DNA from: a virus
Length of the DNA: 64,000 nucleotides
Virus record (IMG/VR): IMGVR_UViG_3300046694_000196
Coordinates: 32,001 to 96,000 of that record
Strand: one strand, 5' to 3'
The position numbers and the translations under genes were made by a program. Positions within the stretch are counted from its first letter, which is position 1, and every line of letters begins with the position of its first letter. Below are positions 1 to 64,000 of the stretch, piece by piece. The notes beneath the pieces were generated by a model, which made no database searches, was not told the origin of the DNA, and saw only the letters and a list, made by a program, of their open reading frames with translations.

Positions 1-273
1 GACCGCGAGACGAAGTACGGAATGATCGTGCACGCCGAGATGAACGTCATCTACAACGCGTCACTGACCGGAGTATCACTCAAGGGGGCGACGCTGTACG
101 TGTCGGGGCTCCCTGTGTGCTCGACTTGTACGCTCGGAGTCATCCAGGCCGGCATCTCTCGCGTGGTCATCCGTTCGCGAGACATAAATAGGTCCGAGAA
201 ATGGAGAGCGTCCTGGGACAAGAGCAGCGAGCTGCTCAGAGAAGCGGGCGTAGCGGTAGTCGTAGTTGACTAG
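1..273 (+). CDS. cd: dCMP deaminase (5'-truncated by window edge)
   Basis: HAEMN and PVCSTC zinc-binding deaminase motifs; frame open from base 1. Confidence 0.9.
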   Translation, partial: DRETKYGMIVHAEMNVIYNASLTGVSLKGATLYVSGLPVCSTCTLGVIQAGISRVVIRSRDINRSEKWRASWDKSSELLREAGVAVVVVD

Positions 274-317
274 TCTCGGTTTCATGATAGTATGCAACAT
301 CATCGAGGACACTTGAA

Positions 318-1430
318 GTGACTACAAAGAAACTTTTGTTGACTGGTATGAACAAAAACCAGTGCGTGCGGAATTTCTTCCTGAAGCAGGAACTGAACGT
401 CGTCCCGTCTTCCTACGCCCTCATAAGGGCCTTCGAGGACATGGGCTACGAGGTAGACCAGAGGCCGGTGACCCTCGGGGAAGACCTGTCCCACTACGAC
501 GAGGTCGTAATCTACATCCACAGCCCGAAGGCCTTCTGTCAGTTCCTCTGGTCAGGTCTCTACGCCGTGCACGCCCGCCCGGACGCGATCTTCGCGTTCG
601 ATGACTGGCAGGTCAAGCAGATCATGTACTCGATCAAGTCGTACAACGACTACCTGATCGAAGAGGACTACGTCAAGGCCTACAAGGACTACTACTTCGA
701 CCTGTGGCAGGGCAGGGAGTCTCGAGAAGAGGTCGCCCTCTACTCGGCCCAGTACCGCGAGGCCTGCGAGCGCATCCTCCGCAAGGAGAACAGGCTGCTG
801 ATCTCGGCCTTCGCGGGCGGAAACGTCGACGCACTCAACCTGGACTGGAAGGGGAACGTGTTCACGTTCAACCCGAACCCGTACCACCTGAACCGCACCC
901 CCGAGAACAACTTCGGCGTCGAGAAAGTCAAGACGTTCGACGACTTCTTCGGCGGAGACGAAGAGGCGGTCAAGAAGCATGAGTGGAACTTCGCGTCGCT
1001 TGTCCAGAAGAAGACCCGCGCGTGGGTAGACAAGCAGGGAGTGAAGTCCTGGCCCATCAACTACTACGGCTCCAAGAGGAACGAGGAGAAGTGCGAGCGC
1101 CTGACAGAAGACCAGATGTGCCGCAAGTTCTCCACCCAGTGGGGCATCCTCTATCCGGGATACGGCAAGATGTGTGAGTCGGGCTGGTGGCGGGCGCGCC
1201 CTCTCCAGGTCGCGGACGCCGGCTCTATCCTGGTCGGTGAGAAACCCGAGCTTATGATCTACTACAGGGACGCGTCCCTCATCCAGAGCGCCTCCACCGT
1301 AGAGGGACTCACCGACGCGCAGCTAGAGAAGCTCGCGAGGTGGCAGCGCGAGGCCCTGTATGCGAACCACCCCCTCGACAAGTCGGTCACTCGGCGAGAA
1401 CTGGAGGCAGTCCTCGATGCACCCAGATAA
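318..1430 (+). CDS. putative GT-B fold glycosyltransferase, distantly T4 beta-glucosyltransferase-like
   Basis: 370 aa; N-terminal VPSSYALIRAFEDMGYEVD resembles T4 BGT VPSSETIYLFKVISEMGLNVD; C-terminal WWRARPLQVADAGSIL resembles a GT-B donor-binding region; next to UGM. Confidence 0.55.
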   Translation: MTTKKLLLTGMNKNQCVRNFFLKQELNVVPSSYALIRAFEDMGYEVDQRPVTLGEDLSHYDEVVIYIHSPKAFCQFLWSGLYAVHARPDAIFAFDDWQVKQIMYSIKSYNDYLIEEDYVKAYKDYYFDLWQGRESREEVALYSAQYREACERILRKENRLLISAFAGGNVDALNLDWKGNVFTFNPNPYHLNRTPENNFGVEKVKTFDDFFGGDEEAVKKHEWNFASLVQKKTRAWVDKQGVKSWPINYYGSKRNEEKCERLTEDQMCRKFSTQWGILYPGYGKMCESGWWRARPLQVADAGSILVGEKPELMIYYRDASLIQSASTVEGLTDAQLEKLARWQREALYANHPLDKSVTRRELEAVLDAPR

Positions 1431-2481
1431 GAACAGACGCATACTCGTGATCGGCGCTGGCTTCTCAGGAGCAGTCATCGCCCGTGAGCTAGCAGAGTTC
1501 GGGTGGGACGTGTACGTCATGGACAAGCGAGACCACGTTGCGGGCAACGCCTATGACTACGAGCACAACCTTGGGCCACGCGTACACAAGTACGGCCCGC
1601 ACCTTTTCCACACCAACAACGAGCGAGTCTGGGACTACCTCCAGCGCTTCGGCGACTGGGTCCCGTACAGGCACAGAGTGAAGGCCATGCTCAAGGACGG
1701 GCGCTTCGTGACGCTACCCGTCAACCGAGAGACCAAGGAGGTCGTGGGTGAAGAGAACGTGCTCGACGTGTTCTACAGGCCATACACACGAAAGATGTGG
1801 GGCGTGGAGCTTGACGAACTTGATCCTTCCGTTGCGAAGCGAGTGCCAGTCCGCGACGACGACAACGAGTTCTACTTCCCTGACGACGCATTCCAGGCGC
1901 TGCCGCGAGAAGGGTACACTCAACTGGTCAGGAATATCCTGGACCACGAGAACATCACTGTGGGACTAGGACGGAAATTCTTCAAAGGGTTGGAACAGTA
2001 CTACTTTCACGTCTTCAATTCTATGCCGATCGACGAGTACTATGACTTCTGTTTCGGCGAGCTCCCGTACAGGTCCATCAAGTTCAGTACCCGCTTCGTC
2101 TCTCACCCGAACTTCTTTGACGACCTCCCCGCCGCCACCGTGAACTTCACTGGAGACGGCCCGTTCACGCGAGTCACGTGCTGGAACAAGCTCCCGAACT
2201 CACCGCCGGCAGAGCACGACGTCTGGACGTACGAGCAGCCATGTGACTACCGCGACAACGACATGGAGCGGTACTACCCGGTGAAGGACCGAGACGGCAA
2301 GAACCGCGCCACGTACGAGCAGTACAAGGCGATCCCGAACGAGAAGACTACTTTCATCGGCAGGACCGGGCTCTACGCCTACCTCGACATGCACCAGGCA
2401 GTCAACATAGCACTACAGACCGCGAAGAAGTTCAATGACGCGCACAGCAGCGATATTCACGACCAGGGCGTTCAGCTCTGA
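1417..2481 (+). CDS. glf: UDP-galactopyranose mutase
   Basis: GAGFSG FAD-binding motif, HKYGPHLFHTN, YTRKMWG, ERYYP, GRTGLYAYLDM; ATG 1417 with GGAG RBS. Confidence 0.95.
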   Translation: MHPDKNRRILVIGAGFSGAVIARELAEFGWDVYVMDKRDHVAGNAYDYEHNLGPRVHKYGPHLFHTNNERVWDYLQRFGDWVPYRHRVKAMLKDGRFVTLPVNRETKEVVGEENVLDVFYRPYTRKMWGVELDELDPSVAKRVPVRDDDNEFYFPDDAFQALPREGYTQLVRNILDHENITVGLGRKFFKGLEQYYFHVFNSMPIDEYYDFCFGELPYRSIKFSTRFVSHPNFFDDLPAATVNFTGDGPFTRVTCWNKLPNSPPAEHDVWTYEQPCDYRDNDMERYYPVKDRDGKNRATYEQYKAIPNEKTTFIGRTGLYAYLDMHQAVNIALQTAKKFNDAHSSDIHDQGVQL

Positions 2482-3523
2482 CTTCACTTCCCTCTACGAG
2501 TCCATGCACTTCCTGAGGGAGTACGACAGGATAGTGTTCTACCACGCCTACGGCACCGACAAGGTGGTCGAGGCAGTCGAGAGACTCGGCCGCGTCGTCG
2601 TCTCTGAGGTAGTGCACACCAAGTCCTGGTTCGACCGGTGCGTATCCGGCGACTTTCCTACCTGGAGGCATTTCTATGAAGCTTTCGACCCTCACGTCCC
2701 GGAACGCGGGATTGATGACGTCTACCTCTTTGGCGCGCCTCTCTCAGACGGCGGAAAGCTCAAGAGGAAGCACAACGGTCTACAGAAGAACCTTGACAAC
2801 AACAAGTTCATCACCTTCGTCAGCGTCGCTAAGCATTACTTCACCGCTTACGCGGCTGTCAAGCTCGCTAACGTCACCGGAGCCGCTTTCCACGAGGTGT
2901 GCTATGACCCTGGAGAGAACTCTGTGGGGCAGCTCGTTGACGTCATACGACCGGTCTCTGTTCGCGTTTACCACGGCTACGACATAGCGCGCTTCGGCAT
3001 AGAGAAGCACCGTTTCTTCCAGGACGGCATGGCCCAGTCGCGGTCTTCTCCCTTCGATGACGACGATGAAGTCGACCACGACGTGGTCTTCGGCTACAGC
3101 TACATGACCAGGGACCGCCGAGCCTCCCACGAGTACGCTCAAGACGTCATCTCGGTCGTGCGGTCACTCCCGGGAGTCAGGTCTCGCTTCCTGGTGAAGA
3201 ACAAGGTCGAGGGCTACGACACGTCTGTGAGTCGTGAGGAGTACATGCGACTCATCCGCAAGTCACGGTTCACGTTCGTGGCGCCGGCGTACGAGCCAGG
3301 CGTCTTCTCGCCGTTCAGGTACATCGAGGCCGTCTTGTCGGGCTGCCTCCCCCTCGTCTTCGAGACCTGCGCATACAGAGAGTTCTTTGACTCGTGGGGC
3401 GTCCCCGTGGACTCCGTGCACGCGACGATAGTCAACCGTGGCAGCGTAGCGGCTGCACTAGAGATGGACGAGATGGACCGGCGGGCGCTGGTGGAGTACC
3501 TCCGCGCCAAGTTTCTCGCGTAG
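2435..3523 (+). CDS. putative GT-B glycosyltransferase
   Basis: C-terminal EEYMRLIRKSRFTFVAPAYEPGVFSPFRYIEAVLSGCLPLV is typical of GT-B donor-binding domains; overlaps glf. Confidence 0.6.
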   Translation: MTRTAAIFTTRAFSSDFTSLYESMHFLREYDRIVFYHAYGTDKVVEAVERLGRVVVSEVVHTKSWFDRCVSGDFPTWRHFYEAFDPHVPERGIDDVYLFGAPLSDGGKLKRKHNGLQKNLDNNKFITFVSVAKHYFTAYAAVKLANVTGAAFHEVCYDPGENSVGQLVDVIRPVSVRVYHGYDIARFGIEKHRFFQDGMAQSRSSPFDDDDEVDHDVVFGYSYMTRDRRASHEYAQDVISVVRSLPGVRSRFLVKNKVEGYDTSVSREEYMRLIRKSRFTFVAPAYEPGVFSPFRYIEAVLSGCLPLVFETCAYREFFDSWGVPVDSVHATIVNRGSVAAALEMDEMDRRALVEYLRAKFLA

Positions 3524-3535
3524 CCCCTCCCGGCC

Positions 3536-3565
3536 TATAAATATCCTAGAATGCAACTCTAGGAT
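3536..3565 (+). promoter_or_regulatory. T4-type late promoter plus RBS-sequestering hairpin
   Basis: TATAAATA 3536-3543; ATCCTAGA(3543-50)/TCTAGGAT(3558-65) stem covers the AGGA RBS of the 3574 gene. Confidence 0.8.
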
Positions 3566-3573
3566 GACTCAAC

Positions 3574-4758
3574 ATGAACGCAATGACTTGGTCCTCTATC
3601 GTCCCCCTCATCGGCGGCGAGACCATAGCCATGGAGAGGGTCTTCGGCAACCGCCCAGAAGAACTGCTCTCCTACTCCCCATTCGCTTCTAACGACGCGC
3701 ACATCGTGAACCACTACGACGGCGAGGTCCCCTACCGCCTGATCGACAAGGAAGAGTTCACCCCCCGCCGCGTAGACGTAGTCAACTCGGTCTGCCCCTG
3801 CGCAGGGCTCTCGTCTCTGTCTCCCACTTCCGCTGCGGACTCTAAGGTCAACGAGTGGATGTTCGAGTCGTCGAAATACGTCTTCGAGAACGTCAAGCCG
3901 ACCGTGCTCTGGGGAGAGAACGCCCCCCACTTCGCTACGAACAAGGGCACGCTGATCCGAGAACGGCTGCGAGACATGGCACTCGACCACGGGTACTCCA
4001 TGAGCGTCATGAAGACGAAGTCACTCGTGCACGGCCTGCCCCAGATCAGGACCAGGAGCTTCTACTTCTTCTGGCGAGGCATGGACGCGCCGCTCTTTGA
4101 CTACTACCACCGGCCGCACGTCAAGATAGAAGACCTCATCCGGGGAGTCAAGTCAAACTCCCAGAGAGAAGTCATCGGCCGGGGAAAACCGTCTGACAAC
4201 AAGTACCTCGAGTTCATCCTCGAGCACGTCCGCAGGCAGACTTTCCAGGAGTTCTATGACTCCCTGCAGAAGTCTGAGAGCGTCATCACGATCATCGAGC
4301 AAGAGTCCGACTGGGTCTCGTGCGCTGAGTGGATGGAGTCCAAGGGGTACGACCGCGAGGCCAAGTCGTCACGACGCCGCCAGGCCAAGCTCGACGACAA
4401 CAAGGGCTACATGAAGAAAGACCTGCTGTTCGCGAAGGACTACATCGGCGCGTTCGTCGGGCACCTCCCTCACTCCATCAGGCACCCCGACGAAGACCGC
4501 TTCATCGACTACCGCGAGGCCATGACCATCATGGGGCTCCCCGACGACTTCGAGCTGCTCGACCCGAAGCACAGCTCCAACCACATATGCCAGAACGTCC
4601 CGGTGCAGACCGCGACCGACATGGCCACGGAGGTCCGAGAAGTACTCCTCGGCAACAGGAGGTCCTCGGGGCACAGGTACGTGCTGCAGGACAACGTTCA
4701 CCAGAAAGTAGAAGAGACCCTCTTCCCCTCGAAGACACTCGTAGACTTCGCTGTCTGA
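3574..4758 (+). CDS. DNA cytosine-C5 methyltransferase (atypical motif I)
   Basis: CPCAGLS (motif IV), ENAP (VI), QIRTRSFY (VIII), YREAMTIMGLPDDF...QNVP (IX/X); motif I is PLIGG. Confidence 0.8.
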   Translation: MNAMTWSSIVPLIGGETIAMERVFGNRPEELLSYSPFASNDAHIVNHYDGEVPYRLIDKEEFTPRRVDVVNSVCPCAGLSSLSPTSAADSKVNEWMFESSKYVFENVKPTVLWGENAPHFATNKGTLIRERLRDMALDHGYSMSVMKTKSLVHGLPQIRTRSFYFFWRGMDAPLFDYYHRPHVKIEDLIRGVKSNSQREVIGRGKPSDNKYLEFILEHVRRQTFQEFYDSLQKSESVITIIEQESDWVSCAEWMESKGYDREAKSSRRRQAKLDDNKGYMKKDLLFAKDYIGAFVGHLPHSIRHPDEDRFIDYREAMTIMGLPDDFELLDPKHSSNHICQNVPVQTATDMATEVREVLLGNRRSSGHRYVLQDNVHQKVEETLFPSKTLVDFAV

Positions 4759-4769
4759 CGAGAAACCAG

Positions 4770-4798
4770 TTGACAAACTGGCCCACCCGTGATATACT
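4770..4798 (+). promoter_or_regulatory. sigma70-like/early promoter
   Basis: TTGACA-N17-TATACT. Confidence 0.8.
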
Positions 4799-4822
4799 GT
4801 ACATTCACCCAGGAAATTTGTC

Positions 4823-5062
4823 ATGGCACTATCCGGTTCAAACGGCGACTACTATCGCCTGCCCGAAGCCGCCCGCGAGCTTCAAGACCTCATCGAACAC
4901 CGCAACATGAACTTCGCCGTCGGGAACATATTCAAGGCCTGCTACAGGCTCGGTTCCAAAGAGGGCACCGACGACGTGTACGACCTCGAGAAGATGATCT
5001 TCTTCGCGTCGAGGGAGCTGGCACGAATCAAGAAGGAGAGACGCGATGTACACTGCGATTAG
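4823..5062 (+). CDS. DUF3310-like protein (T7 gp1.7 nucleotide kinase-like)
   Basis: MNFAVGNIFKACYRLGSK...DLEKMIFFASRE pattern. Confidence 0.7.
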   Translation: MALSGSNGDYYRLPEAARELQDLIEHRNMNFAVGNIFKACYRLGSKEGTDDVYDLEKMIFFASRELARIKKERRDVHCD

Positions 5063-5294
5063 GCTCATCAACAGCGACTACTTCAACGGCCCGTGGGCCT
5101 TCGGACAGATATCAGACGTCATGGCCGACCTCGGCTACGACCTGACGGGGACGTGCGAGTCCCCGGTACAGTACGAGTTCCTGTACTCGCTGGACCTCCC
5201 AGAGGAACTGACACAGGACGAAATACGACGGGAGTTCGAAGAGCTCCTGCCAGAGTTCACCGTCGAAGTGCTCCGCTACGACATCGAAGAGTAA
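5046..5294 (+). CDS. hypothetical protein
   Basis: 82-aa ORF overlapping upstream gene, phage-like codon usage. Confidence 0.7.
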   Translation: MYTAIRLINSDYFNGPWAFGQISDVMADLGYDLTGTCESPVQYEFLYSLDLPEELTQDEIRREFEELLPEFTVEVLRYDIEE

Positions 5295-5304
5295 GGACGA
5301 TACT

Positions 5305-6288
5305 TTGCAATTCAACATTGAAATCGAGAAACTGAGAGAGTGCAAGCTCTTCGTGGCAGTGCCGATGTACGGCGGGATGTGCCACGGTAACTTCACTCGC
5401 TCCATCATGGACCTCACCGCGCTCTGTGCCCGCTACAGTGTCCACATGCGCACGTACTTCCTCTTCAACGAGTCCCTGATCAGCCGCGCGCGCGCGTACT
5501 GTGCCGACGAGTTCCTCCGCTCTGACTGCACCCACATGCTCTTCATCGACGCCGACATCACGTTCAACGCGAACGACGTCATCGCGATGATAGCGGTCCA
5601 GCTCATGGACCCCGAGAACAAGGACATCGTCGCGGCGGCTTACCCCAAGAAGTGCATCACCTGGGAGAAGATCAAGCTGGCAGTCGACAAGGGCTTCGCT
5701 GACGAGGACCCCAACAGGCTCGAGGACTTCGTGGGTGACTTCGTGTTCAACCCGGTGTCCGGCACTTCCATCCTGCTAAGTGAGCCCGCCGAGGTCGCCG
5801 AGGCCGGCACCGGCTTCATGCTCATCCCGCGCAACACGTTCGACCGCTTTAACGTGGCGTACCCCGAGTTCCGGTACCTGCCAGACCACGCGCGCAGCGA
5901 CAACTTCGACGGCACCCGCGAGATCACCATGTTCTTCGACTGCGTCATCGACAAGGACCGCAAGGAGTCTGAGTTCGAGGCGATGATGGACGACATCCTG
6001 GCACTAGAAGTAGGTTCTCCTGACGACGAGCTCGACGTCGAGAAACTGCAGGCCAAGGTCAAGGACATCCGTCTCCGTGAGAAGAACAGCTCGAAGAGGT
6101 ACCTGTCGGAGGACTACTACTTCTGCCAGAACGTCCGCAGGGCCGGCATGAAGGTGTGGATCTGTCCGTGGATCGAGCTGCAGCACAGCGGTTTCTACAC
6201 GTTCGGGGGCAAGCTCGCCGCGCTCGCCGCGATCGGCGCCTCCGCCACAGTCGACAAAGACGCACTAAAGAAGAGAGCCAAGGCATGA
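5305..6288 (+). CDS. GT-A-like glycosyltransferase conserved in T4-like phages
   Basis: LFVAVPMYGG, NESLISRAR, THMLFIDADI (DxD), RYLSEDYYFC; TTG start with AAGGA. Confidence 0.75.
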   Translation: MQFNIEIEKLRECKLFVAVPMYGGMCHGNFTRSIMDLTALCARYSVHMRTYFLFNESLISRARAYCADEFLRSDCTHMLFIDADITFNANDVIAMIAVQLMDPENKDIVAAAYPKKCITWEKIKLAVDKGFADEDPNRLEDFVGDFVFNPVSGTSILLSEPAEVAEAGTGFMLIPRNTFDRFNVAYPEFRYLPDHARSDNFDGTREITMFFDCVIDKDRKESEFEAMMDDILALEVGSPDDELDVEKLQAKVKDIRLREKNSSKRYLSEDYYFCQNVRRAGMKVWICPWIELQHSGFYTFGGKLAALAAIGASATVDKDALKKRAKA

Positions 6289-6482
6289 TACTGAAAGTGA
6301 TATCCGAAGAAGACGAGAACGACTTCGTCGAGTTTCGCGTAGAAGACGGGCTGGTCGAAGAGATCAGGGCCGAGCTCGGAGAAGACGCCAGCGAAGAAGA
6401 CATCGCGCGGCGAGTAGTAGAACTATTACTGGCCGAGGCCACCGAAGGAGAAGAAGATGAAGTTGACACAGTCGACGATTGA
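6285..6482 (+). CDS. acidic hypothetical protein
   Basis: ATG 6285 overlaps upstream stop; 65 aa. Confidence 0.65.
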   Translation: MILKVISEEDENDFVEFRVEDGLVEEIRAELGEDASEEDIARRVVELLLAEATEGEEDEVDTVDD

Positions 6483-6636
6483 GTATAGATTCGCCCTGAT
6501 CAACCACGCCCGAGACATACTCCGGGACGCCGGCGCGATCGATGGCTACCGATTTCACCCCGAACAGTACGAAGCCCACGTCTTGGCCCTCGCCGAGAAG
6601 ATCCACGCGTGGGTCGAGAAGGACCTGTCTGCATGA
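6457..6636 (+). CDS. hypothetical protein (59 aa, not in ORF track)
   Basis: MKLTQSTIEYRFALINHARDILRDAG...; GGAG RBS; stop overlaps gp45 ATG. Confidence 0.6.
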   Translation: MKLTQSTIEYRFALINHARDILRDAGAIDGYRFHPEQYEAHVLALAEKIHAWVEKDLSA

Positions 6637-7280
6637 AGCTATCCGACGAGACTCTCAACATCCTGAAGAACTTCGCGACGATCAACAAGGCGATCGAAGT
6701 GAAGGCCGGCAACGTGCTGGCAACTATCTCTCCCGCGAAGACCATCTTCGCCAAGACGACCGTCCCCGAGAACTTCGAAGTCGGCTTCGCTATCTACGAG
6801 CTACCGAAGTTCCTGGGCGCACTCAGCCTGTTCGGCGAGCCCACGCTGGACTTCAAGGACAAGTACGTCACCATCTCGGAGGGGTCGACGAAGATCCGAT
6901 ACACATACTGTGACCCTTCTACGATCGTCACCGCGCCGTCGAAGGAGATCAAGCTCCCCGACGTCGTCGCTTCCTTCGACGTCAAGTCGTCGAGCATCGC
7001 GGCGCTGATGAAGTCCCTGGGCGTCCTCGGCCTGCCTGAGATCATGGTGCACGGGGACGGCACTGCTATCTACCTGTCGGCGGCCAACTCGAAGAACCAG
7101 TCAGCCGACGAGTTCTCAGTGAAGGTCGCGGACTCCGAGGCGGAGTTCAAGGTCTACTTCAACAAGGAGAACTTCAAGCTCCTCGACCGTGACTACGAGG
7201 TCTCTGTGTCCAAGTCAGGCCTCGCGGAGTTCAAGTCGGGCGACCTGAAGTACTTCGTCATCGGGGCCGCTAACACGTGA
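6633..7280 (+). CDS. 45: sliding clamp
   Basis: MKLSDETLNILKNFATIN, FAIYELPKFL, IRYTYCDPSTI; adjacent to clamp loader. Confidence 0.95.
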   Translation: MKLSDETLNILKNFATINKAIEVKAGNVLATISPAKTIFAKTTVPENFEVGFAIYELPKFLGALSLFGEPTLDFKDKYVTISEGSTKIRYTYCDPSTIVTAPSKEIKLPDVVASFDVKSSSIAALMKSLGVLGLPEIMVHGDGTAIYLSAANSKNQSADEFSVKVADSEAEFKVYFNKENFKLLDRDYEVSVSKSGLAEFKSGDLKYFVIGAANT

Positions 7281-7609
7281 ACCGAGACGAGCTGAACTTC
7301 GTCGTAGAGTTCATTGACGCCATGGCCTCCCGCGGCGCGATCCGCGGGAGCGAACTGCTGAACGTGGGCTCCCTGCGTGCGCGGGCGCTCGAAGACATCA
7401 TGGAGATGAACGATGGAACTGAGCCAGGACCTGCGGGACATAGTCTGGGTCGAGAAGTACAGGCCGCAGACGATCGAGGACTGCATCCTGCCGGAAGCCC
7501 TGAAGGAGACGTTCCGGGGCTTCGTGAAGAAAGGGAACCTGCCGAACTTGCTCCTGCACGGCGGCCCCGGCATAGGAAAGACTACGGTAGCGAGGGCGAT
7601 GCTCCGTGA
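7277..7609 (+). CDS. small conserved phage protein (C-terminal extent uncertain)
   Basis: FIDAMASRGAIRGSELLNVGSLR N-terminus looks coding; 3' part overlaps gp44 by ~200 nt. Confidence 0.5.
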   Translation: MNRDELNFVVEFIDAMASRGAIRGSELLNVGSLRARALEDIMEMNDGTEPGPAGHSLGREVQAADDRGLHPAGSPEGDVPGLREEREPAELAPARRPRHRKDYGSEGDAP

Positions 7610-8372
7610 GCTGGACTCCGACTACATAGTAGTCAACGGGTCCCTCAACGGCAACATCGATACCCTCAGGAACGAGATCAAGGACTTCGCGTCGAGCGTG
7701 TCCCTGTTCAAGGCCGGCCGCAAGTACGTCATCCTGGACGAGGCCGACTACCTGAACGCCAACAGCGTACAGCCCGCCCTGCGCAACTTCATGGAGGAGT
7801 ACTCCAAGAACTGCGGCTTCATCCTGACGTGTAACTACAAGAACCGCATCATCGAGCCCCTGCACTCCAGGCTGGTCGGAGTAGACTTCTCTTCTTCCCC
7901 GAAGGAAGTGGACCAGCTCAAGTTCCAGTTCTTCAAGAGACTCAAGTTCATCCTGGAGAACGAGCGTGTCGCCTACGACAAGGCGGTGCTGGTCGAACTC
8001 ATCAAGAAGCACTTCCCCGACATGCGACGGGTCATCAACGAGGTCGAGCGGTACTCGGCCAACGGCGCGGTCGACTCCGGCATACTTGTCAGCCTGCTGG
8101 ACGACAACTTCGCGCGCCTGGTATCTGCACTCAAGGACAAGAAGTTCAACGAGATGAGGAAGTGGGTCGCAGAGAACTCACACCTGGACACCGCCGACGT
8201 CATCAGGAAGGTCTACGAGGCCGCTGACGGGCTTATGACTCCCCAGAGCATAGCGGCTTTCATCATCCTGGCACAGAAGTACCTCTACCAGTCGGCGTTC
8301 AGCTCTGACTCTGAGATCACGACCAGCGCCTTCCTCACAGAGACGATGATCGAGACGGAGTGGCTCGCGTGA
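7413..8372 (+). CDS. 44: clamp loader large subunit
   Basis: WVEKYRP, GGPGIGKT Walker A, ILDEAD, SRL, DMRR. Confidence 0.97.
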   Translation: MELSQDLRDIVWVEKYRPQTIEDCILPEALKETFRGFVKKGNLPNLLLHGGPGIGKTTVARAMLRELDSDYIVVNGSLNGNIDTLRNEIKDFASSVSLFKAGRKYVILDEADYLNANSVQPALRNFMEEYSKNCGFILTCNYKNRIIEPLHSRLVGVDFSSSPKEVDQLKFQFFKRLKFILENERVAYDKAVLVELIKKHFPDMRRVINEVERYSANGAVDSGILVSLLDDNFARLVSALKDKKFNEMRKWVAENSHLDTADVIRKVYEAADGLMTPQSIAAFIILAQKYLYQSAFSSDSEITTSAFLTETMIETEWLA

Positions 8373-8578
8373 TCAAGCGGTGCCTGTACTGCAGGAAGAT
8401 GCTGTGGAAGAAGTACGACGAGCTGCGGCTCGCGACTGCCGACGGCGAACGGGTATCGTACCTGTGCCTGCCACACGCAGACGAGATGATGAGGGAAGGA
8501 GACACCGTTGAGCAATCCGTTCGAGTGGGCCGCGGCGATGGGGACGACGAAGAAAGACCTGATCCGTTCGGCGACTGA
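8369..8578 (+). CDS. small Cys-containing hypothetical protein
   Basis: GTG overlaps gp44 stop; CLYC...CLPH; overlaps gp62 start. Confidence 0.45.
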   Translation: MIKRCLYCRKMLWKKYDELRLATADGERVSYLCLPHADEMMREGDTVEQSVRVGRGDGDDEERPDPFGD

Positions 8579-8897
8579 CCCAGAGGCTGCCGAGAAGTCC
8601 TACCCGGCCTTCATGGTCAACAGGGCTTTCTCCTACTACGCCGACACAGTGCTCCACGCCCAGGAGATGAACCGCGCCGGCGAGCTGCCCAACCTGATGC
8701 AGCACGACTACTACCTCCATTCACTCCGTGCCAAGAAGCGTTTCGCGAAGTGGCACAAGGCCGAGAAGGACGAGACCGTCGACCTGATCGCGCGGGCGTA
8801 CAGTATAAATATCCACGACGCGAGGGTCTACCTCTCGTTGATGTCGCCCGAAGACATCGAAGCCGTAAGAACAAGAATGGACACAGGCGGTCGATAA
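8508..8897 (+). CDS. 62: clamp loader small subunit
   Basis: YPAFMVNRAFSYYADTVLHAQEMN...DYYLHSLRAKKRFAKW. Confidence 0.93.
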   Translation: MSNPFEWAAAMGTTKKDLIRSATDPEAAEKSYPAFMVNRAFSYYADTVLHAQEMNRAGELPNLMQHDYYLHSLRAKKRFAKWHKAEKDETVDLIARAYSINIHDARVYLSLMSPEDIEAVRTRMDTGGR

Positions 8898-8898
8898 C

Positions 8899-9297
8899 AT
8901 GCACAACGACGTCTTTCGCGGGCTCGGAGTAAAGGTCACTCTGAAGGACCCCCAAGACTTCCTCAAGGTGATGGAGACACTGACCCGCATCGGGTTCGCT
9001 TCCAAGAAAGACAACACCCTCTACCAGTCCTGCCACATACTGCACAAACAGGGGCAGTACGCCATCATCCACTTCAAGGAGCTCTTCGAGCTGGACGGGA
9101 GGCCCTCTGAGGTCACCGAGTCCGACCGCGAGCGGCGGAACGCGATAGCGCACCTGCTCCACGAGTGGGGCCTGGTGGAAGTGGCTGCCGGCCAGGACGT
9201 CTCGGCCCTCGCCCCGATGTCACAGATCAAGGTCGTGGCGTTCAGGGACAAGAAGGACTGGAACCTCGTGGCGAAGTACTCCGTCGGGAGGAAGTGA
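8899..9297 (+). CDS. regA: translational repressor RegA
   Basis: DFLKVMETLTRIG, LYQSCHILHKQGQYAIIHFKELF. Confidence 0.97.
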   Translation: MHNDVFRGLGVKVTLKDPQDFLKVMETLTRIGFASKKDNTLYQSCHILHKQGQYAIIHFKELFELDGRPSEVTESDRERRNAIAHLLHEWGLVEVAAGQDVSALAPMSQIKVVAFRDKKDWNLVAKYSVGRK

Positions 9298-9298
9298 C

Positions 9299-9367
9299 TT
9301 GCTCATCGGGATACCAGTCTTGATACTGTTCGTCGCGCTCGTGGTCACCAGGTCAAGAAACAGTTGA
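9299..9367 (+). CDS. possible 22-aa transmembrane micropeptide
   Basis: TTG...LIGIPVLILFVALVVTRSRNS* fills the gap after regA. Confidence 0.3.
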   Translation: MLIGIPVLILFVALVVTRSRNS

Positions 9368-9391
9368 CATTTCTCGACATCCGTGTAGAAT
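9363..9391 (+). promoter_or_regulatory. early promoter
   Basis: GTTGAC-N17-TAGAAT. Confidence 0.75.
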
Positions 9392-9415
9392 GGGACCATC
9401 ATAGGAGACCGTGAC

Positions 9416-9922
9416 TTGAAAGTTAACATCGGGAAATACCCAGGTCCGAAGTCAAAGAAAGACCGCAAGGTCTCGGTCCGTATCGACTACTACGACGTAT
9501 GGTCCCTCGACCACACCCTGGCTATCATCATCCACCCCGCGCTGCTGAAGCTAGCCGAGCACAAGCACGGCTCTCCCTACGTCCCCGACGAGGAAGTCCC
9601 GGAGCACCTCCGACGATCCTCCGCCCCTCCCGTCAAGAACGACTGGGAGACCGACGAGAACTTCCACAAGCGGTGGGACTGGGTCCTCCAGGAGATGATC
9701 TGGGCGTTCGGGCAGGAGATCGCTGAGCCCCACTGGGAAGAACAGTTCCACAGCGGCACGCACGACATCCAGTTCAAGGACAACGGCGACGGCACCTCCA
9801 CCATGGTGAGAGGCCCGCGGGACACGCACGGCTTCGACAAGGAGGGCTGGAAAGCCCACTCCGCTCGCATGGAGAACGGCTTCAGGCTGTTCGGCCTGTT
9901 CTACAGAAACCTATGGGACTGA
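9416..9922 (+). CDS. conserved T4-like phage hypothetical protein
   Basis: 168 aa; IDYYDVWSLDHTLAIII, RWDWVLQEMIWAF, GFRLFGLFYRNLWD. Confidence 0.8.
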   Translation: MKVNIGKYPGPKSKKDRKVSVRIDYYDVWSLDHTLAIIIHPALLKLAEHKHGSPYVPDEEVPEHLRRSSAPPVKNDWETDENFHKRWDWVLQEMIWAFGQEIAEPHWEEQFHSGTHDIQFKDNGDGTSTMVRGPRDTHGFDKEGWKAHSARMENGFRLFGLFYRNLWD

Positions 9923-9923
9923 C

Positions 9924-10382
9924 ATGAGAAAAGTTGAACCGTACCAGATATTCACGCTGTCGTCGAGCTATGCAGGAGACAAGGGAGTGTCCTTCTCTGT
10001 CTCGAGACTCAACGTTTCTGAAGTCTTCGACAGCGCAGCCGACGCATTGAACGCTATTGACTTGGAAATCGACGAAGTTTCTAACTTGTTCGAGCTGCTC
10101 AGGTTGAGCACCAAAGTCGCGGCTTCTTCACATCGTGGAACGGCCAACACAATAGCCACGAACAGTTCCATGATAGCAGACCTGCTGAAGATGCTGGTAG
10201 AGAAGACCAAAGGACTCCCTTTCTCTGCCTGGAAAGTGTGGTACGATGAAGAACTCGAGGGTACCTACCTCTACTACACCGGCTCTCATGCATATGACGC
10301 CGCGGTTCTGGAACAGAATGCCGGGCAGTTCGTCTTACACCCTGACTGCGAGAAGTACGTCAGGAAGATAGTTTTCAAGTGA
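9924..10382 (+). CDS. hypothetical protein
   Basis: 152-aa ORF, AT-richer codon usage than flanks. Confidence 0.7.
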   Translation: MRKVEPYQIFTLSSSYAGDKGVSFSVSRLNVSEVFDSAADALNAIDLEIDEVSNLFELLRLSTKVAASSHRGTANTIATNSSMIADLLKMLVEKTKGLPFSAWKVWYDEELEGTYLYYTGSHAYDAAVLEQNAGQFVLHPDCEKYVRKIVFK

Positions 10383-10397
10383 TGGAGAACGTTTGAT

Positions 10398-10712
10398 ATG
10401 TGCACAGTTAGCAACATCGGAGACTACGGCCGCCGTGAGTGGGACGAGTGGATCAAGTACCCTGGTAAGCTCAACCCGGTACCAGGCTACTACCCTCAGC
10501 CGGTAGTCACTCCCCCGAAGGACATCACCCGCGAGGAGTTCGAAGCACTCAAGAAGCGAGTCGAGGCCCTCCACGAGCTCCTCCTCGCAGCCAAGAAATA
10601 CGACGAGCAGACAGATCAGCCACACTGCGAGGCGGACGACAAAGTCGCGGTAATCAAGAAGATAGCCGAGTACTTCGGCGTCGACATGAAGGACGTCTTT
10701 GATCATGATTGA
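10398..10712 (+). CDS. hypothetical protein
   Basis: 104 aa with GGAG RBS. Confidence 0.75.
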   Translation: MCTVSNIGDYGRREWDEWIKYPGKLNPVPGYYPQPVVTPPKDITREEFEALKKRVEALHELLLAAKKYDEQTDQPHCEADDKVAVIKKIAEYFGVDMKDVFDHD

Positions 10713-11094
10713 CCCTTTCAACAGCATCGCCCTGTCTCTATTGCTGTCTCTGACAGCCCCGTCAGCGCCGGCTGTCCCTGCACAGTACGCGTCCGTCGCG
10801 GAGTGTCACGCGGCCGGGCTGATGACTGAGGTCGAGTTCGTGCGCGCCAACCCGCGGGCGATCGTCATCACGAAGGTCGACATCAAGGACCCCACCTTCA
10901 AGACGGTCGTCGAGAACATGCTGGAAGTCATGAAGACCCCGCCGGCCTTCGCGTTCGACGCGATCATGGTGCTCGGACCGAGAGACGGCAGCGACGCGAA
11001 GAAGGCCTTCATCTTTTCCAGGAACGACTGCGTCCTCGACATGGTGCCCTTCGACGCACAAGAAGTCAGGGCCATCCTCGGCGAAGGCGTATAA
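10705..11094 (+). CDS. putative secreted protein
   Basis: signal-peptide-like N-terminus, YASVAEC...C. Confidence 0.7.
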   Translation: MIDPFNSIALSLLLSLTAPSAPAVPAQYASVAECHAAGLMTEVEFVRANPRAIVITKVDIKDPTFKTVVENMLEVMKTPPAFAFDAIMVLGPRDGSDAKKAFIFSRNDCVLDMVPFDAQEVRAILGEGV

Positions 11095-11112
11095 ACTTTC
11101 TTGAAAATAGTC

Positions 11113-11141
11113 GTTTACATTCCCGCAGAACCGTTTATATT
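11113..11141 (+). promoter_or_regulatory. T4-type early promoter
   Basis: GTTTAC-N17-TATATT. Confidence 0.8.
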
Positions 11142-11176
11142 CTAACCATAGACGGCAACACGGAAAGGAACCGATT

Positions 11177-11593
11177 ATGGAAAAGATCACAGCTTTCGAC
11201 AAGAAGAACCTCACCTCTCTCCGCAAGGAGATGGACGAGCTCCTGTCCAAGTACGGGCAGACCCTGAACCTCAACTTCCAGATCGGGTCGATGAGGTTCG
11301 GCCCCGGAGAAGTAGAGATGAAGGTGACCGCGAAGGTCGTCGGCGGCAAGGACAAGTACGCCGAGGCACTCGACTTCCACATCCAGATGCCCTGCTGGGG
11401 TAAAGACGGCAAGATAGTGGCCGCGAAACTCGCGGACGTCATCACCCTCAAGAACGACAAGGGCGACGAGCTCGTCGGCTACAACGGCAAGAAATACTCC
11501 AAGCCGTACATCTTCAAGTCGGGCCTCGACGGTAAGTCCTACGTCTGTGACGAGCGTTACGTCCTCCACTACTTCGGGAAGAAGCAGGCTTAA
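11177..11593 (+). CDS. hypothetical protein
   Basis: 138 aa, AAGGA RBS, downstream of early promoter. Confidence 0.8.
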   Translation: MEKITAFDKKNLTSLRKEMDELLSKYGQTLNLNFQIGSMRFGPGEVEMKVTAKVVGGKDKYAEALDFHIQMPCWGKDGKIVAAKLADVITLKNDKGDELVGYNGKKYSKPYIFKSGLDGKSYVCDERYVLHYFGKKQA

Positions 11594-11594
11594 G

Positions 11595-11620
11595 GATAAA
11601 TACTTCGAGAACAACGGAGT
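11595..11620 (+). promoter_or_regulatory. late promoter plus RBS hairpin
   Basis: GATAAATA 11595-11602; ACTTCG/CGGAGT stem covers GGAG of the 11626 gene. Confidence 0.55.
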
Positions 11621-11625
11621 CGCAC

Positions 11626-11859
11626 ATGGCCTGGAAGCCGAGAGAAAAGACGCCTGAAGAGAAGGCGAAGGAAGACCGTGAACACAAGGCCCGGACGGCC
11701 TTCTGGGACACGATCAAGAAGCACGGCATAGACCACTTCAAGAAGCAGGGCCTCAGCCACCGAGACATACAGGCCAAGGTCACTGCCGACGAGATGGCGA
11801 AGCGGCGGGTGTCAAACGCCGCGCACAACATAAGAGTCGCCAAGGGCGAGAAGAAGTAA
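11626..11859 (+). CDS. basic hypothetical protein
   Basis: 77 aa, GGAG RBS, followed by terminator. Confidence 0.75.
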   Translation: MAWKPREKTPEEKAKEDREHKARTAFWDTIKKHGIDHFKKQGLSHRDIQAKVTADEMAKRRVSNAAHNIRVAKGEKK

Positions 11860-11863
11860 TCGA

Positions 11864-11884
11864 GGCCCCGGAAACGGGGCTTTT
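11864..11884 (+). terminator. rho-independent terminator
   Basis: GCCCCG-GAAA-CGGGGC-TTTT. Confidence 0.85.
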
Positions 11885-11888
11885 CTAG

Positions 11889-11917
11889 TTGACATCCGAG
11901 TCGTGAAGATATACCAT
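11889..11917 (+). promoter_or_regulatory. early promoter
   Basis: TTGACA-N17-TACCAT. Confidence 0.7.
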
Positions 11918-11941
11918 GCATTCTCAATGGAGTGAAAGATC

Positions 11942-12109
11942 ATGAAAACCTGGGAAGAAGGCGCCCGAGCCGCCTACGAGGGCAAGGGAGACTGGGAGTG
12001 CCCGTACCCCGTCGTTGCTGACGTGGCGCGCTCCTCGTGGATACTTGGCTGGCGCGCCGCCCGTGAACGCGTCATCCTGGACAGGCTCTCGCAGGAGTTC
12101 AAGAAGTGA
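11942..12109 (+). CDS. Rmf-like small protein (55 aa, not in ORF track)
   Basis: WEEGARAAYEGKGDWECPY...RSSWILGWRAA matches the Rmf-family G..A...G.....CPY...R..WL.GW pattern. Confidence 0.6.
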   Translation: MKTWEEGARAAYEGKGDWECPYPVVADVARSSWILGWRAARERVILDRLSQEFKK

Positions 12110-13098
12110 GGGTGCTCTTCGAGACCGTCTTCGGCTCCCGTCTCTACGGCACCGAGACGCCTGAGTCTGACTACGACTACAAGGGCGTCTACGTGCCCTC
12201 TCCCGCGGAGATACTCCTGCCCAGGACGCCCGACGTCAAGACATTCAACACCGGCTCGAAGACCGAGAAGAACACCTCGGAGGACACGGACCGAGAGCTC
12301 TACTCCCTGCACAAGTTCTTCGACATGCTCGCCAAGGGCGACATGAACGCGACGGAGCTCCTGTTCGCTCCCCACGACGGCTCGTGCCTGGACTGGGAAG
12401 TCATCGTCGACAACCGGAACCGCCTCCTCTCGCGAGAGTGCAAGGGCATGGTCGGCTACGTGAAGCGACAGGCTAACGTCTACAGCGTGCGCGGCGACCG
12501 ACTCAACGAGGTCAGGCAGACCTACGATTTTCTCTCCTACCTGGGTGACGCCTACCTCTACACCGACAAGCTCGAGAGCGTCCCGGGCATCGTAGAGAGG
12601 ATCGTCGACTTCTGTGAGGGCAAGTCACACACCTCGTGGGAGTTCATCGACAACCAGGGCAAGTCTGTCTTCCACCTGGTCTGCTGTGACCGGAAGGTCC
12701 CCCTGACCGTCACGCTGGGCAACGCCATGAAGGTCTACATGACGGTGTGGGAAGAGTACGGCGCCAGGGCCAGGAAAGCGGCCGAGAACGACGGCGTAGA
12801 CTGGAAAGCAGTGTCCCACGCAGTGCGGATCGGCGAGCAGGCCGTCGAGCTCCTCATGACCGGCGAGATCACCTTCCCGAGACCCAACGCCGAGAGACTG
12901 AAGTCGATCAAGCGGGGCGACGCCGACTACGCCGAGGTCACTGCCGAGCTAGACTTCCTGCTGTCCTCGATAGAGCAGCTGGCGACCAGTTCTACCCTGC
13001 CCGAGAAACCAGATCGAGAATACATGGCACAGCTGGTGCACAACTGCTACAGCCGAGAAGTCACTCGTGAAACTGTGAAGAGAGGAGTCCTGCTATGA
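12106..13098 (+). CDS. Pol-beta superfamily nucleotidyltransferase (RlaP/NrdC.11-like)
   Basis: FGSRLYGTETPESDYDYKGVY (GS...DxD), KAVSHAVR. Confidence 0.85.
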   Translation: MRVLFETVFGSRLYGTETPESDYDYKGVYVPSPAEILLPRTPDVKTFNTGSKTEKNTSEDTDRELYSLHKFFDMLAKGDMNATELLFAPHDGSCLDWEVIVDNRNRLLSRECKGMVGYVKRQANVYSVRGDRLNEVRQTYDFLSYLGDAYLYTDKLESVPGIVERIVDFCEGKSHTSWEFIDNQGKSVFHLVCCDRKVPLTVTLGNAMKVYMTVWEEYGARARKAAENDGVDWKAVSHAVRIGEQAVELLMTGEITFPRPNAERLKSIKRGDADYAEVTAELDFLLSSIEQLATSSTLPEKPDREYMAQLVHNCYSREVTRETVKRGVLL

Positions 13099-13475
13099 GC
13101 AGCGCGAGGTTTTCTAAAGAGCAGTTGAAGGAGGCCGCGCTGAAGATGAACGCACGTCACACAGAAGTTACGGGAAAGCTCACACGGGCAGTCACCGATC
13201 GCGAATACTGCGTGAGGAAATTCCCGTGGGTCTTGAAGGCGAAGCGGAAAGTAGCCGACCTAGACGAATGGCTGCGTAACTGGAGCCGTGACGGCCTACG
13301 TCCCGCCCAACTCGTTGCAGAGGGCCTCATCACCGAAGAAGAGAGACAAGATTTCTGGCGAATGCCGCGTCGCATCCAGCGCATGCTCGAGTACCTAGAC
13401 ATGGCCGAGAAATCGATGGACGGCGTAGTCGTCCTAGACGACTACGAATTCCACCCGTTCAAGGACTACCTATGA
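13095..13475 (+). CDS. hypothetical protein
   Basis: 126 aa, overlapping junctions. Confidence 0.7.
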   Translation: MSSARFSKEQLKEAALKMNARHTEVTGKLTRAVTDREYCVRKFPWVLKAKRKVADLDEWLRNWSRDGLRPAQLVAEGLITEEERQDFWRMPRRIQRMLEYLDMAEKSMDGVVVLDDYEFHPFKDYL

Positions 13476-13969
13476 GCAAGAAACTCAACCTAGACTGGCA
13501 GCCGATCACCGAGGACATGCTCCCTCAGAACGCGACCTACGTGCACCCGTTCGTGCCGAACATGACGAGCGAGTTCAAGTTCCGGGACGTCGTCTACAAG
13601 CACGTCTACGTCCGGCGGCTCCACCGCGTTGACGGCAAGCTCACCGACCTCGTGGCCCCTCACGTAGAGATGTACCGTCTCGGGGCTGGCTGGCTACAAG
13701 TGTCCGTCAAGGAATTCCTCGCGGAGTGCCTGATAAGGCCCGACCCGTTCGACGGCGCCCGTTACAACGCGTGGATCGACGACCTGAAGCCGGGTGACTT
13801 CGTCCGCTGCAAGGGACAAAGGAACCCCAAGCTGTGGAAGAAAGTCATCATGATCAAGGAGCACTCTATCGTGTCGATACAGTACACGCAGCCCGTGGAC
13901 GACGACAAGTATTGTCAGGGCTCCGCGTCAGAAAACTACATCTGGTTCGTCCGGGAGAAACACTCGTGA
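13472..13969 (+). CDS. hypothetical protein
   Basis: 165 aa, overlapping junctions. Confidence 0.75.
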   Translation: MSKKLNLDWQPITEDMLPQNATYVHPFVPNMTSEFKFRDVVYKHVYVRRLHRVDGKLTDLVAPHVEMYRLGAGWLQVSVKEFLAECLIRPDPFDGARYNAWIDDLKPGDFVRCKGQRNPKLWKKVIMIKEHSIVSIQYTQPVDDDKYCQGSASENYIWFVREKHS

Positions 13970-14124
13970 AGTCACTTATCTTCTCTGCCATCGCAGTCCT
14001 GGCCTTCTGGGTCTTCATCACGGCCGGGCTCGGCATCACCGTCTCCAGCTGGCCCATCGCCATAGGAGCGTACGTCGTCATGCTGGTCGCGAACGTCCTC
14101 GCCACGGCTACGGTCAATCGCTAA
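13966..14124 (+). CDS. small membrane protein
   Basis: two hydrophobic segments; GTG overlaps upstream stop. Confidence 0.65.
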   Translation: MKSLIFSAIAVLAFWVFITAGLGITVSSWPIAIGAYVVMLVANVLATATVNR

Positions 14125-14139
14125 CTTCAGGAAAGAAGG

Positions 14140-14168
14140 GTTTACATTCCTGAGGAAAGTGATATAAT
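14140..14168 (+). promoter_or_regulatory. T4-type early promoter
   Basis: GTTTAC-N17-TATAAT. Confidence 0.9.
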
Positions 14169-14198
14169 GTCTCCATCAGCAACGAAAGGAGACTGCAC

Positions 14199-15158
14199 AT
14201 GGCACACCAGCTTGAACTCATCGACGGACAGGCCTCCATGGCCTACGTCAACACGGAAACCCCGTGGCACGGCCTCGGCTTCTCTGTCTCGGGAGACCTC
14301 TCCCCGGACGAGATCATGAAGGCCGCCCGGCTCGACTGGAACGTCGAGAAGGTGCCGCTCTTCGCGGAACACAACGGCAAGCGACTCCCGACGGGTCGAT
14401 CGGCACTCATCCGTGACCGGGACGACAAGGTCCTCGACGTCATCTCGGCCGGGTGGGAGCCCTGCCAGAACTCCGAGGCCTTCGAGTTCTTCTCGGACTG
14501 GGTCCGCGAGGGCGACATGACCATGGAGACGGCCGGCTCCCTCTACGGCGGGAAGACGGTCTGGGCGCTCGCCAAGATCAAGGACGGCGCCTTCGACGTG
14601 GTCAAGGGCGACACGACCGAGAGCTTCCTGCTCTTCTCGAACCCCCACCAGTACGGCCGGTCCATCGAGGTCCGCGCGACCAACATCCGGGTGGTCTGCA
14701 ACAACACGCTGACCTTCGCCCTCTCCAAGAAGGCGAACAGCATGATCCGCCTGAACCACTCGAAGAAGTTCGACGCCGAGATGGTCAAGGAGACCCTGGG
14801 ATACACCAGGGCCAAGACGGAGCTCCTGCGAGACCAGGCCCGCTTCCTCGCCACGGCCAAGTGCACCCCCGAGCAGGTCCACGAGTACATCTCGCGGCTC
14901 TTCCCGATCGGTGAGGGCGCCAAGCGGCCCGACCGGACGTTCTCTAAGCCCGGCCAGGTCGTCTTCGACGTGGTCGACACGCAGCCCGGAGCGGACCTCG
15001 CTCCCGGGACGTTCTGGAACCTGGCCAACGCGGTCAGCTACAGCACGGACCACATCCTCGGCAACGGCGTGGACAGCAGGCTCTCGTCTGCGTGGTTCGG
15101 CCGCTACCAGGCCAAGAAGATCGAAGCCCTGCAACTCGCCCTCGAGATGGCGGCGTAA
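14199..15158 (+). CDS. DUF932 / TIGR03299 phage-plasmid protein
   Basis: ETPWHGLG, QNSEAFEFF, ETAGSLYGGKTVWALA, ATNIRVVCNNTL. Confidence 0.9.
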   Translation: MAHQLELIDGQASMAYVNTETPWHGLGFSVSGDLSPDEIMKAARLDWNVEKVPLFAEHNGKRLPTGRSALIRDRDDKVLDVISAGWEPCQNSEAFEFFSDWVREGDMTMETAGSLYGGKTVWALAKIKDGAFDVVKGDTTESFLLFSNPHQYGRSIEVRATNIRVVCNNTLTFALSKKANSMIRLNHSKKFDAEMVKETLGYTRAKTELLRDQARFLATAKCTPEQVHEYISRLFPIGEGAKRPDRTFSKPGQVVFDVVDTQPGADLAPGTFWNLANAVSYSTDHILGNGVDSRLSSAWFGRYQAKKIEALQLALEMAA

Positions 15159-15169
15159 GGAGACGACAA

Positions 15170-15475
15170 GTGTTCAAGTGGAGAGAATTCGCGGACTGGG
15201 TAGCTACCCAGTCCGGACCGTACGACTACGTCAGCAACGACAGGTGCGCGCTCGGGCAGTTCTTGATCGCCCGCGGGTATACACAAGACGGCGACCACGC
15301 CGTGGGCGGCTGGACGTTCGACGTCCATGATGTCGTCTATGCGATACCTGAAGACATCATCGACGCCCTGGGAAAGAGTCGCGCCCAAAACTTCGAGAGT
15401 CTCTATGCGCGGCTGATTGGACCGTGCGCACGCCTGCTCGACGAGACCGTCGAGGTACTGACGTACGGCCGATGA
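15170..15475 (+). CDS. hypothetical protein
   Basis: GTG with AGGAG RBS; 101 aa. Confidence 0.7.
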   Translation: MFKWREFADWVATQSGPYDYVSNDRCALGQFLIARGYTQDGDHAVGGWTFDVHDVVYAIPEDIIDALGKSRAQNFESLYARLIGPCARLLDETVEVLTYGR

Positions 15476-15636
15476 TGGAGGCAGGACAGACCGAGCTGAT
15501 GTCCCAGCTCACTGACTCTATGCGGTTCCTGGGCCACCTCCGGGACAGACACCCGGAGGTGGCCCAGTACTACTTGGAACTGAGCGAAGTGATACTCATG
15601 CTCACTTCGCTGGCCCGCTCGATTTCTCAATCTTAG
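15472..15636 (+). CDS. hypothetical protein
   Basis: 54 aa, overlaps upstream stop. Confidence 0.55.
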   Translation: MMEAGQTELMSQLTDSMRFLGHLRDRHPEVAQYYLELSEVILMLTSLARSISQS

Positions 15637-15637
15637 G

Positions 15638-15666
15638 TTGACAAATCAGCTCGACTGGTATAATAT
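15638..15666 (+). promoter_or_regulatory. early promoter
   Basis: TTGACA-N17-TAATAT; CATAAATA follows. Confidence 0.7.
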
Positions 15667-15701
15667 GCATAAATACTGACACAACAGGGAGGACGACGCC
15701 G

Positions 15702-15872
15702 ATGTCTTGCATCGCGACTGTAGACCGTTTCATTTCTGACAGGGTCAAGAAGGGCTCCCTCACCGTCACAGACAAGTACCGCTTCGAGGACTACGACAGC
15801 GCGATAGAGTTCGCGCGGGCCCTCAAGAGAGTGGACAGACGCGTCATCAACTACAGGATAAGAGAACTATGA
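15702..15872 (+). CDS. hypothetical protein (56 aa, not in ORF track)
   Basis: GGAGG RBS; MSCIATVDRFISDRVKKGSL... Confidence 0.65.
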   Translation: MSCIATVDRFISDRVKKGSLTVTDKYRFEDYDSAIEFARALKRVDRRVINYRIREL

Positions 15873-16135
15873 AGGTCGGCTTGAAGAAGACCGTGGACGT
15901 AGACGTGACCACGATCGACATGTACCTGAAGCTCCGAGACGAGATGGCCTTCCTGCTGAAGGACTCCGACGGAGAGACAGTGCTGGACTACGAGGGCTAC
16001 GTGCCGAACAGCATCATCCCGGGTGAGTTCGGTGACTACATGCACCTGGTCATCGACATCGAGACCGGTCAGATCACCAACTGGAAGAAGCCAACAGCGA
16101 AGGACGTCCAGGACCTGATCGAGGAGAACTCCTGA
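15869..16135 (+). CDS. conserved phage hypothetical protein
   Basis: YEGYVPNSIIPGEFGDYMHLVIDIETGQITNW. Confidence 0.8.
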   Translation: MKVGLKKTVDVDVTTIDMYLKLRDEMAFLLKDSDGETVLDYEGYVPNSIIPGEFGDYMHLVIDIETGQITNWKKPTAKDVQDLIEENS

Positions 16136-16450
16136 TCACTGCGGCGGGCCCGGGTCTTCACTCGGGCCGTCGTCTTTCCCGAAGTCGTACGACCTCTTGA
16201 CGTTCTCGATCTCTTCGCGACCCTTCTGCCAAGACACCGCGCCCAAGATGGCGCCGATCGCCAGGTAGAACGTGCCTGAGCCGTCCATCGTGAGCGGCAC
16301 CCACGGCGCTATAGCTATCCCCGCCTTGATCATCCCCAGTACTATGCTGGGAGCGACCACGAAGTCGAACAGGATGATCACCACGAACGCCCAGGCTATC
16401 GCCGCGCGCCAGTGCTTCACGAATGCGTTCTCTATGTCTCTCTTCTTCAT
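16136..16450 (-). CDS. membrane protein, 3TM holin-like
   Basis: WRAAIAWAFVVIILFDFVVAP...LTMDGSGTFYLAIGAILGAVSW; late promoter GATAAATA at 16462-16455. Confidence 0.65.
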   Translation of the reverse strand: MKKRDIENAFVKHWRAAIAWAFVVIILFDFVVAPSIVLGMIKAGIAIAPWVPLTMDGSGTFYLAIGAILGAVSWQKGREEIENVKRSYDFGKDDGPSEDPGPPQ

Positions 16451-16468
16451 AGGATATTTATCGACTTG

Positions 16469-17956
16469 ATGGAATTTTACACTCACGCTGCCCAGTGGGG
16501 CGGCAAGGTGCGGGTCCGCGGCTGGAAGAACGGCCGCAGGTTCCAGGACTCGATCCCGTACAGGCCCTACCTCTTCACTCGCTCGAAGACGAACGAGCCG
16601 ACGGGTTACGTGACTCTCCGGGACCAGCCAGTCGACCGAGTCCAGTTCGACTCGATCTATGACGCCAAGGAGTTCGTGGAGCGGTACAGAGACGTTCACA
16701 ACTTCGAGGTGTACGGCTCAACTAACTGGCCGTACGCCTACCTCTACGACGTCTACGGCCGCGGCATGGAGTACGATGCCAAGCAGGTCTCGGTCGTCAA
16801 CGTCGACATCGAGGTCGGCGCCGACGAGTTCCCCGACCCGTGGAAGGCCGACTGGCCGATCACGGCAATCACCCTCGAGAAGAACAAGAAGTACGTCTCT
16901 TTCGGCCTGATGCCCTACGTCCCCGCGGACCCCGAAGACGTCTACGTCATGTGCGAGTCCGAGGAGGACATGCTCGAGCGGTTCATCACGGCGTGGCTCA
17001 ACTTCGACCCCGACGTGGTCACGGGATGGAACATCGACTACTTCGACGTGCCCTACCTCGTCAACCGCATCAGGAAGCTCCTGGGTGACGACTACGCTTG
17101 CATGCTGTCTCCCTGGAAGAAGATCAAGGAGAGCACCGTCTTCTACCACGGCTCCAACAAGACGCTTTACGACCTGGTGGGGGTCACCTCCCTGGACTAC
17201 CTCCCCCTCTACAAGAAGTTCTCGTTCTCTAACGAGGAGTCCTACCGCCTCGACAACATCGCGTTCGTGACAATCGGCGAGAAGAAGCTGGACTACTCAG
17301 AGTACGAGTCGCTCAACGACCTCTACAAGAACAACTTCCAGCTGTTCATGGAGTACAACCGTCGCGACGTCGCGCTGGTGTCTAGAATGAACGACAAGCT
17401 CGGGTTCATCGAGCAGGTCTTCGCGATGGCCTACGACACGCTGGTCAACTTCTCAGACACGTTCACGACCGTGAAGTTCTGGGAGATCATCTGCCACAAC
17501 TACCTGCTCGACCAGGGAGTAGTCTCGCCCCAGAAGAAGCACTCCATCAAGGAGAAGCAGATCGCGGGCGGGCACGTCAAGGAGCCTATCACGGGTCGGC
17601 ACGAGTGGGTGGCCTCTTTCGACCTCGACAGCCTCTACCCCCACCTCATCATGCAGTACAACATCAGCCCCGAGACGCTGGTGGACCGCCTGGACGAGCT
17701 CCCGTCTGAAGAAAGCTCAGTGGACCGGATACTCAACGGGTTCATGAACGAGGAGCGACTCGCGCAGCTGCGGGAGGCAGACCTCTCCTTGACGGCCGGA
17801 GGCGCCCTGTACTCGCGAGCGAAGCGGGGCTTCGCGGCGGCCCTCATGGACAAGTTCTACGAGGACCGAAAGAAGTTCAAGGGGATGATGAACGAAGAGA
17901 AGAAGAACCTCGAGGCCATAGAGGCCGAGATGAAGAGACGAGGACTGGCGCTGTGA
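16469..17956 (+). CDS. 43A: family B DNA polymerase, N-terminal half (gp43A: exonuclease + motif A)
   Basis: DIE (ExoI), GWNIDYFDVPY (ExoII), YNRRDV (ExoIII), SFDLDSLYPHLIMQYNISPET (motif A); stops in fingers domain. Confidence 0.95.
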   Translation: MEFYTHAAQWGGKVRVRGWKNGRRFQDSIPYRPYLFTRSKTNEPTGYVTLRDQPVDRVQFDSIYDAKEFVERYRDVHNFEVYGSTNWPYAYLYDVYGRGMEYDAKQVSVVNVDIEVGADEFPDPWKADWPITAITLEKNKKYVSFGLMPYVPADPEDVYVMCESEEDMLERFITAWLNFDPDVVTGWNIDYFDVPYLVNRIRKLLGDDYACMLSPWKKIKESTVFYHGSNKTLYDLVGVTSLDYLPLYKKFSFSNEESYRLDNIAFVTIGEKKLDYSEYESLNDLYKNNFQLFMEYNRRDVALVSRMNDKLGFIEQVFAMAYDTLVNFSDTFTTVKFWEIICHNYLLDQGVVSPQKKHSIKEKQIAGGHVKEPITGRHEWVASFDLDSLYPHLIMQYNISPETLVDRLDELPSEESSVDRILNGFMNEERLAQLREADLSLTAGGALYSRAKRGFAAALMDKFYEDRKKFKGMMNEEKKNLEAIEAEMKRRGLAL

Positions 17957-18195
17957 TAGACGAGAGAATCCTGACGAGGTACGAGGAGATGCTGGGACAC
18001 GGCGAAGTCGCCTGCGAGCCAGAACCCGGAATTTCTCTCGCGCACCTCAGGTGGATGCTCAGAGAGATACGAGACCAGGAAGACGAACTGAAGTCTTCTC
18101 GTTGGCTCGGGTTCGTACAGGGCGTCCTCGTCATGATGGGAGTGACTACCGTCACAGAAGAGAGAAATTTCACACGGTCCTACTTCAGGAGTTAG
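17953..18195 (+). CDS. conserved phage hypothetical protein
   Basis: HLRWML...KSSRWLGFVQGVL. Confidence 0.75.
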   Translation: MIDERILTRYEEMLGHGEVACEPEPGISLAHLRWMLREIRDQEDELKSSRWLGFVQGVLVMMGVTTVTEERNFTRSYFRS

Positions 18196-18197
18196 AC

Positions 18198-18758
18198 ATG
18201 AACGTACTGACAGGCAAGCAGAGAGACATATTCGTCAGCTCAGACCACCACTTCAACCACGCGAACATACTGGGCTTCACGACAGTCGGCGGCAGCAAGT
18301 TCCGGGGCGACCTCTTCGACAGCGTCGAAGAGATGAACGAGGTCATGGTAGAGCGACACAACGCGGTGGTGGGCAGCAATGATATCTGGTACTGTCTTGG
18401 CGACGTTTACTTTGGTCACCGCGATGATGCTGCTAAAATTCTACCTCGACTGAACGGGAAGAAGCGGCTCATCCTGGGTAACCACGACGACGGCAAGTGT
18501 CCCGTCTTGCAACACCACTTCGAGAAGGTCATGCTCTGGCGGTTCTTCAAGGAGTTCGACTGCCTGCTGTCGCACACTCCCCAGCACGAGTCGAACCTCT
18601 ACAAGGTGACGTTCAACGTGCACGGGCACATCCACCAGAACGAGTCACCCTCTCTGAGGCACGTGAACGCCTGCGTCGAGAAGACCGGGTACGCTCCCGT
18701 GAACCTCGAGCAGCTGATGACCGACCACAAGCTGCTCACGCAGGAGACCTTCGGTTGA
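18198..18758 (+). CDS. calcineurin-like metallophosphoesterase
   Basis: SDHHFNH, LGDV, LGNHD, SHTP, VHGHIH. Confidence 0.92.
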   Translation: MNVLTGKQRDIFVSSDHHFNHANILGFTTVGGSKFRGDLFDSVEEMNEVMVERHNAVVGSNDIWYCLGDVYFGHRDDAAKILPRLNGKKRLILGNHDDGKCPVLQHHFEKVMLWRFFKEFDCLLSHTPQHESNLYKVTFNVHGHIHQNESPSLRHVNACVEKTGYAPVNLEQLMTDHKLLTQETFG

Positions 18759-18922
18759 CGCCGCTGACCTACACGCTCATACTCATCCTGTCGTCGAACA
18801 GCACGGTCGGCGGGTACGACACCGTCTCGGCCCCGTTCCGGTCTATGGAACAGTGCACTCTGGCGCAGGCAGACCTCGCAGTTAAGTTCAAGGCGAGGGT
18901 AGTGTTCGCGAAGTGCTATTGA
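18755..18922 (+). CDS. small secreted Cys-pair protein
   Basis: hydrophobic N-terminus, FRSMEQC...KC. Confidence 0.6.
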   Translation: MTPLTYTLILILSSNSTVGGYDTVSAPFRSMEQCTLAQADLAVKFKARVVFAKCY

Positions 18923-18924
18923 CA

Positions 18925-18953
18925 GTTTACATTTCTCGATTTCCTGATATACT
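18925..18953 (+). promoter_or_regulatory. T4-type early promoter for gp43B
   Basis: GTTTAC-N17-TATACT with TG extension. Confidence 0.85.
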
Positions 18954-18978
18954 GTAACTTCAGCTAGGACATACTCCC

Positions 18979-20079
18979 ATCGATTACTCAACTCTCAGCG
19001 ATGCAGAGCTCAGGGCCCTGCGTCAAGAGACCGAAGTAAAGGTCTCCAAGTACCACAACACCCAGCAGGGCAAGAAGATCGCGCTCAACGCATTCTACGG
19101 AGCACAGAGCAACCAGTTCTTCCTGTACTACTCAGACGTCCTCGCAGAGAGCATCACTCTCTCAGGGCAGCTGTCGGTCAAGTGGATCGCCAAGAAGTTC
19201 AACGCGAAGCTCAACGGGGTCCTCAAGACCTCGGGCGTCGACTACGTGCTCATGGTCGATACAGACTCCAACTACCTGTGCCTGGACGCCCTCGTCAAGA
19301 AGGTGTTCCCCGACGGGGCCCCCAAGGAGAAGGTAGTCAACTTCATCGACAAGTTCTGCCGAGAAGTGCTGGCGCCGTTCATTCGAGAGTCCTTCGAGGA
19401 GCTCGCGACGATGATGAACGCGTTCGAGCAGCGGATGTCGATGAAGCGCGAGAACATCGCGGACGTGACGATCATCACGGGCAAGAAGAAGTACATCATG
19501 AACGTGTGGGACTCCGAGGGGGTCAGGTACGAGACGCCCAAGGTCAAGATGACCGGCATAGAGGCAGTGCGCTCCAACACCCCGTTCGTCTGCCGCGAGT
19601 ACATCAAGAAATCGATCGAGATCATCGTGAACGGCACCGAGGAACAGCTCCACGAGTACGTCGCGAAGTGCCGCGAGGCGTTCAACGGCCTCAGGTTCGA
19701 AGAGGTCGGGAAGCCGACGGGCGTCAACGGCATGAAGGACTACGCCGACAAGTACACCGTCTACCGTAAGGGCACCCCGATGCACGTGCGCGCGGCGCTG
19801 CTCTACAACAAGGTCATCAAGGAACAGAAGCTCGACAAGAAGTTCCCGCTGATCAACGACGGCGACAAGATCAAGTACACATACATGAAGGTGCCCAATC
19901 CCCTGCGCGAGAACGTCTTCGCGTGCACCACTTCTCTGCCTTCTGTCCTGAAACTAGAACAGTACATCGATTTCGATACGCAGTTCGCAAAGACCTTCCT
20001 CAGCCCGCTAGAGATCATCCTGAAGGAGATCGGGTGGCACCACGAGAAGCGTCTCTCACTAGAGGAGTTCTTCACATGA
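18979..20079 (+). CDS. 43B: family B DNA polymerase, C-terminal half (gp43B), probable ATC start
   Basis: frame upstream of the track's 19246 start carries motif B KIALNAFYGA; then motif C VDTDS and KKKY; in-frame TAA at 18955; AGGA 9 nt before ATC 18979. Confidence 0.9.
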   Translation: MDYSTLSDAELRALRQETEVKVSKYHNTQQGKKIALNAFYGAQSNQFFLYYSDVLAESITLSGQLSVKWIAKKFNAKLNGVLKTSGVDYVLMVDTDSNYLCLDALVKKVFPDGAPKEKVVNFIDKFCREVLAPFIRESFEELATMMNAFEQRMSMKRENIADVTIITGKKKYIMNVWDSEGVRYETPKVKMTGIEAVRSNTPFVCREYIKKSIEIIVNGTEEQLHEYVAKCREAFNGLRFEEVGKPTGVNGMKDYADKYTVYRKGTPMHVRAALLYNKVIKEQKLDKKFPLINDGDKIKYTYMKVPNPLRENVFACTTSLPSVLKLEQYIDFDTQFAKTFLSPLEIILKEIGWHHEKRLSLEEFFT

Positions 20080-20651
20080 CACATACAGACAAGAACGAAG
20101 ACCGACCGAAGAAGGACTACGGCGACCGCAAGGGCGACTGGCTCCAGACGTACAGCGGCGGCTGTTTCTTCCCGATAGACCCCCGCCCCGAAGACGTCCA
20201 CATCGAGGACATCGCCCACTCGCTGTCCCACCAGTGCAGGTACGCTGGTCACTGCCGTGACTTCTACTCCATCGCAGAGCACTGCTGCCACATCTACGAC
20301 GCCATCGAAGACGAGCACAAGTTCGCGGCCCTGATGCACGACGCATCGGAGGCCTACCTGGTAGACGTCCCGCGACCGGTCAAGCCGTACCTGACGAACT
20401 ACAAGGAGATAGAGGCCCGCATCGAGGAAGTCATCTTCACGAAGTACGGCCTGCCTTTCCCGTTCCACCCGCGCGTCAAAGAGTTCGACAACAACATCAT
20501 AGTGGACGAGAAAGAGGCGCTCATGGCGCCCTGCGACCAGGAGTGGTACCTCATCGGCCTGGCAAAGGTCGGCGCCGTCATAGAGTGCTGGTCACCCGGC
20601 CGGGCCGAGGCAGAGTTCCTGGACCGGTTCCGGAGGCACTGGAGTGAGTGA
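20076..20651 (+). CDS. HD-domain 5'-deoxynucleotidase-like protein
   Basis: IEDIAHSLSHQCRYAGH, YSIAEH, ALMHDASEAYLVD. Confidence 0.88.
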   Translation: MTHTDKNEDRPKKDYGDRKGDWLQTYSGGCFFPIDPRPEDVHIEDIAHSLSHQCRYAGHCRDFYSIAEHCCHIYDAIEDEHKFAALMHDASEAYLVDVPRPVKPYLTNYKEIEARIEEVIFTKYGLPFPFHPRVKEFDNNIIVDEKEALMAPCDQEWYLIGLAKVGAVIECWSPGRAEAEFLDRFRRHWSE

Positions 20652-20847
20652 CTACGTGTACGTCCCAGAAGTCGAAGAGCGCGCTCGCCTACGCATAGCG
20701 GAGATGGTCGCGGGCGGTCTGCTCAGTGACAAGCTGTGCTTCGTGCACTGTGGAGAACGGTGTGACTGTGCAGGCGGCGCCCACCTATACATATACATGG
20801 AAGAACTAGAACGATACAAGGAAGAACATGAGCACCCTCAAGGATAA
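20644..20847 (+). CDS. hypothetical protein
   Basis: 67 aa, C-rich CFVHCGERCDC. Confidence 0.55.
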   Translation: MSDYVYVPEVEERARLRIAEMVAGGLLSDKLCFVHCGERCDCAGGAHLYIYMEELERYKEEHEHPQG

Positions 20848-21883
20848 GCTACTCAAGAACTCCACCATCAAGGAGACCGCGATACTCTCCGAGTCCAAGA
20901 TCTACGGCCACAAGGACATGATCCCGACCGTGGTCCCTATGATCAATGTCGCCCTCTCCGGGCGCATCGACGGGGGCCTCACGCCCGGCCTCACCACCAT
21001 CGCCGGCCCCTCCAAGCACTTCAAGACGGCGTACACTCTGCTCATGGCCTCGGCCTTCCTGAAGCAGTACCCCGACGGCATAGTGCTGTTCTACGACTCA
21101 GAGTTCGGCACGCCTGACTCCTACATCTCCAGCTTCGGCATAGACCCGTCGAAGGTCGTGCACTCCCCGCTCCTCAACATCGAGCAGTTCAAGTTCGACG
21201 TCATGGCGCAGCTCGAGGGCCTCGACCGCAAGGACAAGGTCCTCATCATGGTGGACTCGATCGGCAACCTCGCTTCCAAGAAAGAAGTCGACGACGCCAT
21301 CGAGGGCAAGTCGGTGGGAGATATGACGCGGGCGCGATCACTCAAGTCAGTTTTCCGCATGGTTACACCGTACTTAACGATCAAGGACATCCCGATGATC
21401 GTCATCAACCACACGTACCAGACCCAGGAGATCTACTCCAAGGCCGTGGTGTCGGGCGGTACGGGCATCTACTACAGCTCGGACAACATCTGGATCGTCG
21501 GCCGGCAACAGGACAAGGACGGCACCGAGATCAAGGGTTGGCACTTCGTCATCAACGTCGAGAAGTCTCGCTTCGTCAAGGAGAAGTCCAAGATACCGAT
21601 CAGCGTGTCCTACGAGAGCGGCATCATGAAGTGGTCGGGCTTCCTCGACATAGCCCTCGACGGCCAGTACGTCGGGAAGCCGTCTAACGGCTGGTACCAG
21701 CGAGTAGACCGGGAGACCGGCGAGCTCGTCGGAGACAAGTTCCGCGAGAAGCAGATCATCAACAACGGCGATTTCTGGAAAGAAGTGTTGACAACCACTG
21801 ACTTCGCCGATTATATTACCAAAAGGTACTCCATCGGTACGGGCAAGATCCTCGATGAAGACAACGTACCAGACGAGGAGTGA
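20828..21883 (+). CDS. uvsX: RecA-like recombinase UvsX
   Basis: AGPSKHFKT, FYDSEFG, DSIGNLASKKE, DMTRA. Confidence 0.97.
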   Translation: MSTLKDKLLKNSTIKETAILSESKIYGHKDMIPTVVPMINVALSGRIDGGLTPGLTTIAGPSKHFKTAYTLLMASAFLKQYPDGIVLFYDSEFGTPDSYISSFGIDPSKVVHSPLLNIEQFKFDVMAQLEGLDRKDKVLIMVDSIGNLASKKEVDDAIEGKSVGDMTRARSLKSVFRMVTPYLTIKDIPMIVINHTYQTQEIYSKAVVSGGTGIYYSSDNIWIVGRQQDKDGTEIKGWHFVINVEKSRFVKEKSKIPISVSYESGIMKWSGFLDIALDGQYVGKPSNGWYQRVDRETGELVGDKFREKQIINNGDFWKEVLTTTDFADYITKRYSIGTGKILDEDNVPDEE

Positions 21884-21932
21884 GGGCTCGCGCCCTCCTC
21901 ACCGCTCCCGTCCCTCTCGCTCCCGGTAAAGC

Positions 21933-23288
21933 ATGATAGAACAGACCATACTGTCGAGCCTCGTCCAGCACGAGGCTTACGCGCGGAAGGCCGTGCCGTA
22001 CCTCCGAGAGGAGTACTTCTCAGACTCGTCTGACCGGGCCCTCTACTCCCTCATCGATTCTTTCTTCAAGAAATACAACAGGCTCCCGAACCGTGAGGTC
22101 CTCCGCGTAGAGCTCGACTCGCTGAGCGTCAACCAGACCCTCTACGACGAGGTCTCCGAGAAGATAACTGCTCTCTCGAACGTGGTCACCGACGACCTGG
22201 ACTGGTTGATCGACCAGACCGAGAAGTTCTGTCAGGACAAGGCGATCTACAACTCCATCATGGAGTCTATCCAGATCCTCGACGGCAAGTCGAAGCTGGA
22301 CAAGGGCGCGATACCGGACCTGCTCCAGGAGGCCCTCGCGGTCTCTTTCGACGAGTCAGTGGGACACGACTACCTGGAAGACGCCGAGGCCAGGTTCGAC
22401 GCCTACTCAGACGAGGACTCCCGCATCAAGTTCTCGATCGACCTGATGAACAAGATCACGGGCGGCGGTCTCTCCAGGAAGACCCTGAACGTCTGGATGG
22501 CAGGCACCGGCGGCGGCAAGTCCATGTGGATGTGTCACGAGGCCGCGAACAACCTGCTCGACGGCAAGAACGTCCTGTACGTGACGCTCGAGATGAGCCA
22601 GGCCAAGATCGCCGAGCGCATCGACGCCAACCTCCTGGACGTCAACGTCAACCTCGTCAAGGACATGCCCAAGGAGGTCTACCTCAAGAAGATCAGGAAG
22701 CTGAAGGAGAAGACCCTCGGAAAGCTGATCGTCAAGGAGTACCCCAGCACCGGAGCCCACGCGGGACACCTGAGGTTCCTCCTCAACGAGCTGAAGACCA
22801 AGAAGAACTTCGTCCCCGACATCATCTACGTCGACTACATCAACCTGTGCGCGTCGTCTCGACTGAAGCCGGGCAACGTCAACTCCTACACCTACATCAA
22901 GGCCATCGCGGAAGAGCTCCGCGGCCTAGCAGTGGAGCAGGACCTGGTGCTGGTCACGGCGACCCAGGTCACCCGTACGGGCTACGGCGCGTCTGACATC
23001 GACCTCACCGACACCTCAGAGTCCTTCGGCCTGCCCGCGACGGCAGACCTGATGATCGCGATCATCGTGACGGAAGAACTGGACGAGCTCGGGCAGGTCA
23101 TGTTCAAGCAGCTCAAGAACAGGTACGGCGACCCCAACTACTACAAGAAGTTCCTGGTCGGTCGCGACGGCGGGAAGATGAGGTTCTACGACATAGCGAA
23201 CGACAACGAAGAGCCGGTGTTCGACAAGACCAAGGCAGGAGAAAAGACAAGTGGCAGCAACGGAAAGTTCGAATCTCTACGCTTCTGA
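21933..23288 (+). CDS. 41: replicative DnaB-like helicase
   Basis: AGTGGGKS, YVTLEM, IYVDYINL, SESFGLPATAD, KQLKNRY. Confidence 0.97.
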   Translation: MIEQTILSSLVQHEAYARKAVPYLREEYFSDSSDRALYSLIDSFFKKYNRLPNREVLRVELDSLSVNQTLYDEVSEKITALSNVVTDDLDWLIDQTEKFCQDKAIYNSIMESIQILDGKSKLDKGAIPDLLQEALAVSFDESVGHDYLEDAEARFDAYSDEDSRIKFSIDLMNKITGGGLSRKTLNVWMAGTGGGKSMWMCHEAANNLLDGKNVLYVTLEMSQAKIAERIDANLLDVNVNLVKDMPKEVYLKKIRKLKEKTLGKLIVKEYPSTGAHAGHLRFLLNELKTKKNFVPDIIYVDYINLCASSRLKPGNVNSYTYIKAIAEELRGLAVEQDLVLVTATQVTRTGYGASDIDLTDTSESFGLPATADLMIAIIVTEELDELGQVMFKQLKNRYGDPNYYKKFLVGRDGGKMRFYDIANDNEEPVFDKTKAGEKTSGSNGKFESLRF

Positions 23289-23547
23289 CGACGACGTCGA
23301 GATGTTCAAGGACGTCAGGTACCTCTTCAACGTCGAGGACTACCCACAGCTGAGCGAGATAGACGAGGAGGTCATACTCAAGTCGTGGCTCTACTACCGG
23401 CACAACCCCGAGAACAGCTACGCCAGGGTGCTAGACAGGGCTTCTTTCTACATCAAGCACGGCCTGACTCCCGCCTACTACAGCGACGAGGCCGGCTCTA
23501 TGCTAGTCGTCACCTCGAAAGAATTTATCCAGCGAAAGATGAACTAG
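23251..23547 (+). CDS. hypothetical protein
   Basis: 98 aa, overlaps gp41 end. Confidence 0.6.
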   Translation: MAATESSNLYASDDDVEMFKDVRYLFNVEDYPQLSEIDEEVILKSWLYYRHNPENSYARVLDRASFYIKHGLTPAYYSDEAGSMLVVTSKEFIQRKMN

Positions 23548-23548
23548 A

Positions 23549-23755
23549 ATGACAGAAATGGAAATCGGAGTAGTCGAGGACGCCATCGCGTGGTTCGTCA
23601 CTACCGCGGACTACAAGATCATGTTCTCAGACGTGCAGGAGAAGGAGTTCCGGGAATCTATGAATAAATACCCCGAGTCCCTGAAGAGGCTCGTCGCGAA
23701 CTACTGGGACCAGTACCTCAACTATGCCCCTGATACACAGGAACAACGACTCTAG
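23549..23755 (+). CDS. hypothetical protein
   Basis: 68 aa. Confidence 0.6.
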   Translation: MTEMEIGVVEDAIAWFVTTADYKIMFSDVQEKEFRESMNKYPESLKRLVANYWDQYLNYAPDTQEQRL

Positions 23756-23990
23756 GTCCTGCGGGGCCCTCACGATAGCCTCCCAGACAAAGGTGTCGGT
23801 CGCCGGCCAGGCAGTCGCACTCGTAGGAGACGTCGAGTCTCACGGCGGGGGAGCGTTCAACGAGAACGGCCGGAAGGTCTCCATAGACGGCATACACGTC
23901 GTCTGCGTGGGAGACTCCGCAGCCACTGACTCCCTCCTGCACCCGAACCCCTCTGCCGCTACCGGTTTCTCCAAGTTCTCGGTCTCCTGA
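23724..23990 (+). CDS. PAAR-like spike tip protein (gp5.4-like)
   Basis: HRNNDSRSCGA...VALVGD..SH...VSIDGIHVVCVGD...H; ATAAATA ~60 nt upstream. Confidence 0.8.
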   Translation: MPLIHRNNDSRSCGALTIASQTKVSVAGQAVALVGDVESHGGGAFNENGRKVSIDGIHVVCVGDSAATDSLLHPNPSAATGFSKFSVS

Positions 23991-24014
23991 GCCGATAAAT
24001 ACGTCAAGGAGACC
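23981..24014 (+). promoter_or_regulatory. late promoter inside RBS-sequestering hairpin (T4 gene e-like)
   Basis: GGTCTCCT(23981-88)/AGGAGACC(24007-14) stem; GATAAATA 23994-24001 in the loop. Confidence 0.85.
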
Positions 24015-24019
24015 CACAC

Positions 24020-24844
24020 ATGCTCAGCAGAGACCAGTTCGTAAAGGTAGTGGCAGGCGCGACCACGGCAAAGATCAACGCGTACATAGACCCGATATTC
24101 AACGCGATGCAGGAGTTCGGGATCGACACTTCTGAGAGACAGGTGATGTTCCTGGCGCAGGTGCTCACCGAGTCGGGCGCGCTGTCAGTAGTGGTCGAGA
24201 ACCTCAACTACTCTGCGGCGGGGCTGCTCAAGACGTTCCCGAAGTACTACCGCAACCAGGTCGAGGCCAACGCGCACGCGAAGCAGCCCGTGAAGATAGC
24301 TTCTCGAGTCTACGCCAGCCGCATGGGCAACGGGAACGAGGCGTCCCAGGACGGCTGGAAGTACAGGGGCCGCGGCCTCATCCAGATAACCGGCAAGAAC
24401 AACTACGTCTCGTTCGGTGAGGCCATCGGCCGCGACCTGACTGACGACCCGTCCTACCTGGAGACCCCCGAGGGTGCCTCTCGCTCGGCTGCCTGGTTCT
24501 GGAACGTCAACAACCTCAACAGGTTCGCGGACAGGAAAGACATCACCGGCTGCTCCAGGGCAGTGAACGGCGGCACCAACGGACTCGAGGAGCGCAAGCG
24601 CTACTACGCACACGGGCTAGACGTGATATCTGGCGACGCACCGTCTCCGGGCGTCGCCTTCACTACCCTCAAGGTAGGCTCGTCAGGTCCGGCAGTGGTG
24701 GAGATACAGACGCTGCTGGGCATCACCGCAGACGGACAGTTCGGCCCCGGCACCGCCGCGGCGGTCAAGACATTTCAGACCAGGAACGGCCTCGCGGCCG
24801 ACGGAATCGTGGGCCCGGCGACCTACGAAGAGTTGAAGAAGTAG
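24020..24844 (+). CDS. GH19 endolysin with C-terminal peptidoglycan-binding domain
   Basis: FLAQVLTES, ENLNYSA, YRGRGLIQITGKNNY, AVNGGTNGL; ADGQFGPGT/ADGIVGPAT. Confidence 0.95.
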   Translation: MLSRDQFVKVVAGATTAKINAYIDPIFNAMQEFGIDTSERQVMFLAQVLTESGALSVVVENLNYSAAGLLKTFPKYYRNQVEANAHAKQPVKIASRVYASRMGNGNEASQDGWKYRGRGLIQITGKNNYVSFGEAIGRDLTDDPSYLETPEGASRSAAWFWNVNNLNRFADRKDITGCSRAVNGGTNGLEERKRYYAHGLDVISGDAPSPGVAFTTLKVGSSGPAVVEIQTLLGITADGQFGPGTAAAVKTFQTRNGLAADGIVGPATYEELKK

Positions 24845-24845
24845 A

Positions 24846-25268
24846 ATGTTCTCTTCCCTTAAACTTTACCTAGCGGCTGGCGTGGCCGTGGCCCTCGTGG
24901 TCGCTGTCGGGTCGTTCGTGGTGTACAAGAAGACCATGGAGGCCGAGGTCGCCACCCTGAAGACCGAGAAGGCCCAGCTCCAGTCGAACGTCGACAAGAT
25001 GAAGATTGCAGTGCAGCTCAGCGAGCAGACCGTGAAGCTCCAGCAGGAAGCTGCCAAGAAACAGGCCGAGACCAACGGGGCGCTCGCGAAGTCACTGGCC
25101 GAGGCCGAGGCCGAGAACCTCGACAGGATATCGAAGCTCAAGGACGAGGACCTGGCGGCCCGCAGCGTGTCTGAGCCTGACAACGTAGAGAAAGAGATAA
25201 ACGATGCCTTCAAAGAAGTCAACGCTGCTGTGCGCAGCGCTACTGTTCCCGCCCCTGCTGGCAAGTAG
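24846..25268 (+). CDS. i-spanin (Rz-like)
   Basis: N-terminal TM plus coiled coil, follows endolysin. Confidence 0.8.
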   Translation: MFSSLKLYLAAGVAVALVVAVGSFVVYKKTMEAEVATLKTEKAQLQSNVDKMKIAVQLSEQTVKLQQEAAKKQAETNGALAKSLAEAEAENLDRISKLKDEDLAARSVSEPDNVEKEINDAFKEVNAAVRSATVPAPAGK

Positions 25269-25563
25269 CTGCACCTCCGACCGGGTCGATCGCGTCCAGG
25301 TGACCACCGCTACCGCTACGATCCACGTGCAGAAGCAGGGCGCTCCTCGACCGCCAGCGCTCAAGGACGTGAAGTGGTTCGTGGTCACCGAGAACAACTT
25401 CGAGGCCCTCAAGGCCAAGTTCGCGAAGGACGGCAAGGCCCTCGCGGCGTACGGCCTGACCCCCGCAGACTTCAAGGCCCTGCTCGCGAACCAGTCCGAG
25501 CTCCTGAGGTACATCAAGCAGCAGCAGGCTATTATCGTCTACTACGAGAAGAACACGGACTGA
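25204..25563 (+). CDS. o-spanin (Rz1-like lipoprotein)
   Basis: lipobox-like LLASSC, Pro-rich; overlaps i-spanin. Confidence 0.8.
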   Translation: MPSKKSTLLCAALLFPPLLASSCTSDRVDRVQVTTATATIHVQKQGAPRPPALKDVKWFVVTENNFEALKAKFAKDGKALAAYGLTPADFKALLANQSELLRYIKQQQAIIVYYEKNTD

Positions 25564-25579
25564 AGCAAGGACCTACATC

Positions 25580-26242
25580 ATGACGAAGACGAGACTCATC
25601 GGCGACGTGCACGGCGCCATGGACAGGTACCTCAGGATCATCGAGGGCGCAGAGCAGTCGGTGCAGGTCGGTGACTTCGGCATCGGCTTCCGTGCCAACC
25701 CGACCCACCTGTACGACTACAAGAAGCACCTCTTCATCCGCGGTAACCACGACTGGCCTCAGGGCTGCGCCGCCGAGGTGAACTGGATACCCGACGGGTC
25801 GATCACGGTCATCCCGGACACTTCAGACTCGGTCATGTACGCCGGCGGCGCCTGGTCCATCGACTGGGCCTACCGCACCGAGCACGTGTCCTGGTGGAGA
25901 GACGAGGAGCTGTCGCAGCACGCCCTGGACAAGATCGTCGAGGATTACGACCGGGCCAGGCCCAAGGTCATGGTCACCCACGAGATGCCCCAGTCGGTCG
26001 TGACAGAGTTCGGGATCAAGATCTTCGACGTGCCGTCGCGGACGAGAGACGCGTTCGACCGGATGCTTGCGATACACAGGCCGTCGCTCTGGGTCGGCGG
26101 ACACTGGCACCTGCCCTTCGACCGAGTCATCTACGGCACCAGGTTCATGGTGCTCGACTGCGACAGCTGGATCGACCTTGACCTTGCAGGCGACTGCCTC
26201 GAAGGTGAGCAGCAGAGACTGGCAAAACTTCACTATCTCTAA
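25580..26242 (+). CDS. metallophosphoesterase
   Basis: GDVHG, QVGDFG, RGNHD, VTHEMP, GGHWH. Confidence 0.9.
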   Translation: MTKTRLIGDVHGAMDRYLRIIEGAEQSVQVGDFGIGFRANPTHLYDYKKHLFIRGNHDWPQGCAAEVNWIPDGSITVIPDTSDSVMYAGGAWSIDWAYRTEHVSWWRDEELSQHALDKIVEDYDRARPKVMVTHEMPQSVVTEFGIKIFDVPSRTRDAFDRMLAIHRPSLWVGGHWHLPFDRVIYGTRFMVLDCDSWIDLDLAGDCLEGEQQRLAKLHYL

Positions 26243-26249
26243 AATAGTA

Positions 26250-26279
26250 GTTTACATCCTCTCCGGAATGGTATATCTT
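26250..26279 (+). promoter_or_regulatory. early promoter
   Basis: GTTTACA...TATCTT in AT-rich patch. Confidence 0.7.
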
Positions 26280-26309
26280 AGAATTATCAAATCGGAAAGG
26301 AACTCTGCA

Positions 26310-26486
26310 ATGTTTATCAAAGCCGCAAACGGAATGAAGTACCGTTTGGTACGCAACTCAGACCACTCTGATGAGTGGGTTGTTGTCGAACTTCATGCCG
26401 GCTCAAGGGATAAGACGGTGTTTCACGGTACGAAGTCTGAGTGTTCTGAGTGGATAGAACACAACGGGCACGACGAATGGAATTGA
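26310..26486 (+). CDS. small hypothetical protein
   Basis: AAGGA RBS; own promoter and terminator; AT-rich. Confidence 0.7.
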   Translation: MFIKAANGMKYRLVRNSDHSDEWVVVELHAGSRDKTVFHGTKSECSEWIEHNGHDEWN

Positions 26487-26501
26487 AATTTACTGCAATC
26501 T

Positions 26502-26522
26502 AGAGGCCTCCGGGCCTCTTTT
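26502..26522 (+). terminator. rho-independent terminator
   Basis: AGAGGCC-TCCG-GGCCTCT-TTT. Confidence 0.8.
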
Positions 26523-26525
26523 GTC

Positions 26526-26555
26526 GTTTACGTACCTGCTAGATTAGTTTATACT
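26526..26555 (+). promoter_or_regulatory. early promoter
   Basis: GTTTACG...TATACT. Confidence 0.75.
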
Positions 26556-26579
26556 GGTCGAGAAACAGAAAGGTGCACC

Positions 26580-26762
26580 ATGTTCGCTTCGATCATCATC
26601 TACTCCATCTCACTCGTCTTCTTCGTCCTGGGACTCCTGTTCCTCGGCGCGACGTTCCAGCCCGGCACGTCGAAGGGCACGGGACAGCTCGTCTGCCTGT
26701 TCTTCTTCTGCTTCTTCCTGCTCATCGCCGCCGGCGTAGCACTGGTGGGGGCTCACGTATGA
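26580..26762 (+). CDS. small 2-TM membrane protein
   Basis: two hydrophobic helices. Confidence 0.7.
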   Translation: MFASIIIYSISLVFFVLGLLFLGATFQPGTSKGTGQLVCLFFFCFFLLIAAGVALVGAHV

Positions 26763-26938
26763 TGGCTGTTCTGTTCTTCACCGCTGCCATGCTGGTCTAC
26801 GTCTTGTCGGTCGCGTTCTCGGGACTGAGTCGCGACGCGTCGGTGACGATGGGCCACCGAGTGGTCGCCGGGTGGATGGGAATTGCCCTGCTGTGCGTAG
26901 CGCTGATCCTAGCGATGTTCGGGAGCACGTACGTCTGA
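26759..26938 (+). CDS. small 2-TM membrane protein
   Basis: two hydrophobic helices; overlapping junctions. Confidence 0.7.
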   Translation: MMAVLFFTAAMLVYVLSVAFSGLSRDASVTMGHRVVAGWMGIALLCVALILAMFGSTYV

Positions 26939-28221
26939 TGCCATCGGAGTCCTACATGATGAGACAAGTGAAGACCTACCGGGTCGGCGGCAGCGTCCGC
27001 GACGAGCTGATGTTCGTAGACCCCAAAGACCGTGACTACGTAGTGGTCGGCTCTAAGGAAGAGTGGATGCTGGGCGGCGGCTTCAAGCGAGTCGGCCACG
27101 ACTTCCCGGTGTTCCTGCACCCCGAGACGGGTGAAGAGTACGCGCTGGCACGCACCGAGCGTAAGACGGGTGCGGGCTACTCAGGCTTCGAGACAGAGAC
27201 CGAGGGCGTGTCCCTGACAGACGACCTGCGCCGCCGCGACTTGACTATCAACGCCATGGCCCTGGACGAAGAGACCGGTGAACTGGTCGACCCGTTCGGG
27301 GGCGAGCGAGACCTGCGAGACCGGGTCCTGCGACACGTGGACCCCGACGGCTTCAAGGAAGACCCTGTCCGGGTCCTGCGGCTGGCTCGCTTCCTGGCCA
27401 GGTGGCCTGGCTTCCTGCCCGCCAAGGACACCGTCAAGCTGTGCAGGGAGATGGTCGAGGCCGGAGAGCTGGCACACCTGACTCCCGAGCGAGTCACCGC
27501 CGAGATGACGAAGGCCCTGACCGAGAAGTCTCCGAGCCGGTTCTTCGTCTTCCTGCGGATGGTCGGCGCCCTGGCCGTAGTGTTCCCTGAGGTCCAGGCC
27601 CTGGCGGGGGTCGAGCAGCCCTACGAGCACCACCCCGAGGGAGACGCCTTCGTGCACACCATGACGGTGATGGACCAGGCCGTTGACTGGGACGGGACTA
27701 CAGACCCGTTGGAAGCTTTCGCCGCGCTGGTGCACGACCTGGGCAAGGCAAAGACTCCCCGCGAGAAATGGCCGCACCACTACGGCCACGAGGAGGCCGG
27801 CTACTGGGTCGTCCAGTCGATGGCAGACCGCCTGAAGTTGTCGAACGAGTACAGGCACGTCGGCGCCATGGTCGCCCGGTACCACATGCACGTCCACAAG
27901 CTGCACGAGCTGCGGGCCAAGACGGTGCTGAAGATGTACCAGGACGTCAACACCAAGAGCTACTCGCGAGTGACACAAGTGCTGGCGAACGTGGCGAGGT
28001 GGGACGCCTCCGGCCGCGGACCGTTCTACTCAGGGCGCCGCTACGACAACGCGGTCGTACTGGGAGACGTATTCGACGCGCTGGACGAAGTCAAGCTGTC
28101 GAACCACTTCGGCGAGGGACAGATATCAGAGATGACGGTACACGAGATCAAGGACTTCCTGTACAGGGAGAAGCTGAGGGTCATCGACGCAACTAGGAGC
28201 AGACACTATGATCGATACTGA
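26938..28221 (+). CDS. cca: CCA-adding tRNA nucleotidyltransferase with HD domain
   Basis: VGGSVRD, DRDYVVVG, DLRRRDLTINAMA, EDPVRVLRLARF, HHPEGDAFVHT, ALVHDLGK. Confidence 0.95.
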   Translation: MPSESYMMRQVKTYRVGGSVRDELMFVDPKDRDYVVVGSKEEWMLGGGFKRVGHDFPVFLHPETGEEYALARTERKTGAGYSGFETETEGVSLTDDLRRRDLTINAMALDEETGELVDPFGGERDLRDRVLRHVDPDGFKEDPVRVLRLARFLARWPGFLPAKDTVKLCREMVEAGELAHLTPERVTAEMTKALTEKSPSRFFVFLRMVGALAVVFPEVQALAGVEQPYEHHPEGDAFVHTMTVMDQAVDWDGTTDPLEAFAALVHDLGKAKTPREKWPHHYGHEEAGYWVVQSMADRLKLSNEYRHVGAMVARYHMHVHKLHELRAKTVLKMYQDVNTKSYSRVTQVLANVARWDASGRGPFYSGRRYDNAVVLGDVFDALDEVKLSNHFGEGQISEMTVHEIKDFLYREKLRVIDATRSRHYDRY

Positions 28222-28447
28222 AGACAAGAGAAACGGTGAATGGAACCCGATCGAAACGGTCCCAAAGGACGGCGGCTGTTTCGAAGTTCTCTATGAGGAC
28301 GGGACTACTGAGCAAGAAGTGTATTGGAGCGATACCCGGTATTGCATGATAGGCCCTCCTCAAGGTTCTTGCGGTCCTGGGCTTCTCTCTACCGAAGCAG
28401 GCCACCTACCGATCGGTGACGGGATAACCCACTGGCGCCTAGCGTAG
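28208..28447 (+). CDS. hypothetical protein
   Basis: WNPIETVPKDG...ITHWR phage small-protein pattern. Confidence 0.7.
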   Translation: MIDTEDKRNGEWNPIETVPKDGGCFEVLYEDGTTEQEVYWSDTRYCMIGPPQGSCGPGLLSTEAGHLPIGDGITHWRLA

Positions 28448-28474
28448 AATAGAGTCAGACAAGGAGATCATACC

Positions 28475-28768
28475 GTGGAAGACAAGAGAAACTACGTCGT
28501 CTTTCGTGACGACCTGGGAAACCGAATGCTGCTGTCGGGCGTGTACGACCAGGGCGCAGACTTCTGGCGATGCCTAGAAATATCACTGACGCTCGGCATC
28601 ACGAGGGAAGACGACTTCTACGAGGTACCGATCGTGGACGACGAGCTGTGCTTCCCGCACGTGAAAGTCGAAGTGACGCACCCGTCCTTCTTCCACGGGT
28701 ACTGTGACGGGTACCTCATCGGCGGACCGACTTTCGACGAGGTAGCGAGGGAGTCCGGCGATGCCTAA
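28475..28768 (+). CDS. hypothetical protein
   Basis: 97 aa, AAGGAG RBS. Confidence 0.7.
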   Translation: MEDKRNYVVFRDDLGNRMLLSGVYDQGADFWRCLEISLTLGITREDDFYEVPIVDDELCFPHVKVEVTHPSFFHGYCDGYLIGGPTFDEVARESGDA

Positions 28769-29738
28769 CCACCTCCGACACCTGGAAGACATGATGCTCC
28801 TCGAGGGGAGGGCCGGGTTCGACAAGGCCCTCCGGGTCTTCCGAGACCTCACGTCGGGGGAGCTGCAGCACTTCAGCGTCAAGTACGACGGCGCGCCCGC
28901 GGTCTTCTTCGGCAAGACTCGATACGGAGAGTTCGTCGCGACGAAGTCGATCTTCAACAAGAAGCCGGTCGCGTTCTACTCGTTCCTGGACTCACGACTA
29001 GACGACATGCCGGAAGGACTCGCCCGCAAGGTAAGGGCCCTGCTACTGTCCTGCCTGTCCCTGCCGATGAACAGCGCGGTCCAGTGCGACCTACTCTTTT
29101 CCGAAGAAAGTGACAAAGCACACACTGTGCTGCTAGACGGCTACGGGAAACAGAACGAGAGGAAGTACGTGACTCTCCACCCGAACGTGATACGGTACCA
29201 CTTTCGAGAGGGCACGCCCGATGCATCACGGATAGAGTTCTCTTGCGTAGGCCTCGTACCCCACACCTACTACTCGGTCGACGACGAGCTCAGACTGGCT
29301 CCGTGCGCGGCGTTCGACGTCGAGTGGTCGCGGTACGTCTTCACGATGGACACACACCTGCGGGGCACTGCGCTCAACGTCACTCCCGTCATGTTCCGTC
29401 GTACTCCCCCGTCTTCGTTCGAGACCGCCCACACCCCCCAGACGATGAACGGCTACGTCAGGGCCGGCCGGTCTTTCCCCGCCGACAACCCGGTCGAAGA
29501 CGCGTACAAGTGGCTCTCTGAGATGAAGGACTACCTTCTCTCTCAGGTGATGGAACGCGAAGAATCGTGGGCGACGAGGCGCACCTTCTTGACCGTCGCG
29601 GGGCACGAGATCGACACCAGCCACGAGGGCCTGGTGTACGACAACGGTGAGTTCTCCTGCAAGCTGGTGAACCGGAGGGAGTTCTCGATCGCGAACTTCT
29701 CGCAAGACTACGTCAGAGGGTGGAAGCCGAATAAATAA
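28761..29738 (+). CDS. DUF6267-like protein with ligase-type KxDG motif
   Basis: HLEDMMLLEG, SVKYDGAPAVFFG, FVATKSIFNK, HEGLV, KLVNRREFSIANF. Confidence 0.7.
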   Translation: MPNHLRHLEDMMLLEGRAGFDKALRVFRDLTSGELQHFSVKYDGAPAVFFGKTRYGEFVATKSIFNKKPVAFYSFLDSRLDDMPEGLARKVRALLLSCLSLPMNSAVQCDLLFSEESDKAHTVLLDGYGKQNERKYVTLHPNVIRYHFREGTPDASRIEFSCVGLVPHTYYSVDDELRLAPCAAFDVEWSRYVFTMDTHLRGTALNVTPVMFRRTPPSSFETAHTPQTMNGYVRAGRSFPADNPVEDAYKWLSEMKDYLLSQVMEREESWATRRTFLTVAGHEIDTSHEGLVYDNGEFSCKLVNRREFSIANFSQDYVRGWKPNK

Positions 29739-29757
29739 AAATAAACGGAGTACAAGG

Positions 29758-30018
29758 ATGCTGAAGCTTCTAGGCGCACTGTGCGGCGTGTCGATACTGA
29801 CAACCGTCTTCCTCCTGACGCAGATGCCCGTCACCACCGACGCAGCCAGCGTAAACCTGATAAAGGTCATCGGAGAACTGAACTCGCAGATCGGGGAACT
29901 TGAGACCACTGTCTCGTCTCTCCAAGACAAGGTGAACAACATTGACCAGAACTACGCCGAAGCGAACAAAGACGGGGCTTCCCCGAAGCAAGGTAGACAC
30001 GACTCCGCGGCTCAATGA
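29758..30018 (+). CDS. membrane-anchored coiled-coil protein
   Basis: N-terminal TM/signal; ATAAATA upstream. Confidence 0.65.
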   Translation: MLKLLGALCGVSILTTVFLLTQMPVTTDAASVNLIKVIGELNSQIGELETTVSSLQDKVNNIDQNYAEANKDGASPKQGRHDSAAQ

Positions 30019-30622
30019 GACAGTAGTCTTCACCTGGGCCAGGATGAACCCCCCGACGGTCGGCCACGAGAAGCTGATCGAGGCTATGCTAGCAGTACCC
30101 GGTGACCACGTGGTCCACCTGTCCCACTCTGCCGGCGGCAAGCGCAACCCCCTCTCATACGAAGACAAGCTGGCCTACGCCCGAGAAGCGTTCGGAGACG
30201 TCGTGCAAGAGTCGTCATCGACTAACATAGCGTCGTCACTAGTGGCGCTCGGAGAACAGTACGCGAACCTCGTACTCGTGGTCGGTGACGACCGGGTCGC
30301 AGAGTTCTCCGAGATGCTAGAGAAGTACAACGAGCGGGACTTCCACTTCGAGTCCTGGCAGGTCCTGTCCGCGGGCGCCCGTCGCCCCAACGGGGTCGCG
30401 GTTGAGGGAGTGTCGGCGTCGATGGTCCGAGAGGCCTGCGTGGCCGAGGACCTGGGCACGGTCCGGTGGTGCCTGCCTGACAGGCTCGCGCCATTCGCAG
30501 AAGAGATCATCGAGAAGGTCAAGGCCGTCCATACCGTAGAGGAGTCCCTCAAGACGGTACAGTCACTCAAGCGGCGCCAGGCCCGAGACGTGGTCCGGAA
30601 GGCAGTGTCCCGCCTGAAGTAA
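29942..30622 (+). CDS. cytidyltransferase-like (HIGH-superfamily) nucleotidyltransferase
   Basis: FTWARMNPPTVGHEKL, VVGDDRV, VSASMVR; start position uncertain. Confidence 0.85.
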   Translation: MTRTTPKRTKTGLPRSKVDTTPRLNETVVFTWARMNPPTVGHEKLIEAMLAVPGDHVVHLSHSAGGKRNPLSYEDKLAYAREAFGDVVQESSSTNIASSLVALGEQYANLVLVVGDDRVAEFSEMLEKYNERDFHFESWQVLSAGARRPNGVAVEGVSASMVREACVAEDLGTVRWCLPDRLAPFAEEIIEKVKAVHTVEESLKTVQSLKRRQARDVVRKAVSRLK

Positions 30623-30636
30623 GCGGCTCCCGAAAT

Positions 30637-30644
30637 ATAAATAG
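30637..30644 (+). promoter_or_regulatory. T4-type late promoter
   Basis: TATAAATA upstream of structural gene. Confidence 0.75.
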
Positions 30645-30676
30645 GACGAGAAATTCATCCTATCGGGAGAGCGACC

Positions 30677-31234
30677 ATGCCACTTTGGGGCAATCGAGAC
30701 CAGTATTCAGACGCGCCGAAGTTCACGACGCAGGTCACCAATGGCCAGACGGGCCAGCAGCAGTACGGTAACACCGTATTCCTCGCGGACAACGTCGAAG
30801 TCTCTGTGAACAAGGCCATCGCGGCACCCGGTTGGGTCAGGCGCACGGTAGGCACCGGCGCGGTGGCCTCCATCACCATCACCTCGGGCGGCACACTCTA
30901 CGCGAACGCTGACACCATCACCGTCTCTGGCGGAGCCACGAACGCCGCCGCTAACGTCGTGACCAACGGAAACGGCGTCATCACTGCCGTTAACGTGACC
31001 AACCCCGGCTCCGGCTTCACTTCTGCGCCGACTATCGCGGTCACCACCTCGACCGGCTCCAACGCGACCTTCGCCGCAGTCCTCAACGGCCGCGCAGGAC
31101 GCGTGTCCTGGGAGACCCTGGTGGCTATCTCGGGCCCGATCACTACAGACGCGGTGTCCTTCTCGAACACTTCTACCGCTAACGTGGCAAACTCCACCGG
31201 AACGGCTGACGACTCCGTCCTCCCTGACGCTTAA
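30677..31234 (+). CDS. virion structural protein (G/T/N/A-rich)
   Basis: MPLWGNRD, PGWV, ETLVA motifs of T4-like virion proteins; late promoter. Confidence 0.7.
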   Translation: MPLWGNRDQYSDAPKFTTQVTNGQTGQQQYGNTVFLADNVEVSVNKAIAAPGWVRRTVGTGAVASITITSGGTLYANADTITVSGGATNAAANVVTNGNGVITAVNVTNPGSGFTSAPTIAVTTSTGSNATFAAVLNGRAGRVSWETLVAISGPITTDAVSFSNTSTANVANSTGTADDSVLPDA

Positions 31235-31245
31235 CGGAGGCAGCC

Positions 31246-31518
31246 TTGGCTGACGAACCGAACGAGGGCCTCTTCCTGAGCACGAAGAGGCTCAGCTTCA
31301 TCCTATCGCTCGTCACCATGTCCAGCGTCATCTTCGGGGGCTTCTCGACGGTGACCGGCTACGTCTACCGAGTCCAGAAGATCGAGAGCGACCTCACGGT
31401 GGTCTTCGCGCAGACGTCAAAGATGGTCGACAAGGTCGGGACTCTCAATGACCAGCTCGTGTCACTGACCATCACGGTCAACAGGATAGAAGAGCGACAG
31501 GACATGCGAAACAGATAA
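31246..31518 (+). CDS. membrane protein with coiled coil
   Basis: single TM, TTG start with GGAGG. Confidence 0.65.
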   Translation: MADEPNEGLFLSTKRLSFILSLVTMSSVIFGGFSTVTGYVYRVQKIESDLTVVFAQTSKMVDKVGTLNDQLVSLTITVNRIEERQDMRNR

Positions 31519-31910
31519 TGTATGAACGGCTGGACGACTCAAACTTCATCCTGTACGCGGCGAGGCACTACGACAACCCCCACTGCTTCGACGACGAGGA
31601 GTTCTTTGACGACCTCAAGAGGTTCAAGTACCTCAAGAAGCTGTTCAAGAAGTACCGGGACTCGGGGGTGCTGCGCGAGCGGCTCATCCTGAACCACGTC
31701 ATAGTCATCTACAACTTGTTCGGGCCGGAACCCGCCACCCGGATGCTCTTCAGCAAGATGGACGGCTACTACCCCGAGCTCAAGGCCTGCCTGCTCTTCC
31801 TCAACTACATGCCCCCGAAAGTCTACAACGTCGGCCCCGAGAACTCCACTGTCTCGTCGGCCGACGTCGTCGTAGACGGGCGCATGCTGGAATCGCTGAG
31901 GTCGATATGA
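31518..31910 (+). CDS. conserved T4-like hypothetical protein
   Basis: NFILYAARHYDNPHC...DLKRFKYLK...ERLILNHVIVIYNLFG. Confidence 0.85.
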   Translation: MYERLDDSNFILYAARHYDNPHCFDDEEFFDDLKRFKYLKKLFKKYRDSGVLRERLILNHVIVIYNLFGPEPATRMLFSKMDGYYPELKACLLFLNYMPPKVYNVGPENSTVSSADVVVDGRMLESLRSI

Positions 31911-32065
31911 GCGAGCCAGTCAACGTCACGGGGAACGTATCGGGCATAGGCTCGCGCGGGGTGGACGACAAGCTGAAGGTACCCAAGTCTGCAGCTGAGA
32001 AATACAAGAAGAGGAACCGGCTAGGGTTCCTCGAGTTCGTCCGTAGAGGCAAGCCCGGCGTCTGA
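31907..32065 (+). CDS. small hypothetical protein (52 aa, not in ORF track)
   Basis: ATG overlaps upstream stop; ends in terminator. Confidence 0.6.
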   Translation: MSEPVNVTGNVSGIGSRGVDDKLKVPKSAAEKYKKRNRLGFLEFVRRGKPGV

Positions 32066-32075
32066 CCGGGCTTTT
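32051..32075 (+). terminator. rho-independent terminator
   Basis: AAGCCCGG-7nt-CCGGGCTTTT. Confidence 0.8.
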
Positions 32076-32122
32076 CTGTGCTTACTTTAAGTTAAACGTT
32101 GGTAATGTATGCATTCTATGGG

Positions 32123-32150
32123 TTGACAACTTTTCTAACTTTGGTATAAT
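32123..32150 (+). promoter_or_regulatory. early promoter
   Basis: TTGACA-N16-TATAAT, no ORF directly downstream. Confidence 0.75.
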
Positions 32151-32154
32151 AGCA

Positions 32155-32375
32155 ACTGCTGCTTCTCATGATAACCACTGAAATTTCGAAGCTTGCTTCG
32201 ACTTGAGCTTGCTCAAGGAAACGACTGAACGCGTAGCGATACGAACCAGTCGTGAACGGGAAGAGAGATGCATGCTCGTCATTTCCGTATCAATGACAAA
32301 GTGTGTCCTCCGGACCCGTGCTCTCCCGCCGGTACTCTGACTCGGTCCCTCCGGGACGGAGCGAGCTCCCGACTT
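32155..32375 (+). other. structured non-coding region (candidate origin or ncRNA)
   Basis: at least five consecutive inverted repeats between two promoters, upstream of primase. Confidence 0.55.
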
Positions 32376-32380
32376 ACTGG

Positions 32381-32409
32381 TTGACACTGTGTCGACTAGG
32401 TGATACTAT
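32381..32409 (+). promoter_or_regulatory. promoter for primase
   Basis: TTGACA-N17-TACTAT. Confidence 0.75.
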
Positions 32410-32427
32410 AGACCTTTCCAATCACGA

Positions 32428-33459
32428 ATGGCTTTCATGAGCGACCTCTACGTCGACCAGAAATACGCGTCCATCATCTCCTCTTCCCTCGAGATGGTCA
32501 AGGACAAGTCGGACTCCAAGTTCAAGCTAAACTTTAGGTGTCCGTTCTGCGGGGACTCCAACAAGTCCAAGTACAAGACCCGCGGGTGGCTGTTCGAGTC
32601 AGGAGACCGACTGGCGTACAAGTGCTTCAACTGCGGCGTGTCTCCCCCGTTCGGCAAGGTGATACAGACCGTGTCTCCCCACCTCTACCGGGAGTACTGC
32701 ATCGAGCAGTTCCGCCGAGAACCCCCGAAGCGCGCCGTCAAGACGACCGAGCATCCCTCACCCTTCGAAGAGAAGGCCGAGTTCACCCTCAGGGGAGTCA
32801 CGTCGATCCGTGACCTCTCTGACAACCACCCCGCGAAGCAGTACGTCCTCGGTCGTAAGATTCCCGAGTTCATCCTGGGAGACGTCTACTACGCCCACGA
32901 GTTCTACAAGTGGGTCAATGAGACCCTGGTGCCCGACAAGTTCCGCGTGAGGCGAGACGAGCCCAGGATAGTGTTCACCCTTCGGAGGCGAGACGGCTCG
33001 GTGTTCGGCATACAGGGCCGATCGCTGGACCCGGACTCTACGCTGCGGTACGTCACCGTGCGCACCGAGGACTCTGACGACCCCAAGATATTCGGCGTGG
33101 ACCGGTGGGACCCCGACGTCAAGACGTACGTCGTAGAGGGACCGATCGACTCGCTGTTCCTCCCCAATTGCCTGGCGATGGTGGGCTCGGAGGCCCGACT
33201 TGACCGCGTAGTCAACAAGGAGTTGACCACCGTGGTGCTGGACAACGAGCGGCGCAACCGCGAGATCGTGGCCGTCATGAATAAATACGTACTCGACGGA
33301 TGGCAGGTGTGTATCTGGCCAGACGACTTCAAGCACAAGGACCTCAACGACGCGATCAGAGCGGGGTACAGCCCCGAAGAACTCGAGGGCGTAGTCGCGT
33401 CCAACACCTACCGCGGCGCAGCCGCTGCCCTAAAGATGAAGTATTGGAACAAGACATGA
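32428..33459 (+). CDS. 61: DNA primase
   Basis: CPFCGDS...YKCFNCG zinc finger, QGRSL, VVEGPIDSLF, DNE, KDLND (TOPRIM). Confidence 0.97.
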   Translation: MAFMSDLYVDQKYASIISSSLEMVKDKSDSKFKLNFRCPFCGDSNKSKYKTRGWLFESGDRLAYKCFNCGVSPPFGKVIQTVSPHLYREYCIEQFRREPPKRAVKTTEHPSPFEEKAEFTLRGVTSIRDLSDNHPAKQYVLGRKIPEFILGDVYYAHEFYKWVNETLVPDKFRVRRDEPRIVFTLRRRDGSVFGIQGRSLDPDSTLRYVTVRTEDSDDPKIFGVDRWDPDVKTYVVEGPIDSLFLPNCLAMVGSEARLDRVVNKELTTVVLDNERRNREIVAVMNKYVLDGWQVCIWPDDFKHKDLNDAIRAGYSPEELEGVVASNTYRGAAAALKMKYWNKT

Positions 33460-33680
33460 AGATGTACGTCACGCGCGTCGAGATAGTCGACGGGCAGCTC
33501 TCTATAGTTTTCCCTCCCGGCTTCCTAGACAAGCTGGACCTGAAGCACGACCAGTTCCTGCTCTGGGAAATTTCCGACGAACAAATTTTAATCAAGAAAA
33601 AAATTCAAACAGGAAGCAAGCATGACGCAAAACTCGACCGTCTCGACGACGAAACTACTGTCCGAGGCGAAGTTCTTTGA
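33456..33680 (+). CDS. AbrB/SpoVT-like small DNA-binding protein
   Basis: GQLSIVFPPGFLDKLDLKHDQFLLWEI swapped-hairpin pattern. Confidence 0.55.
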   Translation: MKMYVTRVEIVDGQLSIVFPPGFLDKLDLKHDQFLLWEISDEQILIKKKIQTGSKHDAKLDRLDDETTVRGEVL

Positions 33681-35844
33681 GGCCTACTCGAGGTGGGACG
33701 ACGGTCTAGGGAGGTACGAGACCTGGTCAGAGGCTGTAGGACGCGTCATGACCATGCACAGGAAGAGGTACGCGCGACAGCTCCGTGAGAGCGACGAGCT
33801 CGGTGAGGCGTTCGCGTCTGCCCAGAGCGCCTACGAAGACAAGCTCGTCCTCGGGGCGCAGAGGGCGCTGCAGTTCGGGGGAGAACAGATCCTCAAGAAC
33901 AACATGAAGATGTACAACTGCACCAGCACGTACGCGGACCGCCCCAGGGCCTTCGGAGAGATCTTCTGGGCACTGCTGTCGGGCTCCGGCGTCGGGTTCA
34001 GCGTCCAGAAACAGCACGTCGACAAGCTGCCCGACGTGGCAGAGCGAAAGAAGCAGCCCAAGATATTCGTCATCGCAGACTCTATCGAGGGCTGGGCCGA
34101 CTCACTGGCCGTGCTCATGTCCTCGTTCTTCGTCGGCGGTGGTACGCACCCCGAGTACGAGGGCAGGAGGGTGTTCTTCGACACCACGAAGATCCGTGAC
34201 AAGAACGCGTTCATCTCGGGGGGCTTCAAGGCGCCCGGCCCCGAACCGCTCAGGAGGGCGCTGGACAAGATCGAGCACCTCCTGCAGGGGCTCGTGCTCC
34301 GCGGAGTCAAGAGGCTCGAGCCCATTCACGTCTACGACGTCATCATGCATGCCTCTGACGCGGTGCTCTCAGGCGGCGTCAGACGCTCGGCCACCCTCTG
34401 CATGTTCTCCCTGGGAGACGAGGCGATGATGTCCGCCAAGACCGGTAACTGGTTCGCGGACAACCCCCAGCGCGCTCGCTCAAACAACTCCGTAGTCCTC
34501 ATTCGAGACCGGATCACGCGTGAGCAGTTCGCGGACGTCATGCAGAAGACCCGCGAGTTCGGAGAGCCGGGTTTCCTCTTCACCGAGAAAGAAGACTTCG
34601 CGTACAACCCGTGCGTCGAGGTGTCTATGCTCCCGTTCGACTTCACTACCGGCGAGTCGGGGTTTCAGGGCTGCAACCTCACTGAGATCAACGGCGGGAA
34701 GATGACCTCGAGGCAGACGTTCCTCGCCGCGTGCGAGGCCGCAGCGGTGCTCGGTACTATCCAGGCCGGGTACACTGACTTCCCCTACATGACTCCCGTT
34801 ACCAAGGCCATCTTCGAGCGAGAGGCCCTCCTGGGAGTCTCTATCACGGGCTGGATGAACAACCCCGAAGTGCTGTTCGACGAGGAGCTCCTCCGAGAGG
34901 GTGCCGAGCTCATCAAGAAGGTGAACCGGAGAGTGGCCGCGCTGCTCAACATCAACCCCGCCGCGCGCAGCACCGTCGTGAAGCCGTCTGGCACTGCCTC
35001 TATCATCCTCGAGACCGAGTCGGGCATACACGGCGGGCATTCCGCCAGGTCGTTCCGCAACGCCCAGATGAACAAGGAGTCCGAGGTAGTCCAGCTCATC
35101 CGTGCACAGAACCCCTACATGGTAGAGGAGTCCGTCTGGTCAGCCAACGGCACTGACTACGTGGTGTCCTTCCCGGTCACCGCTCCCCGAGGCACCGTCT
35201 TCAAGCGAGACTTGCTGGGAGTGAAGCTGCTCGAGAAGATACGCCTGGTACAGAACTCCTGGATCGAGGCCGGCACTGACGTCGACCTGTGCGTAGACCG
35301 CGGCCTGAGGCACAACGTGTCGAACACCGTCGACGTGCCCGCCGACAAGTGGGGCGAGGTCGAGGAGTACCTCTTCGAGAACAGGTCGTCCTTCGCGGGC
35401 GTGTCCCTCCTTCCCGCTACCGGTGACAAGGACTTCGCCCAGGCGCCGTTCACCTCGGTGCTCTCTGAGCAAGAGATACTCGACGCGTACGGCACCGCGT
35501 CTTTCTTCGCTTCGGGGCTCATCGTAGACGCGGCGAAGGTGTTCTCTAACCTGTGGCGTGCGATCGACGTCGTGAAGGACTCATCGCGGCAGACACAGGA
35601 GCGGCTCGACGTGCAGACCGACTGGATACGACGCTTCAAGAAGTTCGCAACTAACTACTTCGAGGGTGACGAGAAGAAGGCCGCGTACTGCCTCAAGGAC
35701 GTAGAGCTCCTGCACAAGTGGGAGAAGATACAGTCGAACTTCAAGGACGTCGACTTTGTGAGTAACCTGTCAGCCAAGAAGTTCACTTCGGTAGACACCA
35801 TGGCAGGCGCGGCCTGCTCGGGCGGAAGCTGCGAGTTGTTCTGA
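33622..35844 (+). CDS. nrdJ: class II (B12-dependent, monomeric RTPR-type) ribonucleotide reductase
   Basis: YSRW...ETW, MYNCT, GVGFSV, GGVRRSA, SNNSV, NPCVE, CNLTE, VKPSGT, C-terminal CSGGSC; no nrdB in window. Confidence 0.88.
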   Translation: MTQNSTVSTTKLLSEAKFFEAYSRWDDGLGRYETWSEAVGRVMTMHRKRYARQLRESDELGEAFASAQSAYEDKLVLGAQRALQFGGEQILKNNMKMYNCTSTYADRPRAFGEIFWALLSGSGVGFSVQKQHVDKLPDVAERKKQPKIFVIADSIEGWADSLAVLMSSFFVGGGTHPEYEGRRVFFDTTKIRDKNAFISGGFKAPGPEPLRRALDKIEHLLQGLVLRGVKRLEPIHVYDVIMHASDAVLSGGVRRSATLCMFSLGDEAMMSAKTGNWFADNPQRARSNNSVVLIRDRITREQFADVMQKTREFGEPGFLFTEKEDFAYNPCVEVSMLPFDFTTGESGFQGCNLTEINGGKMTSRQTFLAACEAAAVLGTIQAGYTDFPYMTPVTKAIFEREALLGVSITGWMNNPEVLFDEELLREGAELIKKVNRRVAALLNINPAARSTVVKPSGTASIILETESGIHGGHSARSFRNAQMNKESEVVQLIRAQNPYMVEESVWSANGTDYVVSFPVTAPRGTVFKRDLLGVKLLEKIRLVQNSWIEAGTDVDLCVDRGLRHNVSNTVDVPADKWGEVEEYLFENRSSFAGVSLLPATGDKDFAQAPFTSVLSEQEILDAYGTASFFASGLIVDAAKVFSNLWRAIDVVKDSSRQTQERLDVQTDWIRRFKKFATNYFEGDEKKAAYCLKDVELLHKWEKIQSNFKDVDFVSNLSAKKFTSVDTMAGAACSGGSCELF

Positions 35845-35845
35845 G

Positions 35846-36178
35846 TTGCTGCGTGAGATAACCCTGGCGGCCGTGATAGCCGCCTCCCCGCACAAGGCGT
35901 CAGCTGAGTGCGGGGTCGCTTCCTGGTACGACCTCGGAGGGAGGACCGCGTCGGGAGAGAAGATGAACGGGAAGAGACGGACCGCCGCGCACCGGACGAT
36001 CAAGTTCGGCACGGTCCTGAGGGTGACCAACCCGGCTAACGGGAAAGTTACCGAAGTAATAGTGAACGACCGGGGACCTTTCACCCGCGGGCGCGTGTTA
36101 GACCTGTCACGTGCCGCCGCGAACGACCTGGGAGTAGTCTCGAAGGGACACGCGAGGGTGTGCTTCTCCCGGCGATAA
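35846..36178 (+). CDS. RlpA-like DPBB lytic transglycosylase
   Basis: GVASWY, TASGE, TAAHRT, VNDRGPF, VLDLSRAAA. Confidence 0.9.
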   Translation: MLREITLAAVIAASPHKASAECGVASWYDLGGRTASGEKMNGKRRTAAHRTIKFGTVLRVTNPANGKVTEVIVNDRGPFTRGRVLDLSRAAANDLGVVSKGHARVCFSRR

Positions 36179-36185
36179 ATATCGC

Positions 36186-36620
36186 ATGGGTGAATGGACA
36201 TACCGGGGCAGCACTTTCACGGCCGACGACGTCGGCGCGCACAAGGCGTTCGTGTACGTCATAACCAACCTCACGGACGGCCGCCGCTACGTCGGCAAGA
36301 AGCTCCTGTGGACCCGCAAAGTCAAGACAGTCAACAAGAAGAAGAAAAAAATCCTCGTCCAGTCTGACTGGCCTTCTTACCACGGGTCTTCTGAAGAGCT
36401 GAAGAGGGACGTGGAGCTCCTCGGGGAAGACAGCTTCTCTCGCGAGATACTCCACCTCTGTGCAGCGCCGGGCGAGGCGTCCTACCTAGAGATGAAGGAG
36501 CAGATACTCCGCGACGTGCTCCTCCGCAAGGACTACTACAACCTGTTCGTCGGCGGGAAGATACACGCGAACCACGTCAAGAACTTGTGGGTGACAGATG
36601 ACAGACCGCCTGCACGTTGA
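36186..36620 (+). CDS. GIY-YIG family nuclease
   Basis: AFVYVITN...RYVGKK, REILHLC, E..Q, YYN; GATAAATA 4 nt upstream. Confidence 0.8.
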   Translation: MGEWTYRGSTFTADDVGAHKAFVYVITNLTDGRRYVGKKLLWTRKVKTVNKKKKKILVQSDWPSYHGSSEELKRDVELLGEDSFSREILHLCAAPGEASYLEMKEQILRDVLLRKDYYNLFVGGKIHANHVKNLWVTDDRPPAR

Positions 36621-36828
36621 GATAACTAACGACGACGTCCCGTACGTGGTGGGCGAGTGCTCCGCGTGTCACCGCGGAGAGAACACCCTCATAGTCTACC
36701 ACCAGATGCTCCACCCGAACGTCCGCGAGCGCAAGTCACGGAACAACATCGTCTTCATGCAGTGCGTCGCGTGCGGTTCCAAGTTCAAGTCGACCACAAA
36801 GGACTTGATCGGAGACGGAAAACTCTAG
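36598..36828 (+). CDS. small zinc-ribbon protein
   Basis: CSAC...CVAC. Confidence 0.6.
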   Translation: MTDRLHVEITNDDVPYVVGECSACHRGENTLIVYHQMLHPNVRERKSRNNIVFMQCVACGSKFKSTTKDLIGDGKL

Positions 36829-36857
36829 TTTACATTCTCGTGAGAATGAGTTATACT
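36828..36857 (+). promoter_or_regulatory. early promoter
   Basis: GTTTACA-N17-TATACT. Confidence 0.8.
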
Positions 36858-36887
36858 GTACTTCAATCCCTACAACATGGAGGCGAC

Positions 36888-37151
36888 ATGGCCAAGAAGA
36901 AGAGCAGACCCTCGTACACGTCCAGGGGCACCGGCAAGAGCGTGTCGAACGCGCGTGCAGCCGGCGGCCGCTCCCTCACCTCTCCCATCGACCGGATGCT
37001 CGACAAGCGCGAGGCCTGGGCCAAGGGTCAGAACCCCAACCTGGTCATGGCCAACCCGAACCCCAACGAGACCAACCGGCCCTTCATCAAGCTGAAGGCC
37101 AACGCCGTCTGGGGCGACCCGCGGAAAGTGCGAGGCTACGAGAACCGATGA
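36888..37151 (+). CDS. conserved basic T4-like hypothetical protein
   Basis: GGAGG RBS; AWAKGQNPNLVMANPNPNETNRPFIK. Confidence 0.75.
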   Translation: MAKKKSRPSYTSRGTGKSVSNARAAGGRSLTSPIDRMLDKREAWAKGQNPNLVMANPNPNETNRPFIKLKANAVWGDPRKVRGYENR

Positions 37152-37396
37152 TCCAAGTATACGGCCGCCGCGACCCGCCCTGTGCTTTCTGTGACAGGGC
37201 GAAGGCCCTGCTGGAGAGCAGAGGTTTGGACTACGCTTTCTTATCTATGCCCGAAGACCTCAGCCTCATAGAGTTCCAGGCGAGGTTTCCGGGTCGGAAG
37301 ACCATCCCACAGATAGTAGTGAACGGCCGGCTCCTGGAAGACGGCTACGCGTCACTCGTCGAAGAACTAGACGGAGGCTTCGGCCATGATTTCTAA
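37148..37396 (+). CDS. nrdC: glutaredoxin
   Basis: CAFC, TIPQIVVNG. Confidence 0.9.
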   Translation: MIQVYGRRDPPCAFCDRAKALLESRGLDYAFLSMPEDLSLIEFQARFPGRKTIPQIVVNGRLLEDGYASLVEELDGGFGHDF

Positions 37397-37736
37397 CGAG
37401 AAGACGCTCGACATGATGTCTAAGGGCATCGTCTACATCGAGTACGAGAAGATGGACGGCACGCTGCGGAAGGCCCACGCGACCCTGCAGCCGGCGATGA
37501 TCCCTGCCCGACACGCCCCGTCAGACGAGGCCGTCGACTCCGTGAACGTCAAGAAGTACACCCGCTACTACGACCTGGACGTCGGTGACTGGCGCGCGTT
37601 CATCAACGACAACCTCAAGAGCGTCGAGTGGTCAGGAAAGACCTTCGTGGTCGCCCGTCCCGAGTTGCTCGACCGAGAAGCGACTGAGTGGGAAGTACCC
37701 GACGACATCGTCCTGGTGGAAGGCCCGGCCTTCTGA
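37386..37736 (+). CDS. WYL_2/a-gt.4-like Sm-fold protein
   Basis: YEKMDGTLRKAHATL...YYDLDVGDWRAF. Confidence 0.75.
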   Translation: MISNEKTLDMMSKGIVYIEYEKMDGTLRKAHATLQPAMIPARHAPSDEAVDSVNVKKYTRYYDLDVGDWRAFINDNLKSVEWSGKTFVVARPELLDREATEWEVPDDIVLVEGPAF

Positions 37737-37966
37737 TGTGGACTAAGAAGAGCAAGGGCAACGCCAAGGTCTACACTCACCCCGGAATAGACCACGCAAT
37801 CGTAGTCAACCACAACGGCATCTCCTGGAACGGCAACGTGTTTCCTACGTTAGACGCAGCCAAGGCGTGGGCGACGAACTACACTGAGATCGTCGACTCC
37901 CTGGTTGACGTCATCCGCAGAGAAGAAGACCTGAGGGTCTTGGAGGCGTTGAAGAATTGCTCGTAG
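37736..37966 (+). CDS. hypothetical protein
   Basis: 76 aa, overlapping junction. Confidence 0.65.
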   Translation: MWTKKSKGNAKVYTHPGIDHAIVVNHNGISWNGNVFPTLDAAKAWATNYTEIVDSLVDVIRREEDLRVLEALKNCS

Positions 37967-38175
37967 TCTACGGTGACAGCCGCGGCTGCTTCACATGTGC
38001 AGTCCTCAAGACCCTCCTGAAGTCCTCTAAGATAGACTACCGCTTCTACGAGCTCGACGAAGACTACACTCTGGGAGAGCTCTCCGAACTCTACCCCTCT
38101 TTCTCGGCCGTGCCGTTCATACTTAGAGACGGAGTCGAGGTCCCCCTCCGTGAACTGGAAGAAATGCTGCTATGA
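37957..38175 (+). CDS. glutaredoxin-like protein
   Basis: GCFTC, AVPFILRDG. Confidence 0.75.
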   Translation: MLVVYGDSRGCFTCAVLKTLLKSSKIDYRFYELDEDYTLGELSELYPSFSAVPFILRDGVEVPLRELEEMLL

Positions 38176-38420
38176 TCAAAGTCAAGTCAACGTATGCTCC
38201 CGAGAACCTGCAGTACCTGCTCTCTAGGTGCAACATATATCCTCCGATCAAAGTAGCCGCCGCAGCGACGGGCGAAGGCGGCGTCACGACGTATGCGCTG
38301 GCCTCGGACTGGCTACCGTTCGACCTAGACAGCTATTACGAGCTGATCTTCACGACGTGGACCGTGTACGAAAACAGCCCGTCCTACACGACGTGGACCA
38401 TCCGGAAGGTGACAGAATGA
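38172..38420 (+). CDS. hypothetical protein
   Basis: 82 aa. Confidence 0.6.
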   Translation: MIKVKSTYAPENLQYLLSRCNIYPPIKVAAAATGEGGVTTYALASDWLPFDLDSYYELIFTTWTVYENSPSYTTWTIRKVTE

Positions 38421-39370
38421 CGCAGATCCTTCGAGGCGAGTTGAAGTACAACGAGCTTACGTCGAACGCCCGTGGCGGCACAGAGCTCATGGCGCGCCGC
38501 ATGGTGGACACGATCCCCCAGGAGCTGCTGAAGGGGTTCCAGATCGTCCACTCGCGCGTCCGAGACCTCGACCCCTCCCTCAAGAAGGTGCTCGTGCTCC
38601 ACGACCTGCCGAACGACCCCGAGTCCGACAGGCTAGCAGACCCGGCCTTCCGTGCGCAGTTCGACAAGATCGTGTGCGTCTCTGACTGGCAGCTCCAGAT
38701 GTACAACGCCTACAAGGGTCTCCCGTACTCGGAAGCGGTCGTCATCAACAACGCGATAGTCCCCATTGACGACTGTCACGACAAGTCGACCGATGAGATC
38801 AACCTCATATACCACACGACGCCCCACCGGGGACTGGCACTGCTGGTCCCCGTGTTCGAGGCCCTCGCGAGGGTGCACGACGACGTCCGCCTGCACGTGT
38901 ACTCGTCCTTCGAGGTCTACGGCTGGGGAGAACGCGACAAGCCCTACGAGCCGCTGTTCCACGCCTGCAAGAACCACCCCAAGATCGAGTACTACGGCGC
39001 GAGGCCCAACGACGAGGTCCGCGCCGCGCTGGCCAAGACAGACGTCTTCGCCTACCCCTGCATCTGGCCCGAGACGTCTTGCCTGGCCGCCATCGAGGCC
39101 TTCAGTGCCCGCAACGTGGTGGTGACCCCCAACTACGCGGGCCTGACTGACACCTGCGCCCGCTGGGCCGACTCCTACGCATGGACTGAAGACGCGCAGG
39201 TGCACGCCAACGTCTTCTACAACAAGCTGAACCACGTCGTCAACCGCGTCCGCGCCGACAGGTCTGCGGCTGACCAGTACCTGGACTCTGCCAAGGCCTA
39301 CTTCGACACGTTCTACAACATCGACAACGTCAAGCACCAGTGGATCGACCTCCTGTCCTCGATAAAGTGA
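38417..39370 (+). CDS. GT4-like glycosyltransferase
   Basis: GGTELM, VCVSDWQ, YHTTPHRGL, YPCIWPETSCLAAIEA. Confidence 0.85.
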   Translation: MTQILRGELKYNELTSNARGGTELMARRMVDTIPQELLKGFQIVHSRVRDLDPSLKKVLVLHDLPNDPESDRLADPAFRAQFDKIVCVSDWQLQMYNAYKGLPYSEAVVINNAIVPIDDCHDKSTDEINLIYHTTPHRGLALLVPVFEALARVHDDVRLHVYSSFEVYGWGERDKPYEPLFHACKNHPKIEYYGARPNDEVRAALAKTDVFAYPCIWPETSCLAAIEAFSARNVVVTPNYAGLTDTCARWADSYAWTEDAQVHANVFYNKLNHVVNRVRADRSAADQYLDSAKAYFDTFYNIDNVKHQWIDLLSSIK

Positions 39371-39378
39371 AAGAATGG

Positions 39379-39407
39379 GTTTACATTCTTTACGAATAGG
39401 ATATTAT
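39379..39407 (+). promoter_or_regulatory. early promoter
   Basis: GTTTAC-N17-TATTAT. Confidence 0.8.
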
Positions 39408-39433
39408 GGTACCAGGAGCAAAGGAGAATTCCC

Positions 39434-40555
39434 ATGGCACTGCCCAAGGCTAAGAAACAGAAGAAAGCCAGGATGTCCGCCGGAGCGGCGAAGACTTTCT
39501 TCCTCAACAACTTCGGCGGCGAGCCCACTTTCTCGCCTCTCGCCGAGCTCACGAACATGGAGCTCATCAAGGTCTACACCTGGTACTCCAACGTGATGTC
39601 CCGCAAGGACGGAATGCAGTTCCTGTACGACTACCTCGCCAAGCGCGACAAGCCCCTGCTCAAGAAGCTGAGGGCGATCGGCGAGACGAAGGTCTCGATC
39701 AGCTACTGCTGGCTGGCGCGCCTCATCGACAGGGGAGCCCCCCTCTCGGCCGAGACAGTAGCCAAGCTGCCCGCCCACCTCGAAGAGGTCATCGGGCGGT
39801 GGTACGGTAAGGAAGAAGAGACGGAAAAAAAAACTACTTCGGACGAGCCTCCTAGGGTAGACCGGTCGGTCGAGAAGGAGAGGTTCTTCATCGGGGACGT
39901 CGAAGAGATACTCGACCTCGACGGCTCCAAGTCCGTGTACGACTACCTCACGGCCAACGAGGTCCCCAAGGGCTACGCGCCCAAGATCGCGGCCTACTAC
40001 GCGCCGGTCCTGGCCGAGCTGCGAGAGGCCCTCGAGGGCAAGGACCGGGACCTCAAAGAGGGCTACCGGCACCTGTCGAAGGGCAAGCTGCGTGACCTGG
40101 TCAACCGCTACCAGCGAGTAGTAGACGACTGCGAGCGCTACGCCGAGAACAAGACCGTCAAGCGAGTGGTCAAGAAGAAGGCCGTCCCGATCGAGAAGCT
40201 CGTGGGCAACGTGAAGTACATGGCGCGGTTCGACGAGTACCAGCTAGTCTCGAAGCACCCGTCGGTCATCATCGGCGCCAAGGAGTTCTGGGTCTACGAC
40301 GCGCGGTACCGAGACATCATCCGGTACGTGGCCGGGGAAGACGGGTTCACCGTCCGAGGCACCTCTGTCTACGGCTACGACGAGACGCTCTCGGTCAAGA
40401 AATCGACCGGACGTAAGTCCCGGGAAGTGGTCGACGCGCTGATCCGCGAGGGCAAGGTCGGCCTCAAGAAGTTCATGGACAACGTCAAGGCGCCGCCGAG
40501 GGAGCCGAACGGGCGGATCAACGCCAACATGCTGATCGTGAAGGCGATCACCTGA
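39434..40555 (+). CDS. conserved T4-like hypothetical protein
   Basis: 373 aa, AGGAG RBS, upstream of the rnh block. Confidence 0.85.
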   Translation: MALPKAKKQKKARMSAGAAKTFFLNNFGGEPTFSPLAELTNMELIKVYTWYSNVMSRKDGMQFLYDYLAKRDKPLLKKLRAIGETKVSISYCWLARLIDRGAPLSAETVAKLPAHLEEVIGRWYGKEEETEKKTTSDEPPRVDRSVEKERFFIGDVEEILDLDGSKSVYDYLTANEVPKGYAPKIAAYYAPVLAELREALEGKDRDLKEGYRHLSKGKLRDLVNRYQRVVDDCERYAENKTVKRVVKKKAVPIEKLVGNVKYMARFDEYQLVSKHPSVIIGAKEFWVYDARYRDIIRYVAGEDGFTVRGTSVYGYDETLSVKKSTGRKSREVVDALIREGKVGLKKFMDNVKAPPREPNGRINANMLIVKAIT

Positions 40556-40562
40556 GGCGGAG

Positions 40563-40599
40563 TATAAATACTGGGTCGGTAACAACGCCGACCCAAGGA
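40563..40599 (+). promoter_or_regulatory. late promoter plus hairpin abutting RBS
   Basis: TATAAATA 40563-70; TGGGTCGG/CCGACCCA stem; AAGGA follows. Confidence 0.7.
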
Positions 40600-40605
40600 T
40601 GCCCA

Positions 40606-40968
40606 ATGTCGAACGTAATCAAGTTCCCCGGTGTCTCCGACCTCCCCCTTGACCAGAACGAGTTCATCGAGAGAGTGCACTCGATACGCACCGAGTACGC
40701 CGAAGAGGCTGCCGAGGAAGCGTTCGAAGCAGTGCTCATGATCGCGAGGAACTACGGCTTCCTGACGCGTCAGGACAAGTTCAACGTCAAGGACATGGTC
40801 GCGATGTCCGACACCATCTTCTCTTCCCTCCTGCGGTACGCCGACGTCCACCACCCGATGCAGGACGTCATAGACCAGGTCATCGAGATAACCGACGACC
40901 GAGACCTGCCCGAGGCGTCTCCCCTCGAAGACTTCTCAGTCGAGATACCCGACCCGGTAAAGGTCTGA
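40606..40968 (+). CDS. acidic hypothetical protein (late)
   Basis: 120 aa; MSNVIKFP. Confidence 0.75.
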   Translation: MSNVIKFPGVSDLPLDQNEFIERVHSIRTEYAEEAAEEAFEAVLMIARNYGFLTRQDKFNVKDMVAMSDTIFSSLLRYADVHHPMQDVIDQVIEITDDRDLPEASPLEDFSVEIPDPVKV

Positions 40969-40984
40969 AAATTAAGGCTACAAC

Positions 40985-41857
40985 ATGATCCTCTTTGACT
41001 ACTCCCAGGTGTGCATCGCGAACGTGATGGTGCACTATCGAGACCTGCGGGACGACGACGGCGCGCTGTCCCTAGACAAGTTCCGTCGGCTCGTGCTGGC
41101 TACCGTGCGCAAGAACGTCCTGAAGTTCCGCGCCGAGTACGGGCGAGACGTGGTCATAGCGGTGGACTCCGGCCCGTCCTGGCGCAAGGACTACTTCCAG
41201 TACTACAAGGCCAACCGAAAGACGGGCCGCGACGAGTCGACCCTTGACTGGAACTTCATCTTCGACTCCATGCGGGCCGTGAAGGAGGAGCTGAGGGACA
41301 ACTTCCCGTACCGCGTCATCGAGGTGCCCCGCGCAGAGGCCGACGACGTCATAGGCACCATAGCGCACCGCTTCGGCGCCCAGCTCGGCGACGGCGAGCA
41401 CAGGATGCTCATACTCTCGGGCGACAAGGACTTTATCCAGCTGCAGACCTACAGCAACGTGAGGCAGTACGCCCCCGTGGGCATGAAGGTCGGATACGTC
41501 AACGGGGGAGACCCCGACGAGTTCCTGCTCGAGCACGTGATCCGCGGCGACGGCGGCGACGGCGTGCCCAACGCCCTGTCGGCAGACGAGACGTTCATCA
41601 AGCCGGGAGGTCGCAACATGACCCTCAGCGCGAAGCGGATGTCCGCCCTCAAGGACTCCGTCCGCGCCGGCACCTGCACAGAGACGGGTTACTTCCGCAA
41701 CCTGGTGCTCATCGACCTCGCGAGGACCCCCGAGTCCATCAAAGAGGCCATCAACGCGTCGTTCGACTCCCAGGGAGGGAAGACGCGACTCAAGCTCATG
41801 AACTACTTCATCAAGCACAGGCTCGCAGACCTCGTGCAGAACCTATCGGACTACTGA
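40985..41857 (+). CDS. rnh: RNase H / 5'-3' exonuclease
   Basis: WRKDYFQYYKANRK, EADDVIG, SGDKDFIQLQ, GDGGDGVPN, RNLVLIDL. Confidence 0.95.
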   Translation: MILFDYSQVCIANVMVHYRDLRDDDGALSLDKFRRLVLATVRKNVLKFRAEYGRDVVIAVDSGPSWRKDYFQYYKANRKTGRDESTLDWNFIFDSMRAVKEELRDNFPYRVIEVPRAEADDVIGTIAHRFGAQLGDGEHRMLILSGDKDFIQLQTYSNVRQYAPVGMKVGYVNGGDPDEFLLEHVIRGDGGDGVPNALSADETFIKPGGRNMTLSAKRMSALKDSVRAGTCTETGYFRNLVLIDLARTPESIKEAINASFDSQGGKTRLKLMNYFIKHRLADLVQNLSDY

Positions 41858-41860
41858 ACC

Positions 41861-42277
41861 ATGGCCATGCTCCACGTATACAAGCACCTCAAGACCGCCG
41901 ACGAGATCAAGGGCCGCAAGGAGAGGATCGAGTTCCTCCGTGCGAACCGGAACTACACGGTCGACAAGCTCCTCGCCCTCACCTACCGCGACGACGTCGA
42001 GTTCGACCTGCCCGACACCCCGCCGCCGTACAAGCCCTCGATATTCGAGGAGTACGGCAACCTACACCAGGAGATCAGGAAGATCGAGCGCACTTTCGTC
42101 AAGGGCTCCGTCCCGGGCTGGCCGCGCCACAAGCGAGAGGCCGTCTTCATCCAGGTGCTGGAGTACGTCGACAAGGACGACTCGACCCTGCTGATCGGCA
42201 TGCTCGCCAAGAAGCTCCCGTTCAAGGGCATCGACAAGAAGCTCGTCCAGGAAGCGCTGCCGGAGCTGTTCGCCTGA
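41861..42277 (+). CDS. conserved T4-like hypothetical protein
   Basis: LPDTPPPYKP...KREAVFIQVLE..D. Confidence 0.8.
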   Translation: MAMLHVYKHLKTADEIKGRKERIEFLRANRNYTVDKLLALTYRDDVEFDLPDTPPPYKPSIFEEYGNLHQEIRKIERTFVKGSVPGWPRHKREAVFIQVLEYVDKDDSTLLIGMLAKKLPFKGIDKKLVQEALPELFA

Positions 42278-42513
42278 TGCCGAGCTACGACTTCTACGAC
42301 GCAGACGCGGGCGAGTACGTCACGCTCACGATGAAGATCGCCGAGCTGGACGAGTTCAAGGCCGCACACCCCAACATGCGCCAGCAGCTCTCGAGGGTGA
42401 ACGTCTGTGACCCCACTCGAGTGGGCGTCACTACCAAACCGGACTCAGGATTTCGCGACCTCTTGAAGGACATCAAGGGCAAGCACTACGGCTCGGAGAT
42501 CGACACGCACTGA
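42277..42513 (+). CDS. FmdB-like small regulatory protein
   Basis: MPSYDFY...KPDSGFRDLLKDIK; typical position before phoH. Confidence 0.7.
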   Translation: MPSYDFYDADAGEYVTLTMKIAELDEFKAAHPNMRQQLSRVNVCDPTRVGVTTKPDSGFRDLLKDIKGKHYGSEIDTH

Positions 42514-42562
42514 CTCCGCCGTCTTCGTCATGTGGTTAACCCTCCAACGATGAGGAACTCAC

Positions 42563-43348
42563 TTGCAGTCTAGGACTTCCCGGAAAGAAAAGCGCAAACA
42601 AGAACAGGGAACCACCGTCGAGAGCGGGCTCAGGCTCGACCCGATAAAGCCTAAGACAGAAAACCAACGAGCGGCGTTCAGGGACTACGAGGCGGGAGAC
42701 ACCCTCTTCCTCCACGGCCTGCCGGGTACGGGCAAGACCTTCGTGGCACTGTACCTCGCGCTCAAGTCAGTGATCAACGAGAAGACCCACAGGCGAGTGG
42801 TCATCGTCAGGTCCGCGGTCCCTACTAGGGACATCGGGTTCCTCCCGGGCTCTGCGGCCGAGAAGATGAGGGCGTACGAGGCGCCCTACGCGGCCATCTG
42901 CGCTGAACTCTTCGGACGCGGCGACGCATACGAGGTGCTCAAGCAGAAGAAGCTGGTGGAGTTCATCCCGACCTCCTTCATCCGGGGCGTCACCATCGAC
43001 GACGCGGTGGTCATCATCGAGGAGGGGCAGAACATGTCCCGCCAGGAGATCAGGTCGGTCGTGACGCGCGTGGGAGAGAACTCCCGGGTGATCGTCGCGG
43101 CGGACGCCTCCCAGGACGACCTGACCTCGAAGAGGTACAGCGAGGAGTCGGGCATCGACTGGTTCATCAAGGTCATGAAGCGGATGCCGTGTGTCTCCTT
43201 CATCGACTTCGTAGTAGAAGACATCGTCCGTTCGGGCTTCGTGAAATCGTTTATCCTGGCAGAGTATGACATCATCATTCCTAGACATGAAGAACAAGAA
43301 GCCGGAGAGAGTCACGCTGACAGACGTCAGGGCGTTCTCGCACTCTGA
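42563..43348 (+). CDS. phoH: PhoH-family ATPase
   Basis: GLPGTGKT, RDIGFLPG, FIRGVT, IEEGQN, DIVRSGFVK. Confidence 0.95.
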   Translation: MQSRTSRKEKRKQEQGTTVESGLRLDPIKPKTENQRAAFRDYEAGDTLFLHGLPGTGKTFVALYLALKSVINEKTHRRVVIVRSAVPTRDIGFLPGSAAEKMRAYEAPYAAICAELFGRGDAYEVLKQKKLVEFIPTSFIRGVTIDDAVVIIEEGQNMSRQEIRSVVTRVGENSRVIVAADASQDDLTSKRYSEESGIDWFIKVMKRMPCVSFIDFVVEDIVRSGFVKSFILAEYDIIIPRHEEQEAGESHADRRQGVLAL

Positions 43349-43997
43349 GCTCACCTGGCGAGAAGTAGACACCCGCGACATGGAGTACGGTCGCGGGTAC
43401 GTCGTCTCAGAGGACGAGGTGTACCCCTCCATCACCACGATTCTGGGATCGACCGCGGACAAGTCAGGCCTGGACGCCTGGCGGGCCGCGGTGGGCGAGG
43501 AGGAAGCTGCGAGGGTCTCGAAGCGGGCCACCGACAAGGGCACTGCCGTGCACGAGATGTGCGAGCTGTACCTCAAGAACTCACTGGTCGACGTCACGGG
43601 ATACGGCCTCGTCGAGAGAGAATCGTTCCTGCGGCTCAAGCCGGTGATAGACGCCCACGTGACCGACGTCTACGCGCAGGAGACTCCCCTGTACTCGAAG
43701 AGACAGAGGATGGCCGGCCGCGTAGACCTGATCGCCAAGTGGGACGGCGTGCTGTCTATCATCGACTTCAAGACCTCGAACAGGCCGAAGGTCAGGGGCT
43801 GGATAACGGACTACTTCATCCAGGAGACGGCCTACGCGATGATGCTCTACGAGATGACGGGCACTGCTGTCCACCAGGTGGTGACGCTCATCACGGTGGA
43901 AGACGACGACCCCCAGGTCTTCATCGAGAAGCCGCGAGACTGGTTCAACGAGGTCATAGCCCGCCGGAGAAAATTTCGTGAGCTGCGTCAAGTTTGA
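43266..43997 (+). CDS. PD-(D/E)XK exonuclease
   Basis: YPSITTIL, GTAVH, AGRVDLI, IIDFKTS, Q..AYA. Confidence 0.9.
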   Translation: MTSSFLDMKNKKPERVTLTDVRAFSHSELTWREVDTRDMEYGRGYVVSEDEVYPSITTILGSTADKSGLDAWRAAVGEEEAARVSKRATDKGTAVHEMCELYLKNSLVDVTGYGLVERESFLRLKPVIDAHVTDVYAQETPLYSKRQRMAGRVDLIAKWDGVLSIIDFKTSNRPKVRGWITDYFIQETAYAMMLYEMTGTAVHQVVTLITVEDDDPQVFIEKPRDWFNEVIARRRKFRELRQV

Positions 43998-44027
43998 GTT
44001 TACATCGACCCCGACATAGGATATAAG
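43998..44027 (+). promoter_or_regulatory. early promoter
   Basis: GTTTACA-N17-TATAAG. Confidence 0.65.
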
Positions 44028-44033
44028 GTACTC

Positions 44034-44216
44034 ATGACAAACAAAGTAATCCTGGTCGACGACCAGAACCACACCGTCGCGAACATCGAGCTCGACTCCC
44101 TGGACGAGGTGATCACTTACAACGGTGACTTCTTCGTCAAGCAGGGTGGGCCGTCGCTCGGCGACCTCTCGTGGACGGTCTACAAGAAGACCTTCGCGCG
44201 GACGCTCGACCAATGA
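44034..44216 (+). CDS. hypothetical protein
   Basis: 60 aa after promoter. Confidence 0.65.
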   Translation: MTNKVILVDDQNHTVANIELDSLDEVITYNGDFFVKQGGPSLGDLSWTVYKKTFARTLDQ

Positions 44217-44449
44217 GGCCTACTGAAGAAATGCTAGAGAAGTTTCACGCGGCGTACGATGACTCTCTGGAGCTGCAGCCGCGCGAGACCAACCAGGCGA
44301 TCTATGACGGCCTCTGTGCCGCGCTGGACGCTATGGGAGAAGTCGCCGACCTGGTAACTCGCCTGCAGAGAAATCTCGACGGGCGGGACGAGTACATCGT
44401 CAGCAAGGGCCTCTGGACTGACTTCGTGGCCGGCCTCAATAGACCATAA
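44213..44449 (+). CDS. hypothetical protein
   Basis: 78 aa, overlapping junction. Confidence 0.65.
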   Translation: MRPTEEMLEKFHAAYDDSLELQPRETNQAIYDGLCAALDAMGEVADLVTRLQRNLDGRDEYIVSKGLWTDFVAGLNRP

Positions 44450-44491
44450 ATATTACGTGAATGCATTCTTACGCGTGAAGGAGTTTTGCGC

Positions 44492-45550
44492 ATGATAAAG
44501 TATGACGCCGCCGTCCTCATCGGCAAGTTTTCACCGTTCCACAACGGACACCTCCGAGTAGTCGAGGAGGCCCTCGCGGTCTCAGACTACGTCGTCCTGA
44601 TAGTAGGCTCTGCCAACCGCCCCAGGAACACCTACGTCCCCTTCACTTTCCGAGAACGACTCGCGATCATCCGGGCCTCGCTGCCCGAGTACGCCCTCGA
44701 GCGCGTGGTCATCACTTCCTGTAACGACTACCGTTACAACGACGCTCGCTGGATGGCGGGGGTCCAGAAGGCCGTGACTGACGCCCTGAAGGGCCTGACG
44801 TTCACCAACCGGGGCTTCAAGGACTACAACCACCGCATCGCCCTCGCGGGCATGTACAAGGACGGCACTTCCTACTACCTCAACAGCTTCCCGCAGTGGG
44901 ACAACTCCATCGCGATCCGTCCCGAGGAGTACGCCGGAGAGGTCCTCTCCGCGACGAAGATTCGTCGACAGATATTCACGGGCGAGACCGGCTACGTTAA
45001 CACGATGGCCCCCGCCGCGAAGTTCGTCATGGAGAGCATCATCGACTCGGTCTTCGAGGGCGAGTGGTCCAGGCTGCAGTCCGACTGGGCCTACGAGCAG
45101 AAGTACGAGTCACTCTGGGGCAAGGGCCCCCACGTCACGGTAGACTCCGTGGTAGTCCAGGCCGGCCACGTCCTGCTCATCGAGCGGGGCAACGAGTACG
45201 GTCGCGGACTGCTGGCGATGCCGGGCGGCTTCCTCAACAGGCGCGAGAAGGTGATTGACGGCGCGGTCCGCGAGCTCCGCGAGGAGACCCGCCTCAAGGT
45301 GCCCGAGAAGGTCCTGCGCGGCTCCCTCAAGGACGTCAGGGTCTACGACGACCCTTACCGGTCCAACCGGTCACACATCATCACCCACGCGCACCTGTTC
45401 GAGCTCTCGAACGTCGGCGAGTTGCCGGCAGTCTACGGCTCCGACGACGCCGCGAAGGCCCACTGGTACCCCATCAGCCTGGTCCAGGACATGGAACAGC
45501 TGTTCTTTGAAGACCACTATTCGATACTTGGGGATTTGTTAAGTCTTTGA
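44492..45550 (+). CDS. nadM: bifunctional NMN adenylyltransferase / Nudix ADP-ribose pyrophosphatase
   Basis: IGKFSPFHNGH, PFTFRER, SATKIR; Nudix box GGFLNRREKVIDGAVRELREET. Confidence 0.95.
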   Translation: MIKYDAAVLIGKFSPFHNGHLRVVEEALAVSDYVVLIVGSANRPRNTYVPFTFRERLAIIRASLPEYALERVVITSCNDYRYNDARWMAGVQKAVTDALKGLTFTNRGFKDYNHRIALAGMYKDGTSYYLNSFPQWDNSIAIRPEEYAGEVLSATKIRRQIFTGETGYVNTMAPAAKFVMESIIDSVFEGEWSRLQSDWAYEQKYESLWGKGPHVTVDSVVVQAGHVLLIERGNEYGRGLLAMPGGFLNRREKVIDGAVRELREETRLKVPEKVLRGSLKDVRVYDDPYRSNRSHIITHAHLFELSNVGELPAVYGSDDAAKAHWYPISLVQDMEQLFFEDHYSILGDLLSL

Positions 45551-46074
45551 CGTTTTTCGGCGACTGTGCGACGCCTTGCAGCACTTATGTTTGCGCGCCA
45601 TTCGTCACTAAATTTTAGGCCTCTTCTTTTCTCAGCGAGAATGGAATAATCCCGGGTTGCATTGTATAATTTTATGCGCTCAGAATTTGACTTAGCTATG
45701 TTAAGTTTACCTTGCTCGGATATAACTGGCTTCTTGTAACTGTCACGCATCTTTTGCTTGGTTTCTTCGGAATGTCTTTTCCCGGCAAATCCTCTAGTTG
45801 TATGACTATCTGGAGATATGTTGTACCACGCTGCGTCGTCAACACAATTATATTGAGAAATGAGTTCTTTCTCTTTCTCGATTAGAAGTTCTTTGGTAGA
45901 GCATTCTATGAGTATGACACGGGAAAAGTTCTCGTTACCATACTTCTTGATGGCTCTCTTGATAGCCTTTCCAGAACCGAGATAGGTTTCCCAATCTCTC
46001 TTACCGTACCGGCACCGGCCTAGGTACCTTTTCTGGTTGACTAAATTTGTAGTAATGTATATAAATCCAAACAT
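45517..46074 (-). mobile_element. free-standing GIY-YIG homing endonuclease gene (Seg-like, NUMOD3)
   Basis: GFIYITTN...RYLG, HSEETKQKM; AT-rich, opposite strand, sits between nadM and nadV. Confidence 0.88.
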
Positions 46075-46076
46075 TA

Positions 46077-46114
46077 GTAGTCTCCTTTCAGATATTTATC
46101 AGAATGAGACCACT
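46077..46114 (-). promoter_or_regulatory. late promoter in loop of RBS-sequestering hairpin
   Basis: minus strand AGTGGTCTC-...GATAAATA...-GAGACTACT covering GGAG. Confidence 0.75.
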
Positions 46115-46148
46115 GTGATATCATAACGCTCACAAGAAGGAGTTTCAC

Positions 46149-47591
46149 ATGAGCATCATCAAGCACAACCTCATCCTGCAGTCCGACGCCTACAAGAACT
46201 CGCACCCGTTCATGGTCTCCAAGGACGTCGACGGGCTCACGTCATACATCGAGGCCCGCAAGGGCTGGACGGACGAGCTGGTCTTCTTCGGCCTGCAGGC
46301 GTTCATCCGCGAGTACCTCTCTAAGCCGATCACCGTCGAGGACGTGGCCGAGGCAGCCCGCTACGCGAAGTCCGCCGGCATCCCGTTCCACGGTGACATG
46401 TGGGAGCACGTGGTGTCGCGGCACGGCGGCTTCCTGCCGGTCCTCATCCAGGCGCTCCCGGAAGGCTCGGTAGTCGGACACGGCGTCCCCGTGGTGCAGG
46501 TCACCTCCACCGACGACAAGTACCCCGGCCTGGTCTCGGTCATTGAGACTGCCCTGCTGCGCGCAGTCTGGTACCCGTCTTCGGTGGCTTCCCTCTCGCG
46601 GGCGATCAAGAAGAACATGCAAGCTGCGATCTTGCGGACTTCTGACCTGGCTCCCGACCTGGCCCTGCCGTTCATGCTCAACGACTTCGGCGCCCGAGGC
46701 ACCTCTTCGGGGGAGTCGGCCGCGATCGGCGGGCTCGCTCACCTGGTCAACTTCATGGGCAGCGACACCCTCGAGGCGATAGGCGCTGCGGTGACCTACT
46801 ACGACCACAGCCTCGAGCGAGACGGCCCCGTCCTCCTCTCAGTGCCGGCGACCGAGCACTCGGTGACGACCATCAACGGCGAGGACGGCGAGTGTGACTT
46901 CATCGGGCGGGTCATCGACACGTTCACGGAGCAGGGCTTCCCGATCATCAGCACGGTCGCAGACAGCTACGACATGGACCGGTTCGTGACCGAGTACGTC
47001 GGCGGCGCCCTCAAGGACAAGGTACTGGCACGAGACGGCTGGCTAGTGGTGCGGCCTGACTCCGGCACCCCCTCCGAGGTGGTCCCGCGGGTGCTGGGCC
47101 AGCTCTGGGACTCCTTCGGGGGCACGGTCAACTCCAAGGGCTTCAGGGTCCTCGACCCGCACGTCCGTGTGATCCAGGGAGACGGCGTCAACTACGACAG
47201 CATCAACACCATCCTGTGGGCCGTCGAGCGCGAGGGTTACTCGGCCGAGAACGTGGTCTTCGGCATGGGCGGGCAGCTCCTGCAGGGAGTCATGAGGGAC
47301 GACCACTCCTGGGCCATGAAGACCAACGCCGTGCGACACCGCGGAGACGAGCACTGGAAGGACGTCCAGAAGCGCCCCAAGACAGACATGACGAAGGCGT
47401 CCAAGGCCGGCCGCCAGGCGGTCGTGTACCACGGCGGCGAGTTCCACTCCGTCCGCGAAGAGAACCTGCTCGTCGCGAACGCGGTCGGGCACCACGGGGC
47501 GTACAACTGGCTCGAGGACGTGTGGGACACCGGCGAGACTATCCGGACCACCACTTTCCAGGAAGTCAGGGACCGCGCTGCTCTCACTTAA
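46149..47591 (+). CDS. nadV: nicotinamide phosphoribosyltransferase
   Basis: SDAYKNSH, FFGLQAF, NDFGARG, PATEHS, DSYD, VRPDSG, VIQGDG, FGMGG. Confidence 0.96.
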   Translation: MSIIKHNLILQSDAYKNSHPFMVSKDVDGLTSYIEARKGWTDELVFFGLQAFIREYLSKPITVEDVAEAARYAKSAGIPFHGDMWEHVVSRHGGFLPVLIQALPEGSVVGHGVPVVQVTSTDDKYPGLVSVIETALLRAVWYPSSVASLSRAIKKNMQAAILRTSDLAPDLALPFMLNDFGARGTSSGESAAIGGLAHLVNFMGSDTLEAIGAAVTYYDHSLERDGPVLLSVPATEHSVTTINGEDGECDFIGRVIDTFTEQGFPIISTVADSYDMDRFVTEYVGGALKDKVLARDGWLVVRPDSGTPSEVVPRVLGQLWDSFGGTVNSKGFRVLDPHVRVIQGDGVNYDSINTILWAVEREGYSAENVVFGMGGQLLQGVMRDDHSWAMKTNAVRHRGDEHWKDVQKRPKTDMTKASKAGRQAVVYHGGEFHSVREENLLVANAVGHHGAYNWLEDVWDTGETIRTTTFQEVRDRAALT

Positions 47592-47758
47592 GCCATTGAG
47601 ATAGTTCTGATATCTCGTGAAACTGGTGAACGGATCACGAAAGAAGAGCGGGGGCCGATAGATTATCAGTCCTCGCGTTTTCGTTGAGAATTGCCTCTCC
47701 AGGCCATTGAGAACGTTACGCGATTTCTTTGAAAATCTCAAGAGTTCATCACTTTGAC

Positions 47759-47788
47759 GTTTACAAGGCATTCTCGACTTGATATACT
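47759..47788 (+). promoter_or_regulatory. early promoter
   Basis: GTTTACA-N17-TATACT. Confidence 0.8.
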
Positions 47789-47816
47789 GTTCTTGATCAA
47801 CGGAAAGGATCGAGAA

Positions 47817-48149
47817 ATGGAAAAGGTAGAAATCCTGGTAGAAGCCTACAACGACGATGAGCGGCACTGGAGCGGCGACTACGTCGCAAGGGTCATCTTG
47901 CTTGATGTCAATGAAGACGGTTCTAAGACCATCCGTGACATCCTAGAGATGGTCATGGACAGCGAGCTCAAGAACGCCCGCCGCGTCGCCGGCATCGCGC
48001 TCGGCCATACAGACGACAGGGAAGTAGTCATCTTGGGTGACTACGACTTCGGAAAGAAGAGCGCCCTGGTCTCACGCCTCGACGAGGCGGTCAAGCAGAC
48101 CGTCGCCGCCCGCAAGGTAAAGGACGCTCTCGATGCGGCTGCTAACTAA
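47817..48149 (+). CDS. hypothetical protein
   Basis: AAGGA RBS; 110 aa. Confidence 0.75.
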   Translation: MEKVEILVEAYNDDERHWSGDYVARVILLDVNEDGSKTIRDILEMVMDSELKNARRVAGIALGHTDDREVVILGDYDFGKKSALVSRLDEAVKQTVAARKVKDALDAAAN

Positions 48150-48420
48150 GGGCGAGGCCCTGAACTACGCCTGCCGCGTCCTGTCACTGGACCACGGTTT
48201 CTTCAGGATAGCGGGGAAGCACTCGACGTCCCTCTACTACACGAGGCGAGGGACGTCGCACAAGATACGCATCTCGGACCACGTAGACCCCTTCCGGAAC
48301 GACGACGTGCGGGCCGAGGTCATCATAGGCGACTCGACGATCGAGGCCGACGTGAAGTACCGCGTGGCGAAGGCCGTGGCCGAGTTCGCGGTCCGAGACA
48401 GGAACAGGGTGACTCGATGA
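48133..48420 (+). CDS. hypothetical protein
   Basis: 95 aa; KIRISDH. Confidence 0.7.
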   Translation: MRLLTKGEALNYACRVLSLDHGFFRIAGKHSTSLYYTRRGTSHKIRISDHVDPFRNDDVRAEVIIGDSTIEADVKYRVAKAVAEFAVRDRNRVTR

Positions 48421-48569
48421 AGAAGCTGAAGGATTTCTGGGTGAAGTACGACTTTTGGGTGATGTACCCCTTCGCGTGCGCCGCTGCTTTCGCCATCACT
48501 TACGGCTTCGCCCTGCTTGGGGAGCCTCGCTCTCTGTGGGTGATGCGTCTCCTGGGACTGCTGTCATGA
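48417..48569 (+). CDS. small membrane protein (50 aa, not in ORF track)
   Basis: ATGA overlaps both neighbours; hydrophobic. Confidence 0.6.
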   Translation: MKKLKDFWVKYDFWVMYPFACAAAFAITYGFALLGEPRSLWVMRLLGLLS

Positions 48570-48943
48570 GTGACTACGCGAGAGACGACTCGTTCGATTG
48601 CTTCGACCTGGTCTGGGACGCGGAGTACTCCGCGTGGGACCTCGTCCACCAGTCTACGGGCCAGCACTACTTTCCCGGAGAACTGCTGTTCCTGTTCACC
48701 GACTGCGCGGACTACGACTTCCTGCGCTTCCGTAAGAATTCCGCCGACTACGCGTTCAACGAGATGGGCGGCGAGTTCTACCGTGCGTGGCTCGTCAAGA
48801 TGCACGCCGCCTACGTGCTGTGGTTCGCGGAGACCAGACGCGTGGAGTACCTCGAACAGAACCCCGGCAAGGGGAAACAGGCCGAGAGGGCCTACGCGGA
48901 AGCGATGGCCGAGGCCGAGAATTTCTACAGGAGGATGAAGTGA
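48566..48943 (+). CDS. hypothetical protein
   Basis: 125 aa. Confidence 0.7.
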   Translation: MSDYARDDSFDCFDLVWDAEYSAWDLVHQSTGQHYFPGELLFLFTDCADYDFLRFRKNSADYAFNEMGGEFYRAWLVKMHAAYVLWFAETRRVEYLEQNPGKGKQAERAYAEAMAEAENFYRRMK

Positions 48944-49374
48944 CAGAACCCAAGAGACCCGGAGGGGACGCGGTCCTCTTCATCGTCATGAGGACGGACC
49001 TGAAGTCAATGGTTCCGGGCAAGGCCATCGCGCAGGGCTCACACGCCGCCAACGCGGCCGCTAAGCACGCCGAGGCCTCCGCGCCCGAGCTCTACCGTGC
49101 GTGGTCGACGTCCACCATGCAGCACTTCGGGACGGTCCTCGTGCTCGACGGCGGCAAGAGCATCGACGCGATCGAGGACCTCGTCGCGGAGGCCTCTGCC
49201 ATGTCCGCAGTCCGCGGCCAGGAAGCGGTCACGGGCATGGTCTTCGACCCGACCTACCCCGTCCGAGACGGCGAGGCGACGCACTACGTCCCGGTCACGA
49301 CCTGTGCCTACCTCATGTGCTACAGGGACAGCGAGGCGCACAAGGTCATCAAGCAACTGAAGCTTCACCCATGA
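48940..49374 (+). CDS. peptidyl-tRNA hydrolase PTH2-like protein
   Basis: IVMRTDL..M.PGKAIAQGSHA pattern. Confidence 0.7.
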   Translation: MTEPKRPGGDAVLFIVMRTDLKSMVPGKAIAQGSHAANAAAKHAEASAPELYRAWSTSTMQHFGTVLVLDGGKSIDAIEDLVAEASAMSAVRGQEAVTGMVFDPTYPVRDGEATHYVPVTTCAYLMCYRDSEAHKVIKQLKLHP

Positions 49375-49556
49375 GCATAGTGCAGTTTCTCGACAGGGGC
49401 TGGGAGGTCTACGACGAGGGCGTCCGGGTCACAGACATGCTCTGGGAGGCCGTCTTCGAGGAGGAGTCCCCATTCGAGGTCTACAGCAAGAGCCAGTGCG
49501 AGATGCTGGTGAAGTTCGTGCAGGACAACGACATCGACTACGCGAGGGTAGCATGA
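49371..49556 (+). CDS. hypothetical protein
   Basis: 61 aa. Confidence 0.6.
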   Translation: MSIVQFLDRGWEVYDEGVRVTDMLWEAVFEEESPFEVYSKSQCEMLVKFVQDNDIDYARVA

Positions 49557-49771
49557 AGGTAACAGATGTAGTAGGGAAAGACAAGGTATGCCGGTTCTCA
49601 CACTTCGTGAACAGCGAGCTGTGGTACGAGGCCGAGAACGGTTTCCTGTTCCCCGTGACCACTTACGACGCCGGGACGGCTCGCTTCAACGCCGAAGAGA
49701 AGAGCGTCCTGCTCATGCGGTGGGTCCGACAGCACCTCAAGAAAATCGAGGAAGCCCGTGAAGAAGTTTGA
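49553..49771 (+). CDS. conserved phage hypothetical protein
   Basis: LWYEAENGFLFPV...KSVLLMRWVR. Confidence 0.75.
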   Translation: MKVTDVVGKDKVCRFSHFVNSELWYEAENGFLFPVTTYDAGTARFNAEEKSVLLMRWVRQHLKKIEEAREEV

Positions 49772-50258
49772 CATAGACGAGGTCCGCGCCTTCATCGCGA
49801 AGCAGTCGCGCTCGACCAAGATATACATAGGGTGTGACTCCTACCGCTTCAAGCGGGAGGGCGTGTGGCACGCGCGGTACACGACCGTCTGCATCGTGCA
49901 CATCAACGGCAAGAACGGTTGCGCCATCTTCGGTGACATCGACACCGAGCGTGACTATGACCAGAAGAAGAACGCACCGCGCATGAGGATGATGAACGAG
50001 GTCTACCGTTCTGTCGGCATGTACCTGAAGCTCGCAGAGGTCATCGGAGACCGCGAGATGGAGCTCCACGTCGACATCAACCCCTCGAAGCTGCACGGCT
50101 CCAACGTGGCGTACGCCGAGGCCGCCGGGTACATCCGGGGCGTCACGGGCGTCACGCCTAAGTTCAAGCCTGAAGCATTGGCGTCGTCGTTCGGCGCGGA
50201 CCACTTCCGCACCTACGGCGGCAAGAAAGAGAAGGCCAAGGAGGCCGAGTTGTCATGA
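49758..50258 (+). CDS. YkuK/DUF458 RNase H-fold protein
   Basis: IYIGCDS, RMMNEV, ELHVDIN, ADH. Confidence 0.8.
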   Translation: MKKFDIDEVRAFIAKQSRSTKIYIGCDSYRFKREGVWHARYTTVCIVHINGKNGCAIFGDIDTERDYDQKKNAPRMRMMNEVYRSVGMYLKLAEVIGDREMELHVDINPSKLHGSNVAYAEAAGYIRGVTGVTPKFKPEALASSFGADHFRTYGGKKEKAKEAELS

Positions 50259-50479
50259 GCGCTGCGGCCTGGTACCTGATACTCAACCTGGGCTCGGTCT
50301 CGTCTGCAGTGATCGTGCCGCAGACGTACCCTGACGAAGACACGTGCCGGAGAGCGGCCATCATCGCTGTAGAGCGCTACAACACATCCACGAACACTGA
50401 CTCGATGTCGTACGTGAAGTACGCGTGCATACCCAACGCGGAGGCCGTCAAGAAAGAAATCGAGGACCTCCCGGAATAG
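50255..50479 (+). CDS. small secreted Cys-pair protein
   Basis: hydrophobic N-terminus, YPDEDTC...YAC. Confidence 0.65.
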   Translation: MSAAAWYLILNLGSVSSAVIVPQTYPDEDTCRRAAIIAVERYNTSTNTDSMSYVKYACIPNAEAVKKEIEDLPE

Positions 50480-50483
50480 ACGG

Positions 50484-50514
50484 TTGACAAACCGGTCGGA
50501 TCGTGGTATAAATA
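50484..50514 (+). promoter_or_regulatory. overlapping early and late promoter for the RNA cluster
   Basis: TTGACA 50484-89 and TATAAATA 50507-14. Confidence 0.8.
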
Positions 50515-50520
50515 TCACAC

Positions 50521-50837
50521 GATCAAGCGGGAAGCCGCTTGTCAACGAGAAATGACTCTCGACGCAGGTAGCCACAGGAAATATTATAGTGGTGAGGGGC
50601 GCCGGGAACGTACGCAGGGCCCGTCCTGGTACCGGAGACGTCCGGTCGCACAAACCAGGCATTTCTCGACTCTATACGCCTGCAGACCTCTCCGGACAGG
50701 AGAGTAGCTAACTCCGGGTCTAAGTGAAGCAAGAGACAACGCGTCATGTCTGGGTTCTACTCCCAGATGCTGATAACAGCGCGGCGCCATGCTGCCTTGT
50801 CTCCCTAGAACACGACGGTCTGCAGGCGTATAGAGTC
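50521..50837 (+). ncRNA. large structured non-coding RNA candidate
   Basis: 9-bp stem 50546-54/50660-68; perfect 21-bp stem 50668-88/50817-37; multiple internal hairpins. Confidence 0.6.
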
Positions 50838-50839
50838 AA

Positions 50840-50921
50840 GCACCCTTATCGTCCCCGCCTTCTAAGCGGTCGTTAACGACGTAGACGGAGTAGGCTGGTT
50901 CGAGTCCAGCAGGGTGCTCCA
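50840..50921 (+). ncRNA. atypical tRNA-Arg(UCU)-like RNA
   Basis: GCACCCT/AGGGTGC acceptor, TTCGAGT T-arm, CCA; CCGC-CTTCTAA-GCGG hairpin inside the D-stem. Confidence 0.75.
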
Positions 50922-50924
50922 CTA

Positions 50925-51030
50925 TTTCCGCTGGTGAGACTGCCGCGTACGGGCAAGTCACCGGTCTCGGGGCATAGAGGCCGGCTGCAGAGGCAGTCGC
51001 TGGTGCGAGTCCAGCCCGTTAAGGAAACCA
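50925..51030 (+). ncRNA. tRNA-like multi-hairpin RNA ending in T-arm and CCA
   Basis: TTTCC/GGAAA-CCA ends, GCTGG-TGCGAGT-CCAGC arm, three more hairpins. Confidence 0.5.
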
Positions 51031-51119
51031 TTTCTGATCGTGACGGGGAGCGCGCTAACGCCCTCGTCGCCTTTGCGCAGCAGGTCGCGGACTCCTTTAG
51101 CGGGGAGCCCTAGACCTGA

Positions 51120-51188
51120 GTCGGAATCGTCCAACTTGGATAGGACACTGCCGTCTAGGTGGAAACCAGGTTCAAATCCTGACCGACG
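51120..51188 (+). pseudogene. degenerate tRNA
   Basis: D-arm GTCC/GGAC and TTCAAAT T-loop present; 5-nt anticodon loop, weak acceptor, no CCA. Confidence 0.45.
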
Positions 51189-51201
51189 TCTGCAACAATT
51201 C

Positions 51202-51283
51202 GCGGCTGTGGTGTAACGGTAGCCACGCAAGGTCGAGAGCCTTGTTCTTCGGAGTGAGAGTTCGAGTCTCTCCAGCCGCACCA
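51202..51283 (+). tRNA. tRNA-Leu(GAG)
   Basis: GCGGCTG/CAGCCGC, CAAGG-TCGAGAG-CCTTG, variable arm, CCA. Confidence 0.88.
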
Positions 51284-51288
51284 AGTTT

Positions 51289-51375
51289 GATCGTGTCACC
51301 TTAGCGGCGATAGGTTCCGGCTCTTAACCGGATGATGAAAGTCCACCGTGGGTTCGAGTCCCACCGCGATCACCA
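51289..51375 (+). tRNA. tRNA-Lys(CTT) with long variable region
   Basis: GATCGTG/CGCGATC, TCCGG-CTCTTAA-CCGGA, CCA. Confidence 0.85.
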
Positions 51376-51398
51376 AATCCCTACACAATGGAGAAATC

Positions 51399-51920
51399 AT
51401 GACCACGAACTGGAATTCACCGATCGCTGAAGTGAACCCGACCGAGGGCAGGAAAGACTTCCTCCTGAACATCGGCGACGTGGTGCTGTACAACTACCTC
51501 GGGTACAAGCGGTACGACTCGTTCGACAAGTCGCGGTCCCTCGAAGTCATCGAGGTGTCTACGGGCCCCACGGGGAACGTCATCTTCCGCGGAAAGCAAC
51601 AGAAGAACGTCCGGTACAACACGAACGGCACAGCTCCAGCCGGGTGGCTCGAGACGCCGTTCCTGTCTTCGAAGTACTTCCGAGTGGTCACTCCCGCAGT
51701 GCCCGTAGAGTCGTTGAAGGGCTCACCTCAGCCCCTCCCGGTCGACACCCTGATCGTCGACGCGACCACCCTGAAGGTGCTGAAGGCCTGCAACAACATC
51801 AACCAGAAGAGTGAAGTCGAGGCCATCCTCCGCAGGGACATGAACCAGAAGCTGTTCGTGTTCGCGCGAGTCGCAGAAGTGTCGGTCGGCGAGCTGCCCG
51901 TGAAGTGGGACTGGAAATGA
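51399..51920 (+). CDS. hypothetical protein
   Basis: GGAG RBS; 173 aa. Confidence 0.75.
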   Translation: MTTNWNSPIAEVNPTEGRKDFLLNIGDVVLYNYLGYKRYDSFDKSRSLEVIEVSTGPTGNVIFRGKQQKNVRYNTNGTAPAGWLETPFLSSKYFRVVTPAVPVESLKGSPQPLPVDTLIVDATTLKVLKACNNINQKSEVEAILRRDMNQKLFVFARVAEVSVGELPVKWDWK

Positions 51921-52156
51921 GCCTCTTCCTCATACGTGACGTGCTGTCCGGGGAGTACCTGGACCAGAACACCGTCATGTTCGTGGCGGACCCTGAGAAG
52001 GCCCGCGCGAAGTTCAACTCTCGCCAAGCCGCCGAGAAGAAGATCGCGTTCGTAGTCAAGGAGAACACACGGTTCAACAGGTACTACGACTACGAGCGAA
52101 ACCCGGTGCAGTTCGAGCCCGTAGAATTCAGACTGGTGGAGGTGACTCATGAGTGA
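51917..52156 (+). CDS. hypothetical protein
   Basis: 79 aa. Confidence 0.7.
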   Translation: MSLFLIRDVLSGEYLDQNTVMFVADPEKARAKFNSRQAAEKKIAFVVKENTRFNRYYDYERNPVQFEPVEFRLVEVTHE

Positions 52157-52568
52157 GCTGCTCAAGACTATCAAGGCCGACTTCCTGGCAGCGCGCAAGG
52201 CGCGAGAAGCCTCGACCGCCTCTTTCCTCTCGGGGCTCGTGGGCACTATCGAGCAGGAGTTCGCGGGGAGAGCCACGGGCGACGCGACCGACGAGAAAGT
52301 CATCGCGGTCATCAAGCAGTTCCTCAAGAAGAACGAGGCGCTGCTGGCCATCGAGAACCTGCCGCAAAACGCGATCGACATGGTTGAGTTCGAGACCAGG
52401 ATCATCGAGAAGTACCTGCCGGTCCAGATGACCGAGGACAAGATACGCGAGGTCTTTACTGAGCTCGACGCGTCCAACCTGGGCCTCATGATGAAGCACC
52501 TCAAGGAGAACTTCGCGGGTCTCTACGACGGAGCACTGGCGTCGAAGGTCGCAAGGGAGTTCCTGTGA
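52149..52568 (+). CDS. GatB/YqeY domain protein
   Basis: IKADFLAARKAR..., E..IIEKYLPVQMTEDKI, LGLMMKHLK...YDGALAS. Confidence 0.88.
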   Translation: MSELLKTIKADFLAARKAREASTASFLSGLVGTIEQEFAGRATGDATDEKVIAVIKQFLKKNEALLAIENLPQNAIDMVEFETRIIEKYLPVQMTEDKIREVFTELDASNLGLMMKHLKENFAGLYDGALASKVAREFL

Positions 52569-52750
52569 AAGACACGTGGTTCACTATGAGGCCCGTGGGC
52601 GACGTCTTCATCGTCGAGTCACACGTCAGAAAGTTCTCGGCATTCGAGAAATGTGAGACGACTTACAAGAACTACGTCGGTACTTTCGCGAACAGGCTAG
52701 AAGCAGCCGAGGCTATAGACGCAGTGAAGAAACGCCTCGGCATCGGTTGA
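52565..52750 (+). CDS. hypothetical protein
   Basis: 61 aa. Confidence 0.6.
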   Translation: MKDTWFTMRPVGDVFIVESHVRKFSAFEKCETTYKNYVGTFANRLEAAEAIDAVKKRLGIG

Positions 52751-52775
52751 CGTCTCGGTGCTTTCTCGATAAATA
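52747..52775 (+). promoter_or_regulatory. early/late promoter upstream of tRNA-like pair
   Basis: TTGACG 52747-52 and GATAAATA 52768-75. Confidence 0.6.
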
Positions 52776-52784
52776 AATTTCTAT

Positions 52785-52866
52785 GCACATGTATCCGCCG
52801 GGCTTGCGAAGCTCGAGTCAGGTAACTGGATGGAAGATATGGGTTCGAGTCCCATCATGTGCTCCA
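52785..52866 (+). ncRNA. atypical tRNA-Arg(GCG)-like RNA
   Basis: GCACATG/CATGTGC, ATGGG-TTCGAGT-CCCAT, CCA; CGGGC-TTGCGAA-GCTCG hairpin inside ATCCG/TGGAT. Confidence 0.75.
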
Positions 52867-52867
52867 T

Positions 52868-52959
52868 GCACCCGTATCCCGCTGCGCTTCGAACGCAGAC
52901 AAAGGTAATCGGAAGTGGCCGCGAGGCTGATGCAGGTTCGAGTCCTGTCGGGTGCTCCA
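52868..52959 (+). ncRNA. atypical tRNA-Arg(UCG)-like RNA
   Basis: GCACCCG/CGGGTGC, GCAGG-TTCGAGT-CCTGT, CCA; CTGCG-CTTCGAA-CGCAG hairpin inside TCC/GGA. Confidence 0.75.
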
Positions 52960-52969
52960 AATTTTATCG

Positions 52970-52997
52970 TTGACACTCTTCTCATTCTTGATATTAT
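52970..52997 (+). promoter_or_regulatory. early promoter
   Basis: TTGACA-N16-TATTAT. Confidence 0.7.
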
Positions 52998-53017
52998 CGA
53001 AAGACAGTAATGGAAAT

Positions 53018-53338
53018 ATGGCTGAACGAGTGGTACACGAACGGGATATCATACCTGGCGACAGTCAACCTTCTCTACCTGGAGAGCCTCGTGAGGCTCC
53101 TCGGCTGAGGTACTTCGGAGACAGGATGCGGCACCTAGTGTGCGTGCCCTACTCCGTCGAGAACCTCCACGAGATGGCACGGGACCTGGGAGTAAAGGGG
53201 TGCTGGTACCACGCGAGGCCGCACCCGCACTACGACATGCCCAAGAGGGCGGTCGCGGAGTTGTCGGAGAGAGTCGAGATGGTCTCTCCGAGGGTAATCA
53301 TGAGGATCATACGGGATGCGCAACTCTCTGGTGATTGA
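53018..53338 (+). CDS. DUF4031-like protein
   Basis: HLVC...LHEMARDLG...WY...HYDMP. Confidence 0.7.
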   Translation: MAERVVHERDIIPGDSQPSLPGEPREAPRLRYFGDRMRHLVCVPYSVENLHEMARDLGVKGCWYHARPHPHYDMPKRAVAELSERVEMVSPRVIMRIIRDAQLSGD

Positions 53339-53525
53339 CCTCGAACGGTGGAACTCACTCAAGTCCCGCTACTTCGAGCTGGAAGCGATGCTGGACCTGA
53401 TAGTGATCACGGACGGGACGGACTCGTTCTTCGTGAAGAAGAACAGGTACACCGACGACGAGCTTGGACAGCGCTCCGGTTCTCTCGGAGAATACGTGAA
53501 GAAATACAGTGCCGGGTTAGTGTAG
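53316..53525 (+). CDS. hypothetical protein
   Basis: 69 aa; 3' end overlaps tRNA-His. Confidence 0.55.
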   Translation: MRNSLVIDLERWNSLKSRYFELEAMLDLIVITDGTDSFFVKKNRYTDDELGQRSGSLGEYVKKYSAGLV

Positions 53526-53587
53526 CTGGATGTGCAAGCGCCGTTGTGAACGGCGAAGAGTCGGTTCGATCCCGACACCCGGTTCCA
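53511..53587 (+). tRNA. tRNA-His(GTG), no G-1, U73
   Basis: GCCGGGT/ACCCGGT, CGCCG-TTGTGAA-CGGCG, T-CCA. Confidence 0.85.
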
Positions 53588-53594
53588 GTTTGTT

Positions 53595-53882
53595 ATGGAG
53601 ACGAAGATGGAAGACGACGGCAACATAGGTCTGTTGAAGACCGAGCTCGTGAAGGTGATCACCGCGTACGAGAAATCGATCGCGGACTACATCGAAGAGA
53701 ACGGCGTCCCGAAATACCTGACCGCAGACGAGGTGAGTGCTTACCAGTTCAGCGTTGACCGCGACGGGGTGCCCTACGCGGCCGGCCACGCCGAGGACAC
53801 GTACGGCTCGGGATACGACAACGGGCTGACAGAGGGCGAGGCCATGCTGGCCTACCGACTCCTGGACATCCTCGGAGAGTAG
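53595..53882 (+). CDS. acidic hypothetical protein
   Basis: 95 aa. Confidence 0.65.
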   Translation: METKMEDDGNIGLLKTELVKVITAYEKSIADYIEENGVPKYLTADEVSAYQFSVDRDGVPYAAGHAEDTYGSGYDNGLTEGEAMLAYRLLDILGE

Positions 53883-53946
53883 AGTGCTGCTCTTCCTGGT
53901 AATAGTGGCCTTCATACTCATCGCGTCCCATAAATACGACGAATAA

Positions 53947-54017
53947 CAGTCTAGATTAGCTGGTGCTTTTCCGCGGTCCGGAGCCGTAGAGGCGTGGTTC
54001 GATCCCACGTAGACTGA
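53947..54017 (+). ncRNA. tRNA-like RNA with acceptor and T-arm but non-canonical body
   Basis: CAGTCTA/TAGACTG, CGTGG-TTCGATC-CCACG; no 7-nt anticodon loop; CATAAATA upstream. Confidence 0.5.
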
Positions 54018-54092
54018 GGGCTGCAAGTCAAATGGCGCGACGCCTGCACGACACGCAGTAGACAGGAGGTTCGATTCCTCCGCAGCCCACCA
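54018..54092 (+). tRNA. tRNA-Val(GAC)
   Basis: GGGCTGC/GCAGCCC, loop ACGACAC, GGAGG-TTCGATT-CCTCC, CCA. Confidence 0.82.
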
Positions 54093-54098
54093 ATACCT

Positions 54099-54172
54099 GC
54101 CCGGTTCGTTCAATGGTAGGACACCGTCTTTACATGGCGAGGACAACAGTTCGATTCTGTTACTGGGTACCA
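54099..54172 (+). tRNA. tRNA-Val(TAC)
   Basis: GCCCGGT/ACTGGGT, loop TTTACAT, CCA. Confidence 0.85.
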
Positions 54173-54177
54173 AAACT

Positions 54178-54330
54178 ATGACAGACCTGTTCCGGTACAA
54201 GATAGGTAAGCTGACTGCCCAGAGAGACGGCGCAGAAGCAGCGGGAGAATACGGTGAGGCTCTTCGCCTGACGGACGAGATCTTGCAGGTCATCGCGAGA
54301 CAGAAGAAGATGCTCAGCATTGGGAAATAG
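54178..54330 (+). CDS. small hypothetical protein (50 aa, not in ORF track)
   Basis: MTDLFRYKIGKL...; lies between tRNAs, stop inside tRNA-Gln. Confidence 0.45.
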   Translation: MTDLFRYKIGKLTAQRDGAEAAGEYGEALRLTDEILQVIARQKKMLSIGK

Positions 54331-54395
54331 TCTAATGGTAGGACGCCTCATTCTGAGTGAGGATGGTGTACGTTCGAGTCGTACTTTCCCAGCCA
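54321..54395 (+). tRNA. tRNA-Gln(CTG)
   Basis: TGGGAAA/TTTCCCA, CCTCA-TTCTGAG-TGAGG, CCA. Confidence 0.9.
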
Positions 54396-54400
54396 AATTT

Positions 54401-54487
54401 GGAAGGTGAAGCAGCCAGGTGGCTGCGTCGGTTTGCTAAACCTGACGGACCTCACGGTCTGCGTTTCGAGTACGCCGCCTTCCTCCA
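54401..54487 (+). tRNA. tRNA-Ser(GCT)
   Basis: GGAAGGT/GCCTTCC, loop TTGCTAA, long variable arm, CCA. Confidence 0.85.
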
Positions 54488-54497
54488 CGCATTCGAG

Positions 54498-54520
54498 AAA
54501 GGGGCCTTCGGGCTCCTTTT
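54498..54520 (+). terminator. rho-independent terminator
   Basis: GGGGCC-TTCG-GGCTCC-TTTT. Confidence 0.85.
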
Positions 54521-54523
54521 CTT

Positions 54524-54553
54524 GTTTACACGGCATCGAGAATGTGTTATACT
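54524..54553 (+). promoter_or_regulatory. early promoter
   Basis: GTTTACA-N17-TATACT. Confidence 0.8.
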
Positions 54554-54577
54554 CTATCAAGTAACACAGGAGCGGAC

Positions 54578-54838
54578 ATGGACCTCATTCGTAACGGACC
54601 CGGCGACTACGACCTCTCCACGAACGGCGTGGTGACGCACAAGATCGCGTCGATCAGGGTACCCGCTGCTGCCGGCACGCAGTACAGGAACGGTGCGAGG
54701 CCGACCCACGTCACCAAGTGGGTGTTCCGCGCGGTGAACGGCACCTACGAGAAGTGCCAGAAGTTCGCCTCGCTAGACGACCTGCTGAGCGTGGCCTTCC
54801 CGGCGCGGGTCATCAAGCTCACGCGGATGACGACATGA
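54578..54838 (+). CDS. hypothetical protein
   Basis: AGGAG RBS; 86 aa. Confidence 0.7.
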   Translation: MDLIRNGPGDYDLSTNGVVTHKIASIRVPAAAGTQYRNGARPTHVTKWVFRAVNGTYEKCQKFASLDDLLSVAFPARVIKLTRMTT

Positions 54839-55038
54839 CCCTCGAAGAGAAATTACGATCAGCACGCGCGAAGCTCCGAGAATTGCAGGTCACCCTCAAC
54901 TACATCCACTCGTTCGGCGCTGCCACTGAGTGGCGCGAGCCTGGCCTGTTGAAAGAGCTGCGCGAGTTTGTAGAGAAGTGGCGCCGCGCTGCCGTAGACT
55001 ACAACCGGTTGGAACGAGAGTTCCTGGAGTCACTGTGA
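54835..55038 (+). CDS. hypothetical coiled-coil protein
   Basis: 67 aa. Confidence 0.65.
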   Translation: MTLEEKLRSARAKLRELQVTLNYIHSFGAATEWREPGLLKELREFVEKWRRAAVDYNRLEREFLESL

Positions 55039-55286
55039 TGAACACGCTGAGACAGGTAATTCGGGGGTGCGGCTACTTACCTCACGTCGGTGAGCATCCC
55101 GGCACGATCCCGCTGGTCGTCTTGACTGTGATGATCACTGCCGCCGTAGGAGTCTTCGGACCGATCGGCATAGCGGCCGGTTTCATCATTTCTGTGGCTT
55201 TCAACGGCGCGCTGTACCTCCGCGGCGCATACGAGCGTGCAGAGTTGAGTGACTCGATAGAAAAGAGGACGACTCGCTATGAGTAA
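55038..55286 (+). CDS. membrane protein
   Basis: two TM segments. Confidence 0.65.
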   Translation: MNTLRQVIRGCGYLPHVGEHPGTIPLVVLTVMITAAVGVFGPIGIAAGFIISVAFNGALYLRGAYERAELSDSIEKRTTRYE

Positions 55287-55587
55287 GCACCTCTTTGAGA
55301 TCTACGTGCCAACCCAGAAGAACTGCGGCAAGCCCATCAGGACTCGCCAGCACAGGGAGTGGGACCGTCGCGTGAGGAAGATCACGGGCGGGCTGACCGT
55401 GTACAAGCCCGTGAAGGGCCAGTGGGTCGACAAGTCCGACGACAGGCTCTACGCGGAGAGGATGATACCCGTGAGGGTGGTCGCGACCGACCAGGAGATG
55501 CGCTGCATCGCGGACCTCACCAAGAAGTTCTACGAGCAGATAACGGTGCTCTACTACAAGCTGTCGTCGGAGGTTCACTTCGCATGA
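55279..55587 (+). CDS. conserved phage hypothetical protein
   Basis: LFEIYVPT...HREWD...ITGGLTV...ERMIPVRV. Confidence 0.8.
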   Translation: MSKHLFEIYVPTQKNCGKPIRTRQHREWDRRVRKITGGLTVYKPVKGQWVDKSDDRLYAERMIPVRVVATDQEMRCIADLTKKFYEQITVLYYKLSSEVHFA

Positions 55588-55898
55588 GTATATGGAAAGA
55601 AGAGTGGCCGGTCAAGAAGTCTAGTTCCTTGAAGAGGCTGCTGTGCCTCCTAGGGAAACACCACTGGGTACAGGGAAAGCACCGAAAGACCGGCTCCGTG
55701 GTCGCTCACCTCATCTTTCCCGTACACGAGATGGAAGCAGACTACCGGTGCAAGCACTGCCTCAAGGATACAGTCAAGTCCGGGCTGTCGTCAAGTCCGC
55801 TGCGCGCCTTCTCACCCAGAGACTTCCCGATCGATCCGGTTGACGGATGGCCGCTTGACTCTGAAGGCAACCGACTACCATTCAAGAGGAAGACATGA
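55584..55898 (+). CDS. hypothetical protein
   Basis: LLCLLGKHHW...CKHC. Confidence 0.65.
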   Translation: MSIWKEEWPVKKSSSLKRLLCLLGKHHWVQGKHRKTGSVVAHLIFPVHEMEADYRCKHCLKDTVKSGLSSSPLRAFSPRDFPIDPVDGWPLDSEGNRLPFKRKT

Positions 55899-56068
55899 GA
55901 GACCTGTTCAAGGAAATCGCTTTCGACACGCTGGTACACTCCGCGATCTTCGCGGTGGTGTTCGGGCTGGCTTACTTTCTGCAGGTGCACGGTTTGTGGC
56001 TGTTCATCGGATTGTGGATGCTCGCGTCAGGGACGTACAGCGGCTACGGGAAATGGGCAGGCCGATGA
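55895..56068 (+). CDS. small membrane protein (57 aa, not in ORF track)
   Basis: two TM segments; ATGA overlaps at both ends. Confidence 0.6.
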   Translation: MRDLFKEIAFDTLVHSAIFAVVFGLAYFLQVHGLWLFIGLWMLASGTYSGYGKWAGR

Positions 56069-56226
56069 CCGAGAAAGAATACCGCGTCAAGTCGGCGTAC
56101 GACGGGTGCTACTACGTGCAGCACCGAAAGGCATTCCTGGGTCTCTCCTTCTGGTGGACTCTCGGGATAGCGAGAGACACTGAAGAGATCAAGGCCCTGG
56201 TCGAGCACCACCGCACGAGACTGTAG
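56065..56226 (+). CDS. hypothetical protein
   Basis: 53 aa. Confidence 0.6.
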   Translation: MTEKEYRVKSAYDGCYYVQHRKAFLGLSFWWTLGIARDTEEIKALVEHHRTRL

Positions 56227-56236
56227 GAGGAATGAC

Positions 56237-56890
56237 ATGACGCTGCCGAATTTTCGAGTACGCGAAGACATCATCGACGGCCTCGGGCCGTGGCACTGGC
56301 CGATCGAAGACTCGGGCGCATGGGACGGCCCCGTTGATGACTGGGTGACGTCCCACCGGGCTATCATCGAGGCCCTGCCGAACCGTCGCGGGTGCGTCCA
56401 GGCGGGCGGCAACTGCGGCCTCTACCCGGCGCTGCTGTCGAAGATGTTCGAGCGAGTGTACACCCTCGAGCCCGACTCTGACAACTTCAAGTTCCTGACG
56501 CACAACGTCGAGGCGCACTCCGGCGACAACGTCTTCTACCGCGAGGGCGCGGTCGGTGACTCGTCCAAGAAAGTCGGACTGCGCCGGCTGACTCCCCACA
56601 ACGTCGGGATGCACCAGGTAGTGGACGTGCCCGACGGGGACATCGAGATGCACGCCATCGACGACCTGCTGTCCCTAGAGGACGGGCCGATCGACCTGAT
56701 ATGGCTGGACATCGAGGGCGGCGAGTACCTGGCACTGCTGGGCGCCATGGAGACGATCAAGACCTGGCTCCCCGTCATCGGGGTCGAGCGGGCGTCACAG
56801 TCGATACGAGACCTGCTGCGTCCCCTGGGCTACAGGGAGTACGCGGAGTCCAAGATGGACACTTTCTTCAAGATAGGAGACCTGACGTGA
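56237..56890 (+). CDS. FkbM-family SAM-dependent methyltransferase
   Basis: VQAGGNCGLYP, TLEPD, IDDL, IWLDIEG.E. Confidence 0.88.
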   Translation: MTLPNFRVREDIIDGLGPWHWPIEDSGAWDGPVDDWVTSHRAIIEALPNRRGCVQAGGNCGLYPALLSKMFERVYTLEPDSDNFKFLTHNVEAHSGDNVFYREGAVGDSSKKVGLRRLTPHNVGMHQVVDVPDGDIEMHAIDDLLSLEDGPIDLIWLDIEGGEYLALLGAMETIKTWLPVIGVERASQSIRDLLRPLGYREYAESKMDTFFKIGDLT

Positions 56891-57363
56891 CTTTCACCGT
56901 GAAGAGAGACTCGTGGCATTACAGGTGGCTCCTGTGGTACTCCGCCACGCGAGACATCGACTACTACGACGCACAGGACCTCGTAAGCCTCAATGCAGTC
57001 GAGAAAAATTTCATGATCTTTGACCGACTGCCCACAGACTTCTGTGCTTACTGGCGTCGGGTCCTCCTGTGGCCGGCGATCCGGATCGGGCTTAACCTGC
57101 TATGCTACGTCCCGCTCGGCGTCGCGATCGCAGTCACGGGCGTGTCTGGCCTGGCCGGTCTAGGATGGGTCCTGGCATCGGCCGTCACTCTGGGCCTGTT
57201 CGGCCTGGTGCTGGGCGCCGGCATGTGGGCGATCGACGCGGTAAAGAAGAAATTCACCCGCAAGACTGCCCGGAACGGGGACGAGTTCATCGCCCACGTC
57301 GCAGAATCGATGCACGGCAAGTTCTGCTCTCGCGTCGAGTACGAGGAAAAGTCCGATGCGTAA
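56887..57363 (+). CDS. membrane protein
   Basis: SWHYRWL, FCAYWR, TM segments. Confidence 0.7.
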   Translation: MTFTVKRDSWHYRWLLWYSATRDIDYYDAQDLVSLNAVEKNFMIFDRLPTDFCAYWRRVLLWPAIRIGLNLLCYVPLGVAIAVTGVSGLAGLGWVLASAVTLGLFGLVLGAGMWAIDAVKKKFTRKTARNGDEFIAHVAESMHGKFCSRVEYEEKSDA

Positions 57364-57610
57364 GACACTCAACGTTCTCAACCTGCTGTTCTTCAGCTTC
57401 GAGACCAAGGCGATCGTCGGCTTCATCACGTTCCTGTACGTCTTGTTCGCGATGGGCGGCGCTGTCACCCTGGGACGCACGACGACGGGTTACACTACTA
57501 AGACGATGGCGTGCTTCCTCCCACCGAAGAAAGCCACAGACGTCCCGCAGGACGAGCTCCTCAACGAGACCTGGACCTGTGACGTGAGGGAGAAGAAAGT
57601 TGACTTCTAA
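57356..57610 (+). CDS. membrane protein
   Basis: TM segment, C...C pair. Confidence 0.65.
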   Translation: MRKTLNVLNLLFFSFETKAIVGFITFLYVLFAMGGAVTLGRTTTGYTTKTMACFLPPKKATDVPQDELLNETWTCDVREKKVDF

Positions 57611-57932
57611 GCCAGTACCGTTCAAGGGAGAACTCTGTCACGTCCGCAGTTCCGTGCGGCCCGCCGAGCTGGGATACGTCACCGAGCGGACCACTACCAC
57701 CGTCACGGTCCAGTTTCGCGGGGGCGTGATCGGGAAGTACGACATCGCGAAGAACGAGTTCACGCGGGTCAACGTCTTTCCAGGTGAGGACTGGTACGGG
57801 CTCACGATCGACGAGCGGATAGACGCGGTCGACAAGAACCTGTACACCGCCGCGCGGTCACCGTCTAGAGCGCCGTGCTCGTCACGGGAGCCTCACGACG
57901 TCCGAGAGTGGCTCGACGGGCTGGAGGACTGA
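57600..57932 (+). CDS. hypothetical protein
   Basis: 110 aa. Confidence 0.6.
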   Translation: MTSKPVPFKGELCHVRSSVRPAELGYVTERTTTTVTVQFRGGVIGKYDIAKNEFTRVNVFPGEDWYGLTIDERIDAVDKNLYTAARSPSRAPCSSREPHDVREWLDGLED

Positions 57933-57933
57933 G

Positions 57934-58293
57934 ATGAAGCCGTGGTCACACGCGAGGGCGTCTGCCAAGAGGTACGGCGGCAGGCCCGAAGATTACGTGG
58001 CTGTCCATGACTGGTTTGATAGCACCAAGTCAGCCTACGCCGATACTCGTCACCGGGCCATCTTACACAACACTTTTGGTATCTTCCTGGCCGAGCAGCT
58101 CTTTGGTCACGTGATCGTGAACAGTGACGGCAAGGAAGTTCACGTGAGGAACATCGCAGAGGACCATGTAGTGGAAGACTGCGGGTTCATACCGACGATC
58201 GAGAAGTGGCTAGAGGGCATTCCGACTGAAGACTGGATGCGTGGCCGCGGCATGAAGAAACGACTCAACGAGCTGGGGATAGAGTATGACTAA
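57934..58293 (+). CDS. DUF6915-like His-rich protein
   Basis: HARASAKRYGG.PEDY..HDWFD.TK...RHRAILH...HVVEDCG.IP. Confidence 0.75.
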   Translation: MKPWSHARASAKRYGGRPEDYVAVHDWFDSTKSAYADTRHRAILHNTFGIFLAEQLFGHVIVNSDGKEVHVRNIAEDHVVEDCGFIPTIEKWLEGIPTEDWMRGRGMKKRLNELGIEYD

Positions 58294-58813
58294 AGTCGAC
58301 AAGAGCGCATTCAAGAAAACCTATGATAACCTGCAGAAAGAGATAGCTTCTCTACAGGAACGGGTGAAGATCGAGAGCCAGAAAATGGTCGATGGTGTCT
58401 TCGCGAAATTTCTGGAAGACAACCCTAAAGTTCACGGAGTGGGTTGGACACAGTACACTCCGAGCTGGAATGACGGCGAGGAGTGTTACTTCTCTGTCAA
58501 CGAGCTCCATTACTACTTCAGTCAGGACTCGTGGGAAGACATCGGTCCTCACGAGGGTGACGACGAGATCACGTACTACCTGAAGTACGCAAAGGGTCAA
58601 GAGCTCATTGATGACACCGCGAAGGCGAAAGCTTCACTGGAAGAATTCGGTCTCGACCTAGACTCTGTGAAAACCGTCAATGATGACTTCAATGCCCTGA
58701 GGGAGACGATAGCGTCGATCGACGACTCCTACATGGAGATGATCTTTGGCAACCACGTCAAGGTTTACTACACCCGCGACGGCTTCGAGGTCGAAGAGCA
58801 CTCGCATGACTGA
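58286..58813 (+). CDS. acidic partner protein of the DUF6915-like gene
   Basis: WTQYTPSWNDGEECYFSV; coupled to upstream gene. Confidence 0.75.
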   Translation: MTKVDKSAFKKTYDNLQKEIASLQERVKIESQKMVDGVFAKFLEDNPKVHGVGWTQYTPSWNDGEECYFSVNELHYYFSQDSWEDIGPHEGDDEITYYLKYAKGQELIDDTAKAKASLEEFGLDLDSVKTVNDDFNALRETIASIDDSYMEMIFGNHVKVYYTRDGFEVEEHSHD

Positions 58814-59015
58814 CGTGACGACCGGGGACTTCGTGGTGCTAGACCCGGAGTCCCGTTTCTTTGACGAGTACCTCCCGGAACTGGGCACAGACTCGCTGCG
58901 AGTGTACAGGGTGCGGTACGAGTACAGCCCGTGGGTCTCAGGCGAGGTGTGCGAGTACCAACTGTGGAGAGGCTTCTGGAGGGCAGAGGCGTTTAGGAAG
59001 GTGACAGATGAGTGA
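58806..59015 (+). CDS. hypothetical protein
   Basis: 69 aa. Confidence 0.6.
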   Translation: MTDVTTGDFVVLDPESRFFDEYLPELGTDSLRVYRVRYEYSPWVSGEVCEYQLWRGFWRAEAFRKVTDE

Positions 59016-59580
59016 AGAACTGAGGATAACGCTAGCCGACTACAATGACGACCTGGTCGCCGAGTGGAAGAAGGCTACGCACTACGACTTCCACCATGGT
59101 GACATCTTTGAGCTGTCGGGTGACGCCATAGTCTCGCCGGCGAACTCTTTCGGGTTCATGGACGGCGGCATAGACCTGGTCTACGTGCACAGGTTCGGGA
59201 AGCGGGTCGAGAAGGCCCTGCAGGACAAGATCAAGGGGCTGCCGTTCCAGGAGCTGCTTGTGGGACAGGCCGTCACGGTCCCCACGGGAGACGAGAAGTT
59301 CCCGCACATGATCTCGGCCCCGACTATGCGGGTGCCCATGCAGATCACAGACCCCAACGCGGTGCGCCTCGCCATGAGGGCCGCTGTGTGGCAGGCCGAG
59401 CTCCAAGGACTCGACAGCATAGTGACTCCCGGACTCGGCACACTGACCGGGATGATGCGTCCGGACTGGGCCGTCGCGATGATGCTGGCCGGCATCGACG
59501 ACGCGCTATATCAGCCGCCGTTCCCTTCGTCGGTCCGCGAAGCGGTCGACAGGACAGTAGCCGCTTACGTGAAGGCTTAG
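59008..59580 (+). CDS. macrodomain (ADP-ribose binding/hydrolase) protein
   Basis: HGDIF, DAIVSPANSFGFMDGGID, APTMRVP, PGLGT. Confidence 0.92.
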   Translation: MSEELRITLADYNDDLVAEWKKATHYDFHHGDIFELSGDAIVSPANSFGFMDGGIDLVYVHRFGKRVEKALQDKIKGLPFQELLVGQAVTVPTGDEKFPHMISAPTMRVPMQITDPNAVRLAMRAAVWQAELQGLDSIVTPGLGTLTGMMRPDWAVAMMLAGIDDALYQPPFPSSVREAVDRTVAAYVKA

Positions 59581-60419
59581 ACTCGTCCGCGGTTGAGCGT
59601 GAGTGCGTAACCGGCGGCGTTCACCTTCTGGAGCTCGTCGTCGTTGAGGTACCTGTTGTAGACAGCGAGGGAGTCGATAGTTATGATTCCCGTCCTGGTG
59701 TTCTGGTGGATCGCACCGGCCCGTACAGGGATAGAAGACACGAAGACTGAGCTGCTGTTAGTGGCCATGGCCACTGCGTTAGCCGTCCAGCCCGCGCGGG
59801 TCGAGCGACCCGTAGCGCCGTCGAAGTCCATGACTGAGAAGTTACCGGCGCCGTCGTGTCTGAGGAAAGACGTGCGCGTGTAGCCCCACCTAGCGGTCCA
59901 GGGCTTCATGGTCTGCCCCGCTGAGACCTGGGTGCCGTTCTGGTAGTAGACGCCGTAGGCCCCGTGCAGGTCTCCTACCGCGTGGGGCTGGCCTGCTGTC
60001 TCCAACCCGTTGAACCACCAGGTGCCGCGCGAGAAGCTGTCGCCGAACGCGAAGAGACCCATCGAGGTGCTGTTGTTGGCCACGTTGGCGGTGGCTCCGG
60101 TGAGGGCTATGGTCCACGCGCTCACGATGTTGGCGGAGGGGCCCGTGAGTGCTTTCCACCCCTTCATGACGATGCCGCCGTTGGCCGAGGCCGAAGTGGT
60201 GGAGTTGTTGCTGTCTGAGGGCAGCCCCTCGAAGTTGTACACCTGACCAGTTACGGTGTCCGCGGTGCCGTTCGTGAAGTCTGTCTCGGAGAACTTGAAG
60301 AGGTTAGACAGGCCGAACGACGGGAAGTTGTCGGACGTCCGGAGGGGGACCAAACGAGTACCCGCGCCGTTGTTGGGCGCTGGGACCAGGGTCTTTTCTA
60401 CTAGTGTGGTGTTGGCCAT
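59577..60419 (-). CDS. LamG/ConA-like lectin-domain virion protein
   Basis: beta-rich G/S/T/N composition, C-terminal IDSLAVYNRYLNDDEL. Confidence 0.6.
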   Translation of the reverse strand: MANTTLVEKTLVPAPNNGAGTRLVPLRTSDNFPSFGLSNLFKFSETDFTNGTADTVTGQVYNFEGLPSDSNNSTTSASANGGIVMKGWKALTGPSANIVSAWTIALTGATANVANNSTSMGLFAFGDSFSRGTWWFNGLETAGQPHAVGDLHGAYGVYYQNGTQVSAGQTMKPWTARWGYTRTSFLRHDGAGNFSVMDFDGATGRSTRAGWTANAVAMATNSSSVFVSSIPVRAGAIHQNTRTGIITIDSLAVYNRYLNDDELQKVNAAGYALTLNRGRV

Positions 60420-62830
60420 CAGGACGTCCTAACGCTCTTGGTGAAGTTGATGCAGAAGTTGTTGAGGGGGTAGTACTTGCCCTGGTGCGAACCGTACGAG
60501 GTGTCGGTGAACTTGTACATTGACCTGGTAGGGTCGCTGTCCATGATGGTGCCGGTACCGAAGACCGAGTACACGTTGAAGCCGTCAGATGCCACGTTAA
60601 CGGGGGCACCGAAGCTCACTGCCTCGCCCCGGAGGACCGTGGTATTGGTCCCCGAGTCGTAGCGAGCGTCGCGTATGATGGGGTTCGTTGTAGAGCTGGC
60701 CTGGTACATGCGGAAGCAGCCGTTTCGCAGGCACGGAGTGAACGTGCTGAGGATGTTCCCGGCGTACACTATCTCTTTCGAAGCGAGGCCGTTGGGGTAC
60801 GGTGAGCCGTCACGGTACGCCGCTACCGGCTGGGTCACGCCGAACGCGAAAGTCTCTTCACCGTAGGTCACCACGAAGTTCCCGTTCGCAGTGATCGGGC
60901 TGTACATCGCGATCGAGATGGTGTCATCAGAGATGATGTTGACGGTGTTGATCGACAGCTGGTTAGACGTGTTCGAGAAACCGTCGAGAGTCCCGGGGAA
61001 CACTCTGAGGCCCGCGAGTCGTACCGGGAAGGTCCACGTAGTGTCGAACTGCAGGGGCTTTACGGGGACGTGGAACTTGATCTGTATCTCGTCGTCCTTG
61101 ACCCTGTACACGTCTGTGGGGTACAGGGGCTGCCACGGCTTACCGTCTCTGAGGACGGTGTTCATGACCTTGCCGATGTGCTCACCGCACCACCTGTTGC
61201 CGTCTGCAGACATGTGCAGGATGTCACCGTGGTAGCGGCCGAGAGCGTCTGTCGCGGGGTTGAGAGTGGAATTGAACGCGTTGGGTGCGAAGTAGTTCGG
61301 CCCGACGACATAGACGTGTTCGTCGGCCGCCGCTACCTGGGTCAGCGCCTCACCGAGCAGCCCGTAGCGACCTACCATCGCGAACATCGGCATGTCACGC
61401 GTCTGTCCAGTGATCGTCTGCACGTCTGTCTGCATAGACGCGCGCAATGAGATGAGGTTGTTGGCCCAGTTGTCACGGACCTGGCTGAACGAGAAAGTAG
61501 CGCTGTTCGAAGAGAGCTTCAGCGAGCTGGCCTCGCTCTCGCCCTGCGCGAAGACTACGCCGCCGAAGCCGTATGACCAGCCCTTCTCGAGGGCCTTCTT
61601 CTTGGCGCGGGCGATGTCGTCCTTGAAGAGGTTGTAGTACCCGGCGCCCTCAGTGTCAGAGGGGAGCATGGTAGAGAGATAGATGCCGCCCGTCGTCGGG
61701 CTAGACATGAGCATGTGTGGCGCCGCGAACTTGATGCCGCCGGGGTTGTACCTGTTGCCTAGGTGCGAGGCCTTGAACTGCCCCGTGATCCCGGTGCTGT
61801 AGAACTCACCCTGCCCATTTCCGTAGTCTCGCTCGTACATCGGGACGATGTCGAACATGGCATCTCCGCGTCCCGCGGGGCCAGAAAAGTTGGTGCTCCA
61901 GATGAAGTTCCAGGTCTGCATGCCCATCGCGAAGCTGACGTTTCCTAGGTCCTGGTTGGCGTTAGACACCGGGGGCAGAGCGTCGGCGCCGCCGGCGTTA
62001 GACTGTCCGTAGATAGACCAGTGATACAGGTCGGGGAAGTCAGCGACCCTCTCGTGGCCGCGGACGTGTACCCTCGAGCCGTCCCGCGGGACGCCGAGAG
62101 CGAGCTGGTTGGTGTCTCCCCAGGTGACCGCGTAGTTGTACTCGGGGGCGTTGACTATGTCGTGCCGGCCCGTGTCGAAAGTTATGCCCTCTACCGTGCG
62201 GCCGCCGAGGAGCGTCATGTCCGAAGCGGTGGTCACTGACAGGAGGTTCATGTCGGCGTACGTGAGGTTCGCGGAGTTGTTCGCGACGTCCTGCTTGCCT
62301 GACTGCAGCGCGCTTATCTTGGTGTTGAGAGCAGAGGTGTCCGCGAACTGGGTGAACGTGATGTTAGACGTGCCGACCGTGATCGGGCCGGGGGTGTTGC
62401 AGACGAACTGCTTGCCGGCGTTGACCGTGCCGGTGTTGACGAACACCGCGGCGTTGAGGAGCTGTACGCCGGTGTTGGCGTCGAGTGCCCGTGACCACAC
62501 GCCGGTGTTCGAGACCCATACGCCGTTCTGGTTGGCGAAGGCCTGGTCCTTGACGAGGACGCGCGAGAGGCTCGTGAGCACCCCGTCGATGGTCTGCTCG
62601 CCTGAGAACGACGATATGCTGTTGGTCGACGCCACGTTGACCGCGGTCTTCCACTGCACGCCCACCGTGGTGATGTTGAGCACGTCCTGCTGGAACTTGC
62701 GGATGGAGGCCACGCTCACGCCGTTGGACGTGACGTAGACCGTGTTGGCGTCGCCGTTCACCCAAGAGTCGACGCGCTCCTCGTTGGTCTTGAAGCGAGG
62801 TATCGCGGTGAGGAGGGGCAGCTGCGTCAT
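60419..62830 (-). CDS. tail fibre/spike protein with SGNH (SASA-like) esterase domain
   Basis: N-terminal VNGD..T..VTSNG..VASIRK and GEQTIDGV...RVLVKDQ...QNGVWV tail modules; GQSN, QGESE, D..H catalytic motifs. Confidence 0.75.
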   Translation of the reverse strand: MTQLPLLTAIPRFKTNEERVDSWVNGDANTVYVTSNGVSVASIRKFQQDVLNITTVGVQWKTAVNVASTNSISSFSGEQTIDGVLTSLSRVLVKDQAFANQNGVWVSNTGVWSRALDANTGVQLLNAAVFVNTGTVNAGKQFVCNTPGPITVGTSNITFTQFADTSALNTKISALQSGKQDVANNSANLTYADMNLLSVTTASDMTLLGGRTVEGITFDTGRHDIVNAPEYNYAVTWGDTNQLALGVPRDGSRVHVRGHERVADFPDLYHWSIYGQSNAGGADALPPVSNANQDLGNVSFAMGMQTWNFIWSTNFSGPAGRGDAMFDIVPMYERDYGNGQGEFYSTGITGQFKASHLGNRYNPGGIKFAAPHMLMSSPTTGGIYLSTMLPSDTEGAGYYNLFKDDIARAKKKALEKGWSYGFGGVVFAQGESEASSLKLSSNSATFSFSQVRDNWANNLISLRASMQTDVQTITGQTRDMPMFAMVGRYGLLGEALTQVAAADEHVYVVGPNYFAPNAFNSTLNPATDALGRYHGDILHMSADGNRWCGEHIGKVMNTVLRDGKPWQPLYPTDVYRVKDDEIQIKFHVPVKPLQFDTTWTFPVRLAGLRVFPGTLDGFSNTSNQLSINTVNIISDDTISIAMYSPITANGNFVVTYGEETFAFGVTQPVAAYRDGSPYPNGLASKEIVYAGNILSTFTPCLRNGCFRMYQASSTTNPIIRDARYDSGTNTTVLRGEAVSFGAPVNVASDGFNVYSVFGTGTIMDSDPTRSMYKFTDTSYGSHQGKYYPLNNFCINFTKSVRTS

Positions 62831-62982
62831 GGGTTACCTACGTCGTTGGGCAGGTCTACGTTGACCGTCGTGTTGAGCTGGTCCTCGAGTTGCGAGAACG
62901 CCGCGAGGAGTTCCAGGAGCTCGAGTATCCACTGGTCCTGGTCACGGCGGAAGCCGTCTATCTTGTAGGCGAGTTTCTGCAA
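62827..62982 (-). CDS. small late protein (not in ORF track; start uncertain)
   Basis: LQKLAYKIDGFRRDQDQWILELLELL...; stop overlaps tail gene ATG. Confidence 0.55.
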   Translation of the reverse strand: MQKLAYKIDGFRRDQDQWILELLELLAAFSQLEDQLNTTVNVDLPNDVGNP

Positions 62983-63007
62983 TTTTCGGAGTTTCTCAAA
63001 CTTTATC

Positions 63008-63037
63008 GTTTACATCGTGGCTTGCATTATTTATACT
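63008..63037 (+). promoter_or_regulatory. early promoter overlapping a divergent late promoter
   Basis: GTTTACA-N17-TATACT (+); TATAAATA on minus strand at 63035-63028. Confidence 0.8.
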
Positions 63038-63062
63038 GATACCAGGAGCAAAGGAGAAACCC

Positions 63063-63575
63063 ATGCAGAAGACCTTCACCTCGACCGAACACGACCGCAC
63101 GGTAAAGTGGATAGAGGGGGGTCGGATCATCCACTGCGACCTCGCCGGTCGCGTGCTGGCAGTCGAAGACTACTCGAAGAGCGCTATCTCGAAGATCCTC
63201 AAGTTCTTCGAGCGGGGAGCCGCTGCGAAGCCGATGAAAGTGGCTACGTTCAACGCCGCGGCCCAGGAGGTCCTCCGAGACATCGAGGGCTTCGAGGTGG
63301 ACTTCGCCGACGGGAAGATCACCGCGCGGGCGACGTCCCGAGAGAAGTCCACCAACAAGGTCTTCCGCGGCGCCGACACGCGCTACAACAGCAAGTACGA
63401 GAACACCATCCTCTACACGAGGAAGGGTGACGGCTTCGCGGAGAACACCCGGTACTCGGTCGTGTTCCACTCCGACGGCCTGGTCGAGTTCGAAGAGTTC
63501 GAGAAGATCTCGTGTGAGAACCTGAACGTGCGGCACGACCAGCCGCTGCTCAGCGTGTACGTTACGGAGGGCTGA
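63063..63575 (+). CDS. hypothetical protein
   Basis: AGGAG RBS; 170 aa. Confidence 0.8.
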   Translation: MQKTFTSTEHDRTVKWIEGGRIIHCDLAGRVLAVEDYSKSAISKILKFFERGAAAKPMKVATFNAAAQEVLRDIEGFEVDFADGKITARATSREKSTNKVFRGADTRYNSKYENTILYTRKGDGFAENTRYSVVFHSDGLVEFEEFEKISCENLNVRHDQPLLSVYVTEG

Positions 63576-63808
63576 TGGTAGAGGTAGTAGGGCGAGACGA
63601 GAAAGCCAAGAGGCGGGTCACGCACAGTAGGTGCGGCATGATCCTCGAGTACTACGACAGGGAAGTCAGGTCGCAGCGCTACACCGACTACGGAGGCGGC
63701 TCTGAGACCTACTACTTCATCGTGTGCCCGGAGTGTTTCTCGGGAGACGCGGACGCGCCTGCGTGCGCGATCAGTTCAAACGCGAAAGTGGAGGTGGAGT
63801 CGTGCTAG
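63575..63808 (+). CDS. small zinc-binding protein
   Basis: THSRCG...CPEC. Confidence 0.7.
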   Translation: MVEVVGRDEKAKRRVTHSRCGMILEYYDREVRSQRYTDYGGGSETYYFIVCPECFSGDADAPACAISSNAKVEVESC

Positions 63809-63981
63809 TCAAGGCTGCGATCATGATCATCCTGACACAGTCTGGCACTTTCTCGGTGGAGAGGTTTGACTCTCTCCGTGAGTGCGAGTCTGCCAGGACA
63901 GTGCTCATTGAGAACGCGAACGAGATGTTCTCGACCTGGTTCGACAAGGCGAGACTGTTTCGTTGCAGGGAGATCGACTGA
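63802..63981 (+). CDS. small secreted Cys-pair protein
   Basis: hydrophobic N-terminus, FDSLREC...FRC. Confidence 0.65.
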   Translation: MLVKAAIMIILTQSGTFSVERFDSLRECESARTVLIENANEMFSTWFDKARLFRCREID

Positions 63982-64000
63982 TGGAAGTGATCTGGATATC

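What the first reader, a model, noticed from the sequence alone, without database searches (positions are those of the whole stretch)
50521..50837. ~320-nt structured RNA with a perfect 21-bp closing helix at the head of the RNA cluster
Seen directly after a dual TTGACA/TATAAATA promoter: hairpin CAAGCGG/CCGCTTG; domain 1 closed by CGAGAAATG/CATTTCTCG with nested CCTGGT/ACCAGG and ACCGGA/TCCGGT; domain 2 closed by GACTCTATACGCCTGCAGACC/GGTCTGCAGGCGTATAGAGTC with CTCTCC/GGAGAG, TCTGGG/CCCAGA and GAGACAA/TTGTCTC inside. There is no credible ORF. It ends 2 nt before the first Arg-like RNA. A 21-bp duplex could be an RNase III substrate or a scaffold. It may be one or two novel phage ncRNAs.
Basis: seen in the sequence. 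Interest (0 to 1): 0.75.

Follow-up and report, generated by a model that had tools for sequence, protein, structure and literature searches.

The report
Helix-clamped leader RNA of phage tRNA operon
The 320 bases between a strong promoter and the first tRNA-like gene of this uncultured soil phage form a folded, non-coding leader RNA. Its 21-base-pair "clamp" is conserved by compensating mutations in related phages and belongs to a widespread, apparently undescribed kind of clamp-closed RNA cassette in phage tRNA gene arrays.

Summary
The window is part of a 126-kb IMG/VR phage contig. A TTGACA-17-TATAAATA promoter is followed by a 5' hairpin, a 123-nt domain 1 and a 170-nt domain 2. Domain 2 is closed by a perfect 21-bp helix that ends 2 nt before a rearranged tRNA-Arg-like gene. 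There is no Rfam match, no tRNA call and no conserved ORF.

Domain 2 is not isolate-specific. Homologous clamps sit in the same slot in three related metagenomic phages: 13 of 21 shared helix columns carry compensatory double changes, and 81 of 85 pairs are Watson-Crick. In two relatives the cargo is a decayed tRNA. The nearest relative has lost the module by deletion. Domain 1 has no relatives.

In 89 related loci, 39 distinct long helices abut tRNA ends. Their non-canonical pairs are G.U on the tRNA-sense strand 20 times against 2 for A.C, which indicates RNA-level selection.

My best reading is a cis-acting, clamp-closed leader/spacer cassette. It is released by RNase P, may be cut by RNase III, and is perhaps stable. 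This is inferred, not shown. This scan has noted the same class before in at least 40 other phage genomes. I found no paper describing it.

The parts
50484..50514 (+). Promoter: -35 TTGACA, 17-nt spacer, and TATAAATA (a -10 or T4-late-type box). The predicted transcript start is near 50520.
   Evidence: The same TTGACA-17-TATAAATA arrangement heads the tRNA array in relatives L018, L020, L023 and L124.
50499..50524 (+). 7-bp inverted repeat GATCGTG/CACGATC that brackets the TATAAATA box.
   Evidence: Seen. The equivalent repeat covaries in relatives: CTCCCTCCCC/GGGGAGGGAG in L018 and TTCCTTCCTTG/CAAGGAAGGAA in L020 and L023. Its function is unknown.
50524..50541 (+). 5'-proximal hairpin CAAGCGG-GAAG-CCGCTTG, probably a 5'-end stabiliser.
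   Evidence: -13.1 kcal/mol, z = -4.2. Other TATAAATA sites in the window are also followed by a hairpin.
50546..50668 (+). Domain 1: a 123-nt module closed by a 9-bp helix (11 of 12 pairs if extended), with nested hairpins. It has no known relatives.
   Evidence: z = -2.3; 5 of 200 shuffles fold as well. No relative was found in any fetched locus.
50668..50688 (+). 5' arm of the 21-bp clamp of domain 2.
   Evidence: It is homologous to the arms in L023, L020 and L025, with compensatory changes.
50689..50816 (+). Cargo of domain 2 (128 nt). It holds hairpin 50688-50704 and a cloverleaf-like sub-domain at 50733-50803: a 7-bp stem GAGACAA/TTGTCTC, no D arm, a 6-bp arm with the 7-nt loop TTCTACT, and two further hairpins.
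   Evidence: z = -1.7 alone. The hairpin TCTGGG-TTCTACT-CCCAGA aligns with the T-arm GCAGGG-TTCGAGT-CCCTGA of L023. Rfam and ARAGORN do not call it a tRNA.
50817..50837 (+). 3' arm of the 21-bp clamp. It ends 2 nt before the next RNA gene.
   Evidence: BLAST of 50819-50921 against L023 1177-1281 gives 86.7% identity.
50840..50921 (+). Downstream rearranged tRNA-Arg(UCU)-like RNA with an encoded CCA. Its 5' end marks the predicted RNase P cut that would release the leader.
   Evidence: The core is conserved in many phages.

Best explanation
The stretch is the untranslated, highly folded leader of the phage's tRNA/tRNA-like operon. It is made of three stem-closed modules in series: a 5' hairpin, domain 1 and domain 2.

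Domain 2 is a vertically inherited "helix-clamped cassette". The sequences flanking a decayed tRNA-like body pair into a duplex of about 21 bp, and that duplex is kept by selection on the RNA.

Proposed mechanism (inferred):
1. Transcription starts near 50520.
2. Each module folds on itself, so the long untranslated leader cannot mispair with the unusual downstream tRNA-like RNA and offers no unstructured RNA for Rho or RNase E.
3. RNase P cuts at 50839/50840. This releases a leader of about 320 nt whose 5' end lies in a hairpin and whose 3' end lies in the 21-bp clamp with a 2-nt overhang.
4. The two-turn perfect duplex is also the right size for host RNase III, which could excise the cargo or start leader decay.

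Shown here: the structure, the conserved promoter, the conserved position, helix covariation, and strand-specific G.U tolerance across the class.
Inferred: transcription, the RNase P and RNase III cuts, and the stability of the product.
For: - Structure and chance.
- Promoter conserved at the head of the array in relatives.
- Orthologous clamps in the same slot in L023 (21 bp, perfect), L020/L021 (21 bp, one U.U) and L025 (25 bp, two G.U).
- Covariation: 13 of 21 shared columns carry compensatory double changes, and 81 of 85 cells are Watson-Crick.
- Cargo is tRNA-derived. L025 has a canonical D arm and T arm. With the ARAGORN threshold relaxed, L020 is called Ile-like and L025 Gln-like.
- Class level: in 89 loci with 870 tRNAs, 39 distinct helices of at least 14 bp abut tRNA ends. 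The right arm usually ends 3-7 nt before the next tRNA. The left arm often starts at the discriminator-CCA of the previous tRNA.
- Isolated non-canonical pairs in those helices are G.U on the tRNA-sense strand 20 times and A.C 2 times. This fits RNA pairing on that strand rather than a DNA-level constraint.
- No conserved ORF.
Against: - There is no expression data: no RNA run is available for this uncultured phage.
- The window's own clamp has no G.U pair, so the strand-specific argument rests on orthologs and on the class.
- The covariation alignment of the arms was made by hand and has only four sequences.
- The nearest relative (L018, 82% identity in the neighbouring protein) lacks the module and keeps only a 45-nt leader. 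The module is therefore not required for expressing the downstream tRNA-like RNA.
- Domain 1 has no relatives and only moderate thermodynamic support.
- The cargo interiors are not significantly more stable than shuffles.
- No phage RNase III gene was found in the 126-kb record, so any such cut would depend on an unknown host.
Confidence: 0.5

Rival explanations
1. The released clamp-closed RNA is the functional product. It would be a stable trans-acting RNA, for example a tRNA mimic or decoy for host tRNA-targeting nucleases or tRNA enzymes, a Y-RNA-like partner of a Ro-type protein, or a dsRNA sponge. On this view the clamp serves to protect both ends of that RNA.
For: - The cargo is tRNA-derived, with a T-arm-like hairpin.
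- Both predicted ends lie in stable helices.
- Phage T4 makes stable tRNA-like RNAs of unknown function from its tRNA cluster. T4 rnaC folds with a T arm.
- The phage invests heavily in tRNA metabolism: a CCA-adding enzyme, PTH2 and a DUF458 nuclease.
- Earlier notes from this scan link similar clamps to Ro60 genes in Felix-O1-like phages.
Against: - The cargo sequence is not conserved between orthologs. Only the clamp and one hairpin are.
- The cargo identity differs between relatives: Ile-like in one, Gln-like in another, unrecognisable here.
- The nearest relative has lost the module.
- The 126-kb record has no TROVE/Ro or RtcB gene.
- There is no Rfam YrlA match.
Confidence: 0.25
2. The cargo is a decaying tRNA pseudogene with no function of its own. 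The clamp persists only because leader-trailer pairing was part of the ancestral pre-tRNA, and it is now slowly being lost.
For: - Real tRNAs and tRNA-like RNAs sit inside the same kind of clamp in related phages: L053 (tRNA-Met), L107 and L084.
- The cargo is degenerate here.
- L018 has deleted the module.
- L124 has only an 8-bp closing helix in the same slot.
Against: A neutral relic would not keep 21 of 21 Watson-Crick pairs while 13 helix columns changed on both strands among four lineages. The promoter-proximal position is conserved across relatives that differ by 35% in the neighbouring protein.
Confidence: 0.12
3. It is a DNA-level element rather than an RNA structure. Candidates are a MITE-like insertion with terminal inverted repeats, an invertible segment, or a cruciform or recombination site that mediates cassette shuffling.
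For: - The repeat is perfect, Watson-Crick only, and flanks a short segment.
- The cargo differs between relatives while the arms are homologous.
- A promoter cassette with a near-identical -35 region sits at a different place in L018, which indicates modular shuffling in this region.
Against: - It is single-copy in the 126-kb genome, and no target-site duplication is visible.
- No serine or tyrosine recombinase gene is present.
- Only one orientation appears in the single assembly available (contigs only, so this is weak).
- The arms covary instead of keeping a recognition sequence.
- Across the class, G.U pairs are found on the sense strand only, 20 against 2. A symmetric DNA constraint would not produce that.
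Confidence: 0.06
4. It encodes a small protein, for example the 51-aa frame at 50552-50707.
For: Open frames of 40-74 aa exist on both strands, as expected at 59% GC.
Against: - No frame is conserved among the four orthologous modules.
- There is no convincing ribosome-binding site.
- The 51-aa frame runs across the domain 1/domain 2 boundary and into the clamp.
- The small ORF that follows the matching promoter in L018 has no tblastn match here.
Confidence: 0.02

Closest known systems
Phage T4 species 1 and species 2 stable RNAs (rnaC, rnaD)
   Same: - Small non-coding RNAs encoded in and co-transcribed with a phage tRNA cluster, with function still unknown.
- T4 rnaC folds with a canonical T arm next to its 3' end, like the cargo of the L020 and L025 orthologs.
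   Different: - No sequence similarity beyond the T loop.
- The T4 RNAs have no closing duplex of about 20 bp.
- The T4 RNAs lie at the 3' end of the cluster, whereas this element is the promoter-proximal leader.
RNase III processing stems around stable RNAs (the 16S and 23S rRNA leader-trailer stems of E. coli; phage T7 R1.1-type sites; the metY-nusA leader hairpins)
   Same: A duplex of at least 20 bp is formed by sequences flanking an RNA inside a polycistronic stable-RNA transcript. The pairing is conserved through compensation. (What is known of these families is from my own knowledge, not tested here.)
   Different: - Cleavage is untested here.
- The clamped cargo is a decayed tRNA-like body, not an rRNA.
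- The duplex is fully perfect, whereas T7 sites carry internal loops.
- No phage RNase III gene was found.
Bacterial and phage Y RNAs (YrlA/YrlB, Rfam RF02553)
   Same: A long stem is formed by the 5' and 3' ends, closing a tRNA-like module. Y RNAs occur in phages near tRNA genes (from my own knowledge and earlier scan notes).
   Different: - No Rfam match at E up to 10.
- No Ro60/TROVE or RtcB gene in the record.
- The order of the tRNA-like arms in the L020 and L025 cargo is that of a normal tRNA, not the permuted order of YrlA.
GOLLD and ROOL, large ornate RNAs found next to phage tRNA genes
   Same: Large structured non-coding RNAs that sit next to tRNA genes in phage genomes.
   Different: No Rfam match. 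This element is much smaller, and its interior is not conserved.
MITEs that fold into RNase III-cleaved hairpins when transcribed (Neisseria Correia elements)
   Same: Terminal inverted repeats of about 20-26 bp flank roughly 100-150 nt, and the element is co-transcribed with neighbouring genes.
   Different: This element is single-copy, has no target-site duplication, and its arms covary between genomes rather than being one repeated sequence.

Membership tests
tRNA (Rfam RF00005 / ARAGORN) | Cloverleaf with D, anticodon and T arms that scores above the model threshold | tested here: not met
   No tRNA hit in 50510-50845 even at E up to 10. ARAGORN at default settings finds none. With the threshold relaxed, the calls in the window are inconsistent with the predicted fold, whereas the L020 and L025 cargos give Ile-like and Gln-like calls.
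Any Rfam 15 family (including YrlA, tmRNA, GOLLD, ROOL, 6S, RNase P RNA, ribozymes) | Covariance-model match | tested here: not met
   no match overlaps 50521-50837 at E up to 10.
Y RNA (YrlA-type) | A Ro60/TROVE (and often RtcB) gene in the same genome or next door | tested here: not met
   neither is present in the 126-kb record. The record is an estimated 73% complete, so absence is not proven.
RNase III processing stem | Duplex of about two helical turns (at least 20 bp) formed by distant flanks within a transcript | tested here: met
   21 Watson-Crick pairs, 50668-50688 with 50817-50837. The orthologs have 21-25 bp.
RNase III processing stem | Staggered cleavage by RNase III in vivo or in vitro | not testable with these tools
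   No RNA data are available. The host is unknown.
Helix-clamped cassette of phage tRNA arrays (a working class defined by this scan, not by the literature) | Long near-perfect helix whose 3' arm ends within a few nt of the 5' end of a tRNA or tRNA-like gene, on the tRNA-sense strand | tested here: met
   The gap to the tRNA-Arg-like RNA is 2 nt. In 39 class members the gap is mostly 3-7 nt.
Helix-clamped cassette of phage tRNA arrays | Pairing maintained by compensatory change between related phages | tested here: met
   13 compensatory columns among four orthologs.
MITE | Several copies with the same terminal repeats, plus a target-site duplication | tested here: not met
   One copy in the 126-kb genome. 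The exact arm is absent from IMG/VR. No duplication is visible at the flanks.
Invertible promoter/terminator segment (inverton) | A site-specific recombinase and both orientations present in the population | tested here: not met
   No resolvase or tyrosine recombinase. A single orientation appears in the one assembly, but these are contigs only, so rare variants would be missed.
T4 rnaC/rnaD | Sequence or structural homology to the T4 RNAs | tested here: not met
   BLAST finds only matches of 8-13 nt, essentially the T loop. The folds differ.

The most novel reading that the evidence does not exclude
Helix-clamped cassettes would be a widespread, undescribed class of phage RNA genes. The roughly 20-bp clamp would be a dedicated maturation device that does two things. 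It ties up the CCA end of the preceding tRNA and the leader of the following one, so that tRNA release is timed by a double-strand-specific nuclease. It also yields end-protected tRNA-mimic RNAs that act as decoys against host tRNA-targeting defences. The 320-nt leader here would then be a two-cassette version sitting at the head of the operon.
Probability: 0.2. Interest if true: 0.8.

Novelty: new variant of a known kind. Interest (0 to 1): 0.5.

Why it matters
Phage tRNA arrays are usually annotated as bare lists of tRNAs. This element, its orthologs and the 39 similar helices in related phages show that the "spacers" and leaders are themselves under selection as RNA structures.

The rules are regular: the clamp ends a few nucleotides before the next tRNA, and it often begins at the CCA of the previous one. 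If the clamps are processing devices, they reveal how phages mature long tRNA transcripts, and possibly how they time tRNA release. If the released RNAs are functional tRNA mimics, they bear on the 50-year-old question of what T4-type stable RNAs do, and on the phage-host conflict over tRNAs.

For this particular locus the gain is more modest. It adds a well-supported instance in a new, high-GC soil phage clade, with clear covariation and a natural deletion variant.

Tried and rejected
- Rfam at gathering thresholds and at E up to 10, on 64 kb, 1.2 kb and 336 nt: nothing in the element.
- ARAGORN at default settings: nothing.
- blastn of the region against 50,697 phage records: only the tRNAs and the tRNA-Arg-like core match.
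- Exact 21-mer arm in IMG/VR: absent.
- Downstream ORF 51399-51920 as an anchor: only one distant, uninformative relative.
- DNA polymerase as an anchor in IMG/VR: relatives of only 39% identity.
- tRNA-Arg-like core as an anchor in IMG/VR and in metagenome contigs: 17 loci, none with the element.
- Degenerate two-arm pattern in IMG/VR: four chance matches inside coding regions.
- Sequencing runs: one DNA run, probably the source sample. No RNA holder is listed.
- Laying that run on the region: a single bridging contig and no alternative joint. These are contigs only, so this says little about inversion.
- The genome search on the relatives' records: those records are not held.
- Domain 1 and the cargo against all fetched loci with nhmmer and blastn: no relatives.
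- Conserved-ORF test, and tblastn with the small ORF of L018: negative.
- TROVE, RtcB, RNase III, resolvase and integrase genes in the 126-kb genome: none.
- Similarity to T4 rnaC/rnaD: none.
- Literature searches: no paper describing clamp-closed cassettes in phage tRNA arrays, and nothing on the function of DUF458.
- Ideas considered and dropped:
  - tmRNA or two-piece tmRNA: no match.
  - Riboswitch or T-box: wrong context and no match.
  - Intrinsic terminator: 128-nt loop and no U tract.
  - Internal promoter in the 3' arm: poor hexamers.
  - Amber-suppressor tRNA, from the CUA in the loop TTCTACT: position 37 is a pyrimidine, there is no D arm or T loop, and no model supports it.

Full report
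**Where the window comes from.** The window is bases 32001-96000 of a 126,343-bp IMG/VR virus record, estimated 73% complete, with about 59% GC. It encodes a DNA polymerase, a DnaB helicase, ribonucleotide reductase, NAMPT, a tRNA nucleotidyltransferase and a tail fibre. TATAAATA, the T4 late-promoter motif, occurs six times against 0.1 expected. The only public run holding the sequence is a rhizosphere metagenome, probably its source.

- The promoter TTGACA-17-TATAAAT at 50484-50513 is unique in the window.
- The 317-nt stretch folds at -141.4 kcal/mol with z = -6.5.
- The 21-bp perfect repeat (50668-50688 with 50817-50837; 24 bp with one mismatch) is the longest inverted repeat in 64 kb. About 1.6e-5 such repeats are expected by chance.
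- The thermodynamic signal comes mainly from that clamp and from the 5' hairpin (z = -4.2). Domain 1 alone gives z = -2.3, and the cargo of domain 2 alone gives z = -1.7.
- No Rfam family matches at E up to 10, and ARAGORN calls nothing there.

**Finding relatives.**
- Direct DNA searches failed, and so did the downstream ORF.
- The upstream gene 49758-50258 is a DUF458/YkuK RNase-H-like protein. It has close homologs, and their contigs are syntenic: NadM-Nudix, NAMPT, PTH2, DUF458, then a tRNA array.
- In L023 (80% protein identity), the same promoter is followed by a perfect 21-bp clamp around 117 nt.
- In L020/L021 (77%), it is followed by a 21-bp clamp with one U.U mismatch around 103 nt. 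In both L023 and L020/L021 the clamp ends 4-8 nt before the tRNA-Arg-like gene.
- L025 (65%) carries a 25-bp clamp with two G.U pairs directly after a tRNA-Glu.
- The arms are visibly homologous: GACTCTATACGCC in the window, AACTTCTTACGCC in L023 and AACTTATTATGCC in L025. BLAST also joins 50819-50921 to L023 at 86.7% identity.
- In a hand-made column alignment of the arms, 13 of 21 shared columns carry changes on both strands that keep the pair. Of 85 pair cells, 81 are Watson-Crick, 2 are G.U and 2 are mismatches.

**What the clamp holds.**
- L025's cargo has a canonical U8-A9, D arm and T arm. With the ARAGORN threshold relaxed, it is called Gln-like and L020's cargo Ile-like.
- In the window and in L023 the cargo is more degenerate. 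The hairpin TCTGGG-TTCTACT-CCCAGA aligns with L023's T arm GCAGGG-TTCGAGT-CCCTGA.
- Bases 50733-50803 fold into a 7-bp-stem cloverleaf-like body without a D arm.
- Otherwise the interiors are not alignable, and they share no ORF.

**Loss and variation in the same slot.**
- The closest relative, L018 (82%), has the same promoter and the same tRNA-Arg-like gene, but only about 45 nt between them.
- That short leader aligns to the first bases of L023's left arm and to the sequence just inside it, so it looks like a deletion derivative.
- L124 (59%) has a leader of about 115 nt with only an 8-bp closing helix.
- The slot between promoter and first tRNA-like gene is thus always filled by folded RNA, but its length ranges from 45 to 320 nt.
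- Domain 1 is found only in the window.

**A wider class.**
- Using an alignment of DUF458 proteins, I fetched 80 more viral loci.
- Across 89 loci (689 kb, 870 tRNAs), long inverted repeats concentrate in the tRNA arrays.
- Some enclose genuine tRNA bodies: L053 (tRNA-Met, 17 bp) and L107. L084 encloses the rearranged tRNA-Arg-like RNA in a 20-bp stem. Others enclose 40-190 nt of non-tRNA sequence between two tRNAs.
- Thirty-nine distinct helices of at least 14 bp abut a tRNA end. The 3' arm typically ends 3-7 nt before the next tRNA. In 11 cases the 5' arm starts exactly at the discriminator-CCA of the previous tRNA, as NACCAUAU... paired with ...AUAUGGUN.
- In these helices, isolated non-canonical pairs are G.U on the tRNA-sense strand 20 times, A.C (which would be G.U on the other strand) twice, and other mismatches 6 times.
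- A constraint on the DNA duplex or on both strands would be symmetric. This asymmetry indicates selection on the sense-strand RNA.
- Earlier notes of this scan describe the same kind of clamp in at least 40 other phage genomes: Kuttervirus, Felix-O1-like, Acinetobacter phages and others. This finding is therefore a further instance of that class, in a new high-GC soil clade.
- I found no paper that describes the class.

**Mechanism.**
- What is shown: a conserved promoter, a set of self-contained folded modules, a clamp under RNA-level selection, and a fixed 2-nt distance to the next RNA gene.
- What I infer: the modules keep a long untranslated leader from interfering with the folding of the unusual downstream RNA and from exposing single-stranded RNA.
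- RNase P cutting at 50839/50840 would release a leader whose 5' end sits in a hairpin and whose 3' end sits in the clamp with a 2-nt overhang. That would make it stable.
- A perfect two-turn duplex is also a plausible host RNase III substrate, by analogy with rRNA processing stems.
- The phage record has no RNase III gene of its own.

**Rivals.**
- A trans-acting tRNA mimic, decoy or Y-like RNA is attractive because of the tRNA-derived cargo and the T4 precedent. It is weakened by the non-conserved cargo, the loss in L018, and the absence of Ro and RtcB genes.
- A neutral tRNA relic is contradicted by the covariation.
- A MITE, inverton or cruciform is disfavoured by the single copy, the absence of recombinases, the covarying arms and the G.U asymmetry.
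- A small protein is disfavoured by the lack of any conserved frame.

**Verdict.** This is a real, conserved, non-coding structured RNA element. It is best filed as a helix-clamped leader cassette of a phage tRNA operon. That makes it a new variant of known themes (processing stems, T4-type stable RNAs), not a wholly new kind of RNA. Its function is still inferred.

Noticed in passing
window 50840-50921; L004 1487-1582; L005-L012; L030-L038; L084 2051-2154: The rearranged tRNA-Arg(UCU)-like RNA has no D arm, an anticodon hairpin nested in a 4-bp stem, and a D-loop-like GTAATTGGAGTA segment after it. Its core is almost invariant (CCCGCCTTCTAAGCGGTCGTTAA) in very different phages, including the E. 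coli phages Bas93 and Bas94, where it is unannotated. The enclosing 4-bp stem covaries (CGTC/GACG against CTTC/GAAG). In Bas93 and in L084 it sits inside an 18-20-bp clamp instead of a 7-bp acceptor stem.
   Followed up: partly
window 50499-50524; L018 5770-5816; L020 2240-2290; L023 995-1045: An inverted repeat brackets the TATAAATA box of the array promoter and covaries between phages: GATCGTG/CACGATC, CTCCCTCCCC/GGGGAGGGAG and TTCCTTCCTTG/CAAGGAAGGAA. It could be a hairpin in read-through RNA or a phage-specific operator. I have no explanation for it.
   Followed up: no
L018 6192-6474 compared with window 50483-50502: The closest relative carries a second promoter whose -35 region is nearly identical to the window's (TTGACAAACCGGTCGG). 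That promoter drives a 74-aa ORF inserted between tRNA-Leu and tRNA-Lys, which are adjacent in the window. This points to promoter-led cassettes being shuffled within the array.
   Followed up: partly
L088 1275-1430, L055 3469-3551, L107 3385-3591, L079 1995-2184 and others: In many related phages the 5' arm of an inter-tRNA clamp begins with the discriminator and CCA of the preceding tRNA (NACCAUAU...), and its partner (...AUAUGGUN) lies just before the next tRNA. The CCA end is therefore predicted to be base-paired until the spacer is removed.
   Followed up: partly
window 48787-50258 and syntenic loci L018, L020, L024, L025, L028, L124: A conserved gene block precedes the tRNA array: NadM-Nudix, NAMPT, PTH2 peptidyl-tRNA hydrolase, two or three small ORFs, and a DUF458/YkuK RNase-H-like protein. 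Some relatives add YqeY and Thg1-like genes. The DUF458 nuclease has no known function and is a candidate enzyme for processing the array.
   Followed up: no
L025 7799-7881: A perfect 23-bp hairpin with a 37-nt loop ends exactly at the first base of tRNA-Met and overlaps the end of a small, very basic ORF.
   Followed up: no
window 50925-51200: Two further RNA-like elements with T arms lie between the tRNA-Arg-like RNA and tRNA-Leu, and ARAGORN calls neither. One ends in GGAAACCA. In L018 the equivalent place holds a normal tRNA-Glu (6011-6082).
   Followed up: no
L119 1409-1547 (phage T4 rnaC): T4 species 1 RNA folds (z = -4.6) with a canonical T arm, CCGGGTTCGAATCCCGG, just before its 3' end. 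In other words, it is itself a tRNA-derived RNA with long hairpins in place of the other arms.
   Followed up: partly

What the first reader, a model, noticed from the sequence alone, without database searches (positions are those of the whole stretch)
50840..52959. Three CCA-ending tRNA-like RNAs with an Arg anticodon hairpin inserted inside the D-arm
Seen: 50840-50921, 52785-52866 and 52868-52959 share GCAC.../...GTGC-U-CCA acceptor stems and a TTCGAGT T-arm. In each, a D-like stem encloses a 4-5-bp hairpin with a canonical 7-nt anticodon loop, then a GTA(A) D-loop-like motif. The normal anticodon position holds only a short linker or small hairpin. The anticodons differ (UCU, GCG, UCG) but all are Arg. 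The stems differ in sequence yet stay paired, arguing for selection rather than decay. Both loci have upstream late-promoter motifs, and the window has no canonical tRNA-Arg. Inference: a rearranged tRNA class acting as decoys for Arg-anticodon nucleases (colicin D-type activity is established) or ArgRS, as non-ribosomal Arg donors, or as precursors that are re-spliced.
Basis: partly seen in the sequence, partly recalled or inferred. Interest (0 to 1): 0.9.

Follow-up and report, generated by a model that had tools for sequence, protein, structure and literature searches.

The report
Rewired phage arginine tRNA genes
The three odd RNAs are very probably working arginine tRNAs of a large, phage-borne and mostly unannotated class. 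In this class one D-stem strand and the D-loop lie after the anticodon arm instead of before it, a non-cloverleaf layout I found in no paper.

Summary
Elements at 50840-50921 (UCU), 52785-52866 (GCG) and 52868-52959 (UCG) each have:
- a 7-bp acceptor stem, a canonical T arm, a canonical 5-bp/7-nt anticodon arm and an encoded CCA;
- no D hairpin.

They belong to a family of more than 70 distinct sequences from phage contigs. In it, C11-N12-N13 pairs with the three bases just before an invariant T-A-R..G-G-A motif, so this short stem encloses the anticodon arm. The stem covaries strongly.

The relocated motif behaves like D-loop positions 14-20:
- Arg anticodons go with GGA (A20).
- Ile/Met anticodons go with GGU (U20) plus A73.
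- The 15/48 equivalents covary like the Levitt pair.

These match the bacterial ArgRS and IleRS identity sets. With one canonical tRNA-Arg(CCU) elsewhere in the genome, the three genes complete the phage's Arg decoding set.

Best reading: real arginine-accepting, decoding tRNAs with tRNA positions 10-21 moved into the variable region. Confidence is about 0.75; no expression or charging data exist.

Gene finders miss the genes and GenBank records omit or misname them. This scan has already found the same family on other DNA. I found no publication.

The parts
50840..50921 (+). E1, rewired tRNA-Arg(UCU). Parts:
- acceptor 5' strand 50840-50846
- U8 A9 U10 50847-50849
- S1 5' strand 50850-50853
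- anticodon arm 50854-50870 (anticodon 50861-50863)
- linker 50871-50877
- S1 3' strand 50878-50881
- D-loop-like strand 50882-50893 (G18 G19 A20 equivalents 50887-50889)
- T arm 50894-50910
- acceptor 3' strand 50911-50917
- U73 50918
- CCA 50919-50921
   Evidence: Read from the sequence. Scores 92.0 bits with covariance model R1 and 76.1 bits with R2. The S1 stem CGTC/GACG has 4 pairs. The fold I propose costs -27.2 kcal/mol against an MFE of -28.6.
52785..52866 (+). E2, rewired tRNA-Arg(GCG). Parts:
- acceptor 5' strand 52785-52791
- S1 pairs C11-G38 and C12-G37 (52795-52796 with 52821-52822)
- anticodon arm 52799-52815 (anticodon 52806-52808)
- TAACTGGA motif 52823-52830
- 8-nt connector 52831-52838
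- T arm 52839-52855
- acceptor 3' strand 52856-52862
- U73 52863
- CCA 52864-52866
   Evidence: Read from the sequence. Scores 64.8 bits with R2 and 31.8 bits with RF00005 once the D arm is deleted. The ortholog in a syntenic relative is L007:3326-3402.
52868..52959 (+). E3, rewired tRNA-Arg(UCG) with an extra arm. Parts:
- S1 pairs C11-G38 and C12-G37 (52878-52879 with 52904-52905)
- anticodon arm 52882-52898 (anticodon 52889-52891)
- TAATCGGA motif 52906-52913
- extra GNRA hairpin 52917-52928
- T arm 52932-52948
- acceptor 3' strand 52949-52955
- U73 52956
- CCA 52957-52959
   Evidence: Read from the sequence. Scores 55.4 bits with R2 and 35.5 bits with RF00005. The ortholog L007:3407-3493 has an anticodon stem changed on both sides in 4 of 5 pairs. 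The extra hairpin keeps pairing with different sequences in DLP_6, L261, L263, L266 and L267.
50662..50669 (+). TTTCTCGA motif 171 nt upstream of E1. Possibly a phage promoter element; unproven.
   Evidence: The motif occurs 15 times in the window against 2.9 expected. At 9370 and 18932 it sits in the spacer of TTGACA/TTTACA-N17-TAnAnT sites.
52762..52769 (+). TTTCTCGA motif 16 nt upstream of E2. Possibly a phage promoter element; unproven.
   Evidence: The sigma-70 scan found no site upstream of E2.

Best explanation
E1, E2 and E3 are genes for functional elongator tRNA-Arg isoacceptors. They read AGR (UCU), CGY (GCG) and CGR (UCG).

**Architecture.** The acceptor stem, T arm and anticodon arm are canonical. 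The segment that matches tRNA positions 10-21 (5' D-stem strand plus D-loop) lies after the anticodon arm, in the variable region.
- The chain runs: acceptor, U8-A9, a strand equivalent to 22-25, 26, anticodon arm, short linker, a strand equivalent to 10-13, A14 R15 .. G18 G19 A20, a few bases ending in position 48, T arm, acceptor, N73, CCA.
- The two D-stem strands still pair (stem S1), but they now enclose the anticodon arm.

**Inferred steps.**
- The three new chain junctions (9 to 22, 44 to 10, 21 to 45-48) join residues that are already neighbours in the canonical L-shape, so the usual core and elbow can form.
- RNase P and 3' processing release CCA-ended RNAs. The acceptor/T helix is intact, E2 and E3 are 1 nt apart, and CCA is encoded.
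- Host ArgRS charges them through A20, C35 and U/G36.
- They decode on the ribosome.

**Shown here:** the family, the helices, their covariation, and the identity-element pattern.

**Not shown:** transcription, processing, charging, decoding, and the 3D fold.
For: 1. **Family size and separation.**
   - One loose IUPAC pattern scan of IMG/VR, plus the earlier loci, gave 64 distinct sequences with this layout.
   - A covariance-model search gave 76 matches, 72 of them distinct.
   - Family members score 45 bits or more with R2. Canonical tRNAs score 30 or less.
2. **Structure.**
   - RNAalifold predicts acceptor, S1, anticodon and T helices on its own.
   - On a MAFFT alignment not fitted to structure, S1 is 94% paired. 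Its second pair shows GC 32, UA 15, CG 14, AU 2.
   - The covariation score there is 0.92, against 0.20 when shuffled and 0.10-0.15 when slid.
   - A motif-anchored count agrees.
3. **Identity elements.**
   - 56 of 60 Arg-anticodon members carry GGA at the G18 G19 N20 equivalent.
   - Of the 11 CAU/UAU/GAU members, 9 parse as GGU, none as GGA, and all have A73.
   - These match the bacterial Arg set (A20, C35, U/G36) and Ile set (U20, A73) in PMC9976931, Table 1.
   - Near-identical Arg(UCU) and Ile(UAU) members differ at just C35 and A20.
4. **Tertiary covariation.** The position-15 equivalent and the base before the T stem are A/U in 67 of 67 cases. When position 15 is G they are G/C or G/G, never G/U. 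This follows the Levitt-pair rule.
5. **Orthologs.** In a syntenic relative, E1 is 82% and E2-E3 85% identical. tRNA-Lys is 88% and neighbouring ORFs 66-78%. Stem changes are compensatory.
6. **Context.**
   - Members sit in tRNA clusters, with a median of 5 canonical tRNAs per locus.
   - Only 3 of 74 have a canonical tRNA with the same anticodon in the held locus.
   - In this genome the only canonical Arg tRNA is CCU, and all six Arg codons are used at 6-22 per thousand.
7. **Anticodon loops are Arg-typical.** C32 U33 in 65 of 72 and A37 A38 in 69 of 72.
Against: - There is no evidence of expression, processing, aminoacylation or ribosomal use. No RNA run was available.
- In E2 and E3 the S1 stem has only two Watson-Crick pairs.
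- Nearest-neighbour folding does not favour my model for E2 and E3: -19.2 against an MFE of -26.4, and -16.2 against -31.7 kcal/mol.
- Single-sequence z-scores are unremarkable.
- The isosteric 3D core is inferred from textbook tRNA tertiary contacts, not modelled.
- All three have U73, not the A/G73 preferred by E. coli ArgRS, although the review table also lists U73 for bacteria.
- The association counts are not phylogenetically independent.
- The G15 cases come from about four lineages.
Confidence: 0.75

Rival explanations
1. Decoys. These are tRNA-shaped RNAs that soak up Arg-anticodon nucleases of the colicin D type, or ArgRS. They protect host or phage tRNA-Arg and do not serve in translation.
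For: The anticodon arms are canonical and could be nuclease substrates. Phage tRNAs are known to counter tRNA-targeting defences (PMC11555353, listed). DLP_6 carries a canonical tRNA-Arg(ACG) next to a rewired ACG copy.
Against: - A nuclease decoy needs no A20, no intact acceptor-CCA, no T loop and no 15/48 pairing, yet all are conserved.
- The family switches to U20 plus A73 with Ile anticodons.
- In this phage the three genes are the only source of these anticodons.
- Only 3 of 74 members have a canonical twin in the held locus.
Confidence: 0.07
2. Precursors that are cut and re-ligated into the canonical segment order before use.
For: Permuted and split tRNA genes that mature by RNA processing exist in algae and archaea (my own knowledge). 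Some phages encode RNA repair enzymes.
Against: - The acceptor ends are in normal order, so circularisation cannot restore the cloverleaf. Two cuts and two ligations would be needed.
- No bulge-helix-bulge or intron-like motif is conserved.
- S1 covaries as a helix in the gene order as encoded.
- The family occurs in very different phages, of E. coli, Streptomyces and Stenotrophomonas, with no shared processing gene seen.
Confidence: 0.03
3. Arg donors for a non-ribosomal reaction, such as aminoacyl-tRNA transferases or peptide or cell-wall chemistry. They would be charged by ArgRS but kept off the ribosome by the altered core.
For: The identity elements for ArgRS are kept. The altered core might change binding by EF-Tu or the ribosome (speculation).
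Against: - No transferase gene is linked. Pfam on the seven neighbouring ORFs gave only YqeY and DUF4031.
- The anticodon loop and stem are conserved as in decoding tRNAs (C32 U33 ... A37 A38), and the anticodons span all Arg boxes. A mere donor would not need this.
- An Ile/Met subfamily exists.
Confidence: 0.04
4. Decaying tRNA pseudogenes or chance tRNA-like sequence.
For: ARAGORN and Rfam at default settings miss them. The same cluster holds several other odd tRNA-like stretches.
Against: - More than 70 distinct homologs show 94-99% pairing and abundant compensatory change in four helices.
- Conservation against the syntenic relative is higher than for the neighbouring ORFs.
Confidence: 0.01

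Closest known systems
Canonical class I bacterial and phage tRNA-Arg (Rfam RF00005). Examples: this phage's own tRNA-Arg(CCU) at L257:1956-2032, and E. coli argU.
   Same: - 7-bp acceptor stem, N73 and CCA.
- 5-bp T stem with a GTTCGAGTCC-type loop.
- 5-bp anticodon stem with a C32 U33 NCK A37 A38 loop.
- U8, A14, R15/Y48, G18 G19 and A20 equivalents.
- Location in a tRNA cluster.
   Different: There is no D hairpin. The 10-21 segment lies 3' of the anticodon arm, and the D-stem strands pair around that arm. The secondary structure is therefore not a cloverleaf: the anticodon arm branches from the D-stem equivalent.
Metazoan mitochondrial D-armless tRNAs, for example mt-tRNA-Ser(AGY) (reviewed in PMC7609411)
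   Same: No D hairpin lies between the acceptor and the anticodon arm, and standard finders treat both as atypical.
   Different: - The mitochondrial forms have lost the D-loop, the G18 G19 / T-loop elbow contacts and the consensus T loop. They rely on adapted partner proteins.
- The phage family keeps all of these elements, relocated, and must work with ordinary bacterial enzymes.
Circularly permuted tRNA genes of Cyanidioschyzon merolae (my own knowledge, not tested here)
   Same: The gene order of tRNA segments differs from the canonical order.
   Different: In the algal genes the 3' half precedes the 5' half, and maturation through a circular intermediate restores a normal cloverleaf. Here the termini are normal, an internal segment is transposed, and the rearranged order appears to be the mature form.
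tRNA-Sec and allo-tRNAs (8/5, 8/4 and 9/3 forms; PMC7609411)
   Same: Naturally occurring, functional non-standard tRNA geometries found largely by metagenome mining.
   Different: Those forms change helix lengths but keep the cloverleaf order and Ser identity. E1-E3 keep the 7/5 helix lengths and change the order.
Aminoacylatable viral tRNA-like structures of plant RNA viruses (mentioned in PMC9976931)
   Same: An L-shaped mimic is reached through a non-cloverleaf topology and is recognised by a synthetase.
   Different: Those structures are 3' ends of genomic RNAs with a pseudoknotted acceptor and are not decoders. E1-E3 are free-standing genes with a true acceptor stem and anticodon loop.

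Membership tests
Canonical cloverleaf tRNA (Rfam RF00005) | 7-bp acceptor stem, discriminator base, T arm with a GTTCRANYC-type loop | tested here: met
   Read from the sequence. Acceptor and T helices are 99% paired with covariation.
Canonical cloverleaf tRNA (Rfam RF00005) | Anticodon arm of 5 bp with a 7-nt loop, U33 and R37 | tested here: met
   In E1 the outermost pair is a C/U mismatch.
Canonical cloverleaf tRNA (Rfam RF00005) | D hairpin (stem 10-13/22-25 closing the D-loop) between position 9 and the anticodon arm | tested here: not met
   Only 5 nt separate A9 from the anticodon stem. Rfam aligns E2 and E3 by deleting 15 model positions.
Canonical cloverleaf tRNA (Rfam RF00005) | Score at or above the gathering threshold of 29 bits | tested here: inconclusive
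   E2 scores 31.8 and E3 35.5 bits, but only with permissive filters. Neither is reported at the gathering setting. E1 gets only a tRNA-Sec match of 28.3 bits, below that model's cutoff of 47.
Rewired phage tRNA-Arg/Ile family (unpublished; defined here and in earlier notes of this scan) | U8 A9 U/A10, then C11-N-N pairing with N-N-G directly 5' of T-A-R, with this stem enclosing the anticodon arm | tested here: met
   E1 has 4 pairs; E2 and E3 have 2 Watson-Crick pairs. Family covariation is shown.
Rewired phage tRNA-Arg/Ile family (unpublished; defined here and in earlier notes of this scan) | T-A-R-(0-3 nt)-G-G-A/U strand after the stem, ending in an A-U48-type dinucleotide before the T stem | tested here: met
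   The motifs are TAGACGGA in E1, TAACTGGA in E2 and TAATCGGA in E3. E1 has the G15/G48 variant.
Rewired phage tRNA-Arg/Ile family (unpublished; defined here and in earlier notes of this scan) | Covariance-model score clearly above that of canonical tRNAs | tested here: met
   With R2, E1 scores 76.1, E2 64.8 and E3 55.4 bits. The next best match in the genome is 29.6 bits. E1 and E2 were in the R2 training alignment (E1 also in R1's); E3 was in neither.
Bacterial tRNA-Arg identity (substrate of ArgRS) | A20, C35, U36 or G36 (PMC9976931) | tested here: met
   All three have an A20 equivalent, C35 and U/G36. Actual arginylation cannot be tested with these tools.
Metazoan-type D-armless tRNA | Loss of the D-loop/T-loop elbow elements (no G18 G19, degenerate T loop) | tested here: not met
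   The GG motif and the consensus T loop are invariant.
Permuted or split tRNA gene | 3' half encoded upstream of the 5' half, or halves at separate loci, with processing motifs | tested here: not met
   The acceptor 5' and 3' strands are colinear and pair within one 82-92-nt gene.
Anticodon-nuclease decoy | Protects cognate tRNA from a nuclease without acting in translation | not testable with these tools
The sequence pattern argues against it.

The most novel reading that the evidence does not exclude
The rewiring is adaptive rather than a frozen accident. Moving positions 10-21 behind the anticodon arm would keep the L-shape that ArgRS/IleRS, EF-Tu and the ribosome need. At the same time it would remove or alter the D-arm surface that some host tRNA-targeting defences or tRNA-decay and modification systems use. 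The phage's Arg and Ile tRNAs for rare AGR/AUA/CGN codons would then survive when host tRNAs are attacked. If so, this is a natural, portable, topologically distinct tRNA scaffold.
Probability: 0.2. Interest if true: 0.92.

Novelty: new variant of a known kind. Interest (0 to 1): 0.8.

Why it matters
The cloverleaf order of tRNA segments is treated as universal outside organelles. If these RNAs are charged and decode, a second chain topology can build a working tRNA core with unmodified bacterial enzymes, and it is widespread in phages.

This would matter in four ways:
- **tRNA folding and evolution.** It is a natural segment transposition in which identity elements and tertiary pairs are kept.
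- **Phage annotation.** Arg and Ile tRNAs are being missed or misnamed, for example as tRNA-Val in Streptomyces phage Yaboi. Codon-usage and host-independence analyses are therefore biased.
- **tRNA engineering.** It offers a possible new scaffold.
- **The phage-host arms race.** It bears on conflicts over tRNA pools.

Cultured E. coli and Streptomyces phages carry members, so the question can be tested directly.

Tried and rejected
**Expression data**
- RNA evidence: no RNA holder was listed for the 2.6-kb stretch, so expression could not be examined.

**Folding and gene finders**
- Single-sequence folding does not recover the model and gives unremarkable z-scores. The structure rests on comparative evidence.
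- ARAGORN intron mode and the relaxed threshold gave only spurious calls. Its mitochondrial mode calls E1 'Val(gac)' by using the wrong hairpin.

**Database matches**
- Weak Rfam matches (Plastid-ycf2 on the minus strand, Twister-sister at 20 bits with E 1.1, tRNA-Sec at 28 bits) are far below their cutoffs. I dismissed them.
- BLAST of E2 against cultured phages gave no match. The GCG type is so far seen only here and in one relative.

**Alternative pairing**
No pair changes on both sides, and 34 of 63 cells are unpaired at the third pair.
- A10 variants break that helix but improve the S1 extension.

**Neighbouring features**
- I checked whether the neighbouring YqeY-like gene travels with the family. 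It is found only in the close relatives and one other locus among 143, so there is no general link.
- The 21-bp inverted repeat upstream of E1 is single-copy in the genome. It is absent from the syntenic relative. It is not part of the tRNA gene.

**Literature**
- Six full-text searches and three papers searched for key terms gave no description of this layout.

**Limits of the scans**
I give only the fraction of pattern matches that parse as family members, not a census.
Full report
**What the window is.** The window is bases 32001-96000 of a 126,343-bp IMG/VR virus record. The record has 58.8% G+C and a CheckV completeness estimate of 73%. Its class II ribonucleotide reductase is closest to that of a Rhizobium phage, at 63% identity. 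ARAGORN finds 24 tRNAs in the genome, and several further noncanonical ones exist.

**The observation.**
- The three elements are E1 (50840-50921), E2 (52785-52866) and E3 (52868-52959).
- Each has a 7-bp acceptor stem starting GCAC, U73 plus CCA, a consensus T arm and a canonical anticodon arm. The anticodons are UCU, GCG and UCG.
- Only five bases separate A9 from the anticodon stem, so no D hairpin can form there.
- ARAGORN in default mode and Rfam at gathering filters miss all three.
- With lax filters RF00005 reaches 31.8 bits for E2 and 35.5 bits for E3. It does so by deleting the D arm and opening a 20-30-nt insertion after the anticodon arm.
- E1 gets only a sub-threshold tRNA-Sec match.

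**Homologs.**
- BLAST found an unannotated relative of E3 in Stenotrophomonas phage DLP_6, with anticodon ACG.
- A first IUPAC pattern retrieved orthologs of E1 and E3 from IMG/VR contigs. A second, looser pattern left the anticodon free. Together with the earlier loci it gave 64 distinct sequences with paired acceptor, anticodon and T stems.
- A covariance model built from 15 of them (R1) found 76 matches, 72 distinct, at 37 bits or more.
- The rebuilt model R2 scores E1, E2 and E3 at 76.1, 64.8 and 55.4 bits. The next best match in the genome is 29.6 bits.
- Cultured carriers include Escherichia phage Bas94 and Stenotrophomonas phage DLP_6, both unannotated at the site. Streptomyces phage Yaboi is another, where the gene is named tRNA-Val(aac).
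- The same pattern and the same parse pass in 61 of 117 IMG/VR loci, but in only 4 of 120 loci from prokaryote genomes.
- ARAGORN in default mode of 74 members, each with wrong ends.

**Structure.**
- RNAalifold on the family alignment predicts four helices: acceptor, a 3-bp stem S1, anticodon and T.
- S1 joins C11-N12-N13 to the three bases that end in the G before an invariant T-A-R. It therefore encloses the anticodon arm and a 3-8-nt linker.
- On a MAFFT alignment chosen without regard to S1, the stem is 94% paired. The pair types at 12:44 are GC 32, UA 15, CG 14 and AU 2.
- The whole-structure covariation score there is 0.92, against 0.20 when shuffled and at most 0.15 when slid.
- A motif-anchored count gives 71, 70 and 55 of 72 sequences paired at the three pairs. 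Three sequences change the first pair from C-G to U-A.
- The alternative T10-C11-N12 with G-G-A pairing does not covary. It is unpaired in 34 of 63 cells at its third pair.
- E1 has four S1 pairs.
- E2 and E3 have two Watson-Crick pairs, and nearest-neighbour energies do not favour the model for them. This is the main structural weakness.
- E3 belongs to a subtype with an extra hairpin before the T arm. That hairpin keeps pairing with unrelated sequences in other phages.

**Reading the layout.**
- After S1 comes T, A14, R15, 0-3 bases, G18 G19 N20, then 4-9 bases (or the extra hairpin) that end in A-U before the T stem.
- The 5' strand of S1 runs straight into the anticodon stem, as positions 22-25 and 26 do in a normal tRNA.
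- The 3' strand of S1 runs straight into A14, as positions 10-13 do.
- The simplest description is that positions 10-21 have been moved from between 9 and 22 to between 44 and 45.
- From the textbook tRNA crystal structure (my own knowledge), I considered the base triples 9-12-23, 10-25-45 and 13-22-46, the 8-14-21 contact and the 15-48 pair. The three new junctions join residues that already touch. An ordinary L-shape is therefore plausible. This step is inference.

**Evidence that the relocated strand acts as a D-loop.**
- *Position 20.* 56 of 60 Arg-anticodon members have GGA. The four exceptions are mostly parsing slips, except one GGC.
- The 11 members with CAU, UAU or GAU anticodons have no GGA. 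Nine have GGU, and all 11 have A73.
- The bacterial identity sets are A20, C35, U/G36 for Arg and U20, A73 and others for Ile (PMC9976931, Table 1).
- Closely similar Arg(UCU) and Ile(UAU) members differ at C35 and A20.
- *Positions 15 and 48.* The 15 equivalent and the base before the T stem are A/U in 67 of 67 cases. With G15 they are G/C (3) or G/G (2, one of them E1). This is the Levitt-pair rule.
- These counts are not phylogenetically independent.

**Function in this phage.**
- The only canonical tRNA-Arg is CCU, outside the window.
- UCU, GCG and UCG together with CCU read all six Arg codons without needing inosine. The phage uses all six, at 6.1 to 22.0 per thousand in 135 long ORFs.
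- E2 and E3 are 1 nt apart. CCA is encoded here, as it is in most of this phage's canonical tRNAs.
- A syntenic relative (L010, a 136-kb contig) has the same three genes. E1 is 82% and E2-E3 85% identical, against 66-78% for the neighbouring ORFs, and stem changes are compensatory.
- I conclude that these are working tRNA-Arg genes, with confidence about 0.75.
- Decoy, re-splicing, non-ribosomal-donor and pseudogene readings are each unlikely, for the reasons given under the rival explanations.

**What is known.**
- Six full-text searches found no description of this layout. Neither did term searches in a review of noncanonical tRNAs, a review of identity elements and one recent preprint.
- Earlier notes of this scan describe the same family in other phages, for example Felix O1-like, T4-like and Streptomyces phages, with the same reading.
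- I had reached my reading before opening those notes, and I tested every claim used here myself.
- New in this window are three isoacceptors in one phage that complete the Arg set, the rare GCG type, and the extra-arm subtype.

**Promoters.**
- TTTCTCGA lies upstream of E1 and E2 and is over-represented in the window.
- Elsewhere it sits inside sigma-70-like promoters.
- No sigma-70-like site was found upstream of E2. The promoter claim stays open.

Noticed in passing
window 54401-54487 (+): An 87-nt tRNA-like gene that ends in CCA. Its fold resembles tRNA-Sec or allo-tRNA: 8-bp acceptor, 6-bp D stem with a 4-nt loop, GCU anticodon (Ser AGY), 5-bp extra arm and 4-bp T stem. The MFE is -41.3 kcal/mol with z -4.3. 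ARAGORN default and Rfam miss it, even at E 10. ARAGORN mitochondrial mode calls part of it.
   Followed up: partly
window 50668-50838 (+): A 171-nt element closed by a perfect 21-bp inverted repeat, directly upstream of E1. It folds at -84.8 kcal/mol with z -7.4. It is single-copy in the genome and absent from the syntenic relative L010. It has no Rfam match. Its function is unknown; it may be an insertion.
   Followed up: partly
window 50922-51031 and 51138-51197 (+): Two more tRNA-like stretches between E1 and tRNA-Leu. The first has a GCTGG/CCAGC T-arm-like hairpin and a ...GGAAACCA end. The second has a normal-looking D arm and T arm but an odd anticodon region. No tool calls either. The stretch 51138-51284 is 71% conserved in L010.
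   Followed up: partly
window 52149-52568 (+): A gene for a free-standing YqeY-like protein inside the tRNA cluster between E1 and E2 (Pfam PF09424, 54.4 bits). From my own knowledge, the related GatB tail domain binds tRNA. Homologs occur in the close relatives L007 and L010 and in L113, but not near other family members.
   Followed up: partly
L257:14204-14277 (genome 126204-126277, outside the window): A canonical-looking tRNA with anticodon CUA, like an amber suppressor. It scores 68 bits with RF00005. DLP_6 also carries an annotated tRNA-Sup-CTA.
   Followed up: no
L257:2724-2803 (genome 114724-114803, outside the window): Another noncanonical tRNA-like gene with a good acceptor stem, T arm and CCA, but an irregular D and anticodon region. 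It scores 29.6 bits with R2.
   Followed up: no
L021:11809-11885, L028:513-589, L019:1732-1808, L074:2956-3032: Members of the same rewired family with Ile/Met-type anticodons (CAU, UAU, GAU). They carry U at the position-20 equivalent and A73. This looks like an identity switch within the rewired design.
   Followed up: partly
L272:1194-1271 (Streptomyces phage Yaboi NC_048730.1, annotated 86686-86764): The gene is annotated tRNA-Val(aac) but is a rewired tRNA-Arg(UCU), scoring 79.5 bits with R2. Sister phages leave the site unannotated.
   Followed up: yes
window 9370, 18932, 45874, 49386, 50662, 52762 (+) and nine sites on the minus strand: The octamer TTTCTCGA occurs 15 times against 2.9 expected. 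At 9370 and 18932 it directly follows a TTGACA/TTTACA hexamer, 17 nt before a TAGAAT/TATACT hexamer. It may be a phage-specific promoter element.
   Followed up: partly
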